Origin: Spirochaetota bacterium
GTDB taxonomy: Bacteria > Spirochaetota > Brevinematia > DTOW01
NCBI GenBank assembly: GCA_025061835.1
Contig: JANXAC010000002.1
Location: forward strand, 37,185 to 101,184
Direction: 5' to 3'
DNA: 64,000 nucleotides
Shown here: piece by piece, positions 1 through 64,000 of the stretch
Position numbering within the stretch: the stretch's first letter is position 1
Layout: every line of letters begins with the position of its first letter
The notes under the pieces: model-generated
Told to the model about the DNA's origin: nothing
Database searches by the model: none
What the model saw: only the letters and a program-made list of their open reading frames with translations
Made by a program: the position numbers and the translations under genes

Positions 1-2
1 AA

Positions 3-179
3 TGGGATAATGACGTTAAGGGTAAAGTTAGGTTTCTGAAAATCAAAGGTTATGCCAAAAACTACACTTCTGGAGACATATACGAAAAGTTGTCAAAAAT
101 GGTTCAAGAGATTGGGTTTCCTAAACCTCTCGCTATTACTGAAGTCTCAGTAGAAGAATTTGAATTATATGGAGGCTAA
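3..179 (+). CDS. C-terminal end of an upstream gene truncated by the window edge; product unknown
   Basis: Own translation: frame 3 is open from the first bases to TAA at 177-179 (...LAITEVSVEEFELYGG*). The stop overlaps the GGAGG ribosome-binding site of the next gene. Absent from the ORF track because no start lies in the window. Confidence 0.3.
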   Translation, partial: WDNDVKGKVRFLKIKGYAKNYTSGDIYEKLSKMVQEIGFPKPLAITEVSVEEFELYGG

Positions 180-181
180 TT

Positions 182-664
182 ATGGATGTCAATATAATTG
201 ATAATAAAGTTCTTGAACTTCTCAAACAAAACAAAGGAATCATAGCCTTCGGTTATATAGGTAAAGGAGACTATCCTATAGCAGAACCAAAGTTTGTTGT
301 AGATATTGACTTATCTTCAAATACCTTGTCGTTCTTTGAGAGTAAGCAAGAAGTTGCTGATTATATGAAAAATTCAAAATCAGTAAGTGTTTCGTTGTTT
401 GACTGGAGCGGTAAAGTATTTGATGGATATCAACTGAAAGGAATAGTTGAGGTTTTTCCTAAAGGTAGTAAAGTCTTCAACGAGATACTTGAAAGGTATA
501 ATTCAAGGTCTCTTAAACCTGAGTTTCTTAATGAGTTTTTAGCATTGATGGAAGAGAGTAAAATAATACCCACAAAAAACTTTATCATTCAGATTAAGTT
601 CAACATTAAATATTCCCAAGCTCCGTCTCCTGAATCTGCAAAGCCAATAGTAGTCTTAAGGTAA
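182..664 (+). CDS. hypothetical protein (160 aa), first gene of an overlapping unit with pirin and copA
   Basis: ORF track; ATG at 182 preceded by GGAGG (171-175); stop overlaps ATG of next gene (TAATG). No motif I can name confidently. Confidence 0.55.
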   Translation: MDVNIIDNKVLELLKQNKGIIAFGYIGKGDYPIAEPKFVVDIDLSSNTLSFFESKQEVADYMKNSKSVSVSLFDWSGKVFDGYQLKGIVEVFPKGSKVFNEILERYNSRSLKPEFLNEFLALMEESKIIPTKNFIIQIKFNIKYSQAPSPESAKPIVVLR

Positions 665-1482
665 TGAATAAGTATTCTGATGTTATTGACATACACAAAG
701 GAATTGATACGATGGAGGGGGGAGGAGTATACATTAGGAGATACATTGGATACAAACCTAACTATTTTGACCCATTCTTGCTTCTAGATGAGATCAAGAA
801 TGATAAACCTGAAGAATATCAAAAAGGATTCCCAATTCACCCTCACGCAGGTTTTGAGGTTATCACATACCTTGTTTCAGGAAAGATAGTCCATAGCGAC
901 TCAACCGGATCAAGGTCAGAAATATCAAGTGGTGATATTCAGTTTATGAACACAGGTTCAGGAGTAGTTCATTCTGAAATGCCAATAGCCACTGACAACA
1001 AACTACTTTGGGGATTTCAATTGTGGATAAACATACCATCAAACTTAAGAGAATCAGAACCCTACTACAAAAACTATCACCAGATAACACTACGAGAAAA
1101 TGATATTGAGGTAAACATCATAGCAGGTAAGTATGGTAATATTAGTCAGAATAATTACAGCAAACAACTGTCAAAATATATATCCGTCAGGTCTCTTGGA
1201 AAATCAACTTTCAACATAGACATAAATGAAGAACACAACGGTTTTATAGTCGTTTCAGAAGGTAGAATTGATGTTAATGGTTCAGATGTTGGTGAGGGAA
1301 TGATCGCACTTCTGAATACTGGTAAGGTTGAGGTATTAATGGAACCAGATACCTTCATATTATTCGTAGAGGGTAGAATGCTAAAAGAACAATTCGTTAG
1401 GTACGGACCTTTTGTAATGGATGATGAGGAAGGAGTGCTAAAAGCAATAAGAAACTACAGAAGGATTTCTCAACAACTATGA
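664..1482 (+). CDS. pirin-family cupin protein
   Basis: Cupin metal-site motifs HPHAGFEVITY ... GDIQFMNTGSGVVHSE characteristic of pirin-like proteins; 272 aa. Confidence 0.7.
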   Translation: MNKYSDVIDIHKGIDTMEGGGVYIRRYIGYKPNYFDPFLLLDEIKNDKPEEYQKGFPIHPHAGFEVITYLVSGKIVHSDSTGSRSEISSGDIQFMNTGSGVVHSEMPIATDNKLLWGFQLWINIPSNLRESEPYYKNYHQITLRENDIEVNIIAGKYGNISQNNYSKQLSKYISVRSLGKSTFNIDINEEHNGFIVVSEGRIDVNGSDVGEGMIALLNTGKVEVLMEPDTFILFVEGRMLKEQFVRYGPFVMDDEEGVLKAIRNYRRISQQL

Positions 1483-3566
1483 TTGACTTAAGGTTTCAGA
1501 TATCAGGAATGAGTTGCACCTCCTGTGCTAGAACTGTTGAGAAAATTATACTAACCTCTCCTGATGTTTATAAAGTAAAAGTTGATTTCACAACAGCAGT
1601 AGCACATATATCCGCAAAAACAAGTATTAACCTGTCTGATATTAGAAGAAAACTAAAAGATTTTGGATATGACCTAGCGCCACTAGAAGATAATGTAAGA
1701 CTTGATGTTGAAAGAAGAAGAGTATTTTTAGCGTTCTTTCTATCCCTACCTCTCTTCATTTTCATGGTTCTTAAAATGTTTGGAATTCATATTCACAATA
1801 CTTTGCTAGAAGTCCTAACTTTTGTCTTGTCAGCCTCCGTTGTCATAGTAGTAGGTTTTAGAATACACAAAAACGGCATTAGGTCACTACTTTATTTATC
1901 ACCTAACACTGATAGTCTTGTGTCTATAGGGTCTTTATCGGCATTATTAACATTCTTTCTGAACAAGGTATTTCAGATAGGTGATTTTTCAGTTGAGGCA
2001 GTAATAGTGATGGATGTATTTATTCTAGGAAACTATATCAAAACAAAACTTTCAGAAAGTGCTGTTAGGTCACTAAAAGAGTTATATAAAATTTTCTCAA
2101 ACCACGCAACTATAATAGAGGATGGTAAAGAAGTAAAGAAGGATATAGGTGAAGTCAGGGAAGGGAATATCGTTGTTATCAAGTCGGGAGAGAGAATACC
2201 AATTGATGGTGTTGTGATTGAGGGGAAGAGTAGCATTGAAGAATCCTTTATAACAGGCGAAGCAAAACCTAGAGTTGTAGAGAGAGGAGATAAAGTTTTT
2301 GCAGGAGGTTATAACATTGATGGTTTTCTCAAGGTAAGAGTAAATAAAAAAATTGAAGATACCCTTCTCTACAAAACGATACAACTCGTTGAAGATATAA
2401 AGTATTCAAAATTACCTATACAAAACATAGCAGATGCTTTCGTTAAATATCTTGTGCCTGTTGTTCTATTTGTTTCTTTATTCTCGCTAATATTTTGGAT
2501 AAGTATAGGTGATCTTAACAGAGGTATTGTAAGTTTTGTTTCAGTTCTTGTGATTGCCTGTCCATGTGCTTTGGGCATTGCAATACCAACTGCACTAGCA
2601 GTCGCGATAGGAATACTATCTAAAAAAGGAATAATCATAAGAAACTTTGAAAAAGTCAGATTATTTAAAAGGGTAGATACATTCATTTTTGACAAAACTG
2701 GAACACTTACCGTTGGAAAACCCAGAGTGGTTGAAATTTCACTTGACAGTAGATATGCAAGAAACATATTTTATCTCTCCTCTCTATCTGAACACCCTCT
2801 TTCCATAGCCTTAAAGGATTACCTGAAGGATAATTTCGCCGATGTCTCTGAAGAAACTAGTCAAGTAGATCAATTTAAGGTTCTACCGGGGGAAGGTATT
2901 GAAGGTATAGTTGATGGGAAGCGATTTAAAATACAAAGGTCAAAGGAAGAAGACAAGACAACATCTTCAGATATATTCCTTTTTGATAGTAACGAATGGC
3001 ACAAAATAGGTAAAGTTTATTTTAGCGATACTCTCAAGGAAGAAGCAAGAGATATTATAGAATACTTGAAAACCTACGGAAAGATCATAATGCTAACTGG
3101 TGATAAGTGTAGTGTTGCAGAAGATATCTCAAACAAAACAGGAATAGAAGAGTATTATTGTTCCCTTTTACCTCACCAGAAACTGGAGATTGTTAAAAAC
3201 ATTCAAAATCAAGGTAGAATTGTAATGTATGTAGGGGATGGAATAAACGATACTCCTAGTCTGAGTGCATCAGACATAGGGGTTGTGTTTTCAAGTAAAG
3301 ACAACATCGTAGCAAGTATAGGAGACTTTGTAATAACATCTAAAAACTTAAAAGATTTAAAATTCCTTATAGATTTCTCAAGGACATTGGATAGGAAGAT
3401 AATTCAAAATCTTGTCTGGGCTTTTGTCTATAATCTCATCGCCATACCAGTTGCATTTATTGGGCTTCTAACACCTTCAATAGCGGAAGTTTTAATGGCT
3501 TTGAGTTCTATAAGTGTTGTTCTAAATTCTCTCACCTTGCGTGGAAGGTCAAAGAGTCTGGATTAA
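1479..3566 (+). CDS. copA: copper-type heavy-metal translocating P1B-type ATPase
   Basis: N-terminal HMA domain with GMSCTSCA (CxxC); membrane CPC motif (ACPCALGIA); DKTGTLT phosphorylation site; GDGINDTP hinge; C-terminal MALSSISVVLNSL (MxxSS, Cu-type). ATGA overlap with pirin gene. Confidence 0.88.
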   Translation: MIDLRFQISGMSCTSCARTVEKIILTSPDVYKVKVDFTTAVAHISAKTSINLSDIRRKLKDFGYDLAPLEDNVRLDVERRRVFLAFFLSLPLFIFMVLKMFGIHIHNTLLEVLTFVLSASVVIVVGFRIHKNGIRSLLYLSPNTDSLVSIGSLSALLTFFLNKVFQIGDFSVEAVIVMDVFILGNYIKTKLSESAVRSLKELYKIFSNHATIIEDGKEVKKDIGEVREGNIVVIKSGERIPIDGVVIEGKSSIEESFITGEAKPRVVERGDKVFAGGYNIDGFLKVRVNKKIEDTLLYKTIQLVEDIKYSKLPIQNIADAFVKYLVPVVLFVSLFSLIFWISIGDLNRGIVSFVSVLVIACPCALGIAIPTALAVAIGILSKKGIIIRNFEKVRLFKRVDTFIFDKTGTLTVGKPRVVEISLDSRYARNIFYLSSLSEHPLSIALKDYLKDNFADVSEETSQVDQFKVLPGEGIEGIVDGKRFKIQRSKEEDKTTSSDIFLFDSNEWHKIGKVYFSDTLKEEARDIIEYLKTYGKIIMLTGDKCSVAEDISNKTGIEEYYCSLLPHQKLEIVKNIQNQGRIVMYVGDGINDTPSLSASDIGVVFSSKDNIVASIGDFVITSKNLKDLKFLIDFSRTLDRKIIQNLVWAFVYNLIAIPVAFIGLLTPSIAEVLMALSSISVVLNSLTLRGRSKSLD

Positions 3567-3706
3567 TAACTACTATGTAGGATCAAATGGATTTGTTGAG
3601 TAAAAAGTCTAGAATCTTGCTTACTCACCTAGTAGAAATTGAATTGATTGATAGATATTCTACTAGTTCAAAGTCCTTTCTTTAATACCTTTCGGTTTGA
3701 CACATT

Positions 3707-4300
3707 CTACACTATCACTATCTCACCATCTTTTCCAGACAATACTCTTGATTTTTCGTTAAGGTGGTATATTCCAATCAGTAAAGATGCAATAGCATCA
3801 AGTTCATCTTGAGTGTATTCTCTAGATTCCAATTCTAGACCTAATGTATGGAATAGTTCTATAATACTATGCTTATCCTTCCTATTTACTCCAAAGTAAT
3901 CATACAGGGCGCCCGGTAGTGTCTCAAAAATTTTCTTACCCATACTTTCCAGTTCTCTTTTTATCACAAGTCCTCTCTCCGTTAGCATTCTCATAGGTCC
4001 CAGTGTTATAGGAAAGAATTTTATTCCAAGTTCTTTGAGCATTACATCACATTCCCTTAGGTGTCTTCCTTTCCTATCGTTTATTGTCTTTCTTCCTTCA
4101 GGAATACTCAATGGGGCATCTATGAATACAAAGTCAAAATCTCTTGAAATCTGTATAATATCTTCGTTGGAATGAATAATTCCAACAACTGTTTTGTCGT
4201 TGCGTATGAACGCATAACCTGTATTTCTCCTAGAGCTACCTGCAAGGTCTATACCTAAAACCCTATCCTTAAGAGTTAGTCTTTTAATACTAAACTCCAT
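3707..4300 (-). CDS. hypothetical protein, possibly an RNase H-fold nuclease-like protein
   Basis: 197-aa ORF; N-terminal VLGIDLAGSSRRNTGYAF resembles the first strand and acidic site of RNase H-like (YqgF/DUF429-type) folds; AGAGG just upstream of ATG. Family assignment tentative. Confidence 0.5.
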   Translation of the reverse strand: MEFSIKRLTLKDRVLGIDLAGSSRRNTGYAFIRNDKTVVGIIHSNEDIIQISRDFDFVFIDAPLSIPEGRKTINDRKGRHLRECDVMLKELGIKFFPITLGPMRMLTERGLVIKRELESMGKKIFETLPGALYDYFGVNRKDKHSIIELFHTLGLELESREYTQDELDAIASLLIGIYHLNEKSRVLSGKDGEIVIV

Positions 4301-4652
4301 AAACCTCTAGTAAATTATAATACTTCTTACCAAGACTATGTCTAAAAGATCAATCACACAAAATAAAATTTCTATTGAATTAGCCAATAAATTCCAATTT
4401 TTAATTATCAGATAATACTATTTAGACTTTTTGCTTATCCATCTTTTTGTTTTAGATAGTATTTGCTAGTCTCAAAATTTTGCTTCATATTGCTCTTTCA
4501 AGCGTTTGTAGGATGAATTTTCACCTATTCTCAACGGAAACTACAAACGAAAGAAGAAACTCAACTTTGGTTACTAACTTTACTTTTTAGTTCATTAAGT
4601 TTGATATTACTCAAAAGGTTATGTTTATACTATTTGTTGAGTTTAGTCAGGT

Positions 4653-5828
4653 ATGAGAAAACTTTTTAGTTTTTTAAAGGAAAGACAGGACATAGTTTTA
4701 TTTTTCCTATCGGTTTTGGTAGTCTTGTTTAGACTGCTTTTCTACGATATGATATCATGGGACTACAAATACCACATATCCAAATGGTATGACACACTTA
4801 AAACTGAAGGTTTCAGTGCTTTTTCAAAAACTTTTTCTGACTACTCACCAATGTATCTGTATCTGATTTATTTTTTGACTTTTATTCCTCTACACGGTCT
4901 CTATTCAGTCAAACTCCTCTCAACAATATTTGATATAATCCTTGCCTTCGTATCCTCAAGAATAGTATTTAGACTAACATCAGATACTCCCGCTTCAAAA
5001 TTGTCTTTTCTTGTTGTCCTATCTTTACCAACCGTAATTATGAACAGTTCCTACTGGGCTCAGTCCGATATGATATTCACAACCTTTGTCCTTTTAGGTG
5101 TGTTAAACTTTATCCAGAAAAGGTATTTCTTAGGCTACTTATTTATAGGTGTTGCCTTTTCGTTCAAACTACAAACAGTTTTTATCCTACCAGCAGTTGC
5201 AATAATCACCCTCTACTACCTAATATACGAAAGGAAAGTAAGATTCCTATTTTATCCAATACTCATCCCACTAGTGTATTTTGTTTCAATAATACCTTCC
5301 TACATAGCAGGTAAAAGTTTGGTTGAACTCGCAACAATATATTTGAATCAAACTGAAACTTACAAAGATGTCACGTTAAGCGCTCCAAATATCTATACCT
5401 TTATACCTAGCGACTTTGGTAGAGAGTATTCTTCAACAATCACTATCATTGGAATAATCCTAACTTCTCTGATAACTATAACCTTGGTAGTTTATTTCTT
5501 GATCAACTACAAAAGGATTGTTCAAAACAACTATGAGAATAGTATAGTAATGTTGTTTTTGCTTTTTGCTTTAGTTGAGCCTTACTTTCTTCCTAGAATG
5601 CACGAGAGATATTTTTACATTGCTGATGTCCTTTCGGTGATATTTGCTTTTAAGTTTAGAGACAAGTGGTTTTTACCTGTTGTAGTCGTCCTATCATCTA
5701 CCCTCGCATACATACAGGTAAATATACTTCTAGGTCTTGTAATGGTCGCAGTTCCTCTTGGAGTTGTGATAGTCTGGTATGTTTTTTATGTAAGGAAAGT
5801 TTTAGTATTAGAAACCAAGACAACATGA
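4653..5828 (+). CDS. polytopic integral membrane protein, function unknown
   Basis: 391-aa ORF with many long hydrophobic segments; preceded by a ~350-bp AT-rich leader. Confidence 0.6.
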   Translation: MRKLFSFLKERQDIVLFFLSVLVVLFRLLFYDMISWDYKYHISKWYDTLKTEGFSAFSKTFSDYSPMYLYLIYFLTFIPLHGLYSVKLLSTIFDIILAFVSSRIVFRLTSDTPASKLSFLVVLSLPTVIMNSSYWAQSDMIFTTFVLLGVLNFIQKRYFLGYLFIGVAFSFKLQTVFILPAVAIITLYYLIYERKVRFLFYPILIPLVYFVSIIPSYIAGKSLVELATIYLNQTETYKDVTLSAPNIYTFIPSDFGREYSSTITIIGIILTSLITITLVVYFLINYKRIVQNNYENSIVMLFLLFALVEPYFLPRMHERYFYIADVLSVIFAFKFRDKWFLPVVVVLSSTLAYIQVNILLGLVMVAVPLGVVIVWYVFYVRKVLVLETKTT

Positions 5829-5970
5829 AAATTATCATTCTTGGAAAATTCCTAAATCCACATCTAAAGTTCAACACTCAAGAAACCTTAGACTAGCTAC
5901 TCCGTCTATTCCGTAGATGTCCTTGGATACAAATATCAAGAATGCTAAAGGATTCTTTAAAATACACTTT

Positions 5971-6333
5971 ATGAAGTTTGTTGATGAGATTGGTGGAGTG
6001 AAGCCTGTTGGTCATTACTCGTCCGCTGTTATCTTACCCAACGGTTTTCTTTTTCTATCAGGGCAAATAGCAAATGGCGATTCAGTAGAAGAACAAACCC
6101 GGAATGTGCTAAACAACATCTCAAAAATTCTCTCGGAACTAGGATATTCAAAAAACGATATTTTCAAGGTAGTAGTTTATATAAAGGATATATCAAAGTT
6201 TCCGCAGTTCAACGAAGTTTATAAAGAGTTTTTTGGAGAGCACAAACCAGTAAGAACTACCGTAGAGGTTAGTAGATTACCAAAGGATTCACTGATTGAA
6301 ATAGAAGTAGCCGCTTTTAAAGTAGCACCTTAA
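5971..6333 (+). CDS. ridA: RidA/YjgF-family reactive-intermediate deaminase
   Basis: VKPVGHYSSAVILPNGFLFLSGQIA ... VRTTVEVSRLPKDSLIEIEVAA matches the RidA/YjgF family. ORF track starts at ATG 5917, but the family-typical length is met from the ATG at 5971 (MKFVDEIGG...). Neither start has a clear RBS. Confidence 0.72.
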   Translation: MKFVDEIGGVKPVGHYSSAVILPNGFLFLSGQIANGDSVEEQTRNVLNNISKILSELGYSKNDIFKVVVYIKDISKFPQFNEVYKEFFGEHKPVRTTVEVSRLPKDSLIEIEVAAFKVAP

Positions 6334-7193
6334 AGGTTCTTCACAAATACTTTGTCGGAGGATAGAATATATTGCGAGTTAAAAACTTTGTCAATCACCT
6401 TGAAACCTCCGTCAAACTCAAGAAGGACTCCAACATTCTCATCAAAGTCAAAAACAGAAACTAACATATCTTCATCTACCTTCTTCACATCCACAACCTC
6501 AAACCAAGAAGACCTAACTGGTATTTGGATTGTTTCATAATCTCCTTTTTCTAGAGTCATTAGAAAACCATTGAAACCAAATTTTTGCCACATATTCACT
6601 CCCAGCACAATCCTACCCTCATATGCCTCAATCCCTGAAAATTCCCACAGATCGTTGTTTATGTTTATTTCAAGAAGTTCAAGTTCATTCTCAAACCTTA
6701 CCAATATACCTCTGTAATTATCCTTATCAACTCCATAGAAGAAGTATTTATTATCATATCTAATACCACCTCTGAATTCATATTCACCCATAAGCATCAC
6801 AGGAAGTTTTAACCTCTCAAGCGTATTGATTATGAAGACATCACCATTCATTACATCATCACTAGGCTTGTAGAAGTTCCCTACCGCAACATACCCATCA
6901 CTCCAAACAAACTCTGAAAATGTGTCATACACAGCTTTTTCTGAAACTATATCTAGGTTTTTGTCCAGAAACAATACTCCCGCAGATCTATAGAAATTCT
7001 GATTTACATAGAAACCAGATAGTATCACCTTACTTTCAGTTTTGCTAACACTTCTACAGTAGAAGTTATTAATACTATCTATTATCTTACTATCCTTTTT
7101 AATTATTGTTGAGTATTGGTTAAGTGAATTCAGAAAATCAAAACCATTGACACTACCGACTGGTGTGAGTTTGGTATGTTCCAGTATTTCCAT
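6330..7193 (-). CDS. hypothetical protein (287 aa)
   Basis: ORF track; lies immediately downstream of scpA on the same strand (5-bp gap); no recognisable motif. Confidence 0.5.
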   Translation of the reverse strand: MEILEHTKLTPVGSVNGFDFLNSLNQYSTIIKKDSKIIDSINNFYCRSVSKTESKVILSGFYVNQNFYRSAGVLFLDKNLDIVSEKAVYDTFSEFVWSDGYVAVGNFYKPSDDVMNGDVFIINTLERLKLPVMLMGEYEFRGGIRYDNKYFFYGVDKDNYRGILVRFENELELLEININNDLWEFSGIEAYEGRIVLGVNMWQKFGFNGFLMTLEKGDYETIQIPVRSSWFEVVDVKKVDEDMLVSVFDFDENVGVLLEFDGGFKVIDKVFNSQYILSSDKVFVKNL

Positions 7194-7198
7194 AGACT

Positions 7199-7915
7199 TT
7201 ACCTTTTCAACACAAGAATGTCATCAAAGTGTTTTTCTTGTTGCAGCTTTGTAATCTCTGACCTTGTTGTCTCAAGTATTGCGATGAATGATGTTATCTG
7301 TTGTAAAACTGGTTCTGACATAACAAGCTCAGAGAAGCTAAATGAATACCTTGAGTTCAGTATTTTCTTTATCTGATCTATCTTTTCTGAAATATTTACC
7401 TCATCCCTTTTTAGTTGGTATTTTCTATCTCTCTGTATGTTTATGAAATACTTTACTGCTAGTCTTACCAGATCCTGGAGAGTATAGTCTTTATGCTTTA
7501 TAATGCTTCTTTTAACCTGCTTTGACAACATCATCTGTCTAATAGCTCGCTTATTCTTTAGTAAGTCTCTCAAAACTCTAAACTCCTTGATTATCTCTAG
7601 TTGGGATAGCAACACCTCCGTTTCTGCTTCCATATCTTCATCTTTTGGAACAGGTTTTGCTAACAGAGTCGTAGCTTTCAGATAGAGTAGAATACTTGCT
7701 ATCCTTACAAACTCTGCGGATGTTACAAGTTCCGGCTTATTGTTTCGTGAATATTCAATATACTGATCTACTATTTTTGTTAGTGATACTCTTGTTATAT
7801 CAAGTTTATTTTTGGTTATGAGTGTAAGTAGTAATCCAAGAGGACCTTCAAACTCATCAGTTTTTACACTAATGTCAACCTCAACAAGTGGTTGTTTATT
7901 ACCATTCCCATCCAT
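7199..7915 (-). CDS. scpA: segregation and condensation protein A
   Basis: N-terminal DEFEGPLGLLLTLITKNKLDITRVSLTKIVDQYIEY matches the conserved ScpA kleisin N-terminus; 238 aa. Confidence 0.78.
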   Translation of the reverse strand: MDGNGNKQPLVEVDISVKTDEFEGPLGLLLTLITKNKLDITRVSLTKIVDQYIEYSRNNKPELVTSAEFVRIASILLYLKATTLLAKPVPKDEDMEAETEVLLSQLEIIKEFRVLRDLLKNKRAIRQMMLSKQVKRSIIKHKDYTLQDLVRLAVKYFINIQRDRKYQLKRDEVNISEKIDQIKKILNSRYSFSFSELVMSEPVLQQITSFIAILETTRSEITKLQQEKHFDDILVLKR

Positions 7916-7984
7916 CTGTTTAAATCATATTAGTTTCTGTTGTAGCTTTTCAAATTATTTCCCTTGAGCTTCAAACCTGAATAA

Positions 7985-9649
7985 TTACCTAACGAATATT
8001 GATGTCGTTGCAAAACCACCTATCGGAAAGTCTTCTAGGACTTCTTCTTCTAATATGAAGGGTATAATATTTTTAGATTTTGGGCTTATGTTGAAGACTG
8101 TTGAGAGATAGTTTGGAAGTAGGTTGTAGGTATATCCACTACTCGCGTATCCAGATGAGGGAATCTCAACATACAGAACAAGTTTATCTGTCCTCAAATC
8201 CTGTGATATAAAATTGTATAACTTTTCATAGGTGTCAAAAACTATCGTTTCGGGGAATAAGTTTAACTTCTGTATAGTTCTTGATGCTCTGTTAATGGCA
8301 CCTATGTTTATTCTCGTTCCACTCTGAACCCAACTCGGTATCTTAAGATTAAAGTCTCTTGTTATTATTTGGTCTCTAAACTTTTTTATACCTACGGTTA
8401 CTCTAATATCCTCACCGGGAGAAACTACTACCTTTGACGGAATTACAAACGCAACAAATCCAACATCTATCGGTTCAGTTTCAATCCTAACTCTCACTTC
8501 TTCTATATCAACACTAAAAATAGGGTTATAGATTAGAAAGTCAAGTATAGAATTCACATCAAGAATGGATATAGCATAACCATAACCCATCTGATAGACA
8601 GGTATAATATCACTAAAGTCAATGTTGTATTTTTTATCAACTCCTTCAAACTTGAATGAGACTCTACAGTCAAGTTTGACATTACCTTCTCCAAAGATAC
8701 CTTTGCTCTTCAGAACCGACTCTGTTATGGTAGCAGATACCAGCGAACTTAAAATACCGCTTACTTTAGCAATTTGGTATTTATAGGAGTATTGTCCATC
8801 AACATCAATAAACACTTTGATAGTAGGTGCCGTTTTACCTACTATTCCAAATATCCCACTACTACCATCAAACTCCATACTACCAACAATCTGTTTTGGA
8901 ACACCCAGTTTAAATGACAGACTCTGTCTAGGAACGATTGTAACTATATCCACCTCTGATATAGGAACTGATGTCTTACCACCTAGAAAGGCTGGATGCC
9001 CTAGTGCAAAAACTTTATCGCCATCAACATAACTTACAGTTCCTATGGCAGTAAGTTCCATATCACCAGAGACTAGATTGATACCTATTGCATCACCAGG
9101 TTTAAACCCTCTTTGTGCTGTTTCGTATTTCAAACCAAATGACGAAAACGAGTCAATTATTAAAAAGTTATCTTTCATAGTGCTTTCAATAAGGCTTTTG
9201 GTTATTTTAGAAGCACCACTTAAAAGTATAGGTGTTACATATTTCAAATCGCCTGGCAGTGATACGTAGTTCTTTAGGTAGTTTTCAAGAGTTATCATAT
9301 CTTCTATCGGAGTTATCCCTACAATAGGTTCTTTTAGAAATGTCCAAGTGAATGCAACTGCTCCAACAAGTTTATTGTCTATATATACAGGACTACCACT
9401 CATCCCCGCAACAACACCAGTAGATCTTATCTCTTCATCATCTATCCTTGCTATTATAACTCCAGATTTAGGACTATTCTTGAAGACACCTATAACCTCA
9501 AAAGAAAATTCTTTGAGAGTGTTGTTATTCCATCTAGTTATACCTATACCCTTCTGCCCACTCTTGACATCAGAAAGATTAACAAAAGATGAAAAACACA
9601 AGGAAAAGGTATTTAGGATCGCAAATAATACTATAAAAACCCTTTTCAT
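7985..9649 (-). CDS. secreted serine peptidase, SpoIVB/S55-like (tentative)
   Basis: N-terminal signal peptide; GMSGSPVY and GTVSYVDGDKVFALGHP resemble the Ser and His regions of S55 peptidases, but their order relative to my recollection of SpoIVB is uncertain. Confidence 0.45.
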   Translation of the reverse strand: MKRVFIVLFAILNTFSLCFSSFVNLSDVKSGQKGIGITRWNNNTLKEFSFEVIGVFKNSPKSGVIIARIDDEEIRSTGVVAGMSGSPVYIDNKLVGAVAFTWTFLKEPIVGITPIEDMITLENYLKNYVSLPGDLKYVTPILLSGASKITKSLIESTMKDNFLIIDSFSSFGLKYETAQRGFKPGDAIGINLVSGDMELTAIGTVSYVDGDKVFALGHPAFLGGKTSVPISEVDIVTIVPRQSLSFKLGVPKQIVGSMEFDGSSGIFGIVGKTAPTIKVFIDVDGQYSYKYQIAKVSGILSSLVSATITESVLKSKGIFGEGNVKLDCRVSFKFEGVDKKYNIDFSDIIPVYQMGYGYAISILDVNSILDFLIYNPIFSVDIEEVRVRIETEPIDVGFVAFVIPSKVVVSPGEDIRVTVGIKKFRDQIITRDFNLKIPSWVQSGTRINIGAINRASRTIQKLNLFPETIVFDTYEKLYNFISQDLRTDKLVLYVEIPSSGYASSGYTYNLLPNYLSTVFNISPKSKNIIPFILEEEVLEDFPIGGFATTSIFVR

Positions 9650-9748
9650 ACTTTAAAAATAATAAATAAACTTTTTCAAAGATTCCAAACTTACAGGCTT
9701 CAGTATAATTTTAAAGTCTAGGTTATGCTTTTTTAAAATAGATATTGT

Positions 9749-11140
9749 ATGATAGAAGTTTCCGTCAGTTGGCTTGCTAAAGTTTCACGAGGTAGGCTTG
9801 CATACTCTAAAGGACCTAAACTCATAAGCGGTATATCTACTGACTCAAGAAATATAAAAGAAGGTGAATGTTTTGTAGCACTGAGAGGTAAAAATTTTGA
9901 CGGTCATAACTTCGTCAAAGAGTGTCTATCAAAAAAAGTAACAACTTTTGTTGTTGAAGACGCTTTTTTCAATTCCAATACTAATCTTTTTGAAAGTGCT
10001 AATGCCATTGTAGTCAAGGATACTTACAGAGCATTGATGGATATAGGTAGTGCCTACAGAAACGATTTTGTGCCTGATAAGAAGATCATAGCGATAACTG
10101 GTAGTTCCGGTAAAACTACTACTAAATACATTATAGCACAGTTGCTTTCATACAAGTATAAGGTAGAATTCTCACCTAAAAGCTATAACAACAATGTAGG
10201 TGTTCCATTGTCTATTCTAAAGATAAACGAAGATACAGACATAGGTGTCTTGGAAGTCGGAATGAACAGAAAGGGTGAGATAAGGAAACTTTCAAAAATT
10301 ATTATGCCTGATGTTGGCATCATAACCAATATAGGATACGCCCACATAGAATTTTTAAAAACTGTCAGAAATATAGCACTAGCAAAGTCGGAACTATTTG
10401 AAGGCATACGACAAGGAGGAGTTGTATTTCTCAATAAAAATTCAAGATATTTGGATGTTCTTGAAGTAAACGCAAAAAGATTCCAACTTGATATTCACTA
10501 CTTTGATGTTAAAGAAGCTAGAGTAATACAGAATAGAGGAATAGATGGAGTTGTGTTTGAATACGATGATGTTGAGTTTGATACATCGGTTCCTGGAACC
10601 CATAATATTGAAAATTTGGTTTGCGCCTTTGAGATAGCAAAGTTTTTCGGAATTAAAATATCTGACCTAGTGTCAATAGTCAAAAATCTATCCCTGCCAG
10701 AGATGAGGAATAATGTTATAAGAGGATGGTTTACAGTGATAGATGACTCATATAACGCAAATCCTGACTCTATGATGATGGCTCTTGACCTTTTGGATAG
10801 TGCTAAATCTAAAGGTAAGAAGATAGCAGTTCTTGGAGATATGCTTGAGTTAGGGGAACATTCTCAAAAACTACATCTACAGGTAGCTGACCACATACTT
10901 AATAAGAATATTGACTACATTCTGTGTTATGGCGAGAATTTCTCTCTAGTCCATGATTATCTTATTGAAAAGGGGATGGATAAAAATAATGTTATATCCA
11001 CCTCAAGCATAAACGAAATAGCGGATATACTAGGTTACCTCGTCAAAGAGGGGGATATAGTGCTTGTCAAAGGTTCAAGAGGGATGAGATTGAATGAGAT
11101 CGCTTCGTTCCTAGAAAATAAGATGAAGGAGAATGTATGA
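9749..11140 (+). CDS. murF: UDP-N-acetylmuramoyl-tripeptide--D-alanyl-D-alanine ligase
   Basis: Mur ligase P-loop ITGSSGKTTTK; DDSYNANPDSM motif; N-terminal STDSR...DGH region typical of MurF; 463 aa. Confidence 0.9.
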   Translation: MIEVSVSWLAKVSRGRLAYSKGPKLISGISTDSRNIKEGECFVALRGKNFDGHNFVKECLSKKVTTFVVEDAFFNSNTNLFESANAIVVKDTYRALMDIGSAYRNDFVPDKKIIAITGSSGKTTTKYIIAQLLSYKYKVEFSPKSYNNNVGVPLSILKINEDTDIGVLEVGMNRKGEIRKLSKIIMPDVGIITNIGYAHIEFLKTVRNIALAKSELFEGIRQGGVVFLNKNSRYLDVLEVNAKRFQLDIHYFDVKEARVIQNRGIDGVVFEYDDVEFDTSVPGTHNIENLVCAFEIAKFFGIKISDLVSIVKNLSLPEMRNNVIRGWFTVIDDSYNANPDSMMMALDLLDSAKSKGKKIAVLGDMLELGEHSQKLHLQVADHILNKNIDYILCYGENFSLVHDYLIEKGMDKNNVISTSSINEIADILGYLVKEGDIVLVKGSRGMRLNEIASFLENKMKENV

Positions 11141-12462
11141 TTTTTGCAAAATTCTTCCTATCAGTTCTATCAATAATAGTATCTATCTTCTCTTACTTGT
11201 ATATACTCAAAATCTTAATTACCTTTAAGTTTCCCTTAATGGTTAATGTTATTCTCATCAGCGGTGCTATACTCCTACTTGCTTTGTTCGGTATTGTCAG
11301 TCTTTACATAAGAAGAATAAGAAAATATGATGTTTCAAGATTGGATGTTAATGATGTTCAGAGCATTTCAAGGTTTTTGTCATTCGTCCCTATTTTTTTC
11401 GCGGCACTCTCTGTGTTGATCGTAGTATCAATATCTGCTTATGAGTATCGGACAACAAGAAATATTACAAACTTTTTTAATGTTATTGTATTTTCGCTAC
11501 CTATAGCATTTATATCATACTATCTAGTCAAGATTTCCTTACTTGAGGTAAGACTCAGTGGTTTCTTTTCATTCAGTCGGCGTAATTCTGTAAGCATTCT
11601 ACTGTCTTTCTTGATTGTGATGTTGTTCAATGTACTTGTAGGATTAGGCTTTGTGCTTATTTCCGTATTATACATAAAGAAGTCACTGATGGTTGTCATC
11701 TATGTAGTGGTTTTTTCATTTATCACTTCCCTAATACTTTTCGTTTGGAATCTAGCTTTGAAGTTGAGGTATGTCATTAAGATCCTAAAAGTTCCAGAAA
11801 TGTTTGAGAGTTATGTTCCTGTTCTCTCTAACGATGAGATAGGTTTAATTTCGGTTTATCTTGATGGTATTTTATCCGAATGTAGGCAATCATACAATTT
11901 CCCTAGAATATATCTAGGAGACAAGAAAGTTGATATTGAGTTAGGTAAGCACTTCTGTGGCTGTGTTTGGCTAAAACTCTTTGATGTTCCTTCTCTGTTT
12001 TCAGAGTTCTCTGAAAAAGTTATGGATGATATACAGATAACCTTCGCTAGGATTGAGTCTAAGGTTATTGAAAGTAAAGGGTATGTTGCTAGATTTGATG
12101 GGACTGAGATGTATATAGTCTGGGGGCTAGATGGAACCGACTGGGGTGATAACCTTAAACAGTTTGTCAATTTTCTATACTCTGCTTATAAACAGAATGT
12201 TTTTGACAATATAAGTGTCCTAAAAGTTGGTATTGCTAGTGGGAGAGTATTTGTAGGTAGAACCGAAAGTATATACGGCAATCTGCCATACATTTTCGGA
12301 GAGGGTATAATTGAAAGTTATATCGTCGGCAAGTATGTTAAAGGTGATGGATTTTTTGCATCAGGGGAAATCAAAGATCTCTTCGGAAATTACACTTACA
12401 TAGATAAAGTCAGGGTAAAAGAACTGAACAAAATAGTAGAAATATACAGACTATTCATTTAA
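11137..12462 (+). CDS. membrane-anchored protein with C-terminal class III nucleotidyl cyclase-like domain (tentative)
   Basis: About 7 N-terminal hydrophobic segments; C-terminal LKLFDV ... ARFDGTEMYIVWG ... LKVGIASGRVFVGRTESIYGNLPYIFGEGIIESYIVG resembles the metal-binding Asp strands and the RIGIHTG...GD.VN.A.R segment of adenylate/guanylate cyclase catalytic domains. ATGA overlap with murF stop. Confidence 0.45.
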   Translation: MIFAKFFLSVLSIIVSIFSYLYILKILITFKFPLMVNVILISGAILLLALFGIVSLYIRRIRKYDVSRLDVNDVQSISRFLSFVPIFFAALSVLIVVSISAYEYRTTRNITNFFNVIVFSLPIAFISYYLVKISLLEVRLSGFFSFSRRNSVSILLSFLIVMLFNVLVGLGFVLISVLYIKKSLMVVIYVVVFSFITSLILFVWNLALKLRYVIKILKVPEMFESYVPVLSNDEIGLISVYLDGILSECRQSYNFPRIYLGDKKVDIELGKHFCGCVWLKLFDVPSLFSEFSEKVMDDIQITFARIESKVIESKGYVARFDGTEMYIVWGLDGTDWGDNLKQFVNFLYSAYKQNVFDNISVLKVGIASGRVFVGRTESIYGNLPYIFGEGIIESYIVGKYVKGDGFFASGEIKDLFGNYTYIDKVRVKELNKIVEIYRLFI

Positions 12463-12501
12463 GATATACCATAAATGTATACATTATCGGAGGTCTGTTA
12501 T

Positions 12502-12666
12502 ATGGGTAAGAAGTATTATTACATTGAAGAGGGGGCACAAAAAGGTGCTAAGTTTGATTCTGTTGAGGAATTAAAACAGGCAATGTGGGAAATTTTTAAA
12601 GATAAGATGTCTAAAGATGAATTTGAAAAATACATTAAGGATAAGATAAAAGAAACAGAGGAATAA
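12502..12666 (+). CDS. small charged hypothetical protein (54 aa)
   Basis: ORF track gives 12475 start, but GGAGG at 12489-12493 lies inside that extension and is 8 nt upstream of ATG 12502 (MGKKYYYIEEG...). Confidence 0.4.
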   Translation: MGKKYYYIEEGAQKGAKFDSVEELKQAMWEIFKDKMSKDEFEKYIKDKIKETEE

Positions 12667-12672
12667 ATGTGA

Positions 12673-13344
12673 ATGAGACTACTCTGTGTAAGCGATGTCG
12701 TTGATAAATACTTATATAACTCTGATGATGCTATCAAGATAAAACCAGATCTTATAATATCCTGTGGGGATTTGCCAAGAGATTACTTGGAATTCCTCGT
12801 TTCAAAGTTCAATGTTCCATTACTGTTTGTCCAAGGCAATCACGATAATTATGATGCTATAGAAAGCAGAAAAGAAGGTGTTTTAGAACTCATAGGTGCG
12901 TCAAAATTTGATTTTAAAAGTAAGTATGATTACACTAGATCCTTGGCGGGGATGGAGATCGATAACAAGGTAGTTGTTTTAAACAAATTAATATTTTTAG
13001 GTTTTGAAGGATGTAACAGATACAACAATGGAAGGCATCAATATACTCAAAAAGAGATGTTTAGGAAAGTTAGAAAAACATACTTTAGACTTTTTGTGAA
13101 TAAGATAATATACAACTCTTATGTTGATGTTGTAGTTTCCCACGCACCACCCTACGGAATACATGATAGAAACGATGTGGTTCATACAGGGTTCAAGGCA
13201 TTCCTTGAATTGATTGAAAAGTTCAGACCGAAATATCTACTACACGGACATGTTCATATATACGACAACAGAGAAAGTAGAGTATTTGAGTATAAAGGCA
13301 CAAAGATCATAAACTGCTACGGATATTATATCCTTGATTTGTAA
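12673..13344 (+). CDS. metallophosphoesterase (calcineurin-like phosphoesterase/phosphodiesterase)
   Basis: Motifs GD (CGDLP), GNHD, HAPP, GHVH in canonical order; 223 aa. Confidence 0.75.
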   Translation: MRLLCVSDVVDKYLYNSDDAIKIKPDLIISCGDLPRDYLEFLVSKFNVPLLFVQGNHDNYDAIESRKEGVLELIGASKFDFKSKYDYTRSLAGMEIDNKVVVLNKLIFLGFEGCNRYNNGRHQYTQKEMFRKVRKTYFRLFVNKIIYNSYVDVVVSHAPPYGIHDRNDVVHTGFKAFLELIEKFRPKYLLHGHVHIYDNRESRVFEYKGTKIINCYGYYILDL

Positions 13345-13361
13345 AAGCTAATTAATATCCT

Positions 13362-15320
13362 ATGTTTGCTAAAGTCATTATTGATTTACCTATTGAGGAT
13401 ACATTCTGGTTCAGTATTGACAAATCCAAACAACTGAATAGATTTCAAAGGGTTGTAGTTCCATTCTCTGGGGGAGAAGTAGTAGGTGTTGTTATTGATA
13501 CTAGTGAAGATCCAAAAGATAAGAAGTTAGGAAAAGTTATCAGAGTTATTGACAAAGAGGAAGTATTCACCGAGACTCAATTTGAACTAGCGAAGTTTAT
13601 ATCATACTACTATACATCAACACTCTCTGAAGCACTTTTCACAATGATTCCTAATTCAAGTAGAATAAATTTATCTAAATTGAGGACATTTATTCAACAA
13701 ACTATTGTTGAAAATACAGAACTTACAGTCAGTCAGACGAAAGTTTATGAAGAAGTTAAGAATAGTTTGGGAAGTTATAAAGTATTTGTTTTATATGGTA
13801 TTGCTGGTAGCGGTAAGACTGAAATATATAAGAAATTAGTCAGAGATGTTCTCAACATTGGAAAGTCAGCACTCCTACTTGTTCCAGAAATATCTCTTAC
13901 CCCCCAACTCGTTGATAAGTTTAGTTTCATACCAAAGGATATGTTGGCGGTCTATCATAGTAGGCTCACGGATAACGAAAGATTTAACATATACATCAGT
14001 GTCAAAAAAGGACTTAAGAAGTTTGTAATAGGTCCTAGGTCATCAATATTACTACCTTTTAAAGACCTTGGAATAGTGATAATAGACGAGTTTCACGAAA
14101 CATCATACAAATCATCAACTACACCAAGATACTCAACAAAGGAAGTTGCAAAATGGTTGTGTAAGTATTTCAACATCCCCCTACTACTAGGTTCAGCAAC
14201 ACCTCCAGTAGAAGACTTTTATCTTGCGAAGAATGGTGTATATAAGTTACTAGAACTCAAGGAAAAGTTTTCAAAATATCAAAAAGTTGATGTTGAGATA
14301 ATTGACTCAAAGAAATTATCGCCAAACAATGTTATAGCACCTGAAGTTATATCTCTCGTATCTAATAAGATCAAACAAAATCAGCAGGTAATAGTGTTCA
14401 TAAACCGAAGAGGCTTTAGTAATTTCATAAAGTGTAATAACTGTGGCTATATCCCAATGTGTCCAAATTGCGATATTACACTAACCTACCACAAATACAC
14501 AAACTCTCTTGAATGTCATCATTGCGGACATAAAGAGAAATATGAGGCTGTGTGTAAAAAATGTAGAGCAGGCAAGATGGTAGATGTAGGAAGTGGAACA
14601 GAAAAAGCAGAAGAGATTATTAGAAATTTATTCTACAACAAGAACATAATCAGAGTTGATTTGGACACTACCAGAGATAAAGGTATCTATGACAAGATTT
14701 ACAAGTCTCTTAGAGATGGTGATATAGATGTGATTGTCGGAACGCAGATAATATCCAAAGGACTTGATATACCCCAAGTTAATCTTGTTTGTGTGCTATT
14801 TCCAGAGATTACTTTGAGAATACCTGATTTCTACTCAGCTGAGCGAACATTCTCTTTAGTGATGCAGGCAATTGGTAGAGCAGGTAGAAGAGATGAGAAA
14901 GGTTTAGCAATTATTCAGACATCAGATACAGAACATTACAGTATCAGAACGGCAGTAGAACAGGATTACGAAAGTTTCTATTCTCACGAAATACAGAGAA
15001 GAGAGACTTACAAATATCCACCGTTTTGGCGGATTACCAGGTTTGTCTTCAGAAGTGAGATTGAGAAAAATTGTATTGAAGTAGGTAAGTCAGCAAAGGT
15101 TCTACTAGACGGTATAGCACACGGTAGAGACGATATAGTAGTATCTTCACTACTCCCAGCACCTATAACCAAAATATCAGGGAATTATAGACACCAGATA
15201 ATCGTAAAAAGTAAAGATGAACAGATACTAACAAGAGCACAAGAGATCGTGTATAAAAACTTAAGAAACAAGATGGGGGTTTATATAGAAATTGACAGAG
15301 ATCCTGTTTCACTCATGTAG
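13362..15320 (+). CDS. priA: primosomal protein N' (replication restart helicase)
   Basis: Walker A GIAGSGKTE; DEFH box (IIDEFHETSY); double Cys-cluster zinc finger CNNCGYIPMCPNCD...CHHCGH...CKKC characteristic of PriA; 652 aa. Confidence 0.9.
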   Translation: MFAKVIIDLPIEDTFWFSIDKSKQLNRFQRVVVPFSGGEVVGVVIDTSEDPKDKKLGKVIRVIDKEEVFTETQFELAKFISYYYTSTLSEALFTMIPNSSRINLSKLRTFIQQTIVENTELTVSQTKVYEEVKNSLGSYKVFVLYGIAGSGKTEIYKKLVRDVLNIGKSALLLVPEISLTPQLVDKFSFIPKDMLAVYHSRLTDNERFNIYISVKKGLKKFVIGPRSSILLPFKDLGIVIIDEFHETSYKSSTTPRYSTKEVAKWLCKYFNIPLLLGSATPPVEDFYLAKNGVYKLLELKEKFSKYQKVDVEIIDSKKLSPNNVIAPEVISLVSNKIKQNQQVIVFINRRGFSNFIKCNNCGYIPMCPNCDITLTYHKYTNSLECHHCGHKEKYEAVCKKCRAGKMVDVGSGTEKAEEIIRNLFYNKNIIRVDLDTTRDKGIYDKIYKSLRDGDIDVIVGTQIISKGLDIPQVNLVCVLFPEITLRIPDFYSAERTFSLVMQAIGRAGRRDEKGLAIIQTSDTEHYSIRTAVEQDYESFYSHEIQRRETYKYPPFWRITRFVFRSEIEKNCIEVGKSAKVLLDGIAHGRDDIVVSSLLPAPITKISGNYRHQIIVKSKDEQILTRAQEIVYKNLRNKMGVYIEIDRDPVSLM

Positions 15321-15363
15321 GTCATTCTAATGATTTTAGTTGTCATTCCGTAAATATTAGAGT

Positions 15364-16173
15364 ATGTCAAGTAGTAAGAAATCTAAATATCCTCCTCAGA
15401 AGGACAAAGTAACAACCAAACCAAAGTCTAGATCAAAAAGTAAAAGGAAGAGAGACTTATCAAAAATACTCATACTAATCTTATCCCTAGTAGCCATCGG
15501 AGGTGTTGTATATGTAGTTTATGATATTATCCAAAACAACCGAACACTAGTATCTGAACAGAATTATATAACTCAAGTTTGGACTAACAACCCAACCTTG
15601 AACGCAATGGTTAGTAATACAAATTATGTAAAGACCAATTCAAAGTCTTTAGAAATGAGTAATGTTGTTGAAAAAACTCAAGAGAGTTTTGAAAAGAAGA
15701 AGATTACAAACTCAGTCTCAATAAAGAAGGATAGTGTCAATGAAGAAGATAGTAAGGTAGATGTTAAGAGAGTAAAGATTTACTACTACAGAGTTTCTGG
15801 AGATAATCTTGTCTTTTCATCAAGGCAGGTTGATTTGAATGGAGATAGTTTGTATGAAGTTTTCAAAACTCTAAAACAGATCAAGAATTCCGATAATGAA
15901 GTATCCTTCGTCAACAAGAGAGTGAGAATTATTGATTATAGAGTTGTAGATGATACTCTAATTATAAACTTATCAAGAGAGATTGAGATAAATGAATACG
16001 GAAGTATAGGTGTTTTGTATTCCATCTACCAGATAGCATATTCTCTTGGTAGTATTACAAGATCCAAAAATGTTCTTGTGCTTATAGAAGGAACTAAACC
16101 TAACTATATAGAAGGAGAAGGAATAGTTTTTCAAAATCCTATAGATATAACTAGACTTCCTGCTATCAACTAG
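15364..16173 (+). CDS. hypothetical membrane-anchored protein with basic N-terminus
   Basis: Lys/Ser-rich N-terminus followed by one hydrophobic segment (ILILILSLVAIGGVVYVVY) and a ~200-aa extracytoplasmic domain; no motif named. Confidence 0.5.
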   Translation: MSSSKKSKYPPQKDKVTTKPKSRSKSKRKRDLSKILILILSLVAIGGVVYVVYDIIQNNRTLVSEQNYITQVWTNNPTLNAMVSNTNYVKTNSKSLEMSNVVEKTQESFEKKKITNSVSIKKDSVNEEDSKVDVKRVKIYYYRVSGDNLVFSSRQVDLNGDSLYEVFKTLKQIKNSDNEVSFVNKRVRIIDYRVVDDTLIINLSREIEINEYGSIGVLYSIYQIAYSLGSITRSKNVLVLIEGTKPNYIEGEGIVFQNPIDITRLPAIN

Positions 16174-16220
16174 TACAAGTTAATTTCCCTAGGTATTTAA
16201 TTAATCTTTATAATTCATCT

Positions 16221-17228
16221 ATGGAAGACATCTTATCTCCAAGAAGGGCAGTTGGTGAGGATACCTACGAAGAGGGAATAAGACCTAGATACCTTGATGA
16301 ATTTATAGGGCAGGAGAGTATAAAAAACAATCTCAAGGTGTTTATAGATTCTTCTATCAAGAGAAACGATATTCTTGACCATGTGTTAATTTCAGGACCT
16401 CCAGGTCTTGGTAAAACTACTCTCGCTAAAATAATCGCAAACGAACTTAGGACAAATTTCGTATACACTGTCTCTAACTCTTTCCAGAAGGTTGGTGATG
16501 TTGTTGCAATACTGACAAACCTTCAGAGAGGTGATGTTCTATTTATTGACGAGATACATAGACTTAAGCCTTCTTATGAAGAAGTTTTATACTCTGCTAT
16601 GGAAGATTACTCAGTTTCAGTAATGATAGGTGAAGGACCTGGTGCAAAGAGTATTAAGATTAACATTCCAAAATTTACACTGATTGGTGCTACTACGAGA
16701 ACTGGACTTCTTACATCTCCTTTAATATCAAGATTTGGAATACTTCTAAAGGTTGATTTCTACTCGGACGAAGATATGGGGGAAATATGCGAAAGGACCT
16801 GTAGGATACTTGGTCTTGATATATCAAATGAAGCTATAAAAGAAATAGCAAAACGCTCAAGAGGAACACCAAGAGTGCTAAACAGGATATTAAGAAGAAT
16901 AAGAGATTTTGCAGTAGTTGAGGGAGTAAGTAGGATTGAATTAGGCAAGGTTAGAGAATACCTTTTGAAACTCGGGATTGATGAGGAAGGATTAGACGAA
17001 GTAGATAGGAAGATACTTTCAGTGATTGTTGAGAAATATCAGGGAGGTCCTGTTGGACTTAAGACACTTTCCGCAAGCATAGGAGAAGAAGAAGACACGA
17101 TTGAAGATGTTTTTGAACCTTTTCTCATACTAAAAGGATTTATAAAGAGAACCCCTAAAGGTAGAGTTGCGACTGAGTTAGCATACCAGCATCTTGGCAT
17201 ACCAAAGAATAGCAATTCACTTTTCTAA
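16221..17228 (+). CDS. ruvB: Holliday junction branch-migration ATPase RuvB
   Basis: PRYLDEFIGQE start region; Walker A GPPGLGKTTLA; Walker B VLFIDEIHRL; RuvB-type C-terminal winged helix; 335 aa. Confidence 0.92.
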   Translation: MEDILSPRRAVGEDTYEEGIRPRYLDEFIGQESIKNNLKVFIDSSIKRNDILDHVLISGPPGLGKTTLAKIIANELRTNFVYTVSNSFQKVGDVVAILTNLQRGDVLFIDEIHRLKPSYEEVLYSAMEDYSVSVMIGEGPGAKSIKINIPKFTLIGATTRTGLLTSPLISRFGILLKVDFYSDEDMGEICERTCRILGLDISNEAIKEIAKRSRGTPRVLNRILRRIRDFAVVEGVSRIELGKVREYLLKLGIDEEGLDEVDRKILSVIVEKYQGGPVGLKTLSASIGEEEDTIEDVFEPFLILKGFIKRTPKGRVATELAYQHLGIPKNSNSLF

Positions 17229-17242
17229 ACTCTAGTAGAAGT

Positions 17243-17551
17243 ATGGTAGAAGTAAAGGTAGCGTATGATAAAGGCAGGGTAAGAATAGAGATGAATGGGC
17301 ACAGTGGATACGGCAAGAAAGGTGAGGATATAGTATGTGCAGGAATATCTGGAGTATTACAATTTGTAATAATACATTTCTTCAACAACCTGCGAAGAGA
17401 TGGTAATTTTAAACTATCAAATGGTGTTGGTTTTGTTGAGGTTATGTTGAAGGAAGAAGATAGAGATCTAATATCTTCATTCATTGAGTATCTAAAACTA
17501 GTTGAAAAGAGTTATCCAAACTCGTTGAGAATAGATGTTGTTAATAAGTAG
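17243..17551 (+). CDS. prp: ribosomal-processing cysteine protease Prp (DUF464 family)
   Basis: GHSGYGKKGEDIVCAGISGVLQ matches the Prp His/Cys catalytic region; about 100 aa. Confidence 0.72.
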   Translation: MVEVKVAYDKGRVRIEMNGHSGYGKKGEDIVCAGISGVLQFVIIHFFNNLRRDGNFKLSNGVGFVEVMLKEEDRDLISSFIEYLKLVEKSYPNSLRIDVVNK

Positions 17552-18551
17552 TATTCAAATTCTTAACTATCCTGTGCCTTATTATGTTTATCTCTCCAGA
17601 TACACTTCTCAAGAATTTCTCAAGCATTTCTATCACTGGCAAGTTCTGCGGAAACCTTGGACTATCAGAAAACACAGATGTCATGTTTAGTAAGTATCTC
17701 GTAATAAAGTTAAACCTACTAATAACCTCCTTATCGTCTGTAGAACTACTTAACATATCCAATCTTGAGAAGTTAAAAGTTCCAGTTTTACCTAGAAGAG
17801 TTTTTCTATTGTATCCATAATTGATGTAACAACTGTAGAGATTATTATTTTTATATATCTTTGAAGTTTCTGATTTTCTGATGATTATATCATCATTCAG
17901 TAAGAAAGTTGGTATATCAAATGTTTTTACATGCCCAAATACACTTGGGCTATCAACATTGAGTCCTTGAAGATTTCCATCTTTTACAAAGATTGTCTGG
18001 TTGTCAGAGTATTCATCTATCTTTTTAGTTATAAATTCTATTTCAATGTTCTGTAATAAAATCTCAAGAACATACTTGTCCCACAACTCGCTTACCTTGC
18101 TTATCTCAGGCTCAATCGGGTATATCGTGTATTTAATACTTTTCTCTATTTCTATGACACTTCCATTTACAATTCTGTCATTAAGGACACTTCTAGGTGC
18201 GATGAGGTATCTCAATACTTCATACTCAACTGATTTGGATAATTCAACTGGTTTGTTACTCTCCACCTTAATTAAGCCTGGAACTATCGTAATAAACCCG
18301 ACTACCGATGGCCTAAACATCAATACAAAGTCCAGTCTGACAACACTGTCAAAGAATATTATGGTTTTAGGTTTAAAACTTTGGTCTTTCTTATCAATAC
18401 TTCCTATTTCAACGAATTCGTTGTTGTTATAACCTGATACACCTTGTGTTGGGAAGTCTTGAATATTATCACTCCCCGTGATACCTATATAATCCTCTTT
18501 GAATATATCTCTTATTGAATTTATATTAAAACTCATACTATTCCTCAACAA
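17541..18551 (-). CDS. hypothetical protein (336 aa)
   Basis: ORF track; overlaps the upstream 602-aa gene by 14 bp (same strand), implying co-translation; no recognisable motif. Confidence 0.5.
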   Translation of the reverse strand: MLRNSMSFNINSIRDIFKEDYIGITGSDNIQDFPTQGVSGYNNNEFVEIGSIDKKDQSFKPKTIIFFDSVVRLDFVLMFRPSVVGFITIVPGLIKVESNKPVELSKSVEYEVLRYLIAPRSVLNDRIVNGSVIEIEKSIKYTIYPIEPEISKVSELWDKYVLEILLQNIEIEFITKKIDEYSDNQTIFVKDGNLQGLNVDSPSVFGHVKTFDIPTFLLNDDIIIRKSETSKIYKNNNLYSCYINYGYNRKTLLGKTGTFNFSRLDMLSSSTDDKEVISRFNFITRYLLNMTSVFSDSPRFPQNLPVIEMLEKFLRSVSGEINIIRHRIVKNLNTTY

Positions 18552-20346
18552 ATATGGTTATAAGAGAAGAGAATGCGTTAAGTTTTTCAACCGCTCTTTC
18601 AACACCTTCTACAAATTCTTTGTTATTTTGTCCTCCTATCCTGTGTATGTTAATGACAGTTTTAGGGAATGGTGAATATATATCATCAGAAATGAACTTG
18701 AGTATTTTATACATTCCTTTGAAGATATCTTTAAAAGCACTAAGGAATTCAAAGCATACACCATTTATTATCATTATCTTTCTCTCTATAACTTTTTTGT
18801 TTGATTCGTTAGCTAGGAGTGATGGGGAGGATATGAACTTAGATAACAGTATATGATACTCTCCACCTTGCTCAACTGCCTTAACAAAATCTTCCATTTT
18901 AGCCCTAACAGGCTCCACTTTTGAGTATAATTCAGAGAACGTTTTTTGAAGTTGTTTATCCGAGAACGAACCAGCAACTATCAAATTATTCACCTTATCT
19001 TTTATATCAGGCTCCCAAATAGTTTTGATGAAAATGACCGATATTCCGAGAAGTTTAGTGTATAGAAATGGTGGGAGACCATACTTTGAGAAAAGGCTAC
19101 TAACATTTGTTGAGTATATACCGTATTCTTGTATTTCAATAGGCTTGCCAAAAATGACAGTCATATATTTATCTATAAGTCTGTTATTCTTCTCATCCAT
19201 CTTTGATATTATTAGTCTTTTGTATTTTTCATTTATTACTTTTGAGAATTCTTTGAATAATGAATAGTTAGTCTTGATTACAAATGGTTTGTGATTTGGG
19301 TCCTTTGAGATGTAGGCAACCAGGTCAGCTATATTAATTTTGCTGATATTATCATTCAAGGTCTGGAAGAAGTTAGGAGATAATTTATTTTTGATTTCTG
19401 ACGCTTTCTGATTATCTCCCGAGAAGTTGTTTATGTAGTCTAACATTATATTGATATACTGAGTCGTGTACACATCATCCACAACCAACGATAATAAGAT
19501 ACTCTCAAGATCCTTAATGTGATTTACAAGTCCTTGAGGAGAGATAGACTTAAAACTGACTTTACCTCTTTTGAGTTCTGAAAACTGTGTAAACCTCCTT
19601 ACAATTGTTTCAAAATCAAAGTATGCAAACTCCCTAAGTTTAATTATGTTATTGAAAATACCATCTGCACGCTTTACCAGATCTTCTGGTATAGAAGATA
19701 GTATAGCACTTATTTCATCTTCAATTGCTCTAATGGCACTTTTCATACTTTTTGCTTTATCAACAATATTACTAACAAAACTTGTGGTTAGTTCTTTATA
19801 TCTCTCAACAACATTAGGAAGGTCTGTAATACTTTCAAAAAGATATTCACAGGATGACTTTTGAACACCTATGCCTTTCCAGAAATTCTCATTCTCCAGA
19901 AATATGTCAAAAATGGATCGTAAGGTCTTTGCATACTCATATAGTGATAGTATGATTCTACCAAACTCTCCGGATAATCCACCTTTCGATGGATCTATCA
20001 TACACGGCTTACTTCGCCTCAGCTTCTGCTCTATTTTCTTTAGTGCCTTGCTCTTCTTGTAATCACTGGATGGCATGATATTAAAGACAGAAAGTAGAAA
20101 CATTAATATTCTGTCCCACAGTGAAAGTTCTACATCTATAACCTCTTCCCTCCTTATTGGTAGCTCAACGAGTTCTAACTCTCCTTGAGCGGACATTTCG
20201 GATACTTTTGTAGAAGTGTATTTTTTCAGTTTTTCAGCCAGTTTTTTTCTTTCCACTTCATCAGTCTTCAACGCTTCTGCATCAAATTTTCTGTCAAAGA
20301 CACCTAGTTTTTTAGCTCTATCAACCGTTTCCTTATCGTAAGGCAT
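18538..20346 (-). CDS. hypothetical protein (602 aa)
   Basis: ORF track; 24 bp downstream of the gamma-CA-like gene on the same strand; charged N-terminus, no nucleotide-binding or catalytic motif recognised. Confidence 0.55.
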   Translation of the reverse strand: MPYDKETVDRAKKLGVFDRKFDAEALKTDEVERKKLAEKLKKYTSTKVSEMSAQGELELVELPIRREEVIDVELSLWDRILMFLLSVFNIMPSSDYKKSKALKKIEQKLRRSKPCMIDPSKGGLSGEFGRIILSLYEYAKTLRSIFDIFLENENFWKGIGVQKSSCEYLFESITDLPNVVERYKELTTSFVSNIVDKAKSMKSAIRAIEDEISAILSSIPEDLVKRADGIFNNIIKLREFAYFDFETIVRRFTQFSELKRGKVSFKSISPQGLVNHIKDLESILLSLVVDDVYTTQYINIMLDYINNFSGDNQKASEIKNKLSPNFFQTLNDNISKINIADLVAYISKDPNHKPFVIKTNYSLFKEFSKVINEKYKRLIISKMDEKNNRLIDKYMTVIFGKPIEIQEYGIYSTNVSSLFSKYGLPPFLYTKLLGISVIFIKTIWEPDIKDKVNNLIVAGSFSDKQLQKTFSELYSKVEPVRAKMEDFVKAVEQGGEYHILLSKFISSPSLLANESNKKVIERKIMIINGVCFEFLSAFKDIFKGMYKILKFISDDIYSPFPKTVINIHRIGGQNNKEFVEGVERAVEKLNAFSSLITIFVEE

Positions 20347-20369
20347 AAAACCTCCACTTCATTTCAAAC

Positions 20370-20876
20370 TTAGGTTTTCATCAATCTAGCTAGTTCAACA
20401 TACTCCATAGCATTTGTCTTTATCTTCTCTATTTCTTCTTGAGAGAGTTCTCTGACGACCTTAGCAGGTGAGCCCAGAACCAAAACACCATCAGGTATCT
20501 CTGTTCTAGGAGTAATTAATGTCCCTGCACCTATTATTACATTTCTACCAACCTTCACATTATCCAACAGTATTGATCCCATACCAACTATAACATAATC
20601 TGATATAGTAGCACCATGAACTATCGCATTGTGACCTACAGTAACATAGTCACCTATTATGGTTGGAATACTATGGTTAACATGTATTACAGCATTATCT
20701 TGAATATTAGAACATCTACCTACCTTAACAAAACAAACATCACCCCTTACTACTGCTCCAAACCATACACTACTATCTTGACCTATCTCAACATTGCCTA
20801 TCACCCTAGCATTATCAGATATATACACGCTACTATGTATTTTCGGAAAATACTGACCAAAATTATAAACCTTCAC
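20370..20876 (-). CDS. gamma-class carbonic anhydrase family / hexapeptide-repeat protein
   Basis: Left-handed beta-helix hexapeptide repeats with His ligands (VIHVNHSIPTIIGDYVTVGHNAIVHGATI); 168 aa. Confidence 0.78.
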   Translation of the reverse strand: MKVYNFGQYFPKIHSSVYISDNARVIGNVEIGQDSSVWFGAVVRGDVCFVKVGRCSNIQDNAVIHVNHSIPTIIGDYVTVGHNAIVHGATISDYVIVGMGSILLDNVKVGRNVIIGAGTLITPRTEIPDGVLVLGSPAKVVRELSQEEIEKIKTNAMEYVELARLMKT

Positions 20877-21054
20877 AAAAGAATTAAAAACAAAACATCA
20901 GCAAAAAAACAAATTAAATAATATTAAACACTACTCTGAAAAAGTAGATAAGGTAAAGATTTGAAACTCCTGAGTCAAAAACTTCATAGAATTCCTGGCA
21001 ATTTACATAAGTAATCAGTAAAGTTTCATATCTCGCTATAGAAGTTATCTAAAT

Positions 21055-21084
21055 TTGTATTGAAAAACTCAAATTGGTTATAAT
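21055..21084 (+). promoter_or_regulatory. candidate sigma-70-type promoter of tuf (TTGTAT-N18-TATAAT)
   Basis: Perfect TATAAT at 21079-21084, TTGTAT at 21055-21060; AGGAGG RBS at 21108-21113, ATG 21119. Sequence-only prediction. Confidence 0.35.
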
Positions 21085-21118
21085 TAGTGTAAAATAAGTT
21101 TAGTTGTAGGAGGTTTTT

Positions 21119-22309
21119 ATGGCTGAAGGTAAGTTCGAGAGAAAGAAGCCCCACATCAATGTAGGGACTATAGGTCACGTTGACCACGGTAAAACAACTT
21201 TGACTTCTGCTATTACTAAAGTTCTATCAAAAAAGGGCTACGCTAAAGAAAAGAATTATGAAGATATTGACAATGCTCCTGAAGAAAAAGCTAGAGGTAT
21301 AACTATTCAGATTCAGCACATAGAATACGAAAGTGATACAAGACACTACGCACACATAGACTGTCCAGGACACGCAGACTATGTTAAGAATATGGTTACG
21401 GGTGCAGCACAGATGGATGGAGCAATACTTGTTGTCGCTGCTAATGATGGTGTTATGCCTCAAACAAGAGAACATGTCTTGCTCGCCAGACAGGTAGGTG
21501 TTCCTTACATTGTAGTATTCCTAAACAAGATTGATATGGTCGATGACCCTGAAATCATTGATATAGTTGAAGAAGATGTAAGAGATCTCCTGAAGAAGTA
21601 CGGCTACCCTGGTGACAAAGTTCCTATCATAAGAGGTTCTGCTTACAAAGCCATGACAAACCCTGACCCAAACACAGACGGTAAGAGTATATTAGAGCTC
21701 CTTGATGCTCTTGACAAGTTTATCCCCGAACCCGTTAGAGAGATTGATAAACCATTCCTTATGCCTGTTGAAGATGTATTCTCCATCTCAGGTAGAGGAA
21801 CTGTAGTTACCGGTAGAGTTGAGAGAGGTAAGATCACTCCAGGTGAAGAAGTTGAGATAGTAGGACTTTCTTATGAGGTCAAGAAAACTGTCGTTACATC
21901 AATAGAGATGTTTAGAAAGGAACTTGACTCCGCTATAGCCGGAGACAACGCTGGATTGCTTCTAAGAGGTATTGGAAAGGATGAAGTTTGGAGAGGACAG
22001 GTTATCTGTAAGCCTGGGTCAGTTACACCTCATAAGAAATTCAAGGCAGAGATATATGTTCTGAAGAAAGAAGAAGGTGGAAGACATACTCCATTCTTTG
22101 CTGGTTATAGACCTCAGTTCTTCTTTAGAACCGCAGATGTCACTGGAACTGTTACGAAGATACCAGGAGAAATGGTAATGCCAGGAGATAATGTGAATGT
22201 TGAGGTTGAATTAATATACCCTGTTGCTATGGAAAAGGGACTTAGATTTGCTATAAGAGAAGGTGGTAAAACAGTCGGTGCAGGTGTTGTAACAGACATT
22301 ATTGAGTAG
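21119..22309 (+). CDS. tuf: translation elongation factor Tu
   Basis: [11 protein letters not shown]-loop, DCPGH, NKIDMV and [13 protein letters not shown] motifs; 396 aa; AGGAGG RBS. Confidence 0.97.
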
Positions 22310-22322
22310 TTTCGGTGGTTCT

Positions 22323-22631
22323 ATGGTTTCAAAAATAAGAGTAAAACTAAAGTCATACGACGCTGAAGTAATTGACAAAACTGCCAAAGACATATGTAAT
22401 GTAGTCAAGAATGTAGGGGCTAAAACTGTAGGCCCCATACCATTACCAACAAAAATAAGGAGATACACTGTCTTAAGATCTCCTCACATAGATAAAGACT
22501 CAAGAGAGCATTTTGAATATAGACTTCACAGAAGGCTAATAGACATACTTGAGCCATCTCAAGAAGTTATAGATGCTCTCTTAAGATTGGAAATACTACC
22601 TTCAGTTGATGTGGAGATAAAACAAGATTAG
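22323..22631 (+). CDS. rpsJ: 30S ribosomal protein S10
   Basis: [20 protein letters not shown]...[15 protein letters not shown] matches S10. ORF track start 22302 is a TTG inside the tuf 3' end; the first ATG is at 22323. Confidence 0.93.
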
Positions 22632-22671
22632 TTATAGATCAAGAATACCTAGATTTTATTTGGAGGAAGTT

Positions 22672-23325
22672 ATGGGAAAGTCTTTTACCGGAAAGGGGCT
22701 TATAGGCAAGAAGATAGGAATGACGCAAATATTCGTTGGTGAAAACGTTGTTCCAACTACAGTTATAGAAGTAGGTCCTTGCACCATATTACAAGTCAAG
22801 ACACCTGAAAAAGACGGATACAGTGCAATCAAACTCGGTTTTGGAGCTGTCAAGTCTAGGGTAAAAGATAAGAGTGATAAGACAAAGTATAAGATAATAC
22901 ATAAACCTGCTATAATAAAAGAGTTTAGAGTTGATGACCCTACAAAGTTTAAGGCTGGAGATACTCTAGATGTTTCTTATCTTGAAGGCATCAAGTATGT
23001 TGATGTAAGTGGATACTCAAAAGGTAGAGGCTTTCAAGGTGTTATGAAGAGATGGGGCTTTTCCGGAGCTCCTGACTCACACGGACAATCGGTGTTCCAC
23101 AGAAGACCTGGTTCAATAGGACAGCATACATTCCCCGCTAAAGTATGGAAAGGTAAGAAAATGCCCGGTAGGATGGGTGGTGAAAAGGTAACAGTCCAAA
23201 ATCTGGAAGTTATTCATATTGATAAAGAGAAAAACCTTATCCTCGTTAAAGGAGCAGTACCTGGCTACAACGGCAGTTATGTTTTTGTGAGAGAGGCTAT
23301 CAAGAAATCAAATCTGGTTGGTTAG
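22672..23325 (+). CDS. rplC: 50S ribosomal protein L3
   Basis: GLIGKKIGMTQIF N-terminus and L3 body. Track start 22660 is TTG overlapping GGAGG (22662-22666); ATG 22672 lies 5 nt downstream of that RBS. Confidence 0.93.
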   Translation: MGKSFTGKGLIGKKIGMTQIFVGENVVPTTVIEVGPCTILQVKTPEKDGYSAIKLGFGAVKSRVKDKSDKTKYKIIHKPAIIKEFRVDDPTKFKAGDTLDVSYLEGIKYVDVSGYSKGRGFQGVMKRWGFSGAPDSHGQSVFHRRPGSIGQHTFPAKVWKGKKMPGRMGGEKVTVQNLEVIHIDKEKNLILVKGAVPGYNGSYVFVREAIKKSNLVG

Positions 23326-23332
23326 TTTATTG

Positions 23333-23421
23333 GGAGGGGTGGCCGAGCGGACGAAGGCGACAGTCTTGAAAACTGTAGTACCCTCTATAGGGTACCGGGG
23401 GTTCGAATCCCTCCCCCTCCG
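23333..23421 (+). tRNA. tRNA-Ser (anticodon UGA), class II with long variable arm
   Basis: Hand-folded cloverleaf: acceptor GGAGGGG/CCCCTCC, D-stem GCC/GGC, anticodon stem ACAGT/ACTGT with loop CTTGAAA (anticodon TGA at 23367-23369), 7-bp variable-arm stem GTACCCT/AGGGTAC, T-stem GGGGG/CCCTC with TTCGAAT loop, discriminator G; CCA not encoded. Confidence 0.85.
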
Positions 23422-23426
23422 ATCCA

Positions 23427-24308
23427 TCAAACATACTCTATTACTACACCTATCCTCTGCTTCCTCTTACAATCCTTGAAAAAGTATACTATTGATGTTT
23501 CAGTGAAAGGAAACTGTTGTTTATACTTACCGATACTTTCAGGCTTCATCACTCTGGTTATAACCATATCAGAAGTCTGCATCATTAGAGTATAGCCTCT
23601 ACCTCTTACAGGAATACTCTGAATGAAATCATTCCTAGCCAAAAATCCAATAATGTTATTCCTTCCCTCACTCTCAATGGACTTTGATATCTCATATATA
23701 TCTGACATACCAAGATAATCATTTATTCTTATAATAAGCATCTCAGAATTTACCATTAGGTCAACTCTAACTTTAGCACTAGACCTATTAAGACTTATGT
23801 TTGCCTCAACTATATTATCTATGATCTCTGAAGATGATATAATAATATGTGCCCTGTCAACTTTATCACCAACTTCAAAGTAATCTAGAAATGATACTAT
23901 GATGTCCATTAGTTCCTCAGGAATAAGTTTTATGTTACCTTCTAGTATAACTGAGTCTCTTTGAGTATTATTCATTATCTCAACAGGAATAAACGAATTC
24001 ACATCACTACCATGGTGTATCAAAGTGTCAATAATGCCTAATAAAAATTCTTCTTTATATGAAAGTGAAATGTTCCCTTTGTAGAACCTGTTGTAAGTTC
24101 CTGATATGAAAACTAGTATGTTTCTATTACCTTCTTTTAATAGATTGTTCCTTACAAAATTTATATATGCTGATGTATCAGTTATTACTATTTCGTTGTT
24201 AGGTATAAGGTAATATGGAGAACCTTTACCGTTCAATACTATAACATCAGAGTATATTCTTGAAAGTAGACTAACTATGCTATGATTACTACTTGCAATG
24301 ACAAACAT
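23427..24308 (-). CDS. hypothetical protein (293 aa)
   Basis: ORF track; last gene of the eno-rpmI-386aa-293aa same-strand series; no recognisable motif. Confidence 0.5.
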   Translation of the reverse strand: MFVIASSNHSIVSLLSRIYSDVIVLNGKGSPYYLIPNNEIVITDTSAYINFVRNNLLKEGNRNILVFISGTYNRFYKGNISLSYKEEFLLGIIDTLIHHGSDVNSFIPVEIMNNTQRDSVILEGNIKLIPEELMDIIVSFLDYFEVGDKVDRAHIIISSSEIIDNIVEANISLNRSSAKVRVDLMVNSEMLIIRINDYLGMSDIYEISKSIESEGRNNIIGFLARNDFIQSIPVRGRGYTLMMQTSDMVITRVMKPESIGKYKQQFPFTETSIVYFFKDCKRKQRIGVVIEYV

Positions 24309-24377
24309 ACATCAGATAATAGAAAAATATAAGAATTTTTAAGATTATTTCAAAAATTCTCTAGGAATGAAAACCTT

Positions 24378-25538
24378 TTAGTAAATTTTCTTGACAACTT
24401 TACCATTATAGAAGTACCTGAAACCTAGTAATCCTCTATTAACGAGCTCATTAACACTAGAAACTACCTTATCTTTCTCAAGACCTCTTAAACTACCAAA
24501 GTGCTCCCAAAGAAATCTATCATTCACACCCATAAGAGACTTTACTCCCTCTTCAAATTCTACATATTTACCTTGAAACGAACTACAGATTATTCTTTCG
24601 TTTCTATCTAGCACTTCTGTGTTGTTTTTGTTGTGTTTTAAATACTTTAGTCTTTTAGACATGAGATAGCAAGACAGATACTCTCTTTTATCTCCCTTAA
24701 ATCCAAGAAAGTTTAACCATTCAAGATACTCTTCTCTTAATCTAGGATACTTATCTAACCTTCTCGCCAATATTCCTTCATCCTTATGTGATACTATTAT
24801 CGTATAATTATCAGAAGGGATGTTTAGTGTATCGTGTATGAATTCTGAAAGTATTTTAGGTATCCTTATATAAACTACATTGTTAAAATTCACATTCCTG
24901 ACTAGGAAGCGAAATTTATATGGAACAACTAGAAAACCTCCTTCAACCTTGAACTTGCTCAAGACTACTCTTCTAGTATAAAAATCAATATCCTTAAGCA
25001 CTAAACAACTAATATCCTTTAGAGAGTTCTTGATCAAAAGAGATTGAGTAATATCTTTTGATATGATTAAAGTCCTTCTCGTTTGTAGATTACCTAAATC
25101 TCTAGTAATGAATTCCAATTTTTTGCTAGTAAAAAACACAGATATCTTGTATTCGTAATTTTCTCTTACTTCAACCTTTAAACTAGAATAGGACTTTAGA
25201 CTCTTAAGAAATTTCCTCAAGTTTTTTCTGTTCATGCAGCCTGAAACGACAGAAACCTTCTTGAATTCTGATCCTCTAACAAATTCGTAGAGTTCTCTAT
25301 ACTTTTCTCTATACAGGGGTGATAGAGGATATATAAATTCAGGGTCTATGATGAACACCTCATGATCTCTAGTATCACCCTTGAAGAATTTGAATGATTT
25401 GTACCCGATAATTTTTAAAGGTGATAAATTTATAAACTCTTGGTTCAAGCGAGGATTTACAATAAGAGTTGGGGAGTCTAGCTTCACCACCTCCCCTAAC
25501 ATTATCTTCCTCTTTTCAGAAGGGAAGATTAAGTTCAT
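24378..25538 (-). CDS. hypothetical protein (386 aa)
   Basis: ORF track; start ATG abuts the rpmI stop (TAGATG). An alternative ATG 12 codons in (about 25502) has a better RBS (AAGAGGAAG). No recognisable motif. Confidence 0.5.
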   Translation of the reverse strand: MNLIFPSEKRKIMLGEVVKLDSPTLIVNPRLNQEFINLSPLKIIGYKSFKFFKGDTRDHEVFIIDPEFIYPLSPLYREKYRELYEFVRGSEFKKVSVVSGCMNRKNLRKFLKSLKSYSSLKVEVRENYEYKISVFFTSKKLEFITRDLGNLQTRRTLIISKDITQSLLIKNSLKDISCLVLKDIDFYTRRVVLSKFKVEGGFLVVPYKFRFLVRNVNFNNVVYIRIPKILSEFIHDTLNIPSDNYTIIVSHKDEGILARRLDKYPRLREEYLEWLNFLGFKGDKREYLSCYLMSKRLKYLKHNKNNTEVLDRNERIICSSFQGKYVEFEEGVKSLMGVNDRFLWEHFGSLRGLEKDKVVSSVNELVNRGLLGFRYFYNGKVVKKIY

Positions 25539-25733
25539 CTAGAAAATCATTCTCTTCACTTTCTTTGCTTGGGCGTAAGTGAGTTCTAACTCCTGACTAA
25601 GTCTTCTTTTTCTTCTTCTTGATTTGTCAGATAGTAAGTGTCTCATACCTTGTTGTCTTCTAAGTATTTTACCAGATCCCGTGATTTTAAACCTTTTCTG
25701 CGCAGAAGTGTTTGGCTTGTTTGACTTTGGCAT
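25539..25733 (-). CDS. rpmI: 50S ribosomal protein L35
   Basis: MPK...KRFKITGSGKILRR...HLL.DKS.RRKRRL matches bL35; GGAGG RBS upstream; 64 aa. Confidence 0.88.
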   Translation of the reverse strand: MPKSNKPNTSAQKRFKITGSGKILRRQQGMRHLLSDKSRRRKRRLSQELELTYAQAKKVKRMIF

Positions 25734-25748
25734 AATCTACCTCCGATA

Positions 25749-27059
<1,311 letters not shown>

Positions 27060-27498
27060 TTAAAATCTATATTTCTTTTTATTTTAAGTCCTCTTAAAAC
27101 TTCTTCTCAAGTTATCAAAGATTATAACAATAAAGTCTAAAATTTTTTGTGAGATGTTTCATAAAATAGTTTAAGGTTATGGAGATGGATATTTTTAGTA
27201 TATCACACCTCTTGCTACTCTGTTTTCTTTCTTTTCAAAACAACACCAAAAGGAGGTGATATGATGTGAGGAGAGATGATATGCAACATATACGAGAGGA
27301 CAAGAAAATTATGAAATACCTTAACGGGCATCTGGAGAACATATAAAAACAGACTTGTAGTTATCTGCTAGAGCAACACTTGATAGACACTAAAAGCATT
27401 AACTATACCCAAATAACTCTTAAATTTTGGAATTTATTGACTTCAGTCGCATCTAATTGAGAAAAACGATGCTACTAAATTAGAATTAAATTAGAAGT

Positions 27499-27903
27499 AT
27501 GAAAAAACTTATAATCAATGTTATCTGGTTAACACTCCTAGTGAGCAGTTGTGGGCTTGCTATAAGAGAAACTCCAGAGGAGATTGAAAAAGCAGATATT
27601 CAAGAAACCTACAGACTAGCGGTAAAATACTACTCTGAAGGGCTCATAAACGAAGCAAAGTTCTTATACCAAAAAGTAATAGAAAAGTATTCACAACTAC
27701 AATCACCTGGTGATAAAGATAGGAAAACTTACCTTTGGGCTATATACGAGATAGGTTTCATAGAATACTCTCAAGAAAGGTATGACAGTGCAATCTCATA
27801 TTTTGAAACGCTATTCAAAGAAGCAGGAACATTTGGCGACAGGCTACCACAAGTTGTGCTTGGTAAAAGGATTTATCTAAAAATAAAAGCCAAAAAGGGT
27901 TAA
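27499..27903 (+). CDS. small lipoprotein with helical (TPR-like) repeats
   Basis: Signal peptide ending in lipobox LVSSC; 134 aa with Tyr/Glu-rich helical repeats. Confidence 0.55.
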   Translation: MKKLIINVIWLTLLVSSCGLAIRETPEEIEKADIQETYRLAVKYYSEGLINEAKFLYQKVIEKYSQLQSPGDKDRKTYLWAIYEIGFIEYSQERYDSAISYFETLFKEAGTFGDRLPQVVLGKRIYLKIKAKKG

Positions 27904-27906
27904 ATA

Positions 27907-29148
27907 ATGATAGTGTTATTTGAAGACAAATATTCAGTTGAACGACTCTTCCCATTCTCACCTACACGACCACTACAGGACCTAAAGACAGGTATATTAA
28001 CAGTATATGAAAGACTATCCTACCTATACAACTTTGAAGTGAAGGTGATATCAAGAAAAGAGATGTTATTCTACTTTCCAGAGACTAAAGTTTTGTCTAT
28101 GCAAGATTTAACTAAAAAGAACGAAATAATATTCATAAACTCCTGTTATGTATATCCATCCGAAGATTTCAGAGCAAGCATGAACACCGTAGGAACTTAT
28201 GAAGGAACAATAATATACCTACACACAAGATCCAGTGAAATCCAAAAGCCAGAACTACTTTACGATGGACTGTATCAAAACGATATTCAGAAGATAAAAG
28301 ATTCTATAAATACACCTATTGAAGAAATAAAGATACAAAATCTAAAAAACTTCATCTTTTACCCGTGGGATACGGTTTATTTAAACTCATCTCTTATGGT
28401 TAAGGACTTTGAGCTTCTATCAAATAGGAACGAACTGATAGGAGGTAATCAGTCTAGCTTTGACGTACAAGGTAACAAGGAACTCTTATTTATATCTCCA
28501 AAAGCAGTAGTTTCAAAAGGAGTTTTCATAGATACAACTCAAGGACCTGTGTATATTGACTCTGAAGCAACTATACATCCACTCACAGTAATCACAGGAC
28601 CTACATACATAGGCAAAAGAACTGTAATAAGTCAAGCAAGAATAAGAGAAGGATGTAATATTAGGAATGTCTGTAAGGTATCTGGTGAGGTTGAAGAGAG
28701 TATAATTGACTCATACACGAACAAAAACCATGAAGGTTTCATAGGACACTCATACATAGGACAGTGGGTTAATATAGGTGCTATGGCAACAAATAGTGAC
28801 TTGAAAAATACTTATGATGAGGTAAAAGTTTTTATTCAACCTAGAAAAGTTATAAATACCGGAATCCTCAAGGTTGGATGTTTTATAGGTGACTTTTCAA
28901 AGATAGGTATAGGTGTATTGATAAATACTGGAACTGTGATAGGCGTCGGAGCAAATGTGTTTTTTGAAGGGGAACTCGTAAGAAAGTTTGTTCCAAACTT
29001 CGCATGGGGTGGTAAAGAACCTTACAAAAAATTTCCTTTGGACAGGTTCTTAAGTATGACTAAAACCATGTTCTCAAGAAGAGGCAAAAATTTTGATAAA
29101 TCTATTGAAGATCTATTAGTCAATCTTTATAATCAAAATAAGGTATGA
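27907..29148 (+). CDS. hexapeptide-repeat (left-handed beta-helix) protein, nucleotidyltransferase/acyltransferase-like
   Basis: C-terminal half has repeated [LIV]-G-x4 hexads (IGHSYIGQWVNIGAMATNS..., VGCFIGDFSKIGIGVLINTGTVIGVGANV); starts 4 bp after the lipoprotein gene stop. Confidence 0.5.
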   Translation: MIVLFEDKYSVERLFPFSPTRPLQDLKTGILTVYERLSYLYNFEVKVISRKEMLFYFPETKVLSMQDLTKKNEIIFINSCYVYPSEDFRASMNTVGTYEGTIIYLHTRSSEIQKPELLYDGLYQNDIQKIKDSINTPIEEIKIQNLKNFIFYPWDTVYLNSSLMVKDFELLSNRNELIGGNQSSFDVQGNKELLFISPKAVVSKGVFIDTTQGPVYIDSEATIHPLTVITGPTYIGKRTVISQARIREGCNIRNVCKVSGEVEESIIDSYTNKNHEGFIGHSYIGQWVNIGAMATNSDLKNTYDEVKVFIQPRKVINTGILKVGCFIGDFSKIGIGVLINTGTVIGVGANVFFEGELVRKFVPNFAWGGKEPYKKFPLDRFLSMTKTMFSRRGKNFDKSIEDLLVNLYNQNKV

Positions 29149-29229
29149 TAATTCCGATAATCTTTACCATAGTTTGAAAAGTTGTTTTACAGTAATTTAG
29201 TTAGCATAAAGGTCTAAAGCGGAGGTTGA

Positions 29230-29991
29230 ATGGAAAACTTGATAGGTATAGGGTATCTTAAATTCTTCAGTGAAGGAGATAATACTATGTATGATAAAGT
29301 TGACATAAATATCAAGAACGATAATGACTTTGTTGAATTAATTAACAAGTTCATAAAAGAAGGTAAATATTTCTACTTAAAGTTCTACGGTATATCACCA
29401 GAAATTGAAAGAAGGGTAAATCTAGCTATCACTAAGATTTTTGAGAATTACGAAAGGGGAGACTTATCTGACATTGTATATACTTGTGTTAAAGAACTAA
29501 TCCTCAACGCTAGCAAAGCTAACATAAAGAGAATAGTGTTTGAAGAACATAATGTTGATGTAAATGATGAAAAGAGCTTCTTGGTAGGTATGATGAAGTT
29601 CAAAGAAGAACTTTCCGAGATAAACCTACCTAAATATATTCCAAAACTAGCAAACAAGGATCTATACATAAGTGTAGCATTTTACCATTCCAAAGATGGT
29701 GTTAGGATTGAAGTTGTGAATAATGTAAGCATGAGTGAATTCGAAAACAAAAGGATAAGAGAGAAACTTAAGAAAGCGATGGGTTACGAAGATATATCAC
29801 AGTTTTACTTAGAACAAGGTGATGAACTTGAGGGAGCAGGATTAGGAATTGCCCTTATTGTAATGCTCCTTAAGGGAGTCGGTATTGACCCTTCACTTTT
29901 CAGAATATCCGGACCTAACAATAACTATGTCCTAGCCAGAATAGAAGTTCCTCTAACCGAAAATTATGTTAGTGTAAGAAAAAGAAATTAG
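29230..29991 (+). CDS. GHKL/HATPase_c-like protein (anti-sigma-factor-type kinase or histidine-kinase-like; tentative)
   Basis: N-box-like ELILNASKA, G1-like DGVRIEVVNN, G2-like EGAGLGIAL in the canonical order; GGAGG RBS 5 nt upstream of ATG. Confidence 0.42.
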   Translation: MENLIGIGYLKFFSEGDNTMYDKVDINIKNDNDFVELINKFIKEGKYFYLKFYGISPEIERRVNLAITKIFENYERGDLSDIVYTCVKELILNASKANIKRIVFEEHNVDVNDEKSFLVGMMKFKEELSEINLPKYIPKLANKDLYISVAFYHSKDGVRIEVVNNVSMSEFENKRIREKLKKAMGYEDISQFYLEQGDELEGAGLGIALIVMLLKGVGIDPSLFRISGPNNNYVLARIEVPLTENYVSVRKRN

Positions 29992-30066
29992 ACAAAGAAA
30001 ACACTAACTTAAAAGACAACTAAATTTCAGCAAACACTCTTAATAACTTAGAAAATTAATTTCGGA

Positions 30067-31281
30067 TTACTTATTCACAAGAAATCTACTCAACCAAAAA
30101 TCCGCTTCCTCTGGAATTAACCTTCTGGCTTTGAACAGTAGGTCTATTGCTTCCTTCTTCCTGCCAAGCGCATACTCGCTCCTTGCCAGATAAACCATAA
30201 CAAGTCCTTTAAGATAAGAATCCTCATCAAAATTCTCAAGCAACCCTCTCAATCTCAAACTACTTTCACTATAGTTTCTGACATTAAAGTAGTTCTTAAC
30301 TATATACTTTAGATTTCCTTCAAAATCACTATCACTGCTATACCCCAAAGTAGATTTGACACTAGACGAATCAAACTTTCCTGAAACAGGTATTCGGCCA
30401 CTTCCGTTAGTTATAAGAACGAGATTAGTTGTAAATGTCTTTACTTCATTGGTAAAAAAATTAGTTACATAATTAGTTATGAATACAGTATTTGTGGTAA
30501 CGTTCATGTTAGCATCAACTGACAAGGCTTTATCCATTGATGATCTTTGAACAATTAGATTGGTAGAAATTTTTGGAGAGGACATATCATCATACCTAGA
30601 TCTACTTACAACAACACTGTTATACTTCCTTGAAAAGTAGTAATTCGTAACACTCTTAAAAAATGGTATAACTATGTAAGAAAAATTAGTATCAGACGGA
30701 AGAATGTCAAACAATATCGTCTCATCAGGAGATAAAACTGATATTGGTTTCAAATTTTCTAGATTACCCTGAAAATTCTCATCAACTTTATACACGAAAT
30801 AACCATCACAACCATTAATCCTGCTCCATTTTATAACCACATTCCTAGAATCGTTTATGTAATCCAATTCAACTTTAGGTAATGGTGTATAAATAACAAA
30901 ACTGATAGAAACATTCTGCTCGGAAACAAACTCTAAAATATCCTTACCACCCTTATTCACAAAAACAATATAATAATTAGCTCCTATGTTAGGAGTTGGA
31001 TCTTTAACATATAGAAACTCCCCTCTTCTATCAAGTTCATCATACCTGTATGTTCCAACTTTAGTAATTAGGGAAATATTATTAGAAAACATAACAGAGT
31101 TTGATATGTAAATAGGGCTTCTATAGATGGAAAACGACACATTAGTATTCAAGGACTTCCAATAAACAAAAACATCTCCATCCTCCATACCATATGTTAT
31201 AAGCGAAACAACCTGTGCTATACAGATATTACCTAAAAAGAGAAATACAATAATTACCAAAAACCAAACAATCAACCTCAT
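30067..31281 (-). CDS. secreted/membrane-anchored hypothetical protein with C-terminal TPR-like helices
   Basis: N-terminal hydrophobic signal/anchor; beta-rich middle; C-terminal helical repeat region; 404 aa. Confidence 0.5.
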   Translation of the reverse strand: MRLIVWFLVIIVFLFLGNICIAQVVSLITYGMEDGDVFVYWKSLNTNVSFSIYRSPIYISNSVMFSNNISLITKVGTYRYDELDRRGEFLYVKDPTPNIGANYYIVFVNKGGKDILEFVSEQNVSISFVIYTPLPKVELDYINDSRNVVIKWSRINGCDGYFVYKVDENFQGNLENLKPISVLSPDETILFDILPSDTNFSYIVIPFFKSVTNYYFSRKYNSVVVSRSRYDDMSSPKISTNLIVQRSSMDKALSVDANMNVTTNTVFITNYVTNFFTNEVKTFTTNLVLITNGSGRIPVSGKFDSSSVKSTLGYSSDSDFEGNLKYIVKNYFNVRNYSESSLRLRGLLENFDEDSYLKGLVMVYLARSEYALGRKKEAIDLLFKARRLIPEEADFWLSRFLVNK

Positions 31282-31450
31282 AGCAGTTATATTATCGTAT
31301 AAGAAATATCAACAACTCAAACTCGCCACCTACAGACCTACTGTATCAAAAACTATCTATATTACCACTTCCTAACACTCATATTGCTAAATTCTATCTA
31401 TTGAAACATAACGTCTCACTCAATCTATTATTTAGAAGATGCTACAAAGT

Positions 31451-34168
31451 TTAGACAACAATATTTACAAGTTTTTTAGGAACAACAATAATCTTTTTTG
31501 GTTGTGAGTTATTCAATGATCTCCTGATTACCTCATTACTCAACGCCATCTGTTTGATTTCCTCGTCAGTTATATCTATTGAAACTTGAACTTTTGCTTT
31601 TACCTTTCCATTTATTTGGAACACAACTTCAACTGTATCATAGGAAAGGAACCTTTGGTCATAAGAAGGCCATAAACTTTCACACAGCATTAATTCATTA
31701 CCTATCAAACTCCACAATTCTTCTGCTATGTGTGGTGTGAATACATACATAAGAGCAATAAGTTTCTCAATTCCTTCCCTAAACACACTCCTTTCAACTT
31801 CATCTTTAGGTTCAAATGAATAGAGTTCATTTGTGAGTTCCATAAGTGATGCTATAGCAGTATTAAAACTAAAGTCTCTCTCAATATCATCCCCTACCTT
31901 CTTGACAGTGATATTTATCTTGGTAAGTAAGTCTTTCGCTTTTTTGGAAAGGTTCTGGACTGAACTGTAATCAAAACTCTTTGACTCCTTGATTGTATCC
32001 AACTTCCCTACTACAAGTCTCCAAACTCTATTCAAGAACCTATACGCTCCTTCAATACCTTCATCGCTCCAGTCCAAATCCTTCTCTGGAGGAGACGCAA
32101 AAAGAATAAAAAGTCTAACAGCGTCAGCACCATACTTTCTGACCATATCATCAGGATCAACAGTGTTATGCTTTGACTTTGACATCTTTGCAGATTCACC
32201 TATCTCTTCCTCCAACTTTGAAATAACATCATTCCAAGCACCATCACTATTCCCAATAACCCCAAACAAAAGAGATATGTTACTAGCCAGTGTCAAGTGA
32301 TATTCTTCCAGAACATCCTTAATCTTTCTATCATCCTCAACAACATTAACCTTCAAATTCTGATACCGTTCTGAAAGCTTTTTGGTAAGAGTTCTAATTG
32401 TATCGTTCTCATCAAGACCTAAAGCATTGAGTAGCATATTAATACCGACCCATCGTTTATTCACCATACCCTGCGTCAATAGATTTACAAACGGTTCATC
32501 GCTATCAACCAGTCCTATATCTTTCATAAACTTGTGGAAGAATCGTGCGTAGAGTAAGTGTAGTATTGCATGTTCTACTCCTCCTATGTATTGATCAACA
32601 TCAAGCCAATACCTACTCTCTTCTTTTGAAAACGGTTCTTTATCATTCTTTGGAGATGTATATCTTGCGTAATACCAACTTGAGTCAAAGAAAGTATCCA
32701 TCGTGTCAGTCTCTCTTCTCGCCATTGAACCACAACTGGGACACTTTACCTTGAGAAATTCTTCATTAGTCTCAAGCGGATTACCTCTACCCGTAAATTC
32801 AACACCTTTAGGTAAAACAACAGGTAGATCCTCGTAAGGAACTGGAACATAACCACACTTCTCACACTTCACAAACGGTATAGGTGTTCCCCAATATCTC
32901 TGTCTTGATATAAGCCAATCTTTTATCTTGTAGTTATACCTCCTCTGACCTAGCTCTTTCTCTTCAATGTATTCAATTATCTTCATAATTGCCTCGCTAC
33001 TTTTCATTCCCGAGAAGGAAGAAGAATTAACCATTATACCTTCTTCGGTATATGCAGAAGTCATTTTGCTTGGATCAAGACTTTTATCAGAAGGTTGTAT
33101 AACAACTTTTATGGGTAGTCCATATTTCTTAGCAAACTTGAAGTCTCTCTCATCGTGAGCAGGCACACACATTATCGCACCAGTTCCGTATTCCATAAGC
33201 ACAAAGTTAGCAACCCACAACGGAACTTTTTCACCAGTAAGCGGGTTTTCTACATACCTCCCAGTGAATACCCCTTCCTTCTCATACTCCTCTGAAGTTC
33301 TCAACTTGTAATCCTCCTTTCTCATTCTTTTGACTTCACTTTCAATACTAGGATTTTCCTTCATAAACTCATCAACTAGAGGATGTTCTGGTGATATTGC
33401 CATAAAAGTAACACCGAAAATAGTATCAGGTCTAGTTGTGAATATTGGAAAGTCTCTACCATCATCAAGTTTGAAATTCACAACAACACCGAAGCTCTTA
33501 CCTATCCAGTTTTTCTGCATCAATATAACCTTCTCGGGCCATTTACCGAGTTTTGAGTGATCCTCTAGTAATCTATCCGCATATTCTGTTATCTTTATGA
33601 ACCATTGTTCAATATTTCTTATCTCAACCTCTGTCCCACACCTCCAACACTTACCATCTATAACCTGCTCATTTGCCAAAACGGTATTACAATCAGGACA
33701 CCAGTTCACTGCAGAAGACTTTCTATAAACTAAACCTCTTTCATACATCTTTAGGAATAACCATTGGTTCCACTTGTAATACTCTGGATCACAGGTTGTA
33801 ATTTCCCTACTCCAGTCATAAGCAAAACCAAGTCTCTTGAGTTGAGACTTCATAGTTGCAATATTATCATATGTCCAAACCGCTGGATGGACACCTTTAC
33901 TAATAGCCGCGTTCTCCGCTGGTAGTCCAAACGCATCCCATCCCATAGGATGTAAAACATTAAATCCTTTCATCTTCTTATACCTAGCAACAACATCACC
34001 TATCGTATAGTTTCTCACATGCCCCATGTGTATTCTACCCGAAGGGTATGGAAACATCACAAGAACATAATATTTCTTTTTACTACTATCAACTTCAGAC
34101 CTAAAAACTCCTTTTCTCTCCCATATCTCCTGCCATTTCTTCTCAATCTCTTCAAAGTTGTAGTGCAT
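31451..34168 (-). CDS. leuS: leucyl-tRNA synthetase
   Basis: Class I HMGH ([15 protein letters not shown]) and KMSKS ([13 protein letters not shown]) motifs, LeuS-type editing domain insert; 905 aa. Confidence 0.95.
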
Positions 34169-34346
34169 ATTAGAACCTCTATTCCATATTTTAAAAAACT
34201 ATAACTACCGAATTCATCTAGGATTACATAAACCTTTAAGATATTCAATTCAAGGTTCTTCAAGATTGTTCAAGCAAGTTTTATAAATTCAATCAAAAAT
34301 TTTTGAAATCTTCTCTCTGTAAAAGTATAATATATCAGAAGAAGCT

Positions 34347-35108
34347 ATGTCTCTTAAGGAAATGATCTCAATATCTACAAAAGTAATCCCTTCAGTAGAT
34401 GAAATAATTTCAGAATCTCTCAAGAGACACAATTTTACTCCCCAAGATGTAGAAGAAAACTTTTCCGATTCAGTAGAAACTTTAGAAAGAATAGCAAATG
34501 GTATATATAATGAATATGAAAACAAATGTTTGGAAACTTTTGTACAAAAATGGATAAGACAAAGAAGACTAGACGACATAGAGAAAATAAAGATCCTCAA
34601 CTGTGAAAACTACGTAGAAAAACTTAAAAACGAGTTTCTTGAATTCGCAAAAGCAATCCAAAATCTTGAAAAACATCTTGGCAATATGAGAAAAGCAAGA
34701 GGAGGAAAGAGCTTTGAAAAGATCATTCTAATACTTCTTAGAATGATAGAGATTACTTGTGAGATACCGAAAGGAGAATATAGAAATAGGCTAAAGAGAA
34801 TAGATATAGTAATACCATCATCTCAGCAAGCCATAAATTATCCAGACAGGTCTGTATTTCTAACCTGTAAAAGGACATTGAGAGAAAGATGGAAACAAGA
34901 AGTCCCTCAAGTAGGACCTAACTAGACAGTGTACCTGATAACTATTGACGATGATATAAGTCAAGGAAAAGCCGAAGAAATACGTTATATGGGTTTAATA
35001 GCTTTCACAAAGGATAGTGTAGCACGCAATATAAACAAGCCTTGGATAAGAGGACTATCAAATTTACCCAAAGACATAAAACAAAAGATAGGAAGAGCAA
35101 AGAGGTAG
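34347..35108 (+). pseudogene. presumed restriction-endonuclease partner of the downstream methyltransferase, interrupted by one in-frame TAG (34923-34925)
   Basis: Own translation: the frame of the 192-codon ORF continues open for 60 more codons (TVYLITIDDD...KQKIGRAKR) to TAG 35106-35108, 3 nt before the methyltransferase ATG. Nuclease identity is inferred from position only (RIDIVIP/FLTCK could be a degenerate PD-(D/E)xK core). Confidence 0.4.
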
Positions 35109-35111
35109 AAT

Positions 35112-36374
35112 ATGATACAGAAAGAACTGTTTGACAAAGGTCTATTTAATACTGACTTCCTAGCATCAGATACCTCTCACAAGAGACAAAGAGAGCCTTA
35201 TTTTGACTTTAAGGGAATTAAAGCTAGTGAAGGTATTTACGGCATTCACCCATATCCAGCAATGTTCCATTACAGAGTCGTTAGAGAGTTAATAAAGAAT
35301 TTTTCAAATGATAATAGCATTGTTTTTGATCCGTTCCTAGGCTCGGGAGTCAGTGCTGTTGAGAGTATAATAAGCAGGAGAAATTTCATAGGATACGACA
35401 TAAACCCTCTAGGTGTTTTAATATCAAAAGTTAGGACAACACCTATACCAACAAGAGAACTTCTAGAGACTCTCAACTTCATAGTTCAAAATTTTGATAA
35501 TCAAGCAGCTGAAAAACCCTCCTTCACAAATATTGATTACTGGTTTAATGAGAGTGTGGCTAAATCTCTATCAAAAATAAAGAAAACAATCCTGCAGATA
35601 CAGGATAGAGTAAGAGACTTTTTCTTAGTAGCATTTTCAGAAACGGTAAGAAAGGTATCACTAACAGACCATAATGAATATAAGCTTTTGAAAGACAGTT
35701 CAAAGATAGTAGAAGATGTTAATGTTATAAAAACATTTAACGAGATCTCCCAAAGAAACATAAAACTACTAACAGATTTTTACAGAACCAATGAAGTTTC
35801 AGGCAAAATAATCTCAATTCAAGTTAGGAACATATTAGATGGATTGGACTTTGACTACCCTGCTGACTTAATTATAACCTCTCCTCCTTATGGTGACTCT
35901 AGAACTACTGTTGCCTATGGTCAGTTTTCAAGACTATCTCTACAATGGATAGGAATAAACGAAAATATTGACAAAAAATCACTAGGAGGCAAGATTAGTA
36001 AAATTCATACTAACTTACCTTCAGAGACTTTATATACTACCCTCAAGGAAATTCTAAAAGTTGATGAAAGGAGAGCTGTAGAAATATTTTCGTTCTACGA
36101 AGATCTTTACAACGCTATAAAGGTAATAGCAAAATCGGTAAAGAGAGGTGGTTATGTATGCTTTGTTGTCGGAAACAGAAGAGTTAGAAAAGTAGATCTT
36201 CCAACGGATATAATCTCTGCTGAATTCTTTATTAATGAAGGACTAGAACATATTAAAACAATAGTTAGAAAAATCCATAACAAGAGAATACCAATTCAAA
36301 ATTCTCCCTCCAACATAAAAGGAAATACTGACACAACGATGCGATACGAATATATTCTGATACTCCGTAAGTAA
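35112..36374 (+). CDS. amino (N4-cytosine or N6-adenine) DNA methyltransferase
   Basis: SAM-binding FxGxG-type motif (VFDPFLGSGVSAV) followed about 175 aa later by catalytic SPPY (IITSPPYGD), an alpha-class-like arrangement; AAAGAGG RBS. Confidence 0.8.
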   Translation: MIQKELFDKGLFNTDFLASDTSHKRQREPYFDFKGIKASEGIYGIHPYPAMFHYRVVRELIKNFSNDNSIVFDPFLGSGVSAVESIISRRNFIGYDINPLGVLISKVRTTPIPTRELLETLNFIVQNFDNQAAEKPSFTNIDYWFNESVAKSLSKIKKTILQIQDRVRDFFLVAFSETVRKVSLTDHNEYKLLKDSSKIVEDVNVIKTFNEISQRNIKLLTDFYRTNEVSGKIISIQVRNILDGLDFDYPADLIITSPPYGDSRTTVAYGQFSRLSLQWIGINENIDKKSLGGKISKIHTNLPSETLYTTLKEILKVDERRAVEIFSFYEDLYNAIKVIAKSVKRGGYVCFVVGNRRVRKVDLPTDIISAEFFINEGLEHIKTIVRKIHNKRIPIQNSPSNIKGNTDTTMRYEYILILRK

Positions 36375-36500
36375 TTAAAATCGTAATAACCTTAAAGGCT
36401 CAAGATATTGTCCAGATATTTCTAAAAACAAAACAAGGATTAGGGTATTGTCTTAATAATACACTTCTGTTATCAAAAGTATTCAAAACCCACAGCCAGC

Positions 36501-38969
36501 CTAGATAAACAGATTAATGTTTGAGTTTGAAGCGTTTGCGATGTAAGTAGCAACACCTCCTATTTTTATACCATCAATGAGTTCTTCTCTTCTTATTCCC
36601 ATAACATCCATAGACATCTGACAGGCAACAATTTCAACGCCACTCCTCATCGCATTCTGTATCAGTTCTTCAAGAGTTGAGATATTCTTCTTCTTCATAA
36701 GCCATCTTATCATCTTAGGTCCTATGCCAAACATATTCATTTTTGACAATTTTAGGTTTTCAGTCCCTTTTGGTAGCATCATACCAAACATCTTTGATAT
36801 GAGATCTTTCTTGACTTTTACCTTAGAGTTTTTCTTAAGAGCATTCAGACCCCAGAATGTGAAAAACATACTAACTTTCTTTCCCGCAGATAAGGCACCG
36901 TTTGCTATAACAAATGACGCTATCAGTTTATCAAGGTCATCATCAAATACTATTATGGTAGCAGAATTGTTAGTTGAGATAACATTTGAAGTAGAGAGTG
37001 TTTCTTGCGAAGACTTTTCTATCACAGCCTCAATTATTCCCTTATCTTGCTTTAGAGATAGTAATTTATTACCTGTAACATCGGTCCAAGCCTTGACATC
37101 ATTAGCAAAACCCGGGTCAGTTGCCTTTACAACGACTTTTGCACCTCTTTGGAGAGAATCCATACTCTGTTTCAACTTGAGTATAGGACCTGGACACTGT
37201 AATCCACAAGCATCAACTTCAACAACTACTCCTTCCTTTGTCTCCTTAAGTGGTTCTTGAGTCACAAGGTCAGATAGGTCAACTCTATATCCAGTATATA
37301 TATCCTCATTACCTTGCTTCTGGGTTACTACTTCATAAGTCTTGTATCCACCCGTAAGGTTATAAACCTCCTCAAATCCATTCTGATAAAGTATCCTACA
37401 AGCAACATAAGCTCTTAAGCCAACTCCACAATACACAATTATCTTTTTATCTCTTGGCAACTTATCAAGGTTATTTCTCAGTTCATCAACAGGTATATTA
37501 ACAGAACCTTCAATGTGTCCAAGATCATACTCATCTTTGGTTCTAACATCAAGCACAAAAATACTAGATTTATCACTGTTCAAAAACTCATCCCAAGTTA
37601 TTATCTTCTGCTTCCCACTCAAAACATTCTCTGCCACATAACCTGCTATGTTAACAGGATCTTTCGCCGAAGAGTATGGTGGAGCATAAGCATGATCTAG
37701 GTCAATCAAATCATAAACAGTTAATCCTGCTTGTATAGCTGTTGATAGAACATCTATCCTTTTATCAACTCCATCATATCCAACAGCCTGTGCCCCAAGT
37801 ATCCTACCATCTTCAGGAGAAAATATGAGCTTGAGAGACATAGGAAGAGCACCAGGATAATACCCTGCGTGAGATGAAGGGTGTATTATAACATACTTAT
37901 ACGGTATCCCTTCTCTCTTGAGTAGTTTTTCAGTTGCACCTGTAACAGCAACAGTTATATCAAAAACCTTCGCTATAGCAGTTCCTATAGACCCCTTATA
38001 CCTTCTAACATTACCAAAGACTATGTTATCGGCAACAATCCTACCTTGTAAGTTAGCAGGCCACGCCAAAGGAATACCTATCTTCTTCTTTATGACAGGA
38101 TGATAAACTTCAATAGCATCTCCAATAGCATATATATCAGGGTCCGAAGTTTGTAAGTAATCATTCACAACTATATGTCCTCTCTCTCCTATCTCAAGTC
38201 CCGCTTCCTTTGCTAGTTTACTCTCTGGTCGCACACCAATAGAAAGTATCACCATATCAACTGATAGTTTTCTACCACTACTCAAGTTAACTACTATCCT
38301 ACCATCAAGGTCCTTATCAAAACTTGCTACACTATCCTTAAGATAGAACTCAACATTCTTCGTTTTTAAGTGCTGATGAACCAAAGCAGCCATCTCAAAG
38401 TCAATAACCCCCATAACTTGTTCCATCGCTTCAACAATCGTAACCAGAATGCCTCTATGCGCTAGATTTTCCGCCATCTCAAGCCCAATAAATCCTGCCC
38501 CTACTATCACCGCTCTCCTCGGTTTGTTTGAATCAATAAATTCCTTTATCCTATCAGTATCTCTTATGTCTCTAAGAGTGAAGATATTTGGTAAATCTAT
38601 ACCCGGTATCGGTGGTTTAACTGGTGTTGCTCCCGGTGAAAGCACAAGTTTATCATACTTCTCCGTATATTCATTACCAGTTCTCAAATCCCTAACTAAA
38701 ACTTCTTTTTTCTCTCTATCAATCTTCAAAACTTCACTCCTAACCCTAACATCTACATTAAACCTCCTGATAAAGCCTTCAACTGTTTGAACCAAAAGAT
38801 TACTCCTCTCTTTTATCACACCACCTATGTAGTAAGGTAACCCACAGTTAGCATAAGATATATACTCACCTCTCTCAAAAACCACTATCTCTGCCCTCTC
38901 ATCCAGTCTTCTCAACCTAGCAGCAGTTGACATACCTCCAGCAACACCACCTACTATCACGCACTTCAT
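36501..38969 (-). CDS. four-domain sulfur oxidoreductase: CoA-disulfide reductase/NADH oxidase - rhodanese - TusA - DsrE-like
   Basis: FAD/NAD Rossmann VIVGGVAGG with redox Cys in SYANCGLPY; rhodanese active loop YCGVGLRA; TusA CPxP motif (CGLQCPGPIL); C-terminal DsrE-like region (EIVACQMSMD). Track start 38981 overlaps GGAGG; true ATG likely 38969 (MKCVIVGG). Confidence 0.8.
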   Translation of the reverse strand: MKCVIVGGVAGGMSTAARLRRLDERAEIVVFERGEYISYANCGLPYYIGGVIKERSNLLVQTVEGFIRRFNVDVRVRSEVLKIDREKKEVLVRDLRTGNEYTEKYDKLVLSPGATPVKPPIPGIDLPNIFTLRDIRDTDRIKEFIDSNKPRRAVIVGAGFIGLEMAENLAHRGILVTIVEAMEQVMGVIDFEMAALVHQHLKTKNVEFYLKDSVASFDKDLDGRIVVNLSSGRKLSVDMVILSIGVRPESKLAKEAGLEIGERGHIVVNDYLQTSDPDIYAIGDAIEVYHPVIKKKIGIPLAWPANLQGRIVADNIVFGNVRRYKGSIGTAIAKVFDITVAVTGATEKLLKREGIPYKYVIIHPSSHAGYYPGALPMSLKLIFSPEDGRILGAQAVGYDGVDKRIDVLSTAIQAGLTVYDLIDLDHAYAPPYSSAKDPVNIAGYVAENVLSGKQKIITWDEFLNSDKSSIFVLDVRTKDEYDLGHIEGSVNIPVDELRNNLDKLPRDKKIIVYCGVGLRAYVACRILYQNGFEEVYNLTGGYKTYEVVTQKQGNEDIYTGYRVDLSDLVTQEPLKETKEGVVVEVDACGLQCPGPILKLKQSMDSLQRGAKVVVKATDPGFANDVKAWTDVTGNKLLSLKQDKGIIEAVIEKSSQETLSTSNVISTNNSATIIVFDDDLDKLIASFVIANGALSAGKKVSMFFTFWGLNALKKNSKVKVKKDLISKMFGMMLPKGTENLKLSKMNMFGIGPKMIRWLMKKKNISTLEELIQNAMRSGVEIVACQMSMDVMGIRREELIDGIKIGGVATYIANASNSNINLFI

Positions 38970-39307
38970 AAAAGCCTCCATAAACTACAAACAGTATATA
39001 GTATAATAAATATATTGAGATAATTATATCAAAGTTTGAAAAATCTACAATACTTGTAGTATTTTACATAACCAAAATAGATTAGATTTTATAAAGACAG
39101 CCTAAATCGTTAGAAAAAACACTAAACTTTATCACAACTCAAAAGAAACACACCTATGTAGAGAGGAAATTACTCACACTAGGATTACAGCAAAACCTTA
39201 AGGGTATATTACCTTTTAAATACTACTTTACCAAACTTTGAAGGTGAATAGGATATTAGGTTTTATCTTTAGTCCTCCCATCCAGATTGTTTATATTATC
39301 TACACAA

Positions 39308-40663
39308 ATGTATAAAAAAACTACTATCCTAGTTGTAGATGATGAGACTGAAATACTAGTCTCAATAAATAACATCCTCCAAGAAGAGTTTGATGTATTA
39401 GTATCAAGAGACTTTTCTCTATCTCTAAAAATACTGGAAGAAATACAACCTGATGTAGCATTAATTGACCTAAAACTAGGAGATAGGGACGGTAGGGAGA
39501 TCATAAAATCTATCAAAGAGAGGGACTTGAAGACACAGATTATAGTCATATCTGCCTACACTGATATTGAAAATATCGTTGATAGCATCAAACTAGGTGC
39601 TTTTGATTTTGTTGAGAAACCTATCTCACCAGCTAGATTGAAGGTTGCTATCAAGAATGCTCTTGAAAATCTAGAATTAAGAAAACTACTAGAAAACAAA
39701 ATCCTCTCTGAAGGAATAACTACTCAAAACCCTAGGATGAAAGAGATAATCAAACTCGTTGAAAAATCCGCATCCACTAGTTTTCCAGTTCTAATACTCG
39801 GCGAATCTGGAACTGGTAAGGAGAGAATAGCATCTCTCATCCATAATTTAAGTAAGAGAAGATATAAAGAGTTTGTTAAACTCAACTGTTCTGCTATACC
39901 TTCTGAACTTTTTGAGTCTGAGTTGTTTGGATACGAAAAAGGTTCATTCACTGGAGCATACCAAAGTAAGAAAGGTAAGTTTGAAATAGCAAACGGTGGA
40001 ACACTATTCCTAGATGAGATCGGCGATTTGTCTCTGGAACATCAGGCAAAACTCCTACGAGCAATAGAATACGGAGAGATAACCAAAATAGGTAGTAAAG
40101 AAACAATAAAGGTTGATGTTAGGATAGTATCTGCTACCAACAAAGACCTTGAGAGAATGGTCAAAGAAAAAGCATTCAGAGAAGACTTGTTTTACAGAAT
40201 AAATGTCATCACAATACATCTACCACCACTCAGAGAAAGAAAAGAAGATATAAAAATACTCGCAGAATTTTTCCTAAAAGAGACGATACAAAAAGAAGGA
40301 TTACCAAACAAGTATTTAACAGACGAAGCAATCCATTTGCTTGAAAACTATGACTACCCCGGTAATGTAAGAGAACTTAAAAACATCATTCAGAGGCTTG
40401 TCATAGTATCAGAAAAGGAAGTTATAACCAAGGAAGATGTCAATAAAGTTATAGCAACAACCAATCTCAATAGAGATTACGATAAACTTGTATCAATCCT
40501 ATCATCCAAACTACCACCCAACACCGCAAGAGAAGAATTTGAAAAAATCTACCTAAAGCACCACCTTGAGAAAAACCAAAACAACGTCTCAAAAACTGCA
40601 CTCTCATTAGGTATCCTACCAAACAACCTATTAAGAAGACTCAAAGAACTAGGTTTGAAATAA
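39308..40663 (+). CDS. sigma-54-dependent two-component response regulator (NtrC family)
   Basis: Receiver domain (ILVVDDE...ALIDLKLGDRDG), AAA+ sigma-54 activator domain with Walker A GESGTGKE and GSFTGA (GAFTGA-type) loop, C-terminal HTH. Track start 39287 is TTG; first ATG 39308 gives the usual receiver N-terminus. Confidence 0.85.
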   Translation: MYKKTTILVVDDETEILVSINNILQEEFDVLVSRDFSLSLKILEEIQPDVALIDLKLGDRDGREIIKSIKERDLKTQIIVISAYTDIENIVDSIKLGAFDFVEKPISPARLKVAIKNALENLELRKLLENKILSEGITTQNPRMKEIIKLVEKSASTSFPVLILGESGTGKERIASLIHNLSKRRYKEFVKLNCSAIPSELFESELFGYEKGSFTGAYQSKKGKFEIANGGTLFLDEIGDLSLEHQAKLLRAIEYGEITKIGSKETIKVDVRIVSATNKDLERMVKEKAFREDLFYRINVITIHLPPLRERKEDIKILAEFFLKETIQKEGLPNKYLTDEAIHLLENYDYPGNVRELKNIIQRLVIVSEKEVITKEDVNKVIATTNLNRDYDKLVSILSSKLPPNTAREEFEKIYLKHHLEKNQNNVSKTALSLGILPNNLLRRLKELGLK

Positions 40664-40982
40664 ACATAAAAATTGTGAAACATCAAAAGTCAAAATCATT
40701 GATTAAGAATTAAAAAACCTAAACATTCTCAAAGAAAAACGCTACAAAAACTTCAAAGATAGTTATCACACAACAAACATAATCACTATCAACTACGATA
40801 TATCACTTTTGATACAGTGACAGAACTTTTAACTTCTAGAACGGTATTAGATTACGACAAATCCACCTACTTACTAAAAACTTACATTCAAATGGGCTTA
40901 AGGATACCTATTAAGAAGTTTCTAGGTTCAATCTAAAAGCAAATTTCACTAGTAATAACTAGACACTTCCAAATGAAAGTTT

Positions 40983-40997
40983 TGGCACGCTAATTGA
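40983..40997 (+). promoter_or_regulatory. candidate sigma-54 (-24/-12) promoter: TGGCACG-N4-TTGA
   Basis: Perfect -24 element TGGCACG at 40983-40989; -12 element TTGA (consensus TTGC) at 40994-40997; about 30 nt upstream of AAAGGAGG and ATG 41029; lies downstream of the sigma-54 activator gene. Confidence 0.4.
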
Positions 40998-41028
40998 AAA
41001 GCATTAATATATGTAAAAGGAGGTATGT

Positions 41029-41814
41029 ATGAAACAAGTAGTGAGAGTGTCAGTTTTGTCGCTTATAGCGGTTGTGTTTGCTCTAACCGCTACACATATC
41101 AATGCTGAGGATGATATTAAGGTAACAAGAGCCTCAGACAATATGTTTAAAGGTGAGGGTTTTGGAGGTCCAATAGTCAGTGCTTTTTACATTCCTAGTA
41201 TAGCTAGTCTGAATGAAAAACTACAATCACTAGGATACCAACAGAGATTTGGTGAAGTTTTGTTAGGAATAGGAGGACAAGGATTTGGCTATACTGGCAA
41301 TGTACTAATGGGTGGAGGTGGCTCTATAATTATATCATCCTCAATAGAAGGAAAGTTTAACGGAACGAATGTAGTAGCAACATTATCTGGTAGTTTTGGT
41401 TTCTTTGAGTTTGGATACGCTGTTATTAAAGCTCCTAATTTTGAATTTGCACCTATTCTAGGCATTGGTGGAGGCGGCTACACGCTTTCATTTAAGTCAA
41501 AATCTGAGGCTTACGATTTTGATACCATAGCCAAAAATCCATACTCCTATGCGAACGGAATATCTTATGGAGACTTCAGCATTGAAGTTGGAATACTTAC
41601 CTATGGTAAATTAATCCTATCCGAAAACATAATCCAACTATGCGATGACCTGAAAATCAAATCATACAGCACAGTAGGACTAATACTAAAGGCTAGTTAT
41701 ATCTTCTCAATAATAGGTAATGATGACTCTATAATATCAGAACCAAGTTTTGGAGATCATACTATCAGTCTAGGTTTATCCATAACCTTCGGTGGCAAAA
41801 GCGAGAAGTTATAA
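41029..41814 (+). CDS. secreted glycine-rich hypothetical protein
   Basis: Signal peptide (LIAVVFALTATHINA); repeated GxGG/GFG tracts; 261 aa; strong RBS AAAGGAGG. Confidence 0.55.
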   Translation: MKQVVRVSVLSLIAVVFALTATHINAEDDIKVTRASDNMFKGEGFGGPIVSAFYIPSIASLNEKLQSLGYQQRFGEVLLGIGGQGFGYTGNVLMGGGGSIIISSSIEGKFNGTNVVATLSGSFGFFEFGYAVIKAPNFEFAPILGIGGGGYTLSFKSKSEAYDFDTIAKNPYSYANGISYGDFSIEVGILTYGKLILSENIIQLCDDLKIKSYSTVGLILKASYIFSIIGNDDSIISEPSFGDHTISLGLSITFGGKSEKL

Positions 41815-41824
41815 CTTACAATTT

Positions 41825-41850
41825 GAGGGTGGCACAGCCACCCTTTGAAA
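41825..41850 (+). terminator. perfect 8-bp-stem hairpin (AGGGTGGC-ACA-GCCACCCT) with short T run; intrinsic terminator or attenuating structure
   Basis: Inverted repeat at 41826-41844 followed by TTTGAAAATT; sits in the 44-bp gap between two same-strand genes. Weak U-tract, so termination may be partial. Confidence 0.3.
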
Positions 41851-41858
41851 ATTAACTA

Positions 41859-42419
41859 GTGTTAGATATAATTAGACTAATCGGTAGTATCTTTTACCCC
41901 TTGGTAGAAGGAATTAGAATAATAGGAGTTCTAATAGGTATTACTGCTCTATCCTCTACCGAAATTGGTTTGGAAAATCCTAGGTTTTTTGAAGACAACA
42001 GAGGAAACTTGATCTTCTCATTCAACCTAAAAAACACCTTCAACGATAAGTTCCAAAGGCTTGTTGAAAGAGGGATAACATCAGGATATGCTATAGATGT
42101 TTCATTCCAAACAACCAAGATACTTGTGAATGTCTCAATAACTAACAAAGTTACATACAATAACTCAAAGAATATGTTTCTGGTTCATCTTCATAAGAAT
42201 GCTACGACAAAAAGTATTACAATAAACAGTATAGAGGAAGTAAAAACTGTTATGAACCAAATAAACATTCTTCTTCCAAAGTCTGGAATAGAAGGAGAAG
42301 AAGTAACGGTAAGGATAAAAGCAGAACCGTTTTTTGAGTATCAGGAGTTTAGTGATATAGATCCTTCAAGAGCTGTATGGGGCAGAAAACTGAGTGTTGA
42401 AATAAAGTATAGACTATGA
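41859..42419 (+). CDS. hypothetical membrane-associated protein (186 aa)
   Basis: ORF track; starts at GTG, no in-frame ATG in the first ~100 codons; hydrophobic N-terminus; 3' end overlaps the convergent histidine kinase gene. Confidence 0.42.
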   Translation: MLDIIRLIGSIFYPLVEGIRIIGVLIGITALSSTEIGLENPRFFEDNRGNLIFSFNLKNTFNDKFQRLVERGITSGYAIDVSFQTTKILVNVSITNKVTYNNSKNMFLVHLHKNATTKSITINSIEEVKTVMNQINILLPKSGIEGEEVTVRIKAEPFFEYQEFSDIDPSRAVWGRKLSVEIKYRL

Positions 42420-43562
42420 CACAACTGGTAGTCTTACAACTACTTCTGTTGTACCTTCAGAAACGCTAGAGTTTACCGTTATATCACCATAACTCTCAAG
42501 TATTATCTTCCTTGTAATTGCTAACCCTATCCCCCTTCCACCTTTCTTATATGATACTCCAAAGTCAAATATCTTATCCAAAATCTCTTTAGGAATACCC
42601 CCACCATTGTCCCAAAATCTTACAATAGCAGAATCTCCATCCCTAGATACACTAACTCTAACAATACCCTTACCATCGGTAGCCTCAAAACTATTCTTGA
42701 GTATATTAACAAAAGCGTTCATAAGCAAAACCCTATCAACCATAACGAAAACTTCACTTTCACCACTCTCAAACTCAAACTGGAAAAATAGCCTCAACTC
42801 TTCAAGAATAGAAATCAAGTTTTCTTTTCTAGGAACTGGTTTCGGAAGAGATGAAATCTCTCTTATTTTGGAAAGAAACTGGTTTATATTATCCAATATT
42901 TTGTCAATCCTTCTAATAGTTTCAACGTTTAAACCTTTACCGCTTTGAATTGAGTTTTTTACTTCCGTATATACCGGCGTAAGAAGATTACCAACCTCAT
43001 GAACCATAACTTTACTTACATCTCTCCAACCTTCAAACCTCTCAAGTTCCGCAACCCTTTTTTCATACTCAACTAACCTAGACACTAGGTTTTGAAACGA
43101 CAACGATATCTTACCTATATCCTTAAATATAGGTTTAGGAAACGCTATATTTAGACTAACTGGGAACTTGAAGTTAGTAAGAAAATCAACTAGCAACCTC
43201 AACTGCCTTGTTATCAGTAAAGAAAGTAGCACAGAGGACAGAACAAAAACTAGAAAGGTAGCACCTGATGTTCTTATCACACTGTTCATAGCATTCCTAA
43301 ATATCTCCTCTTGCGAGACTAACAAAAAACTAATCTTTCTATCCAGATACATTAGTTCCTTTTCAACCTTCTCAATCTCTCCTCTGCTAACAAGAGCCCT
43401 AATCTCTCCAATCTTATTTGAAATCTCAAACATATTGAACTTACCTACCATAGTATTCCATAGGCTAAATCCAAACCAAACGGTTAGAACAGAATAAACT
43501 GCTGACACCAAAATAACCAGAATAATTATAACCTTCCTCATAACTAAATTTTGACTAAACAT
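42414..43562 (-). CDS. sensor histidine kinase (two transmembrane segments, DHp + HATPase domains)
   Basis: H-box HEVGNLLTP; N-box NAFVNILKNSFEA; G1 FWDNGGGIP; G2 GGRGIGLAI; N-terminal and mid hydrophobic segments. Confidence 0.85.
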   Translation of the reverse strand: MFSQNLVMRKVIIILVILVSAVYSVLTVWFGFSLWNTMVGKFNMFEISNKIGEIRALVSRGEIEKVEKELMYLDRKISFLLVSQEEIFRNAMNSVIRTSGATFLVFVLSSVLLSLLITRQLRLLVDFLTNFKFPVSLNIAFPKPIFKDIGKISLSFQNLVSRLVEYEKRVAELERFEGWRDVSKVMVHEVGNLLTPVYTEVKNSIQSGKGLNVETIRRIDKILDNINQFLSKIREISSLPKPVPRKENLISILEELRLFFQFEFESGESEVFVMVDRVLLMNAFVNILKNSFEATDGKGIVRVSVSRDGDSAIVRFWDNGGGIPKEILDKIFDFGVSYKKGGRGIGLAITRKIILESYGDITVNSSVSEGTTEVVVRLPVVS

Positions 43563-43642
43563 CCGTAAGTTTTAAAAACTTACATTCAAAACCCCTTGAG
43601 TCTAAATTTTATTAAACGATAGTTCAGAAGTATTATTGGATA

Positions 43643-44536
43643 CTAGTATGACTCATCAAATACAGAAACTTCTTCGTCTTCCTGTGTGTTGTAAGTTAGG
43701 TAATCCTCACAGTTCTCGGCATCATAAACTATTACGGTTTGATCTCTAACCTCAATCATCCTATAATAACCATCTTTACCTATTGAACCCGTTTGAACAT
43801 GGTAAGGACCTACTCCTTTTGCAACCAATGGGAAGGATGTTATAAGGTTTGATCCATTATCAAAAACTCTGTTTTTGTGAGTATGACCTGACAATATCAA
43901 AGATACATCGTAACTTGTTATTATCCTCTGAAACTCTTCTCTACCTAGTATGAATACATCCTCTTGTATTCCATTTTTCGGGCTTAAAAAAGGATGGTGG
44001 GTAATGATGATGTTTGTATTGCTAGAGTTTTTCAGCGCATCTTCAAGAAATTCTAGTTGATGCTTAAATAGACCAACACCTTCGGAACTAGGTATCATCA
44101 AGTTGTGTAGATGGAAGGAATAACTATAGTCATACCCCGTGTCAAGGAATATGAGCCTTACATTCTTAATATCAACATAGTAATTCAAAAATTCACTTCC
44201 AATGAAACTTCTGTAATTTGGGATATCCTTAAGAGAGAATTTAAAAAGTGTTCCGTATTCGTGATTACCCGGGACAAAATACAGCGGTATCTTCATCTCT
44301 CTGTCAAAGTAGAAAATACCATCGGAGTAGTAGAATAGATCATTTAATATCTCATAGTTTGACTTTGCTAAAATTCCCTCGCCAAACTCAACTATGTCAC
44401 CAGAAATTATAACTACATCAGGAGACAGCAGATTAAGGTTCATCCTCAAAATTTCTATATTTCTAACATAATTCCTAGAGAACAAGTTGATGCTATCTAT
44501 ATGCAAATCAGTAAGATGTAGTATTCTCAAACTCAT
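43643..44536 (-). CDS. metallophosphoesterase (calcineurin-like)
   Basis: LHLTDLHI, GDIVEFG, GNHEYG, ITHHP, GHTHKN motifs in canonical order; 297 aa. Confidence 0.8.
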   Translation of the reverse strand: MSLRILHLTDLHIDSINLFSRNYVRNIEILRMNLNLLSPDVVIISGDIVEFGEGILAKSNYEILNDLFYYSDGIFYFDREMKIPLYFVPGNHEYGTLFKFSLKDIPNYRSFIGSEFLNYYVDIKNVRLIFLDTGYDYSYSFHLHNLMIPSSEGVGLFKHQLEFLEDALKNSSNTNIIITHHPFLSPKNGIQEDVFILGREEFQRIITSYDVSLILSGHTHKNRVFDNGSNLITSFPLVAKGVGPYHVQTGSIGKDGYYRMIEVRDQTVIVYDAENCEDYLTYNTQEDEEVSVFDESY

Positions 44537-44948
44537 CTAAAGTTTCCTCAAAAATATTATAAATGATAAAGTTTCAAAAGTGTAACTTAGACAAACTTAA
44601 ATTTGTTTAAGAGTAATGTTGAGAATTTCAGAGAGTGTAGAACTAGGAATGTCTTTGATTGTTCCTAGTCTGCCATCCTTTAATAGCACCTATGATATTC
44701 ATTAGGTAAAACTTTTCGTTTTTCATAATACTCTCTATCCTCACTTCAAACACCTATACTTCGCCCAGAATAAAATCTGCTAAATTCCTAAAGAATTCAC
44801 CTTTGAAAAGTTCACTTTTTCACTCCTCTTGCCTTTATCTTACAAAAGTAAAAGGAAGTTTTCTAACATCAATTTTTACAAAACCCTACTCCAAACTTCA
44901 GGTAGTAAATACTTGAATAGAAAAGATTCTTATCTAAATAATTTCACT

Positions 44949-45734
44949 ATGGATCTAGGCATAAGAGGAAAGACTGCTTTGGTAACTGCTAGTAGTAAAG
45001 GTATAGGTAAGGCAGTAGCTACCGCTTTGGCTAGCGAAGGTGCTAGAGTAATAGTATCTTCAAGCAATCTAGACAACATAAAATCAACCGAAATGGAGCT
45101 AAAACAAAAAGGTTTTGATGTCTATTCTTATGTTTGTGATCTATCCAAGGCTAGTGATGTTGTGAAGCTTGCGGATGAGGTTTTGAGAGATTTTGGAAAG
45201 ATTGATATTCTCGTTTTCAACACAGGAGGACCTAAACCTGGATACTTCTTTGAACTTGAAGAAGAAGATTGGTATAGGGCGTTTGAACTTGTATTAATGT
45301 CAGCAGTGAGACTTACAAAGAAACTACTACCGAAAATGATAGACAACGGCTGGGGAAGGATTATCTACTTAACATCAGTAGCAGTAAAAGAGCCAATAGA
45401 CGAACTACTGCTTTCAAATGTCTTTCGTTCAGGAGTAAATGCTCTCTCAAAATCACTTTCAAGAACGATAAGAAAGGATAATGTAACGTTCAATGTAATC
45501 TATACGGGCAACATCCAGACAGAAAGGGCTAAAGGCCTCCTTGAATACATAAGCAAAAAAACAGAAAAACCGTTTGAAGAAGTAAAGAAAAGTATGGAAT
45601 CATCCATACCTCTCGGAAGATATGGAAGTGTAGAAGAGATAGCAAACTTTGTTACATTCCTCTGCTCTGAAAAAGCAAGTTATGTAAACGGTACTAGTAT
45701 CCAAGTTGATGGTGGTTTCTTAAGAAGTATCTAA
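44949..45734 (+). CDS. short-chain dehydrogenase/reductase (SDR) family oxidoreductase
   Basis: Rossmann TASSKGIGKAVA at N-terminus from ATG 44949 (MDLGIRGKTALVTASSKGIG); the ORF-track start 44829 is a TTG adding 40 atypical residues. Confidence 0.82.
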   Translation: MDLGIRGKTALVTASSKGIGKAVATALASEGARVIVSSSNLDNIKSTEMELKQKGFDVYSYVCDLSKASDVVKLADEVLRDFGKIDILVFNTGGPKPGYFFELEEEDWYRAFELVLMSAVRLTKKLLPKMIDNGWGRIIYLTSVAVKEPIDELLLSNVFRSGVNALSKSLSRTIRKDNVTFNVIYTGNIQTERAKGLLEYISKKTEKPFEEVKKSMESSIPLGRYGSVEEIANFVTFLCSEKASYVNGTSIQVDGGFLRSI

Positions 45735-45738
45735 AACT

Positions 45739-46431
45739 ATGTATTGCTTTCTTATTAAACTCAAAAGATTCTTTCTGTCAATTCTAGGCAAAAAAGACAA
45801 GATTAGGATAGGTATTCTTATTTCTGGGCGCGGTTCAAACATGGAAGCAGTTATAAAGGGCTGCAAAGAAGGCAAGATTAGAGGGAAAGTAGTAATTGTA
45901 ATAAGCGACAAACCAGATGCAAAAGGTATTGAAGTTGCTAGAAGTTATGGTGTCAAGGCTATATACGTTTATCCGGGCAAGTATAAAACTAAATTTGAGG
46001 AAGAAAGAGAGTGGGAATATGTTAGGATACTCAAAAGACACTGTGTTGACATAGTAGTTATGGCGGGATTTATCAGAATAATAAAAACCCCCCTACTCTC
46101 TTCATTCAAAAACAGGATAATAAACATCCATCCATCGCTTTTACCTAAGTATCCCGGACTTGAAACACACGCTAGAGTTCTAGAAGCCGGTGAGAAAATT
46201 CACGGCTGCACGGTCCATTTCGCTAATGAGATTGTTGATGGCGGCAAGATAATTATGCAAGCAAAGGTAAAGGTTCTTCCAAACGATACTCCTGACACAC
46301 TATCAAGGCGAGTCCTTGAGAAAGAACATAAGATACTAGTTAAAACACTATCACTTATTGCAGACGGCAAAATATCCTACGAAACCCTCAAAAAACCAAT
46401 TGTCTATGAAATAAACGACAAGATTGAGTAA
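45739..46431 (+). CDS. purN: phosphoribosylglycinamide formyltransferase
   Basis: IGILISGRGSNMEAV and NIHPSLLPKYPGLETH motifs; about 25-residue N-terminal extension relative to typical PurN, so the true start may be internal/non-ATG. Confidence 0.82.
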   Translation: MYCFLIKLKRFFLSILGKKDKIRIGILISGRGSNMEAVIKGCKEGKIRGKVVIVISDKPDAKGIEVARSYGVKAIYVYPGKYKTKFEEEREWEYVRILKRHCVDIVVMAGFIRIIKTPLLSSFKNRIINIHPSLLPKYPGLETHARVLEAGEKIHGCTVHFANEIVDGGKIIMQAKVKVLPNDTPDTLSRRVLEKEHKILVKTLSLIADGKISYETLKKPIVYEINDKIE

Positions 46432-46511
46432 AAATTTCCAAAACTAACATTTGACTTTATCTTTACGAAACATTTACAAATTGTTTAAGTTTCTCATAAA
46501 GAATAAGATTT

Positions 46512-46919
46512 ATGAAATACAATGTGTTGTTCCTTTGCGTTCAGAATGCTGGTAGAAGTCAGATGGCAGAAGCCTTCGCTCGGGAGTTAGGAAGTCATAT
46601 AATCAATCCATACAGTGCTGGCTCAAATCCTGCTAGAGAAATTAACCCAGTTGTAAAACAATGTATGGAAGAGATCGGAGTCAAAATACTCAACGAAAGA
46701 CCAAAAGGATTTTCAGACTTACCAATTGATAAGTTTGATTTCGTCGTGAATATGGGATGTGGAGATACCTGCCCCTACTACCCATCAAAAGAATACATAG
46801 ACTGGAACATCCCAGACCCCAAAGACAAACCAATAGAAGAAGTAAGACCTATCAGAGATTTGATAAAATCAAAAATCCTAGAGCTCGTGAAATACCTTGA
46901 GAGTTACGATAACAAATAA
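46512..46919 (+). CDS. arsC: arsenate reductase / low-molecular-weight phosphotyrosine phosphatase family
   Basis: P-loop CVQNAGRSQMAEAF (CX5R) at N-terminus plus downstream Cys pair (CGDTCPYY) as in thioredoxin-coupled ArsC; 135 aa. Confidence 0.65.
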   Translation: MKYNVLFLCVQNAGRSQMAEAFARELGSHIINPYSAGSNPAREINPVVKQCMEEIGVKILNERPKGFSDLPIDKFDFVVNMGCGDTCPYYPSKEYIDWNIPDPKDKPIEEVRPIRDLIKSKILELVKYLESYDNK

Positions 46920-47139
46920 TTCCTACTAACCCTACTCTGAAAGCACACTTCCTTCAGGTTCTACAATTATCAAAGTTTGAAAAAATGATAACAAAGCAAC
47001 AGATGTACAGATCTAAAAAATCCACCTCTTCCAAACACCGAAAACCAAGATACATAGAACCCTGATAGTTCTATTACTAACCCTAAACCAAAACTACGTA
47101 AGGATTGAAAACACAATTTGACAAATCTACTATAAGGTT

Positions 47140-49185
47140 CTACCTGTTATTCTCACCGCTTAATACCTTTACCTGACTATTGAACCAGTCTTGTTTAGAT
47201 TTGCTTTCTCTCAACACTTGCTGTAGTTTTCCAAACTTCCTCTCAAGTGAAACTCTGTAGTCTTCAAGTCTGTCCTGAAACTTTGTATAAAGGTCCTTGT
47301 TTGACTTTATAATGTTATCAATCTGTTTTTTCTTGTTTGCTATGACACCACCTGCTCTAGTGTATTCATCACAAACCACAGTTATATTGTAAGCAAATCC
47401 TGTGTCAACAACCTTGTCTCCGTTGGTATCATAACTAAACACATCACTTACAGCCATTATGTTTTCAATAACGACACTAACAAGCTTGTCATTATCAATC
47501 GTTAAAATACCTCTCCTAACATACTCCCATAAATCAGACTCAAAATCCAGTTTGGTTGATATGTTCTTTGTATATATTCCTATGTGGTAAAGTAGTCTAA
47601 TATTAGTTTGTCTGGTCTGGTAAGGTTGCATCGCAAACATTCTTAACTTATCCTTCAACCTTATAAATTCCATATCTGTAGCAAATGATCCTTCCTCTTT
47701 CTCCTCATCTGGCTTTTCATAGAGTTGTCTCCTATCTACCATCGGCTTGGTTATCTTGGAAAGGTAAATCATAACATCGTTGTATTTTTCAATCAGATTT
47801 GATATACTGTTGGTTATTGACTTGTAATCGTAATCTACTTTAGTAGTAACCTCCTTACTAGGGTTCTCTCCAACTACTTTCAAAGTTCCATTAATTATAT
47901 CCTTCAAATCATTCTCCTCCCTCTCAATCTTAACACCATTTACATAGACAACTGCATTCTCTGCTCTGGATATGTAGTTTTTAGGTTCGTATTCCGAAAG
48001 TCTTCTAACCTCTTCAACTTTGTCCTTGATTACTATTCTATAGAAAGTCATTCTTGATAGGTCGTTGTTATTTCTCAAAACAAACTTCTCAACTTCTTTC
48101 CCTTCAAACATTGAAAGAGTGGTGATTTTGGAAGTTTCTGAAGGAAGTATTCTTAATTCATACTTCGTTCCATCTACTAAATGTATGACTATAAATACGA
48201 AATCATTGGTCGTGTATTCCTTGAGTATGTCAAAGGTTGTTATAGGTGTTCCACCTTTTACTTCAACGTTGCTAACTTTAACACTTTCCATAACTCTAAT
48301 CTCAAGTTCTTTTGGTTTAGGAATAGGTTGTTGAGTGAATAGGTTTGATACTTCTAAAATAGTATTTTTGGATACCACATACCTAATATCTCTGGTTATT
48401 TCTTCCTTATCTTTGAGTGTTAGTGAAGGTAGCGAGGTAAATTGTGATAGTATGTTCAACTCGTTTGGTGGAGATGTTATAACCTTATCCCTTGTAAGTA
48501 ATCCAATTCTCACAAGTTCAGACAAGTCTCCATTTATAATAACCTTAGCACTTTTGCCTGTCTTCTTACCTTCTATTCTTAAAACTTCGTTGTTAGCATC
48601 AATCTTAATAACAGAAGCAGAAACTATTTGAGATGCTTTTTCGTTAATAAGTTTGGCAAGGTCTCTCAATTTACCGCCACCAAAGTCAATCTCTACTTCC
48701 TTATCAAGTAGTGATATTTTTATTTTGAAAGGCTTAAGTTCGGTATCCAAAGGCAGAGGGTCTGATACGAATACATCTGGTTTTGCCATCCTTTCAACTC
48801 TTACTCTCATATCCCCAACTTCAGCTCCTCTATTCGGTAAAACTTGAACTATACTATCATCACTTGAATATCCAACCCTGTTCTGAAACGGAGACCTGTA
48901 GTCGTAAAGAGACTTTGCTATGTCCCTCAACTCCCTAAGGTTAAGCTCTACGAAATTTATAATTGCTTTTCTTATAGTCTGGTTACTTATCTCTTGCTGA
49001 TACTTTTCTCCCTTGCTACTCTCTGCTTCAACGAGCTTTTCAACAATTTCCTCCGTATTTATACCACTTCCAGTCAATTTATCTATTCCAAACTTCTTCT
49101 TGCTACTCTGCGAGTATCCGTTGTAAACAAAGAACAAGAATACAGTTCCTATTATGAATAACAATAACTTCTTATCCACACTCAT
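47140..49185 (-). CDS. FliD-like (flagellar filament cap, hook-associated protein 2 family) protein with signal-peptide-like N-terminus (tentative)
   Basis: KLTGSGINTEEIVEKLVEAE resembles the FliD N-terminal motif (ITGLASGMDIDDIVSKLMQAE type); C-terminal coiled-coil region FGKLQQVL...FNSQVKVL resembles FliD_C. The 25-residue hydrophobic N-terminus is atypical. Confidence 0.4.
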   Translation of the reverse strand: MSVDKKLLLFIIGTVFLFFVYNGYSQSSKKKFGIDKLTGSGINTEEIVEKLVEAESSKGEKYQQEISNQTIRKAIINFVELNLRELRDIAKSLYDYRSPFQNRVGYSSDDSIVQVLPNRGAEVGDMRVRVERMAKPDVFVSDPLPLDTELKPFKIKISLLDKEVEIDFGGGKLRDLAKLINEKASQIVSASVIKIDANNEVLRIEGKKTGKSAKVIINGDLSELVRIGLLTRDKVITSPPNELNILSQFTSLPSLTLKDKEEITRDIRYVVSKNTILEVSNLFTQQPIPKPKELEIRVMESVKVSNVEVKGGTPITTFDILKEYTTNDFVFIVIHLVDGTKYELRILPSETSKITTLSMFEGKEVEKFVLRNNNDLSRMTFYRIVIKDKVEEVRRLSEYEPKNYISRAENAVVYVNGVKIEREENDLKDIINGTLKVVGENPSKEVTTKVDYDYKSITNSISNLIEKYNDVMIYLSKITKPMVDRRQLYEKPDEEKEEGSFATDMEFIRLKDKLRMFAMQPYQTRQTNIRLLYHIGIYTKNISTKLDFESDLWEYVRRGILTIDNDKLVSVVIENIMAVSDVFSYDTNGDKVVDTGFAYNITVVCDEYTRAGGVIANKKKQIDNIIKSNKDLYTKFQDRLEDYRVSLERKFGKLQQVLRESKSKQDWFNSQVKVLSGENNR

Positions 49186-49286
49186 ATAATTAAAATACTA
49201 CAACCTCGTAGGATAGCAAATCCTACTACTAGGTTCGGTAAAAATTCAAAAATGATAACCAATCAGAAATAATTGACTTCTACATT

Positions 49287-50579
49287 CTATGCCTTTATTG
49301 CTTCAGCAGGGTTCATACTTGCCGCATGCCTAGAAGGTATTAGCGACACAACCGAAGACACTAAGACTCCAACAACGATAGCGTTGAATATTCCTCCTAT
49401 GGTTATCAACCACTTTATCACATTGTCCATTGGAATATTCATATTCCCCATCGAAGAAGAAAAATCTATACCATATATTGAAAGAGGTATGCTTATTAGT
49501 ATGCCCAACACGACTCCTAGTATTGTTCCAAATGCTCCTAGTATCGTTCCTTCAAGTGTGAATAATGCCAGAATTCTTGGCTTACTGAAACCCATGGCCT
49601 TGAGGATACCTATTTCTCTTCTTCTCTCAAGTATTACCATCGTCATTATACTTATTATTACCAGAGTTCCAAGAGCTACTATTATAAGGTAGATTAATAT
49701 GTAGATACTCAGAACCTGGTCAAATATACCCGCTATTCCACCAGCCTTCCTCCAGTCAAGTGCCATCACATTGTTGTATTCTACATAAGAAGATAGTTTT
49801 TGGTTTATCTTCTCTGCTATCCATCCTGCGGAATCGTAGTCTTTGAGCATAATTATGATCTCTTGCACACCTCCTCCAGTTCCTAAGACTTCTTTTGCAT
49901 CCTCAATGGACAACATAAACACATTATCATCAAGCAAGTTAATACCCGTGCTGAATATCCCAACAACCTTAAATCTAGGTATTCTTATACCTAGATCACT
50001 GCCTTGTAGCATAAGCGGAAACGTATCTCCTACCTTTATCCCAAGCACATCCGCCATCTTCTTACCTATTATAATCTCTCTGTATTTTAATCCGTCTTCT
50101 TCAATCACAGAACCACTCAAATATCTACCCTCTATGATACTTTTGTGTAGCATCAGTAATTCCTTCTCCTTCTCAATATCTCCACTGATACATATTCCTA
50201 CTTTATTTCTACCACCAAACTCTATAAGCGCTGGAAACTTAATCCTCTCAGTAGATAAAACAATATTACGCTTTGCTTCTGGAATTTCGCTGACTATCTT
50301 CAAAACCTCTTCAGGATTTCTAACAAGGTAATAGACAGGCATTTGTTCTATCCTTTCCATATATTCTCTTGTAGATATCCTAATGTGTCCTGTATCACTC
50401 TTTGTTGAATTTCTAACAATATTGTCCATAATCCCACTAACAAGCCCCTGTAATATAACAACTGCCATGATTGCAATAGCAACGGAAGTTATAGCAAGAA
50501 TGGACCTTCTACTATTTCTCCATATATTTCTAAAAGCCATTTTAACCAACATTATCATAAGCAATACCTCCAAAATCAA
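49287..50579 (-). CDS. ABC transporter permease, FtsX/LolE/MacB-like
   Basis: N-terminal TM, large periplasmic domain, C-terminal FtsX-type 3-TM bundle (ILKAMGFSKPRILALFTLEGTILGAFG); no ATPase gene adjacent. Confidence 0.78.
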   Translation of the reverse strand: MILEVLLMIMLVKMAFRNIWRNSRRSILAITSVAIAIMAVVILQGLVSGIMDNIVRNSTKSDTGHIRISTREYMERIEQMPVYYLVRNPEEVLKIVSEIPEAKRNIVLSTERIKFPALIEFGGRNKVGICISGDIEKEKELLMLHKSIIEGRYLSGSVIEEDGLKYREIIIGKKMADVLGIKVGDTFPLMLQGSDLGIRIPRFKVVGIFSTGINLLDDNVFMLSIEDAKEVLGTGGGVQEIIIMLKDYDSAGWIAEKINQKLSSYVEYNNVMALDWRKAGGIAGIFDQVLSIYILIYLIIVALGTLVIISIMTMVILERRREIGILKAMGFSKPRILALFTLEGTILGAFGTILGVVLGILISIPLSIYGIDFSSSMGNMNIPMDNVIKWLITIGGIFNAIVVGVLVSSVVSLIPSRHAASMNPAEAIKA

Positions 50580-50585
50580 TCCACA

Positions 50586-52175
50586 TTACATCCTCTCAGG
50601 AGCAGATACTCCAATTATCCAAAGTCCTCTTTTCAAAACATTCTTAACAGCCCTAACAAGTATCTCCCTTCCTTCAAGAACCTTTCCGTAGTCAATTACT
50701 CTACACTCAGAGTAGAACTTGTGAAACATCGTAGCAAGTTCATTTAGATAATTCGTCATCCTTTGAGGTTCCAAGGATATTGTTATGTCTATTATTTCTT
50801 CAGGAAACCTTAGTATCATAACTGCTATTTCTCTCGTAATTGATGAACTTTGATCAATAATAGGAGATGGTACTCTCTCAAGACCTTCGGTATTTCTCAA
50901 TATACCTGAAATTCTTGCGTGCGCATACTGTAAGTAATACACAGGGTTTTCTTCATTCTGCTTCTTTGCTTCCTCTAGATCAAAATTGATATGAGTATCA
51001 ACTTTTTTTGAAACCATAAAGTATCTTACAGCATCAACCCCAACTTCATCAATCACCTCTCTCAAGGTTATAATGTCTCCTGTCCTTTTTGACATTCTCA
51101 CAGGTTCTCCGCCTCTGAAAAGAGAGACAAGTTGCCCAAGTATAACATCAATCTTGACATCACTGTATATGGAATTTACAGCAGATACGAGTCTCTTTAC
51201 ATAGCCGTGATGGTCTGCTCCCCAAATGTTTATAAGTCTATTGAAACCTCTCCTTATTTTATTGACATGATAGGCAATATCCACACCAAAGTAAGTGTAT
51301 TCTCCATCCGATTTCTTTACAACTCTGTCTTTATCGTCATCAAAAGCAGTGCTTCTGAACCATAATGCTCCATCCTTCTCATACACAAACCCCTTTTCAG
51401 CAAGGAAGTTTATAGTTTCTTCAACCTCACCGCTTGCGTGTAACGTTTTTTCAGAAAACCAATTGTCAAAATGAACTCTGAAATCATCAAGATCCTTCCT
51501 ATGCCACTTTAGTATAACTTCAACAGGGTCCTCATCTGTTTGTGCTACCTCCTCAATATAGCTTCCAGAGTATCCATTCTCAGGTATCTCTCTACCTTGC
51601 CTTCTTGCTTCCACAGACTCATAGAGTAGTCTAATCTGATTTCCAGCATCGTTTATATAGAACTCTGTTTGTATATCATATCCTGATGTTTTAAACGCTC
51701 TGTAAAGAGAGTCTCCGATTGCTCCCCACCTTGCGTGACCTATATGAAGAGGCCCTGTTGGATTAGCACTTACATACTCAAGAAGTATTCTTCCTTTACC
51801 TTTACCATACTCTGACTTACCATACTCCTCATCCTCTGCTACCCTTCTTACTAACTCCTCTAGAAACTCCGATGAAACCCTAAAGTTTATAAAACCACCA
51901 TTAGCAACAGATACTTCTGAAAATAAAGGTGGAGAAGAACTAGAAAAAAGATAAACAAGACTATCCCTCAACTTACCCGAGACTTCATTAAGAGACATTT
52001 GAACACCTTTTGATCTAAGTTCTCTGAATACCTTAAAAGGTATAGTAGTTGAGTAATCTCCAAACTGTCTATTTTGGGGATAGTCAATGCTTGTTTCTTC
52101 TTGTGAATAATGTATTTCAAAATCTTTCCTTATTGCCTCTCTCAATCTATCTCTCACAACTTCCCTAACAGTCAT
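50586..52175 (-). CDS. argS: arginyl-tRNA synthetase
   Basis: Class I HIGH-type motif (ANPTGPLHIGHAR), DALR anticodon-binding C-terminus; 529 aa. Confidence 0.95.
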   Translation of the reverse strand: MTVREVVRDRLREAIRKDFEIHYSQEETSIDYPQNRQFGDYSTTIPFKVFRELRSKGVQMSLNEVSGKLRDSLVYLFSSSSPPLFSEVSVANGGFINFRVSSEFLEELVRRVAEDEEYGKSEYGKGKGRILLEYVSANPTGPLHIGHARWGAIGDSLYRAFKTSGYDIQTEFYINDAGNQIRLLYESVEARRQGREIPENGYSGSYIEEVAQTDEDPVEVILKWHRKDLDDFRVHFDNWFSEKTLHASGEVEETINFLAEKGFVYEKDGALWFRSTAFDDDKDRVVKKSDGEYTYFGVDIAYHVNKIRRGFNRLINIWGADHHGYVKRLVSAVNSIYSDVKIDVILGQLVSLFRGGEPVRMSKRTGDIITLREVIDEVGVDAVRYFMVSKKVDTHINFDLEEAKKQNEENPVYYLQYAHARISGILRNTEGLERVPSPIIDQSSSITREIAVMILRFPEEIIDITISLEPQRMTNYLNELATMFHKFYSECRVIDYGKVLEGREILVRAVKNVLKRGLWIIGVSAPERM

Positions 52176-52424
52176 ACATTAAGATTATAATTAAACACAG
52201 ATATAAATCTGAATTTGCTCAAATGTGGCTCAATAAAGTCCGAGATCTTATTAGGAATTTTACAACTACTGGGAAAGTAAATAACAGCAAAATTAGAGAA
52301 AACATAAATCTAAAATATTTAAGGATTAAGTGAAGGTCATCTTTTGTGAGTTTTTAAACTTCACTGAATGCAAATGTGGAAAATAAATCTCACTTTGATT
52401 AAAATATCATCGTAAGAAAATAAT

Positions 52425-52913
52425 ATGCCTACACTTCTAGATAGAGAAAAAGTTAAGAATAAGATCAGGAGAGTTCTTAAGGATTTTGATGAAGATAGTG
52501 TTGAAGAGATGGTTGAACTTATATACGACGACATTTACTTAGGTTTTAAATCAGAAATAGACTCCAAAGCAGATAGAAGTGAAATAAAAGAGGAATTACA
52601 AGGAATAAGGTCTGATATAAAGGTCCTTTCAGAAACTGTGAAGATTGGGTTTGAAAACATAAATAAGAGATTTGAAGATAATAACAAAAGGTTTGAAGAC
52701 ATTAACAAAAGATTTGAAGATATTAACAAAAGGTTTGAAGATATCAACAAAAGGTTTGAAGATATCAACAGAAGGATAGGTTTCCTACAGTGGTTAATGG
52801 TATTCCTTTTTGGGATATTTTCAGGAATAGTGACATTCATAAGTTCAAGCATTATGAACCCAAAGTTTGATGAGATAATAAAACTGCTACAGGAAATCTC
52901 AAAGAAATTATAA
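52425..52913 (+). CDS. coiled-coil repeat protein with C-terminal transmembrane anchor
   Basis: Five tandem NKRFEDI heptads, then hydrophobic segment LQWLMVFLFGIFSGIVTFI; 162 aa. Confidence 0.6.
   Translation: MPTLLDREKVKNKIRRVLKDFDEDSVEEMVELIYDDIYLGFKSEIDSKADRSEIKEELQGIRSDIKVLSETVKIGFENINKRFEDNNKRFEDINKRFEDINKRFEDINKRFEDINRRIGFLQWLMVFLFGIFSGIVTFISSSIMNPKFDEIIKLLQEISKKL
52662..52775 (+). repeat. tandem direct repeat, 21-bp unit x5 (AACAAAAGGTTTGAAGATATY), in-frame within the CDS
   Basis: Read directly: units at 52662, 52683, 52704, 52725, 52746 with only synonymous or near-synonymous differences, plus a degenerate sixth unit. Confidence 0.85.
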
Positions 52914-53071
52914 TAGCACTGTGTCAAAGTAATAAATCCTAAAAAATTTACAAAAATACTTAATTGTGAATGTCAAGAGTAAAATTTAGATAATATAACT
53001 CCTTACCTACTTGACTAGAATCTTGGAATTTTATTATATTTATAACGGCTTTTATGTAATGGAGGTTAATT

Positions 53072-54016
53072 ATGCTCTCTCTTACCATGAGGATGGTATT
53101 CATCATAGGGGCACTATTCGGTATCCTATATCTCGTGATAGCACTGGTAGGTCAGCAAGGAGTGATGTTCAATCTAGCACTATCTGGAGTTATCTTGCTC
53201 ATACAATATCTCATAGCTCCAAAAATAGTTGAATGGAGTATGAGAGTAAGATACATTTCTGACAACGAGTATCCGGAAATACACAGAATGGTAGAAGAGA
53301 TGGCACAACAAGCAGGAATACCTAAACCAAAGATTGGAATATCTGATATGCCAATAGCAAACGCATTTGCGTTTGGAAGAAGTGTAAGAGATGGAAGAGT
53401 AGCACTTACCACCGAGATTATGAGAATTCTGAATAGAGATGAACTCAGAGCAGTGATAGGTCATGAGATTGCCCATATAAAGAATAGAGATATGCTTATA
53501 ACAACACTCGTCTCCGTAATACCTATGATACTATACAACCTTTCTATCTTCTTTATGTATTTTGGTGGAGGTAATAACAGAGAAGGGAATCCTGGTGCTT
53601 TGATTGGCATCCTGATGTTAATCTTATACTTTATCTCAAATCTCCTAGTCCTCGCAATCTCAAGGGTAAGAGAATACCTAGCGGACTACGGCTCCGTGAA
53701 GTTCGGTAATCCCCCAGAACACCTGGCAAGCGCTTTGTATAAGTTGGTTTATTCTTCTGCCGTAGCGGAAGAGGAAGAAAAAGCCCAAGTTGCAGGTCTC
53801 AAAGCATTCTTCTTGAATGACCCAAGCGTAGCAGAAGAAGAGATAAGAGAACTAGCACAGTTGGATACTAATAGAAACTTCCAAATTGATAGATCTGAAC
53901 TTGAGCAACTTAAGAGAGGTAAAATAAGAGTTTCGCTAGGAGAAAAAATGATGGAGTTATTTACAACACATCCTAACATGCTTAAGAGAATTAAGAAACT
54001 ATCTGAATATGTATAA
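53072..54016 (+). CDS. htpX: M48-family zinc metalloprotease HtpX
   Basis: HEIAHIKNRD (HExxH) zinc motif, flanking TM segments; GGAGG RBS 6 nt upstream of ATG. Confidence 0.85.
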   Translation: MLSLTMRMVFIIGALFGILYLVIALVGQQGVMFNLALSGVILLIQYLIAPKIVEWSMRVRYISDNEYPEIHRMVEEMAQQAGIPKPKIGISDMPIANAFAFGRSVRDGRVALTTEIMRILNRDELRAVIGHEIAHIKNRDMLITTLVSVIPMILYNLSIFFMYFGGGNNREGNPGALIGILMLILYFISNLLVLAISRVREYLADYGSVKFGNPPEHLASALYKLVYSSAVAEEEEKAQVAGLKAFFLNDPSVAEEEIRELAQLDTNRNFQIDRSELEQLKRGKIRVSLGEKMMELFTTHPNMLKRIKKLSEYV

Positions 54017-54714
54017 TGTATAATGATAGACAAGTTATTGCCATCGTCCTAGCAGGTGGCAAAGGACAACGGTTTGGTAAAGATATACCTAAACAATTAT
54101 ATGAACTAAACGGACATCCAATAATTTATTATTCATTAAAGGTTTTTAACTCAGATCACTTTATTGACGAAATAATCGTCGTTTCTAACAAAGAATACTT
54201 GGAAGCAACGAGAAATATATGTAATATTTTCCATAAAGTCAGTGATGTTGTTGTTGGTGGCGAGACAAGAAGTCTTTCATCAATGAACGGAGTTATGTCG
54301 GTTAGGAATCTAAACTCTTATGTGCTGATACACGATAGTGCTAGACCATTCGTAACAAACGAACTTATAAGACAATTGCTTTCAAATGTTGAAGAAACCG
54401 GTGCAGTCATACCTGTTTTAAGATCTGTTGATACACTCGTTGAAGTAAGAAGCGATAGATATGTCGCGAATACTCTTGATAGAAACTCAGTATTCAGAGT
54501 TCAAACCCCCCAGTGCTTCAAGTATGAGGTTATATTTGAGGCATATAGAAGGTATTTAGGCAAATTCGTTGATTTGCCTGATGACAGCTCTTTAGTCATT
54601 AAGGAAGGAATTTCAAGAGTAAAAACTATTGAAGGTGATGAAAGAAATATTAAAATCACCACTCAAGAAGACATTCTTATCAGCATAAACTTTTCAAGTT
54701 TCTATTCTTTTTGA
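54016..54714 (+). CDS. ispD: 2-C-methyl-D-erythritol 4-phosphate cytidylyltransferase
   Basis: VIAIVLAGGKGQRFG nucleotide-binding N-terminus, IHDSARPFV motif; TAATG overlap with htpX. Confidence 0.85.
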   Translation: MYNDRQVIAIVLAGGKGQRFGKDIPKQLYELNGHPIIYYSLKVFNSDHFIDEIIVVSNKEYLEATRNICNIFHKVSDVVVGGETRSLSSMNGVMSVRNLNSYVLIHDSARPFVTNELIRQLLSNVEETGAVIPVLRSVDTLVEVRSDRYVANTLDRNSVFRVQTPQCFKYEVIFEAYRRYLGKFVDLPDDSSLVIKEGISRVKTIEGDERNIKITTQEDILISINFSSFYSF

Positions 54715-54764
54715 AACACTAATTTTATCTCTTTGATAATACATAGTCTTATAAGGAGTTGAAT

Positions 54765-55784
54765 ATGTCTGAAAAGATAGTAGCAGTAGTTGGTGCAACT
54801 GGAGCAGTCGGACAAGAGATGATCAAAACATTAGAACAAAGGAACTTTCCTGTCAAAGAACTCTATCTTTTCGCATCCGAAAGAAGTAAGGGAAAGAAAC
54901 TTAAATTCAAAGGTGTTGATATTGAAGTCTTGGAACTCAAAGAAGACGTATTTAAGAAGTATAGGATTGAGATTGCATTATTTTCCGCTGGTGCTGATAC
55001 ATCAAAAAAGTTTTCTCCTATCGCAGCGAAAGACGGAACAATAGTTATTGATAATTCCAGTGCTTTTAGAATGGATGATAACGTTCCGTTAGTGATACCA
55101 GAGGTTAATCCCGAAGATGTGAAGTGGCACAAAGGCATAATAGCAAACCCAAACTGCTCTACAATCCAGATGCTTGTCGCTCTAAAACCTATCTATGACT
55201 ACTCAAGAATAAAGAGAATCATAGTATCAACATACCAAGCAGTTTCAGGAGCAGGAGGAATGGCAATTCAGGAACTAGAGGATGAAATCAAAACTTACTC
55301 AACATTAGGTAGAGATGGAATACTAAACTATAAACCTACCAAATTCCCTTATCCTATCTTTATGAATGTTATACCTAGGATTGATGTTGTGCTTGATAAC
55401 TTATACACAAAGGAAGAGATGAAGATAGTTAATGAGACGAGGAAAATGCTTCACGATAATGAAATAAAGATATCAGCAACTACCGTCAGAGTACCTGTTG
55501 TAAAAGGGCATAGCGAGGCTGTATGGATAGAAACTGAAAAAAAGGTAACATCGGAGAAAGCAAGAGAATTATTAAGTAATGCTAAAGGTGTTAAACTTAT
55601 GGATGACCCATTCAAGGATGTTTATCCTACTCCCATCTTCAACGGACATGACACAGACGATGTCTATGTTGGAAGGATAAGAGAGGATATTTCAACTGAA
55701 AACGGTCTTGTAATGTGGATAGTAGCAGATAACTTAAGAAAAGGAGCAGCACTCAACGCAGTCCAGATAGCAGAAATACTTTAA
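54765..55784 (+). CDS. asd: aspartate-semialdehyde dehydrogenase
   Basis: VAVVGATGAVGQEM Rossmann, active-site NCSTIQ; track start 54759 is TTG, ATG 54765 follows AAGGAG RBS. Confidence 0.9.
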   Translation: MSEKIVAVVGATGAVGQEMIKTLEQRNFPVKELYLFASERSKGKKLKFKGVDIEVLELKEDVFKKYRIEIALFSAGADTSKKFSPIAAKDGTIVIDNSSAFRMDDNVPLVIPEVNPEDVKWHKGIIANPNCSTIQMLVALKPIYDYSRIKRIIVSTYQAVSGAGGMAIQELEDEIKTYSTLGRDGILNYKPTKFPYPIFMNVIPRIDVVLDNLYTKEEMKIVNETRKMLHDNEIKISATTVRVPVVKGHSEAVWIETEKKVTSEKARELLSNAKGVKLMDDPFKDVYPTPIFNGHDTDDVYVGRIREDISTENGLVMWIVADNLRKGAALNAVQIAEIL

Positions 55785-55831
55785 AATTCTTTAATTTGAC
55801 ACAGTAGTATAGATTTTTTCAGATTTCACTT

Positions 55832-56701
55832 ATGCCAGAACTTACTTTCTTTTCAAAAGAACCTATAGAATGTCCTGTTTGTGGTTATACTTTTAAGCGA
55901 GAAGAACTAATGAGTGGTGGTGGTAGATTAAACGCAGGTAGGCTAACCGAAGAATTAAGAAGGTTATATATCCCAACCCAGAAGTGGGGAAAAGTAAACC
56001 CACTTATATATCCAGTTACAGTGTGTCCTAACTGTTTGTATGCGGCGTATAAGGATGACTTTGTCAATAAGTATCTCTCGCAAGAAGAGATAACAAGGTT
56101 AGAGAGTTATAGGAAAGTTAGAGGTGAGTATGCTATATCAATAATACGAACAGTTGATTTTGAGAGACAAAGAGACCTAAAGCATGGATTACTTAGTTAT
56201 ATACTCGCTATTAGTTCATACTCATTTCAATCAAAAAAACTCGCACCTTCATTCAAGAAGGCTGTATCTGCCTTAAGGGGGGCATGGTTAGCAGGAGATT
56301 TACTTGAGGAAGAGAAGAAACAAGAATACGCTAGATTACAGCTACTACTATACAAAAAGGCTCTTGAATTTTACACTACATTCATTGAAAAACAATCAAG
56401 ACGAGAAGAAACAATTGACGGTATAAAATTCTTTGGCCCAGATACTGACAAGGACTTTGGTTTTGACGGTATCATATACATTCAAGCAGTTTTGAAATAC
56501 AGACTTTTGTTTCTTGAAGAAGACCCTGAAAAGAAACTTAAAATACTCTCCGACTGCAAAAGAGATATAGCAAAATTCGTAGGTATAGGAAAGAAAAGCC
56601 CCGATAAACCTGCCGATGTTCTTGAGATGGGCAGGGATTTGTACGATAGAATGACAAAAGATGAAGAAGAATTACAGAAGCAACTAGGAATAAAAACATA
56701 G
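55832..56701 (+). CDS. zinc-ribbon hypothetical protein (DUF2225-like, tentative)
   Basis: N-terminal CPVCGY...CPNC double CxxC; helical remainder; 289 aa. Confidence 0.5.
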   Translation: MPELTFFSKEPIECPVCGYTFKREELMSGGGRLNAGRLTEELRRLYIPTQKWGKVNPLIYPVTVCPNCLYAAYKDDFVNKYLSQEEITRLESYRKVRGEYAISIIRTVDFERQRDLKHGLLSYILAISSYSFQSKKLAPSFKKAVSALRGAWLAGDLLEEEKKQEYARLQLLLYKKALEFYTTFIEKQSRREETIDGIKFFGPDTDKDFGFDGIIYIQAVLKYRLLFLEEDPEKKLKILSDCKRDIAKFVGIGKKSPDKPADVLEMGRDLYDRMTKDEEELQKQLGIKT

Positions 56702-56917
56702 AATCATTAAGTCTAGACTCTCTTCAACACCATACTTCATCTTTAACAACATTCAACTCACCTTTTTGTCTAATAACTTTCCTTATACATAGTTTTCAGT
56801 TAATACTACTGTTTTCTCCATCCTAACAACTACCTTCGTTTTGCACCAGTTTGATTTCACTTAACCCCCTACCCTACAAACTTGGATAACTTAATTTATT
56901 CGGATTCAAGCAAGGTT

Positions 56918-58999
56918 TTATTTTCTAGCAAGTTTCAGTTGATTTGACCTCACATCGTAGAAGAATATCATAGGTTTGCCGTTATAAACGATAATAGATG
57001 AGTAGCCTCCTGCTTTCATACTTGATACCACCTGTATATCCCATTTGCTTCCATCATAGTAAGCATACCTTATCTCCTTCTTTGACTCAACGAAGTATGA
57101 TATGTGAGGATTACCTTTCTCATCAACAAATATGGATGTAAACCTACCAGGGTCATCTTTTCTATCCACTACCTGTATGTTCCATTTACCTTTGGTTTTC
57201 ACTGCATATTTAAGTGCTTTGAGAGTTGAGTCGTAGTATGAGACATGTATATTGCCAAACTTATCAATTTTCATACTTGAGTAATACCCTACCTTACCAT
57301 CGGCATCAATTACCTCAAACCTCCAACCTGCTTCTGTTTCATCCACTCCCTTCCTACAATACTTGATATCACCGTTAGCGTTATCAAGATAGACTATATG
57401 CACAACATTGTTGAAAACAGAAATACTCGTATCACTACCGACATTCTCATAGCTATCAGGAACTGAAACTTCCCATCTATCCATCTTTATGTTGTATGTC
57501 AAATATCTCAAACTACCTAGTGTATAGTTGTAATATGATATGTGAGGAACACCTCTTTCATCAACTACTATGCTTGTGTATCTACCTGCCTTATCTTGAT
57601 TGTCCAGTGTGAAGATTTTCCACTCCCTACCCTCCTTTATCGCATACCTTAAGTCCTCATCATCCCATCGTTCGTTTATGTACGTGTAAGAGATATGTAT
57701 CCTGTTAAAATTGTCAACAAATATGGAAGGATACCTACCAGAATCTACATCCTTATCTACCACTTCTATAATCCATCTGTCGCTTTGATTTTTCCTAAAA
57801 GCATAAAACAGATTTTTAGAGTTGAAGTTATAGTACGCAAGATGTATGTTGTTATCACTATCCACGAATGATGAGAGGTTGAAACCTGAACCGGACGTTG
57901 AGTCTACAATCTCCTCAAACCAATTATCCAATAGTACAGAAAACTTAACTTTGGAAGTATTACCTAACTTATCCAAAGCGGTTATGAATATCTCGTAAGA
58001 ACCATTTTTGAACTTAGTTGAATCAAAAGTGAAAACTACTCTATCTTTTTCTCTCCTTGATTGTATCGTCTGATTACCTATAGAAACAGAGTAGTTTGAT
58101 AATCCAACATCCTCGTCACTAAACTTAGCGTAGAACTCAAAAATACCACGAACAATCGTCTTGTTTGTTAATCCTTCAACCACTATAGTAGGAGGAGTCT
58201 TATCTACTTTTATCCATCTAGAAGATTCGTAGAATTTACCTTTTATATCCTCAGCTCTAATGGATACTGAATAAAATCCTGTAGGTAAAGAAGTTATATC
58301 AATTTCCATACTACCTACAGGTTCCTTGTTAGATTCAGAGAATAAGTTCTGTCCAGTGAAATCGTTAATTTCAATGTAAGTCATCTTGAAATTTTGAATA
58401 GCAGTTGAAGCAAACTCTTTGTTAAATACCACCTTGTATTTCAAATTTATGTAGTCCTTGTAATAATCCAATCCTTCATCATCTATATTCAGCTCAACTG
58501 ATGATATGTATTCACTCTCACGAATCTCCTCAACTTGTGGTAGAACTATTTCAGGTTTCAATTCCGGTTTAACATCTTCATACCTTGGAATATTCCTAAC
58601 CTTCACAGGCTTAACCTTGTACTTTCTTTTTACTATCTCCTTCGGCTTGACTTCAGGAACGAATAGAAATACTATTTGATTGGTGTAAAGGTTGTTGTTT
58701 CTATCTCCTAAAACAACTACTAAATTGTTAGTTCTCTCTGACAACTCTACCCGAGTAGATAATTCTTCCTTCGGCTCTGATAAGAGTATAAGTCTTTCGT
58801 TTAGAAAAACCCTAACTTTTGTTGTATTTTGAATATTACCCTCAAGCCTCAAAAGAACCTCAAGATTTTTGTCTTTCACCAATTCCGCGTTTTTAGGATT
58901 TACGAATATCAAACCAACCTTTTCTTCTTGGTATTCACAACTACAACTTGCCAATGCTAGTAATGTCGTTAGAAGTAAAATACTTTTTAGAAACTTCAT
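56918..58999 (-). CDS. lipoprotein with tandem beta-propeller-like repeats
   Basis: Lipobox LALASC; C-terminal half has about 6 repeats of a ~45-aa module ending in [IV]H[IV]SY (IHISYTY, PHISYYNY, VHIVYLD, IHVSYYD, PHISYFV); 693 aa. Confidence 0.55.
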   Translation of the reverse strand: MKFLKSILLLTTLLALASCSCEYQEEKVGLIFVNPKNAELVKDKNLEVLLRLEGNIQNTTKVRVFLNERLILLSEPKEELSTRVELSERTNNLVVVLGDRNNNLYTNQIVFLFVPEVKPKEIVKRKYKVKPVKVRNIPRYEDVKPELKPEIVLPQVEEIRESEYISSVELNIDDEGLDYYKDYINLKYKVVFNKEFASTAIQNFKMTYIEINDFTGQNLFSESNKEPVGSMEIDITSLPTGFYSVSIRAEDIKGKFYESSRWIKVDKTPPTIVVEGLTNKTIVRGIFEFYAKFSDEDVGLSNYSVSIGNQTIQSRREKDRVVFTFDSTKFKNGSYEIFITALDKLGNTSKVKFSVLLDNWFEEIVDSTSGSGFNLSSFVDSDNNIHLAYYNFNSKNLFYAFRKNQSDRWIIEVVDKDVDSGRYPSIFVDNFNRIHISYTYINERWDDEDLRYAIKEGREWKIFTLDNQDKAGRYTSIVVDERGVPHISYYNYTLGSLRYLTYNIKMDRWEVSVPDSYENVGSDTSISVFNNVVHIVYLDNANGDIKYCRKGVDETEAGWRFEVIDADGKVGYYSSMKIDKFGNIHVSYYDSTLKALKYAVKTKGKWNIQVVDRKDDPGRFTSIFVDEKGNPHISYFVESKKEIRYAYYDGSKWDIQVVSSMKAGGYSSIIVYNGKPMIFFYDVRSNQLKLARK

Positions 59000-59154
59000 A
59001 CACCTCTTCCTAACACAAGGATATAGTAAATAAGTAATTTACTACTTTCAAGATTGAAGGACTGAAGTTTGTAGGAGAGTTTAGTGAAAATCATAGCTAA
59101 ATTTGAAAATTACACAAGTTTATTTGTAAAAATATTACTAGTATGGAGGGATTT

Positions 59155-60510
59155 ATGGTGAGATTCGCATTGATATTCACTATAATATCATTATTGCTTG
59201 TTACCAGTGTAAGTGTGAATGCATCAGAATCAAGGTTAGTCGGGATGAATTACTTTAATTATTACAACCCTCTAGGAACATCATCACTAATTGAGGATAA
59301 CTTCAACATTACTTACATTTCCGGTTATGTGAACTCTGACTCAAACTTCTTGGTAATAGAACCAAGACAGGGAAGTGTAGGTATATTTGATAACTCCTAT
59401 GGAGTTGTAAAGTATTCAATAAACACACCTATAGAGAAGCTTAACATAGGTGCTATAATTAACTACCCATACTACGAACTCGCACTATTAACAAACTTCG
59501 TAGTCTCATTAACAACTACTTTAAACGATCACTTGAGAAACAGAATTGAAGTTTTGTTAGGTGTTAGTCAGATATTGGGCATCAAACTATTAAGACCATA
59601 TTTAGGTTTTGGATATGCTAGTGATTATACAAACTTTAATATATCACTCTATCAGGGAGATACTTTAACAAACTCTGTTAATGCAAGACAATCTATATCT
59701 CAGATAAAGATAATATTAGGGAGTATAGTTGATCTTTCGTTTATTAAGGTTGACGCTAGTGTTAAGATTTATCTACCTTCTTACGAAAATTCCTATAGAA
59801 CGAATGTTCCTCAAGTGAATAACTACCAAAACTTTATAGAAGAGAAGTCAGGAGGAGCTTTCGGTTTAGATATAACTGCTCAACCAAGACTAGGACTCGG
59901 CGGAACATCATATCTTCTAGGTATTGCTAGATACTTTACCTATTCTCTACCTGCATCTCAAGTGATTAGAGTTGACATCAATGGCGATGGTAATCTTGAA
60001 GCAGATACGACTGTAAACCAAGATTACCAGAATGTTATCATAACAACGGGTGCTTCGTTTAACACTTACATAAATAACATACTTGTTTCTTTAGGTCTCT
60101 CTCTAGGTATTCAGAATTCATTTAGGAAAACTGCTTCAGGTAATCAAGAGTTTTCCACTTCTACATCATCAATGTATGTTCCGATATTCGCATCGTTTGA
60201 AATACCATTTGTAGATTGGTTTTTAATCAGAGGAGGATTATCAAAGTATATCTACCAGAATTATTACTCTGAAGTGAATAATAGGCAAATCAATGGGACC
60301 GTAATAGATAACAGTCTTTCAACACCTCTATCATCTCTGTCTTTGGGTTTCTCAATAAAACCAATCAAGGATTTATCACTGGACTGGGTCGTAAGTTATT
60401 CATTCCTGAACAGTGTTATAGTAAATGGAACTCTACCCTGGATATTGAGTGGTGCAACAGGTTTCAATAATGTTACATATCTGTTCAGTATTGAATATAG
60501 AATTCCGTAG
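59155..60510 (+). CDS. secreted hypothetical protein, possible outer-membrane beta-barrel
   Basis: Signal peptide (LLLVTSVSVNA); alternating hydrophobic beta-strand pattern, aromatic-rich C-terminus. Track start 59143 overlaps GGAGG; ATG 59155 is 5 nt downstream. Confidence 0.5.
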   Translation: MVRFALIFTIISLLLVTSVSVNASESRLVGMNYFNYYNPLGTSSLIEDNFNITYISGYVNSDSNFLVIEPRQGSVGIFDNSYGVVKYSINTPIEKLNIGAIINYPYYELALLTNFVVSLTTTLNDHLRNRIEVLLGVSQILGIKLLRPYLGFGYASDYTNFNISLYQGDTLTNSVNARQSISQIKIILGSIVDLSFIKVDASVKIYLPSYENSYRTNVPQVNNYQNFIEEKSGGAFGLDITAQPRLGLGGTSYLLGIARYFTYSLPASQVIRVDINGDGNLEADTTVNQDYQNVIITTGASFNTYINNILVSLGLSLGIQNSFRKTASGNQEFSTSTSSMYVPIFASFEIPFVDWFLIRGGLSKYIYQNYYSEVNNRQINGTVIDNSLSTPLSSLSLGFSIKPIKDLSLDWVVSYSFLNSVIVNGTLPWILSGATGFNNVTYLFSIEYRIP

Positions 60511-60593
60511 TATTTTGAAATTTTCTAACTGGTAAATACTACTAAATCATTTATAATTAACATAATAATCCTAATTCGTCTTAGGTGTGATGT

Positions 60594-62021
60594 ATGAAAA
60601 CTACAAATATTGAAATGGTAAATGAATACGAATGGATATACAAAAGAAGAGAAGGGATGAATACGAATGTTAGGTTTTTTTGTTCAAAGGAAATTCTTGA
60701 AGGTATGGATGATGCTGTTTTGACGCAGGCTATTAATGTTTCTTACCTACCTGGTATAGTTGGGGACGTGATTGTTCTTCCTGATGCACACTGGGGGTAT
60801 GGCTTTCCAATAGGGAGCGTGACTGCTTTTGATGAGAATGGTGTTTTTACAGTAGGAGGTGTGGGATTTGATATAAACTGTGGTGTTAGGACATTAAAAA
60901 CAGACTTACAATTAGGAAGAATTTCAAAAAAGGATCTAGAACTCCTTTCAAAGAAGCTATTTGAAACTATCCCAGCCGGTCTTGGCAAAGATGGGGATAT
61001 TAAACTCTCAAAGAAAGAACTTTTCAAAGTTTTAACAGAAGGCGTTAAATGGTGTCTTGATAATGGATATGCAGAAAGAGAAGACATTGAAAACATAGAA
61101 GAGAATGGAACTGTTGAATCTGCTATACCAGACTATATTAGTGAAGAAGCGATAGAAAGGGAGAAGGGACAGATTGGGACTCTAGGGTCTGGGAATCATT
61201 ATCTAGAGGTTCAGGTTGTTGATGAGATATACAATAGAAGTATAGCAGAAGTATTTGGACTTTTTGAAGGACAAATTGTGATAACGATACATACTGGCTC
61301 AAGAGGTTTCGGACATCAAGTAAATACAGACTTCATTAGGATATTTCTCAATGCAGTTGAAAAATACAAAATACCTATTAAAGAAAAGGAACTTGCCTGT
61401 GCTCCAATAAAATCAGATGAAGGTAGGAGATACCTAGGTGCAGTGAAATGTGCTATAAATTACGCATTTGCAAATAGACAAATTATTACATACTTGGTAA
61501 GAAAGGTATTTAAGAAGGTTTTTAGAAACACATCAGTGGAAATACTTTATGATGTTGGTCATAACAATGTCAAGGAGGAGTTACATAATATAGACGGTAA
61601 GAGGAAAAAAGTTTTCGTTCATAGAAAAGGAAGCACTAGAGGTTTTGGTCCTGGAACATTAGGTATTCCCGAGAAGTATTCAAAGACGGGACAACCTGTG
61701 ATAGTAGGTGGCTCAATGGGATCATTCTCGTACATTCTATCTGGAACAGATATTGCTATGGAGAAAACATTCGGTTCAACGATACATGGTGCAGGCAGGT
61801 CTCTGTCAAGAAACCAAGCAAAGAAAAATTTTCCTTACGAGAAGATTATAAAGCAACTTGAAAATAGAGGTATAACTGTTTTGTCATCATCAAAAGCCGG
61901 TATCTCTGAAGAAGCACCACAAGCATACAAGGATATAGACAAAGTTATAGAGTCTGTTTCTTCATCAAGAATATCAAATAAGGTAGCACGACTAAGACCA
62001 ATAATAACGATAAAAGGATGA
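60594..62021 (+). CDS. rtcB: RNA-splicing ligase RtcB
   Basis: Metal/GTP-site motifs GFDINCG, GSGNHYLEVQ, HTGSRGFGH, HNNV, TIHGAGR; 475 aa. Confidence 0.9.
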   Translation: MKTTNIEMVNEYEWIYKRREGMNTNVRFFCSKEILEGMDDAVLTQAINVSYLPGIVGDVIVLPDAHWGYGFPIGSVTAFDENGVFTVGGVGFDINCGVRTLKTDLQLGRISKKDLELLSKKLFETIPAGLGKDGDIKLSKKELFKVLTEGVKWCLDNGYAEREDIENIEENGTVESAIPDYISEEAIEREKGQIGTLGSGNHYLEVQVVDEIYNRSIAEVFGLFEGQIVITIHTGSRGFGHQVNTDFIRIFLNAVEKYKIPIKEKELACAPIKSDEGRRYLGAVKCAINYAFANRQIITYLVRKVFKKVFRNTSVEILYDVGHNNVKEELHNIDGKRKKVFVHRKGSTRGFGPGTLGIPEKYSKTGQPVIVGGSMGSFSYILSGTDIAMEKTFGSTIHGAGRSLSRNQAKKNFPYEKIIKQLENRGITVLSSSKAGISEEAPQAYKDIDKVIESVSSSRISNKVARLRPIITIKG

Positions 62022-62219
62022 AAATATAATTTACACTATCCAGCCACACACATACCTTAACATAGCATTTGTTTGCAGAAATAGATGATAACCAAAGATA
62101 GGTGACAAAAACTAGTTTTTCAAACTCAATAAGATTATAAGATCGACGATCCTAATTACTCTGACTGTTTAGAAAGAAAATTCAAAATCAAGGGTTAATT
62201 TATACCTTATCACTGATGG

Positions 62220-62561
62220 TTAAATTTTACCATCCTCTTTCCTAATCATAGCGGATGCGATAATCTCATCACTTATCTTCTTTGAAACATTTTCTATAGC
62301 TTTCTCACTCTTGTATTCACCAGACTCTATAAACCTCTTGCCTCTCTCAACCGCTGATTGTCTTATGTCTGGAGTGTTTCTTATGGTTGCTAGTGCTACA
62401 TCCTCAGCCTGTTTTCTTTGAAGTATCTGTTTTGCATCTTCTGATATACTAACCTCATCTCTTGAAACCTGGTTATTTTGATTGATATTTACCTTCCCAC
62501 CTTTGCTTACAGTATTATTTGGCTTTATTGGTTCAGGACCACCAACACCTCTTATAAACAT
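62220..62561 (-). CDS. flgM: anti-sigma-28 factor FlgM-like protein (tentative)
   Basis: VSISEDAKQILQ and DIRQSAVERGKRFIESGEYKSEKAIENVSKKISDEII resemble FlgM's central and C-terminal sigma-28-binding helices; AGAGGTG RBS; 113 aa. Confidence 0.5.
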   Translation of the reverse strand: MFIRGVGGPEPIKPNNTVSKGGKVNINQNNQVSRDEVSISEDAKQILQRKQAEDVALATIRNTPDIRQSAVERGKRFIESGEYKSEKAIENVSKKISDEIIASAMIRKEDGKI

Positions 62562-62743
62562 AAAAGCACCTCTTATTCAACTCTATTATCGGTTATATTA
62601 TGAATAATGTTAAGTTTTAATTCAACAAACAATTATTCCAAAGCAATCAAGTCTATCTCACAGGTTATCAAAGCTCCAGACTGTAAGATTTCTTGAAACT
62701 ATTTGATTGTTAATTATATTTTTATTGGACACTAGGTGAAGTT

Positions 62744-64000
62744 ATGATTGAGATATTATTAGCGTGTTTCATAAATTATTCCGTTTTCACAATATATTCT
62801 CTTCTGATAACTCTGGTAGAAAGGAAGAAACTGTTAGGTTTCCTACAAGAGTTATCAATATTCCTAATCTTTATTTCTCTTCTTATGGCGACCTTGTTAA
62901 AGATCCTTAATCTTCAGGTATTTCTATATGATTTACTCATATATCTATCAGCATTTTTATCGTTGATTATCCTTAATATCAGACTTGCTGATTACATAAG
63001 AACTAAAAAGTTTTACAAATACAAAACAATTAATCTTTTAAGATTGCTACTAGTTTATTCATCCGTAGCTGCTGTTATCTTAGTAGTAGTTTCAATAGTC
63101 TTTCTAGATGATTTATCATTCAAAAATCTACTCATAGTCCTAATAATACTCGCATCATCTATATCAATATTCTCAATAATATATTTGAAGATAACTAATG
63201 AAATATCAAGATTAAAGATTTTTGAAGATCTTTCACTAATAATTCCACTCTTAGTATCAGTTGTTTTGGATCTATATAGGGTTGATAGTGAAATATTTAT
63301 ATCCTTCATTCCATTTTCAATATCACCAATACTTCGTTCTGTTGTATCTTCTATCTCACCACTATCATACAATCAGGAGATCAGAGTCAAGATACTTGCC
63401 TTATTTTTAAGCGCGTCTCTTACGGTCCTTCCAATTCTGTATATTAGCATAATATCCTTAGTCAATTTATATGCATCTCACCAATTATTGGTCATTTCAA
63501 GTTTTTTTGTACTCATGTTATCGGCACTTATATCGGTAGTGATATACAAACTAATCCTTAACAAGATTAATGATGTTTTGACTAAATTTGTGAGAATGAA
63601 TATAAGTAGTATAAGAGAAGAAGAAGTATCTTCGTTGACGGTAGGAGAGTTAGTCAATAGACTTCAAAAATTCATTGAGAGGTTTTTTGGTAGGAACATA
63701 GTGGAGCTATACACTTTTAGTAGCTTTGAGAAAACATTGAACCCATTTGTAGTGCTGGATGGTGATAAGGGCTTTGTGGAATCAGCAAAGAATTTTAAAC
63801 TTACAGATAAAGACTTAAATATTCTAGTTTCAAGGTTTCACAAATTCTTCACAAAGGATAATGTTGAAAGTCCTGAATTCTTCAAAAAGTCTGATAACGA
63901 TATTCTGATACCTATTACCTATCAAGGTGAGCTTAAATTTGTATTGACCATAAGGTTATCTGATAGATTTGAGATAAATAGAGCAGTGAAGACTTTCCTA
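62744..64000 (+). CDS. polytopic membrane protein with cytoplasmic C-terminal domain (possible sensor); 3'-truncated by window edge
   Basis: Own translation: ATG 62744 (AGGTGA RBS 4 nt upstream) opens a frame with no stop through base 64000 (419 codons); first ~230 residues are mostly hydrophobic segments. Not in the ORF track because it has no stop in the window. Confidence 0.45.
   Translation, partial: MIEILLACFINYSVFTIYSLLITLVERKKLLGFLQELSIFLIFISLLMATLLKILNLQVFLYDLLIYLSAFLSLIILNIRLADYIRTKKFYKYKTINLLRLLLVYSSVAAVILVVVSIVFLDDLSFKNLLIVLIILASSISIFSIIYLKITNEISRLKIFEDLSLIIPLLVSVVLDLYRVDSEIFISFIPFSISPILRSVVSSISPLSYNQEIRVKILALFLSASLTVLPILYISIISLVNLYASHQLLVISSFFVLMLSALISVVIYKLILNKINDVLTKFVRMNISSIREEEVSSLTVGELVNRLQKFIERFFGRNIVELYTFSSFEKTLNPFVVLDGDKGFVESAKNFKLTDKDLNILVSRFHKFFTKDNVESPEFFKKSDNDILIPITYQGELKFVLTIRLSDRFEINRAVKTFL

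Follow-up and report, generated by a model that had tools for sequence, protein, structure and literature searches.

The locus raises the question of which genes a sigma-54 two-component module controls in a Brevinematia-type spirochaete, and what they might do. The window, i.e. the whole stretch of 64,000 nucleotides that was analysed, had been the subject of a sequence-only reading. This reading described an NtrC-type activator with a GSFTGA loop, followed after 320 bp by TGGCACG-N4-TTGA, a strong ribosome binding site and the gene of a signal-peptide-bearing glycine-rich protein. Then came a hairpin, a 186-codon GTG-initiated membrane ORF and a convergent sensor histidine kinase overlapping the 3' end of that ORF. 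All of these elements could be confirmed. Together with a candidate enhancer, they are arranged as follows:

39308-40663, forward strand: gene of an NtrC-family response regulator/bEBP (Pfam Response_reg, Sigma54_activat, AAA_lid_14, HTH_8)
40787-40814, no strand assigned: candidate enhancer (UAS) of two abutting 14-bp palindromes, TATCAACTACGATA and TATCACTTTTGATA, recognised by conservation
40983-40998, forward strand: sigma-54 type -24/-12 promoter, TGGCACGCTAATTGAA; its TGGCACG-N4-TTGA part (40983-40997) is TGGCACGCTAATTGA
41018-41024, forward strand: Shine-Dalgarno AAGGAGG, read from the sequence
41029-41814, forward strand: gene of a 261-aa exported protein, predicted 8-stranded outer-membrane beta-barrel of a family not in Pfam
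41825-41845, forward strand: GC-rich stem-loop, GAGGGTGGC-ACA-GCCACCCTT, then a T/A-rich tail, TGAAAATT, to about 41853
41859-42419, forward strand: gene of a 186-aa DUF4390-like (PlrP-like) small envelope protein, GTG start, weak Pfam DUF4390 match
42414-43562, reverse strand: sensor histidine kinase gene, DHp and CA domains (Pfam HATPase_c, E 6e-20)

The activator combined a REC domain, an AAA+ sigma-54 interaction domain (Sigma54_activat, E 1.9e-71) and a Fis-type HTH, with Response_reg, Sigma54_activat and HTH_8 all above their Pfam cut-offs. Its GSFTGA loop, which begins at nucleotide 39941, is intact; the corresponding loop reads GAFTGA in the same-cassette activators of loci L006, L023 and L021, to which the window protein is 58, 46 and 39% identical, respectively. 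Aquifex NtrC1 and NtrC4 were the nearest solved structures (E 2e-94). We assigned the activator to no named subfamily because it reached none of the NCBIfam equivalog cut-offs (AtoC 391 of 714, NtrC 381 of 559, NtrX 347 of 600). A search for an RpoN-box motif in the 64-kb window and the fetched loci returned none.

The promoter element starts exactly 320 bp past the activator stop codon and its 3' end lies 31 bp ahead of the ATG at 41029. On both strands of the 64 kb, TGGCAC-N5-TTG[AC] has this one exact match, where about 0.12 would be expected from base composition. The element has the GG at -24 and the spacing of a sigma-54 promoter; at -12 the G is kept and the C is replaced by A. Promoter-like elements of this kind precede the orthologous barrel gene in 11 independent lineages with GC contents of 31-60%, and end 25-75 bp before its ATG. 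TGGCAY-N5-TTG was kept in upstream regions that are otherwise divergent, the TTG at exactly N5 being invariant, and the Shine-Dalgarno is preserved in distant upstream regions as well. The canonical TGGCAC-N5-TTGC occurs in L006, L021, L028, L031, L039, L040 and L042, and L036 combines TGGCAA at -24 with TTGC at -12. The element had previously been described as perfect at -24 and deviating at -12. As a description of the sequence this holds, TTGA being present, but not as the diagnosis of a defect: inside the Brevinematia clade the fourth base drifts between A, T, G and C, while the canonical C is found in L006 and likewise in most lineages outside the clade (all seven more distant ones). Judged from this pattern, the TTGA of the window is local drift.

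The same nucleotides could also be read as an ordinary sigma-70 promoter with TTGGCA (40982-40987) as -35, TAATAT (41005-41010) as -10 and a 17-bp spacer, the sigma-54 appearance then being coincidental. A consensus scan indeed gave this pair 9 of 12 matches. Such sites, however, are no commoner here than chance predicts (20 found against 21.1 in shuffled sequence), L003, L005, L002 and L021 have no -10-like hexamer at the same spacing, and the linked activator is of the sigma-54 type with a sigma-54 contact loop. We consider a sigma-70 promoter highly improbable here. The sigma-54 reading of the module, in which activator and kinase would drive the promoter of an exported protein, is strongly supported by sequence conservation across the 11 lineages.

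Upstream of the promoter, TATCA-N4-TGATA is repeated to form a 28-bp double palindrome centred on GATATATC. The window contains this palindrome a single time, where 7e-6 occurrences are expected from composition and 0.05-0.06 from shuffles with mismatches allowed. Upstream of the barrel gene it was found in 11 independent lineages, 70-250 bp further upstream than the conserved promoter. The exact pattern is present once ahead of this gene in L001-L007, L018-L022, L031, L038 and L042, and variants with one degenerate half-site in L028, L036, L039 and L040. Barrel-bearing cassettes across these lineages thus appear to have kept the same candidate activator-binding site together with the promoter. 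The HTH segment of the activator is conserved among the compared cassette sequences, as would fit a conserved binding site; we infer that the activator binds the double palindrome. The palindrome was not seen at loci with stand-alone barrel genes, and both it and the promoter were absent ahead of four paralogues that stand alone in Brevinematia/Spirochaetes MAGs (L009, L012, L013, L015). L009 and L014 are located on the same contig.

In terms of gene order, the window holds a rearranged version of a widespread cassette whose usual order is sigma-54 promoter, OMP, small protein, kinase, activator; in this copy, the regulator gene has moved upstream and the kinase gene points the opposite way. 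The four-gene cassette recurs in many uncultured bacteria, and we found no published description of it. Barrel, small-protein, kinase and activator genes are collinear in L021/L022/L038, L023, L028, L031, L036, L039, L040 and L042. Among kinase-anchored loci the order small protein, kinase, activator is invariant and the small protein is the sole non-catalytic gene constant in the cassette; about half of these cassettes have no barrel gene. Conversely, the lineage of L007 and L018 has the barrel and small-protein genes as a pair that adjoins neither a kinase nor an activator gene.

The first gene downstream of the promoter encodes a 261-aa protein with an N-terminal hydrophobic signal, a cleavage-type site between INA and ED and a glycine content of 13.8% overall (15.3% of the mature part). 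It matched no Pfam or NCBIfam model. The protein had been taken for a secreted product without recognisable motif. Fold prediction instead yields an 8-stranded outer-membrane beta-barrel, so that the protein is recognisable by its predicted fold and would not be a soluble secreted protein. The protein has a signal peptide, and its model, an antiparallel barrel that closes with about 8 strands, resembles solved outer-membrane barrels; 2 of 40 relatives matched OMP_b-brl (PF13505) weakly. Its C-terminus (...SITFGGKSEKL) is not aromatic, a conserved F being located eight residues from the end; the protein carries neither a C-terminal aromatic beta-signal nor the signature of a curated OMP family. 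Sequence identity to NspA, OmpW, the OmpA/OprF N-domains and Thermus TtoA was 9-11%. In contrast to these small 8-stranded barrels, the present family is marked by conserved motifs very rich in glycine and by loop helices that are conserved as well. We could delimit it as a family of about 270 clusters that carried no annotation so far.

The barrel gene is followed by a stem-loop of 8 Watson-Crick pairs and one G-T pair (-16.6 kcal/mol, z -3.4). Stem-loops occupy the equivalent place in L003, L005, L002, L006, L007 and L018, with a compensatory C-G to U-A change in L005. L021 has unrelated sequence there which nevertheless forms a stem-loop, and L023 has no stem-loop at this place. The element is probably an attenuating terminator or a stabiliser of the mRNA 3' end.

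The GTG start of the 186-aa protein at 41859 is corroborated by relatives that have ATG at the same codon, the first codons differing only synonymously. One conserved N-terminal hydrophobic segment lies within residues 7-33. This ORF, too, had been regarded as motif-less cargo, a view that its family match and gene linkage do not bear out. It scored 18.8 bits (E 1.2e-3) with DUF4390 (PF14334), below the Pfam gathering cut-off of 27, but its 72% identical homologue P0007 scored 28.5 bits; P0006 (21.1 bits) and P0008 (16.9 bits) are both under the cut-off. Among 18 diverse family members, 8 matched DUF4390 (E up to 1) and 10 did not, and no other family recurred. Wherever a kinase-anchored locus extended upstream of the kinase gene (16 of 16 loci), the gene immediately 5' of it was that of the small protein, whether a barrel gene is present or not; in the window the two genes are convergent and overlap by 6 bp. 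The N-terminal segment, as export signal or anchor, and the position beside the kinase gene of an NtrC/NtrX-type system are what would be expected of a DUF4390/PlrP protein. On its profile matches, the 186-aa protein is probably a distant DUF4390/PlrP-like protein.

In Bordetella, PlrP (DUF4390) was identified genetically as a third component that restrains the phosphatase activity of PlrS (PMC13001219), and by analogy the small protein may act on the cassette kinase. Against this has to be weighed the possibility that the small protein is dedicated to the barrel, as its periplasmic chaperone or assembly factor, and does not modulate the kinase at all. The two genes are adjacent and predicted to be co-transcribed in all barrel-bearing loci, they stand alone as a pair in L007/L018, and ZraP has likewise been described as a chaperone (PMC4987338). 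Such a role does not account for the constant position next to the kinase gene, barrel-less loci included, nor for DUF4390 as the sole recurrent family match, where the evidence favours kinase control (PMC13001219). We therefore regard a pure chaperone function as quite unlikely and retain the reading of the small protein as a modulator of the kinase.

The kinase has hydrophobic segments within residues 1-35 and 94-125 that would enclose a loop of about 58 aa on the outside. Its H-box, GW[KR][DE]..[KR]..VHE[VI][GN]N, is common to the cassette kinases of the window, L002, L006, L021 and L023. Pfam searches found no PAS, PDC or HAMP domain in the window kinase; HAMP was detected in the L023 homologue only. 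The best NCBIfam models, AtoS and PrsK, remained far under their cut-offs.

With moderate confidence, we propose an envelope-signalling system on the lines of ZraPSR or PlrPSR, in which the activator drives an OprH-like barrel and an accessory that feeds back; we infer a signal related to the cell envelope. The membrane kinase (42414-43562, reverse strand) would phosphorylate the NtrC-type activator (39308-40663), which would bind the double palindrome at 40787-40814 and, by DNA looping and ATP hydrolysis, open the sigma-54 promoter at 40983-40998. One transcript would then yield the outer-membrane barrel protein and the DUF4390-like protein, the latter anchored or exported at the inner membrane. 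Because the conserved stem-loop follows the barrel gene, we suggest that the barrel protein is made in excess. As judged from its predicted fold and from analogy, it may be an effector and the main output, altering or stabilising the outer membrane like OprH of oprH-phoP-phoQ. The DUF4390-like protein would feed back on the kinase like PlrP on PlrS or ZraP on ZraS, and the system would thereby tune its own sensitivity.

The barrel might, on the other hand, be part of the sensor, with barrel, DUF4390-like protein and kinase forming a cross-envelope relay in which the small periplasmic protein would report outer-membrane state to the kinase, a logic comparable to that of RcsF threaded through outer-membrane proteins or of FecA-FecR. 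Wherever the barrel gene is present it lies directly 5' of the small-protein gene, and the pair stays intact even where it is separated from the kinase and activator genes (L007, L018-L020). The most conserved barrel motifs (LN..L...GY, F..L.NP.R and the GIGGGG region) are partly in predicted loops and not in membrane strands. In L002, where the activator gene is elsewhere, the kinase gene follows bamA. Small protein, kinase and activator, however, also form cassettes with no barrel gene nearby (L024/L025, L026, L029, L034/L035, L037), so that a relay would not be obligatory, and the position of the barrel gene, first behind the regulated promoter and ahead of a probably attenuating stem-loop, is the one usually taken by genes of abundant output proteins. 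A relay seems unlikely to us. Equally doubtful is its extension to a new envelope-spanning device in which the barrel reports outer-membrane state through a DUF4390-like periplasmic coupler and the activator amplifies the sensor's own components. If true, DUF4390 would have the defined role of coupling an outer-membrane protein to a kinase, and spirochaete-like and other non-proteobacterial diderms would possess a sigma-54-dependent outer-membrane surveillance pathway.

The envelope-signalling system that we favour shares features with known systems. Cassette relatives keep the order of plrP-plrS-plrR from Bordetella (NtrYX family; PMC13001219): a small exported DUF4390-type gene, then a membrane kinase, then an NtrC/NtrX-type regulator. 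Unlike in PlrPSR, the DUF4390 match is distant, with the window copy under the cut-off, and the window kinase has neither the PDC nor the HAMP-PAS of NtrY and PlrS and does not classify with the NtrY/NtrX family. Since PlrP is proposed to work through the PDC domain of its kinase, the small protein of the cassette must make contact in another way. The cassette regulator, unlike PlrR, has kept a loop of the GAFTGA type together with a clear sigma-54 target. The sigma-54 promoter also governs the small-protein gene, and a barrel gene is attached.

ZraPSR of E. coli and Salmonella is likewise a sigma-54-dependent two-component system whose activator drives an accessory gene: ZraR drives the sigma-54 promoters of zraP and zraSR, and ZraP, a periplasmic accessory, feeds back on the system in an envelope-stress response (PMC4987338). 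The cassette small protein, in contrast, has no ZraP/CpxP-type Pfam match and no sequence relation to ZraP, and ZraPSR has no barrel-protein target. Membership in ZraPSR was rejected (ZraR model 297 against a cut-off of 760, ZraS 55 against 479); the likeness lies in circuit logic only. The oprH-phoP-phoQ system of Pseudomonas aeruginosa differs by its OmpR-family regulator, sigma-70 promoter and lack of an accessory protein (PMC11129675), and OprH belongs to a different barrel family with no detectable sequence similarity.

DUF4390 has only recently been tied to two-component signalling, by Bordetella genetics and in proteobacteria only, where a survey found it in beta-, gamma- and zeta-proteobacteria and Magnetococcia (PMC13001219). 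The cassette, hosted by Brevinematia and other non-proteobacterial lineages, extends the three-component idea of DUF4390 protein, kinase and regulator to distant, mostly uncultured bacteria. It adds what the Bordetella system lacks, namely a clear direct target, a sharply defined candidate activator site and a sigma-54 promoter. Since these are conserved across 31-60% GC, the circuit should lend itself readily to reconstruction and testing in a surrogate host. Brevinematia-type spirochaetes, for their part, gain a candidate outer-membrane response regulon.

The elements that the sequence-only reading had assembled into a sigma-54 two-component module driving a secreted glycine-rich protein (39308-43562) were all present in the window when the sequence was read directly. 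Together with a double palindrome, a candidate enhancer, they are arranged as follows:

39308-40663, + strand: NtrC-type activator gene (Response_reg, Sigma54_activat at E 1.9e-71, AAA_lid_14, HTH_8; GSFTGA loop)
40787-40814: two abutting 14-bp palindromes, TATCA-N4-TGATA followed by TATCA-N4-TGATA, the second conserved island upstream
40983-40997, + strand: sigma-54-type -24/-12 site TGGCACGCTAATTGA, exactly 320 bp past the activator stop
41018-41024, + strand: ribosome-binding site AAGGAGG, then ATG at 41029
41029-41814, + strand: gene of the 261-aa protein
41825-41845: stem-loop folding at -16.6 kcal/mol (z -3.4)
41859-42419, + strand: 186-codon ORF with a GTG start at 41859 (ATG at the same codon in relatives)
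42414-43562, - strand: sensor kinase gene, overlapping the 3' end of the 186-codon ORF by 6 bp

The promoter was the sole exact match to TGGCAC-N5-TTG[AC] on both strands of the 64-kb window, where composition predicts about 0.12. The 28-bp palindrome pattern also occurred once, against 7e-6 expected from composition and 0.05-0.06 in mismatch-tolerant shuffles. For comparison we used fetched loci encoding relatives of the 261-aa protein, a genome scan with a narrower barrel alignment (6 loci) and a kinase-anchored metagenome scan; such loci are designated by L-numbers. TTGGCAY-N5-TTG was kept in the otherwise divergent upstream regions of the relatives. Eleven independent lineages (31-60% GC; 300 bp upstream printed) had a common layout, in which a GATATATC-centred double palindrome is followed after 70-250 bp by the -24/-12 element and, 25-75 bp further on, by the ATG. 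Fifteen cassette loci had the exact 28-bp pattern, once each and in every case upstream of the gene for the 261-aa protein; in the remaining four lineages one half-site was degenerate. When distant upstream regions were compared by ungapped 12-mers, the ribosome-binding site alone emerged, since variable spacers interrupt both regulatory motifs; these were sought by pattern instead. Conservation of the promoter and palindrome across 11 lineages strongly supports, at the level of sequence, the sigma-54 promoter postulated before the glycine-rich protein gene. A search of the window and the fetched loci for an RpoN-box motif gave no match. The deviating -12 element (TTGA) is real in the window. 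Lineages outside the Brevinematia clade have the canonical TTGC here. Within the clade the fourth position varies, being A in the window, L003 and L007, T in L005 and L002, G in L018 and C in L006. In L036 the -24 element reads TGGCAA. We found nothing usable in the literature on sigma-54 in Brevinema or on sigma-54-controlled outer-membrane proteins of spirochaetes.

A sigma-70 reading of TTGGCA-17-TAATAT is unsupported. Relatives did not retain the -10-like hexamer at the corresponding distance, and in a consensus scan sigma-70-like sites were equally frequent in shuffled DNA.

Four stand-alone paralogues from Brevinematia or Spirochaetes (L009, on the same contig as L014; L012; L013; L015) had neither palindrome nor promoter. 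In one distant family member that stands alone (27% identity, host GC 47%), a canonical TGGCATGTGCTTTGC precedes the ATG by 38 bp (L010 5948-5962; L011 5362-5376), with no activator gene within 6 kb. Judging from this site, sigma-54 control of the family may reach beyond the cassette.

The 261-aa protein carries a signal peptide and contains 13.8% glycine. A Spirochaetes MAG encodes an identical protein, listed as hypothetical, and its closest relatives come from Brevinematales/Brevinematia MAGs. It matched no Pfam or NCBIfam family, and PDB sequence searches were empty. Word-indexed protein searches returned only 5-6 close relatives for either small gene; an exhaustive profile search with the 261-aa protein gave, at E <=1e-3, 270 similarly long clusters, none of them named. 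Structure prediction, suggested earlier, was run on this protein. A first model from 5 close homologues only was unusable (pLDDT 50.7). AlphaFold2 with a 40-sequence alignment from the exhaustive search reached pLDDT 88.7 and pTM 0.78, and placed eight long strands after the signal helix. Structural comparison gave the following matches:

Structures compared with the model of the 261-aa protein (name, PDB entry, score)
Legionella porin III, 9nh2, 14.1
NspA, 1p4t, 14.1
OmpW, 2f1t, 13.9
Thermus TtoA, 3dzm, 13.7
OmpA barrel, 3nb3, 13.6
OprF N-domain, 4rlc, 13.3
OprH, 2lhf, 9.0

The top Foldseek matches were likewise all outer-membrane barrels, e.g. OmpA, Ail, Pla and OpcA. These matches make the protein most plausibly an outer-membrane barrel with eight predicted strands, belonging to a sequence family that is new, rather than a soluble secreted protein.

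The cargo genes had also been said to carry no recognisable motif. This holds for the barrel at the level of Pfam, and is too strict for the 186-aa protein, which weakly matches DUF4390. All five close homologues matched this Pfam family (best 28.5 bits, cut-off 27), as did 8 of 18 diverse homologues, among which no other family recurred; the window copy scored 18.8 bits. Membership is thus borderline. Word-indexed searches with the small protein did not reach the proteobacterial DUF4390 proteins, and PDB sequence searches with the barrel and small-protein family profiles gave nothing meaningful. The GTG at 41859 is the real start: relatives have ATG in its place, the N-terminal residues are conserved, and the differences in the first codons, as in the alignment with L005, are all synonymous. 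A possible internal sigma-70 promoter at 41845-41872 (TTGAAA-16-TATAAT, 11 of 12 matches) was discarded: its -10 hexamer lies past the start codon in conserved coding sequence (GAT ATA ATT), and the pair probably arises from AT-rich codons.

A GC-rich hairpin 3' of the barrel gene was also present in L003, L005, L002, L006, L007 and L018, with one compensatory change (C-G to U-A) in L005 relative to the window. L021 had a hairpin of unrelated sequence at the same place, and none was found after the barrel gene of L023. We infer that the stem-loop could serve as an attenuator or 3'-end stabiliser, which would raise barrel output relative to the small protein. No known RNA was detected by Rfam in window 38900-44700.

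Kinase-anchored loci, annotated by HMM, had the small-protein gene directly 5' of the kinase gene in 16/16 cases with upstream sequence, and the activator gene directly 3' of it wherever sequence was available. The barrel gene lay directly 5' of the small-protein gene in L028, L031, L036, L038, L039, L040 and L042, likewise in L021/L022 and L023, and was absent from L024/L025, L026, L029, L034/L035 and L037. The usual arrangement is thus a collinear series of sigma-54 promoter, barrel, small protein, kinase and activator. Compared with it the window is rearranged, with the activator gene upstream and the kinase gene inverted. Compared with L021 and L023, the window activator was 39-46% identical, the kinase 30-33%, the barrel 29-31% and the small protein about 16-23%. 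In L002 no activator gene adjoins, and the L007/L018 lineage has kept just the pair of barrel and small protein; both retained palindrome and promoter. Antisense control through the convergent kinase overlap was dismissed as a conserved feature, the genes being collinear in all 16 of these metagenome loci and in L021-L023. The metallophosphoesterase gene at 43643-44536 was not retained as a module member, its linkage being limited to the closest relatives.

In Bordetella, PlrP, whose domain is DUF4390, is the periplasmic third component of the NtrYX-family system PlrSR and restrains the phosphatase activity of the kinase (2026 genetics; PMC13001219); plrP lies directly 5' of plrS-plrR (PMC13001219). 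The cassette is similar to PlrPSR in that an accessory gene, here DUF4390-like, lies 5' of the kinase gene. It resembles ZraPSR, a sigma-54 system driving its own periplasmic accessory (PMC4987338), in that its circuit, too, would drive its accessory, and oprH-phoP-phoQ, an autoregulated two-component operon led by a small barrel (PMC11129675), in that a small barrel comes first. In the reading that we favour, with some reserve, the barrel would be an effector driven by the activator, along with an accessory that feeds back on the kinase. The main rival would make the barrel part of the sensor, which we consider unlikely. The window kinase has an extramembrane loop of only about 58 aa, PDC and PAS domains were not found in it, and no NCBIfam equivalog cut-off was reached. 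Roles given here to the cassette proteins are predicted or inferred.

Several further observations concern the surroundings of these elements. The half-site TATCR-N4-YGATA (14 bp) occurred four times in the window, including the two in the candidate enhancer, against 0.34 expected. The single copies lie at 29310-29323, inside an ORF, and at 63531-63544; no -24/-12 match was listed close to either. L037, which has no barrel gene, carries palindromes TATCCATGGAGATA and TATCAATATTGATA, 66 bp apart, just upstream of its small-protein gene (3881-3960); a -24/-12 match was not detected there, and the palindromes may form some other type of autoregulatory site. The 3' end of the activator gene and the mid-intergenic region share a 13-nt exact direct repeat ACCTATTAAGAAG (40626-40638 and 40906-40918) and an 88%-complementary 16-nt inverted repeat (40602-40617 and 40901-40916). 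Enterobacterial rtcB is sigma-54-dependent. The window contains an rtcB RNA-ligase gene at 60594-62021 (Pfam RtcB, E 1.5e-161) with neither an activator gene nor a -24/-12 site seen adjoining; a TGGAAC-N5-TTGC match at 61742 falls inside the gene.

In L002 (5031-7502; Brevinematales MAG GCA_026415355.1) the gene immediately upstream of the cassette kinase gene is bamA (POTRA and Omp85 domains), and the barrel gene has a gene for an MscS-type channel upstream of it. In the barrel-less low-GC cassettes L026 (2260-3301), L029 (2314-3332) and L035 (2266-3283), small protein, kinase and activator are preceded by a 256-273-aa ORF and by ORFs that look ExbB/TolQ- and ExbD-like from their N-terminal sequences. 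Between leuS and a CoA-disulfide-reductase/rhodanese/TusA/DsrE fusion gene the window has, at 34347-36374, ORFs for an EcoRII-C-like endonuclease (192 aa) and an N6/N4 DNA methylase (420 aa). In L003, whose barrel protein is 86% identical, leuS and the fusion gene are adjacent, and the two ORFs look like an inserted restriction-modification pair. The GC content of the window is about 35%.

Follow-up and report, generated by a model that had tools for sequence, protein, structure and literature searches.

The stretch of DNA analyzed here, hereafter the window, comprises 64,000 nucleotides from a hot-spring spirochaete-like bacterium. On its plus strand, at 52425-52913, the list of open reading frames (ORFs) holds a complete gene for a predicted tail-anchored heptad-repeat membrane protein of 162 amino acids, closed by a TAA stop codon. 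Relatives of this protein found in protein databases are designated below by P numbers, and homologous loci in assemblies by L numbers. The ORF product is 100% identical to P0001, the NCBI MAG protein RMJ37_01720 ("Spirochaetia bacterium"), and its start codon is unchanged in L001, L002 and L013. The neighboring genes encode ArgS, an FtsX/MacB-like protein, FliD, HtpX (M48), IspD and Asd, that is, a housekeeping environment without mobile or lysis context, and a reading of the gene as a defence or mobile element was rejected for want of such a context. The gene itself occurs once in the window, in a setting that looks chromosomal, and a six-frame motif search of the 64 kb returned no paralogs. 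In L001, the same order was found, with argS diverging from the gene and htpX-ispD-asd following it downstream; adjacency to htpX is confined to the nearest relatives. Moreover, no conserved operon partner was found, as the contexts of P0037, P0007, P0054, P0010 and P0004 all differ.

The divergent intergenic region between argS (minus strand) and the gene (plus strand), at 52176-52424, is highly conserved in L001. It contains weak sigma-70-like matches only (e.g., at 52377-52405), together with a weak ribosome-binding site, and the promoter scan performed no better there than on shuffled controls (8 vs. 5.6 ± 3.0). A scan for terminators found none.

Layout of the predicted protein

We then focused on the architecture of the encoded protein, using an AF2 model with a mean pLDDT of 85.7; the run was made on a single chain and could not show oligomers. 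The N-terminal head (aa 1-48; 52425-52568) is predicted to form two helices, at residues 7-20 and 23-48, and a helix break at residues 49-50 separates it from the stalk. At this junction lies the segment IDSKAD (aa 45-50; 52557-52574), which bears a loose and tentative likeness to a beta-layer pattern. The stalk begins with a non-repetitive neck (aa 51-79; 52575-52661), which contains a conserved IKVLSETVKIGFENI segment, common to P0004, P0024, P0089 and L013, as well as a first degenerate heptad, and in which the register shifts by 4 residues (one 11-residue step) immediately before F76. The neck is followed by five tandem 21-bp units (aa 80-114; 52662-52766), reading NKRFEDN and then four times NKRFEDI, and by a degenerate last heptad, NRRIGFL (aa 115-121; 52767-52787). 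With this last heptad, the register extends into the membrane segment, the a and d positions beyond the array falling on I117, L120, M124 and L127. In the model, a single unbroken helix of 94 residues (aa 51-144) runs from the repeats through the hydrophobic segment, with pLDDT values above 90.

Kyte-Doolittle hydropathy, with a 19-residue maximum of 2.1 at aa 118-136, and the AF2 helix, continuous to residue 144, point to a transmembrane helix at approximately aa 117-141 (52773-52847), near the start of which W123 is invariant in the family alignment A2. After an Asn-Pro break, AF2 places an amphipathic helix with a period of about 3.45 at aa 146-161 (KFDEIIKLLQEISKKL; 52860-52907). This C-terminal helix is kept in P0002 and in P0122, which ends in INPKFEQIISLLQELLKKLP, and the C-terminal tail is missing from several orthologs, including L013 and P0121. 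A signal peptide is absent from the 162-aa protein. The first-pass annotation of this DNA had described a membrane-anchored coiled-coil protein, and the long predicted helix, its hydrophobicity period of 3.5, with Phe at a and Ile at d, and the hydropathy maximum all agree with that description. It had also announced a C-terminal transmembrane helix: the helix itself was recovered, but not at the extreme C-terminus, as a 21-residue tail carrying a further predicted helix comes after it.

Repeat array and copy number

According to Tandem Repeats Finder, an array of period 21 occupies 52648-52775, scoring 172 with 6.1 copies and 85% matches, and a separate repeat search returned six copies at exact 21-nt spacing. 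Self-identity at a lag of 21 nt reached 91/105 at 52650, far above the background of the window, where the best value elsewhere was 51 (mean 31, sd 5.4). The units start at 52662, 52683, 52704, 52725 and 52746, at codon position 1 of the ORF and with a length that is a multiple of 3, and the array is flanked by the degenerate heptads KIGFENI, at 52641-52661, and NRRIGFL, starting at 52767. The tandem array of five in-frame units described at first pass is therefore real, and the peptide NKRFEDI given for it holds for the last four units; unit 1 reads NKRFEDN, and the stalk helix has seven in-register heptads, not five, namely the five NKRFED[N/I] units and one degenerate heptad at each end. 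The statement that the units differ only at wobble positions had to be corrected, as one codon of unit 1 is changed at its second position, with AAT (Asn) standing in place of ATT (Ile). Among themselves, units 2-5 do vary at third positions only, and the pairwise differences show units 4 and 5 (52725-52766) to be 100% identical.

The ORF list also includes an antisense ORF of 130 aa with LLLISSN repeats, at 52535-52927 on the minus strand. We do not propose it as a gene, and reject it as a by-product of the codon composition of the repeat: its third codon positions coincide with those of the sense gene, and its frame is open across the repeat in most homologous loci while spanning the whole gene in none.

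Under the codon usage of this genome, two independent NKRFEDI units would be expected to differ by 3.4 of 21 nt, whereas the mean difference observed among units 2-5 is 1.67 nt (p ~ 0.01); an identical adjacent pair, as formed by units 4 and 5, would arise by codon choice alone with p ~ 0.03. Most of the DNA identity between units comes from peptide conservation and codon bias, and what looks like a recent duplication is indicated solely by units 4 and 5. In addition, units 1-3 match the orthologous units of L001 position by position, and thus there has been no homogenization since the split from L001. The recent expansion or concerted evolution suggested previously thus finds partial support. 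When compared with the L001 ortholog, the whole gene has a pN/pS of 0.21, with pN and pS values of 0 and 0.21 in the repeat, 0.009 and 0.142 in the transmembrane segment and tail, and 0.058 and 0.124 in the head. The repeat peptide is old, and it is under strong purifying selection together with the transmembrane segment and tail; the head is far less constrained and faster-evolving.

Repeat number truly differs between close relatives. The nearest syntenic ortholog, with approximately 95% nucleotide identity, has four units where the window has five, the two alleles being separated by a clean 21-bp in-frame indel between flanks that are about 95% identical. The four-unit allele (P0002) was seen in two independent assemblies, L001 and L002, with SRR7039830 and SRR7039829 as its samples, and the five-unit allele (P0001) in the NCBI MAG and in Logan. 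In the alignment with L001 and L002, the 21-bp gap removes one of units 4 and 5, which places the latest gain or loss of a unit within this pair. Among orthologs that share the head, stalks of 31, 41, 48, 55, 64 and 88 residues were found, while head-to-neck spacing is fixed at 40 residues in five of the six head-defined orthologs. The copy number thus sets the length of the stalk and varies between strains, as anticipated at first pass, and no single repeat count is common to all relatives. The length difference is an ordinary in-frame repeat polymorphism (coding VNTR) in a widespread, unstudied protein family.

Similar variation was found more widely: among the 120 best database matches, 40 of 62 close pairs differ solely by indels of 7n residues, an excess of pairs differing in repeat number that is inflated because the 90% clustering of the database merges variants of the same length. 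P0035 and P0039, for example, are one heptad apart. We also scanned metagenome and genome collections with an exact-DNA query, the conserved junction between repeat and transmembrane segment, and these scans gave 0 matches. Protein-guided scans led to L012-L017, of which, by the head, only L013 is an ortholog. As to unit counts in general, short-read assemblies may miscount repeats.

The heptad motif and its relatives

In the heptad register of the array, F occupies position a, I position d, N position e, K position f and R position g. The conserved part is the heptad, [N/D][K/R]RFE[D/A][I/M/V], which occurs in hundreds of proteins of Bacteria and Archaea whose heads are unrelated. The KRFED heptad stalk marks a large family in both domains, with many members from thermophiles and at least 577 matching database clusters. 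As a module, the heptad array is combined with six or more unrelated heads, located on one or the other side of the membrane, and also with a soluble nuclease. Over 928 heptads, R is at g in 99%, F is at a and I, M or V at d, and position e is N in 71%, D in 23% and Glu in 4%. The solvent-exposed positions b, c and f of these bacterial and archaeal heptads are E (83%), D (74%) and K/R (87%), respectively; such conservation is partly circular, because the relatives were selected by similarity to the repeat. The spacing between successive RF pairs was 7 residues in 774 cases and 11 residues in 102, both being compatible with a coiled coil.

On the evidence of its sequence, the heptad pattern resembles the RhxxhE trimerization motif, in which g is Arg, a and d are hydrophobic and e is Glu (Kammerer 2005, per PMC5940361). 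R(g), F(a) and I/M/V(d) agree with this motif, whereas e is N/D where the canonical version has Glu. Since the heptads read R(g)-F(a)-x-x-I(d)-N(e), and since the same heptads form the stalk of a DUF3782/PD-(D/E)XK nuclease, we infer a parallel homo-oligomeric coiled coil, with a trimer as the most likely state. In this nuclease, P0035, the heptads precede DUF3782 (PF12644, E = 2.5e-18) and PDDEXK_10 (PF07788, E = 2.2e-12), both of which are absent from the window protein in a Pfam search. Both P0035 and P0039 share [N/D][K/R]RFE[D/E][I/V/M] heptads with the window protein and have them ahead of DUF3782 and PDDEXK_10, and DUF3782 stalks are, like that of the window protein, long and built of near-perfect short tandem repeats; in contrast to these nucleases, the window protein is membrane-anchored and lacks a nuclease domain. 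The inference of a trimer also draws on Tcar0761 (PDB 5APZ), a nuclease-less relative in the DUF3782 family whose DUF1640/DUF3782 context has been described, and whose coiled coil was crystallized as a trimer when fused to GCN4-N16V adaptors (PMC4786415). Its repeats are nevertheless of another kind, with nine residues (MATKDDIAN) that form alpha/beta coiled coils, as opposed to the canonical heptads found here.

Searches of Pfam, NCBIfam and PADLOC with the protein and 37 relatives returned only sub-threshold matches to generic coiled coils (KxDL, EzrA, HA2, syntaxin, SMC and others), which were treated as compositional noise. No model in the Pfam and NCBIfam copies used reaches threshold for the KRFED heptad stalk family, and the 162-aa protein is claimed by no curated family. 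The best sequence matches in the PDB were influenza HA2 chains (E ~ 6e-4), in which the heptads alone were aligned, and homology to HA2 was rejected as a generic trimeric coiled-coil similarity over the heptads only. Foldseek, run against the PDB with the AF2 model, gave no match at E < 5. The repeat peptide (NKRFEDI, KRFEDINKRFED) was not found in the full-text literature. Searching 1.84 billion representatives by phmmer with the head only gave three clusters, and the N-terminal head is thus confined to this lineage. A separate observation is that some relatives, and only some, have a precomputed match, labeled as "faint", to PF27742 ("CTXL_M").

Where tested, the KRFED family is linked to two groups that structural biologists have worked on, DUF1640 (MCUR1-like) membrane proteins and DUF3782 nuclease stalks. 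It may represent a natural series of length variants, in which effects of stalk length in tail-anchored proteins could be tested, and could provide very regular coiled-coil modules for protein design.

A probable spacer stalk and alternative readings

Overall, the best reading of the locus, and one that we regard as probable, is that the gene encodes a tail-anchored, probably trimeric, spacer stalk. Anchoring by the tail would leave the head and stalk in the cytoplasm and the tail of about 20 residues outside, and the stalk would assemble into the parallel, most likely trimeric, coiled coil described above. Units may be gained or lost through replication slippage or unequal recombination between the 21-bp units. 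As every such event keeps both the reading frame and the heptad register, it would shift the distance between head and membrane by approximately 1 nm (7 × 0.148 nm) and leave the head unrotated with respect to the anchor. The most likely role would then be that of a rigid spacer, which keeps the lineage-specific head apart from the inner membrane by a defined distance that evolution can adjust. Such a protein would represent a clean natural case of a rod that changes length in register-preserving steps of about 1 nm through slippage of a 21-bp repeat. The finding of the heptad array settles no long-standing question. Several points count against this reading: the wide range of orthologous stalk lengths argues against a critical role of the exact length, the conservation of all seven heptad positions exceeds what a passive spacer needs, position e departs from the canonical Glu, and the neighborhood holds no conserved partner gene.

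This conservation, which extends to b, c and f in the 928 bacterial and archaeal heptads, speaks for an alternative in which the KRFED heptads would be a sequence-specific module, acting in lateral rod self-assembly, in binding of a periodic partner or in ion coordination, with copy number setting valency and not distance. Within the gene, no part evolves more slowly than the repeat (pN of 0 against a pS of 0.21), and its reuse with six or more unrelated heads, on one or the other membrane side and in a soluble nuclease, would also fit. However, the conservation statistics are biased, the relatives having been retrieved via the same motif, there is no conserved partner gene, and the mixture of 7- and 11-residue units and the wide range of lengths fit a structural rod. 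We therefore regard a sequence-specific module as possible but somewhat unlikely, and it would in any case be compatible with the spacer explanation. A broader proposal, that the heptad is a distinct, ancient and so far undescribed building block of Bacteria and Archaea, selected at all seven positions and grafted onto many unrelated heads, seems doubtful to us. If true, it would imply a sequence-specific function, e.g., an oligomer of defined state with an Arg-Asn/Asp belt of polar residues, rods that pack side by side or recognition of a partner with a matching period; its carriers would be tail-anchored cytoplasmic proteins, periplasmic proteins with a signal peptide and PD-(D/E)XK nucleases, and repeat slippage would be a general tuner of length or valency. 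The protein could also be a divergent true member of DUF1640 (PF07798; CCDC90-like proteins such as MCUR1, CCDC90B, yeast Put6/Put7 and prokaryotic homologs), with a scaffolding role at the membrane as in its mitochondrial relatives, which we judge to be unlikely. DUF1640/CCDC90-like proteins have a small head, a coiled-coil stalk and a single C-terminal transmembrane helix (PMC7519068; PMC4786415). Their neck is a beta-layer, with the pattern [aliphatic]-A-T-K-x-[D/E] where the stalk opens (PMC4786415), and the stalk is trimeric. The overall architecture of the window protein is alike, its stalk and single transmembrane helix being common to both, and IDSKAD falls at the helix break of the AF2 model. 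Moreover, KRFED-stalk relatives carry an ATK[E/D]D beta-layer motif, one of them, P0019, matches PF07798 with an E-value of 1.8e-4, and the UniRef name of P0064 is "DUF1640 domain-containing". Nevertheless, the window protein has no match to PF07798, and the score of P0019, 21.8 bits, falls short of the gathering cut-off of 33.5. The heads are not detectably related, hhalign giving a probability of 17.5% for the head profile against the DUF1640-like head profile (A4, A5), and profile matches in the PDB are non-significant, both for 6h9l (E = 0.097), obtained with the other head class, and for 5apt (E = 0.26), obtained with the head class of the window protein. In addition, the beta-layer-like motif does not appear to be conserved, as S47, its candidate residue, is replaced by Leu in P0002, the closest ortholog, and L013, P0054 and P0121 lack the motif. 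The stalk also differs from DUF1640 stalks in consisting of near-perfect tandem heptads.

The remaining alternatives concern the state of the stalk, a lysis function and the reality of the length difference. Given the charge density of the units, in which K, R, E and D make up four residues out of seven, and given the straight isolated helix that AF2 models at high confidence, the stalk might be taken for a monomeric single alpha-helix (SAH) stabilized by i to i+4 salt bridges. This is highly improbable, as the AF2 run on a single chain could not show oligomers, while the invariant F at a and the near-invariant I/M/V at d create a continuous hydrophobic seam of period 3.5, which runs in register into the transmembrane helix; SAH domains are not known to have a continuous hydrophobic seam. 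An XhlA-type small membrane protein, i.e., a phage or prophage lysis accessory ("hemolysin") acting on membrane integrity, would have a coiled coil leading directly to a C-terminal transmembrane helix, as in the window protein. Indeed, aa 77-145 match positions 9-72 of the 76 in PHROG profile phrog_1193 ("hemolysin") with an E-value of 7.2e-6, and further matches were obtained with phrog_2990 (function unassigned; E = 4e-6) and, weakly, with NCBIfam NF048001, "GTA head formation protein" (21.1 bits vs. a cut-off of 50). However, these matches are confined to the composition-biased repeat and transmembrane segment, the Pfam XhlA family is neither matched by the protein nor among the top families of the 37 relatives, and proteins of XhlA size have no counterpart to the 75-residue head. 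Moreover, holin, endolysin and phage genes are absent from the vicinity of argS, htpX, ispD, asd, the ftsX-like gene and fliD, and relatives retain the gene in synteny and under purifying selection, so that we give this function very little credence. Finally, the difference between five and four units could be an assembly artefact, i.e., a short tandem repeat collapsed or expanded in short-read metagenomes, since all sequences come from metagenome assemblies and the array with its flanks (105-147 bp) is close to read length. We find this hard to believe, because both alleles turned up twice, in contigs or samples independent of each other, 7n indels occur in 40 independent close pairs, and stalk lengths differ greatly among orthologs; besides, the units can be told apart at wobble positions, which allows reads to be placed within the array.

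When the spacer stalk is compared with systems that it recalls, Braun's lipoprotein Lpp, like other coiled-coil "molecular rulers", is a membrane-attached trimeric coiled coil in which the heptad length sets a distance; it is periplasmic, lipid-anchored and of fixed length within a species. The window protein, in contrast, is predicted to be cytoplasmic, transmembrane-anchored and naturally variable in length, and no dimension of a compartment is known to depend on it. Among spirochaetes, the Bdr proteins of Borrelia reportedly have a central tandem peptide repeat, with a copy number that varies between paralogs, and a C-terminal hydrophobic anchor. Bdr repeats have 11 residues and are of KID type, and the genes are multicopy and borne on plasmids or prophages. 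These proteins are associated with the inner membrane, and their function is unassigned (PMC10016077). The window gene differs from these in occurring once in the window, among housekeeping genes and in what looks like a chromosomal setting.

The heptad array and the age of its units

The first-pass annotation had described five 21-bp units encoding NKRFEDI heptads in a membrane-anchored coiled-coil protein, a reading that was confirmed with small corrections. The ORF concerned, at window positions 52425-52913 (+), encodes 162 aa; Tandem Repeats Finder places an array at 52648-52775 (period 21, 6.1 copies, 85% matches, score 172), and a second repeat search returned six copies spaced by exactly 21 nt. 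Read in frame on the + strand, the units start at 52662 (NKRFEDN) and at 52683, 52704, 52725 and 52746 (all NKRFEDI), flanked by degenerate heptads, KIGFENI before and NRRIGFL after. The period-21 signal is unique within the window, with a lag-21 self-identity of 91/105 in the array and 51 at best elsewhere in the 64 kb. The claim that units differ only at wobble positions holds for units 2-5, among which units 4 and 5 are identical, but not for unit 1, where an additional second-position change gives Asn for Ile. An antisense ORF of 130 aa with LLLISSN repeats (52535-52927, -) overlaps the gene, third-codon positions being common to both; comparable antisense frames stay open across the repeat in most homologous loci, and the ORF seems to be a side effect of codon composition.

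Recent expansion or concerted evolution, also proposed at first, stands in one respect only. Under the codon usage of the window's 28 long ORFs, NKRFEDI coded twice independently is expected to differ at 3.4 of 21 nt, so peptide conservation and codon bias by themselves account for about 84% DNA identity. The mean difference among units 2-5 is 1.67 nt (P about 0.0125 against independent coding), and P is about 0.03 for the adjacent identical pair. Aligned position by position with the nearest syntenic orthologue, P0002, units 1-3 are respectively identical, different at one position and identical, while the indel between the two genes sits at units 4/5. Together with the codon-bias expectation, this unit-by-unit match indicates that the array is old and maintained through selection on the peptide; a single unit was gained or lost recently, and the alignment with the orthologue holds no detectable homogenisation since the split.

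Stalk length among relatives

The window protein has an exact match in an NCBI MAG protein from 'Spirochaetia bacterium' (P0001), followed by P0002 (155 aa), whose gene order is the same in two independent Logan assemblies: FliD, FtsX-like and ArgS on one strand, and the repeat gene, HtpX, IspD and Asd on the other. The window gene has the same neighbours; the two genes are about 95% identical in DNA and differ in length solely by a clean, in-frame gap of 21 bp within the array. A search of 1.84 billion representative proteins with the head only (window 52425-52661, aa 1-79) gave three clusters at E <= 1e-3, an extremely restricted distribution compared with the hundreds of clusters matching the stalk motif. 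These three clusters, the head orthologue at locus L013 and the protein P0054 form an orthogroup of six. In five members 40 residues separate the conserved YDD motif from the GFE motif; measured between GF and the Trp next to the membrane, the stalks span 31, 41, 48, 55, 64 or 88 residues. Copy number thus sets stalk length and varies between relatives, as had been suggested; an identical repeat count in all of them had been named beforehand as the refuting outcome, and the counts differ. In the 211-aa orthologue P0122, a neck segment is duplicated ('...LAETMKLGFEM' and '...LADAMKLGFEM', 25 residues apart), and the stalk therefore also grows by duplications larger than heptad slippage.

The repeat protein matches 577 database clusters at E <= 1e-3. 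Over 928 heptads of the best 120 matches the consensus is N/D at e, K/R at f, R at g (99%), F at a, E at b, D at c and I/M/V at d, a logo that is partly circular because the motif itself retrieved the matches. The spacing between successive RF pairs is 7 residues in 774 cases and 11 residues in 102, and a coiled coil can accommodate either value. The 11-residue units (DKRFEELLHYV, NKRFEELKSYS) are interspersed among heptads family-wide, for instance in relatives P0012, P0019, P0043, P0068 and P0122, and look like regular stutter insertions; in P0054 they predominate (KRFEEQTQMFN). Among the 62 pairs at least 85% identical within these 120 matches, 40 have internal indels of 7n residues only, a fraction inflated because clustering of the database at 90% identity merges same-length variants, and 13 lack indels.

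The N-terminal regions joined to the module are of at least six unrelated kinds. One class combines an ATK[E/D]D beta-layer motif with a DUF1640-like head (its member P0019 scores 21.8 bits on PF07798, cut-off 33.5), and another is archaeal (Bathyarchaeia). In a second architecture (P0005, P0006, P0021, P0025, P0033 and P0041 among others), a signal peptide or transmembrane helix at the N-terminus precedes the KRFED repeats, a transmembrane helix and, at the C-terminus, a conserved domain of some 50 residues, 'WDRRT(I/L)I...LRELAK.D..L..(V/I)L+.(F/Y).LL', for which no Pfam match was found; given the signal peptide and this domain, the stalk would lie on the periplasmic side. Several pairs of this architecture differ in length by 7 or 14 residues. 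KRFED heptads also occur in a soluble nuclease, P0035 (DUF3782 plus PDDEXK_10); in this 'Candidatus Hydrothermales' protein (P0035/P0039), 10-11 heptads lie at the N-terminus, in two versions one heptad apart.

Predicted structure and proposed role

The AlphaFold2 model, built on a 37-sequence alignment (mean pLDDT 85.7), predicts head helices at aa 7-20 and 23-48, a break at aa 49-50, a single uninterrupted helix at aa 51-144 and a last helix at aa 146-161. Along the repeats, hydrophobicity has a period of 3.5, position a being F and position d being I, which bears out the coiled-coil prediction. The transmembrane helix expected after the stalk is likewise supported, by a Kyte-Doolittle maximum of 2.1 at aa 118-136, into which the heptad register extends via I117, L120, M124 and L127. 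No N-terminal signal sequence is present, and charge is high across residues 1-116 (25 K+R, 30 D+E), from which we infer a tail anchor that leaves head and stalk on the cytoplasmic side.

The wider setting of the KRFED module is exactly that described by Hartmann et al. 2016 (PMC4786415), in which PD-(D/E)XK nuclease coiled-coil stalks are classed as DUF3782, nuclease-less relatives such as Tcar0761 exist, the coiled coil of Tcar0761, fused to GCN4, was trimeric in the crystal, and a beta-layer motif starts the stalk of prokaryotic and mitochondrial DUF1640 membrane proteins. The heptad pattern R(g)-h(a)-x-x-h(d)-[N/D](e) resembles the trimerisation motif RhxxhE (PMC5940361), a resemblance that suggests a parallel trimer. 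Neither the window protein nor 37 relatives reached a Pfam or NCBIfam threshold, and the widespread KRFED family is claimed by none of the curated models used. Any relation of the window head to the DUF1640-like head was undetectable by hhalign (probability 17.5%), and PDB profile searches with the heads gave no significant match. IDSKAD (aa 45-50), a candidate beta-layer, falls at the predicted helix break but lacks conservation: S47 is replaced by Leu in P0002, and neither L013 nor P0054 has the motif. PHROG matches (phrog_1193, 'hemolysin', XhlA-like, E 7.2e-6; also phrog_2990) are limited to the coiled coil and transmembrane segment, and the gene's context is housekeeping, unlike that of lysis proteins. 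Hence we class the protein as functioning in the manner of DUF1640/DUF3782-type stalk proteins, membership not being claimed; as a heptad VNTR kept in frame within a coiled coil anchored to the membrane, it is of a kind already known.

Against its orthologue, the repeat gene has an overall pN/pS of 0.21, with pN and pS of 0.058 and 0.124 in the head, 0 and 0.21 in the repeat, and 0.009 and 0.142 in the transmembrane segment plus tail. Far from being a loose linker, the repeat is where constraint on the gene is strongest. The main alternative to a structural role is that the conserved heptads carry a sequence-specific role of their own. On balance, we favor with reasonable but not high confidence a tail-anchored spacer, rigid and probably trimeric, that holds a head which evolves fast and is specific to the lineage at an adjustable distance from the inner membrane. 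That distance would be set by heptad number, each heptad gained or lost shifting stalk length by about 1.04 nm with the register preserved.

Genomic neighborhood

Across five family loci compared, no neighbor is conserved outside the closest relatives. In the window, htpX lies 158 bp downstream (spacer 52914-53071) and has a strong GGAGG ribosome-binding site, that of the repeat gene being weak. Scans of this spacer gave nothing above chance: a promoter-like site of htpX at 53011-53040 (TTGACT-18-TATATT) and no terminator-like hairpin. Flagellar or chemotaxis genes recur near several family members, which could be a coincidence in motile spirochaete-like genomes: fliD lies two genes upstream in the window (47140-49185, -) and at the syntenic locus L001, and directly divergent from P0054 at locus L009 (1886-4015); relative P0007 is about 2 kb from a cheR-cheB-cheA cluster and P0010 about 4 kb from flagellar rod genes, L006 (8067-12429) and L010 (39-944) being the other stretches concerned. 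The only tRNA in the 64-kb window, and its only Rfam match, is a tRNA-Ser (anticodon TGA) at 23333-23421 (+).
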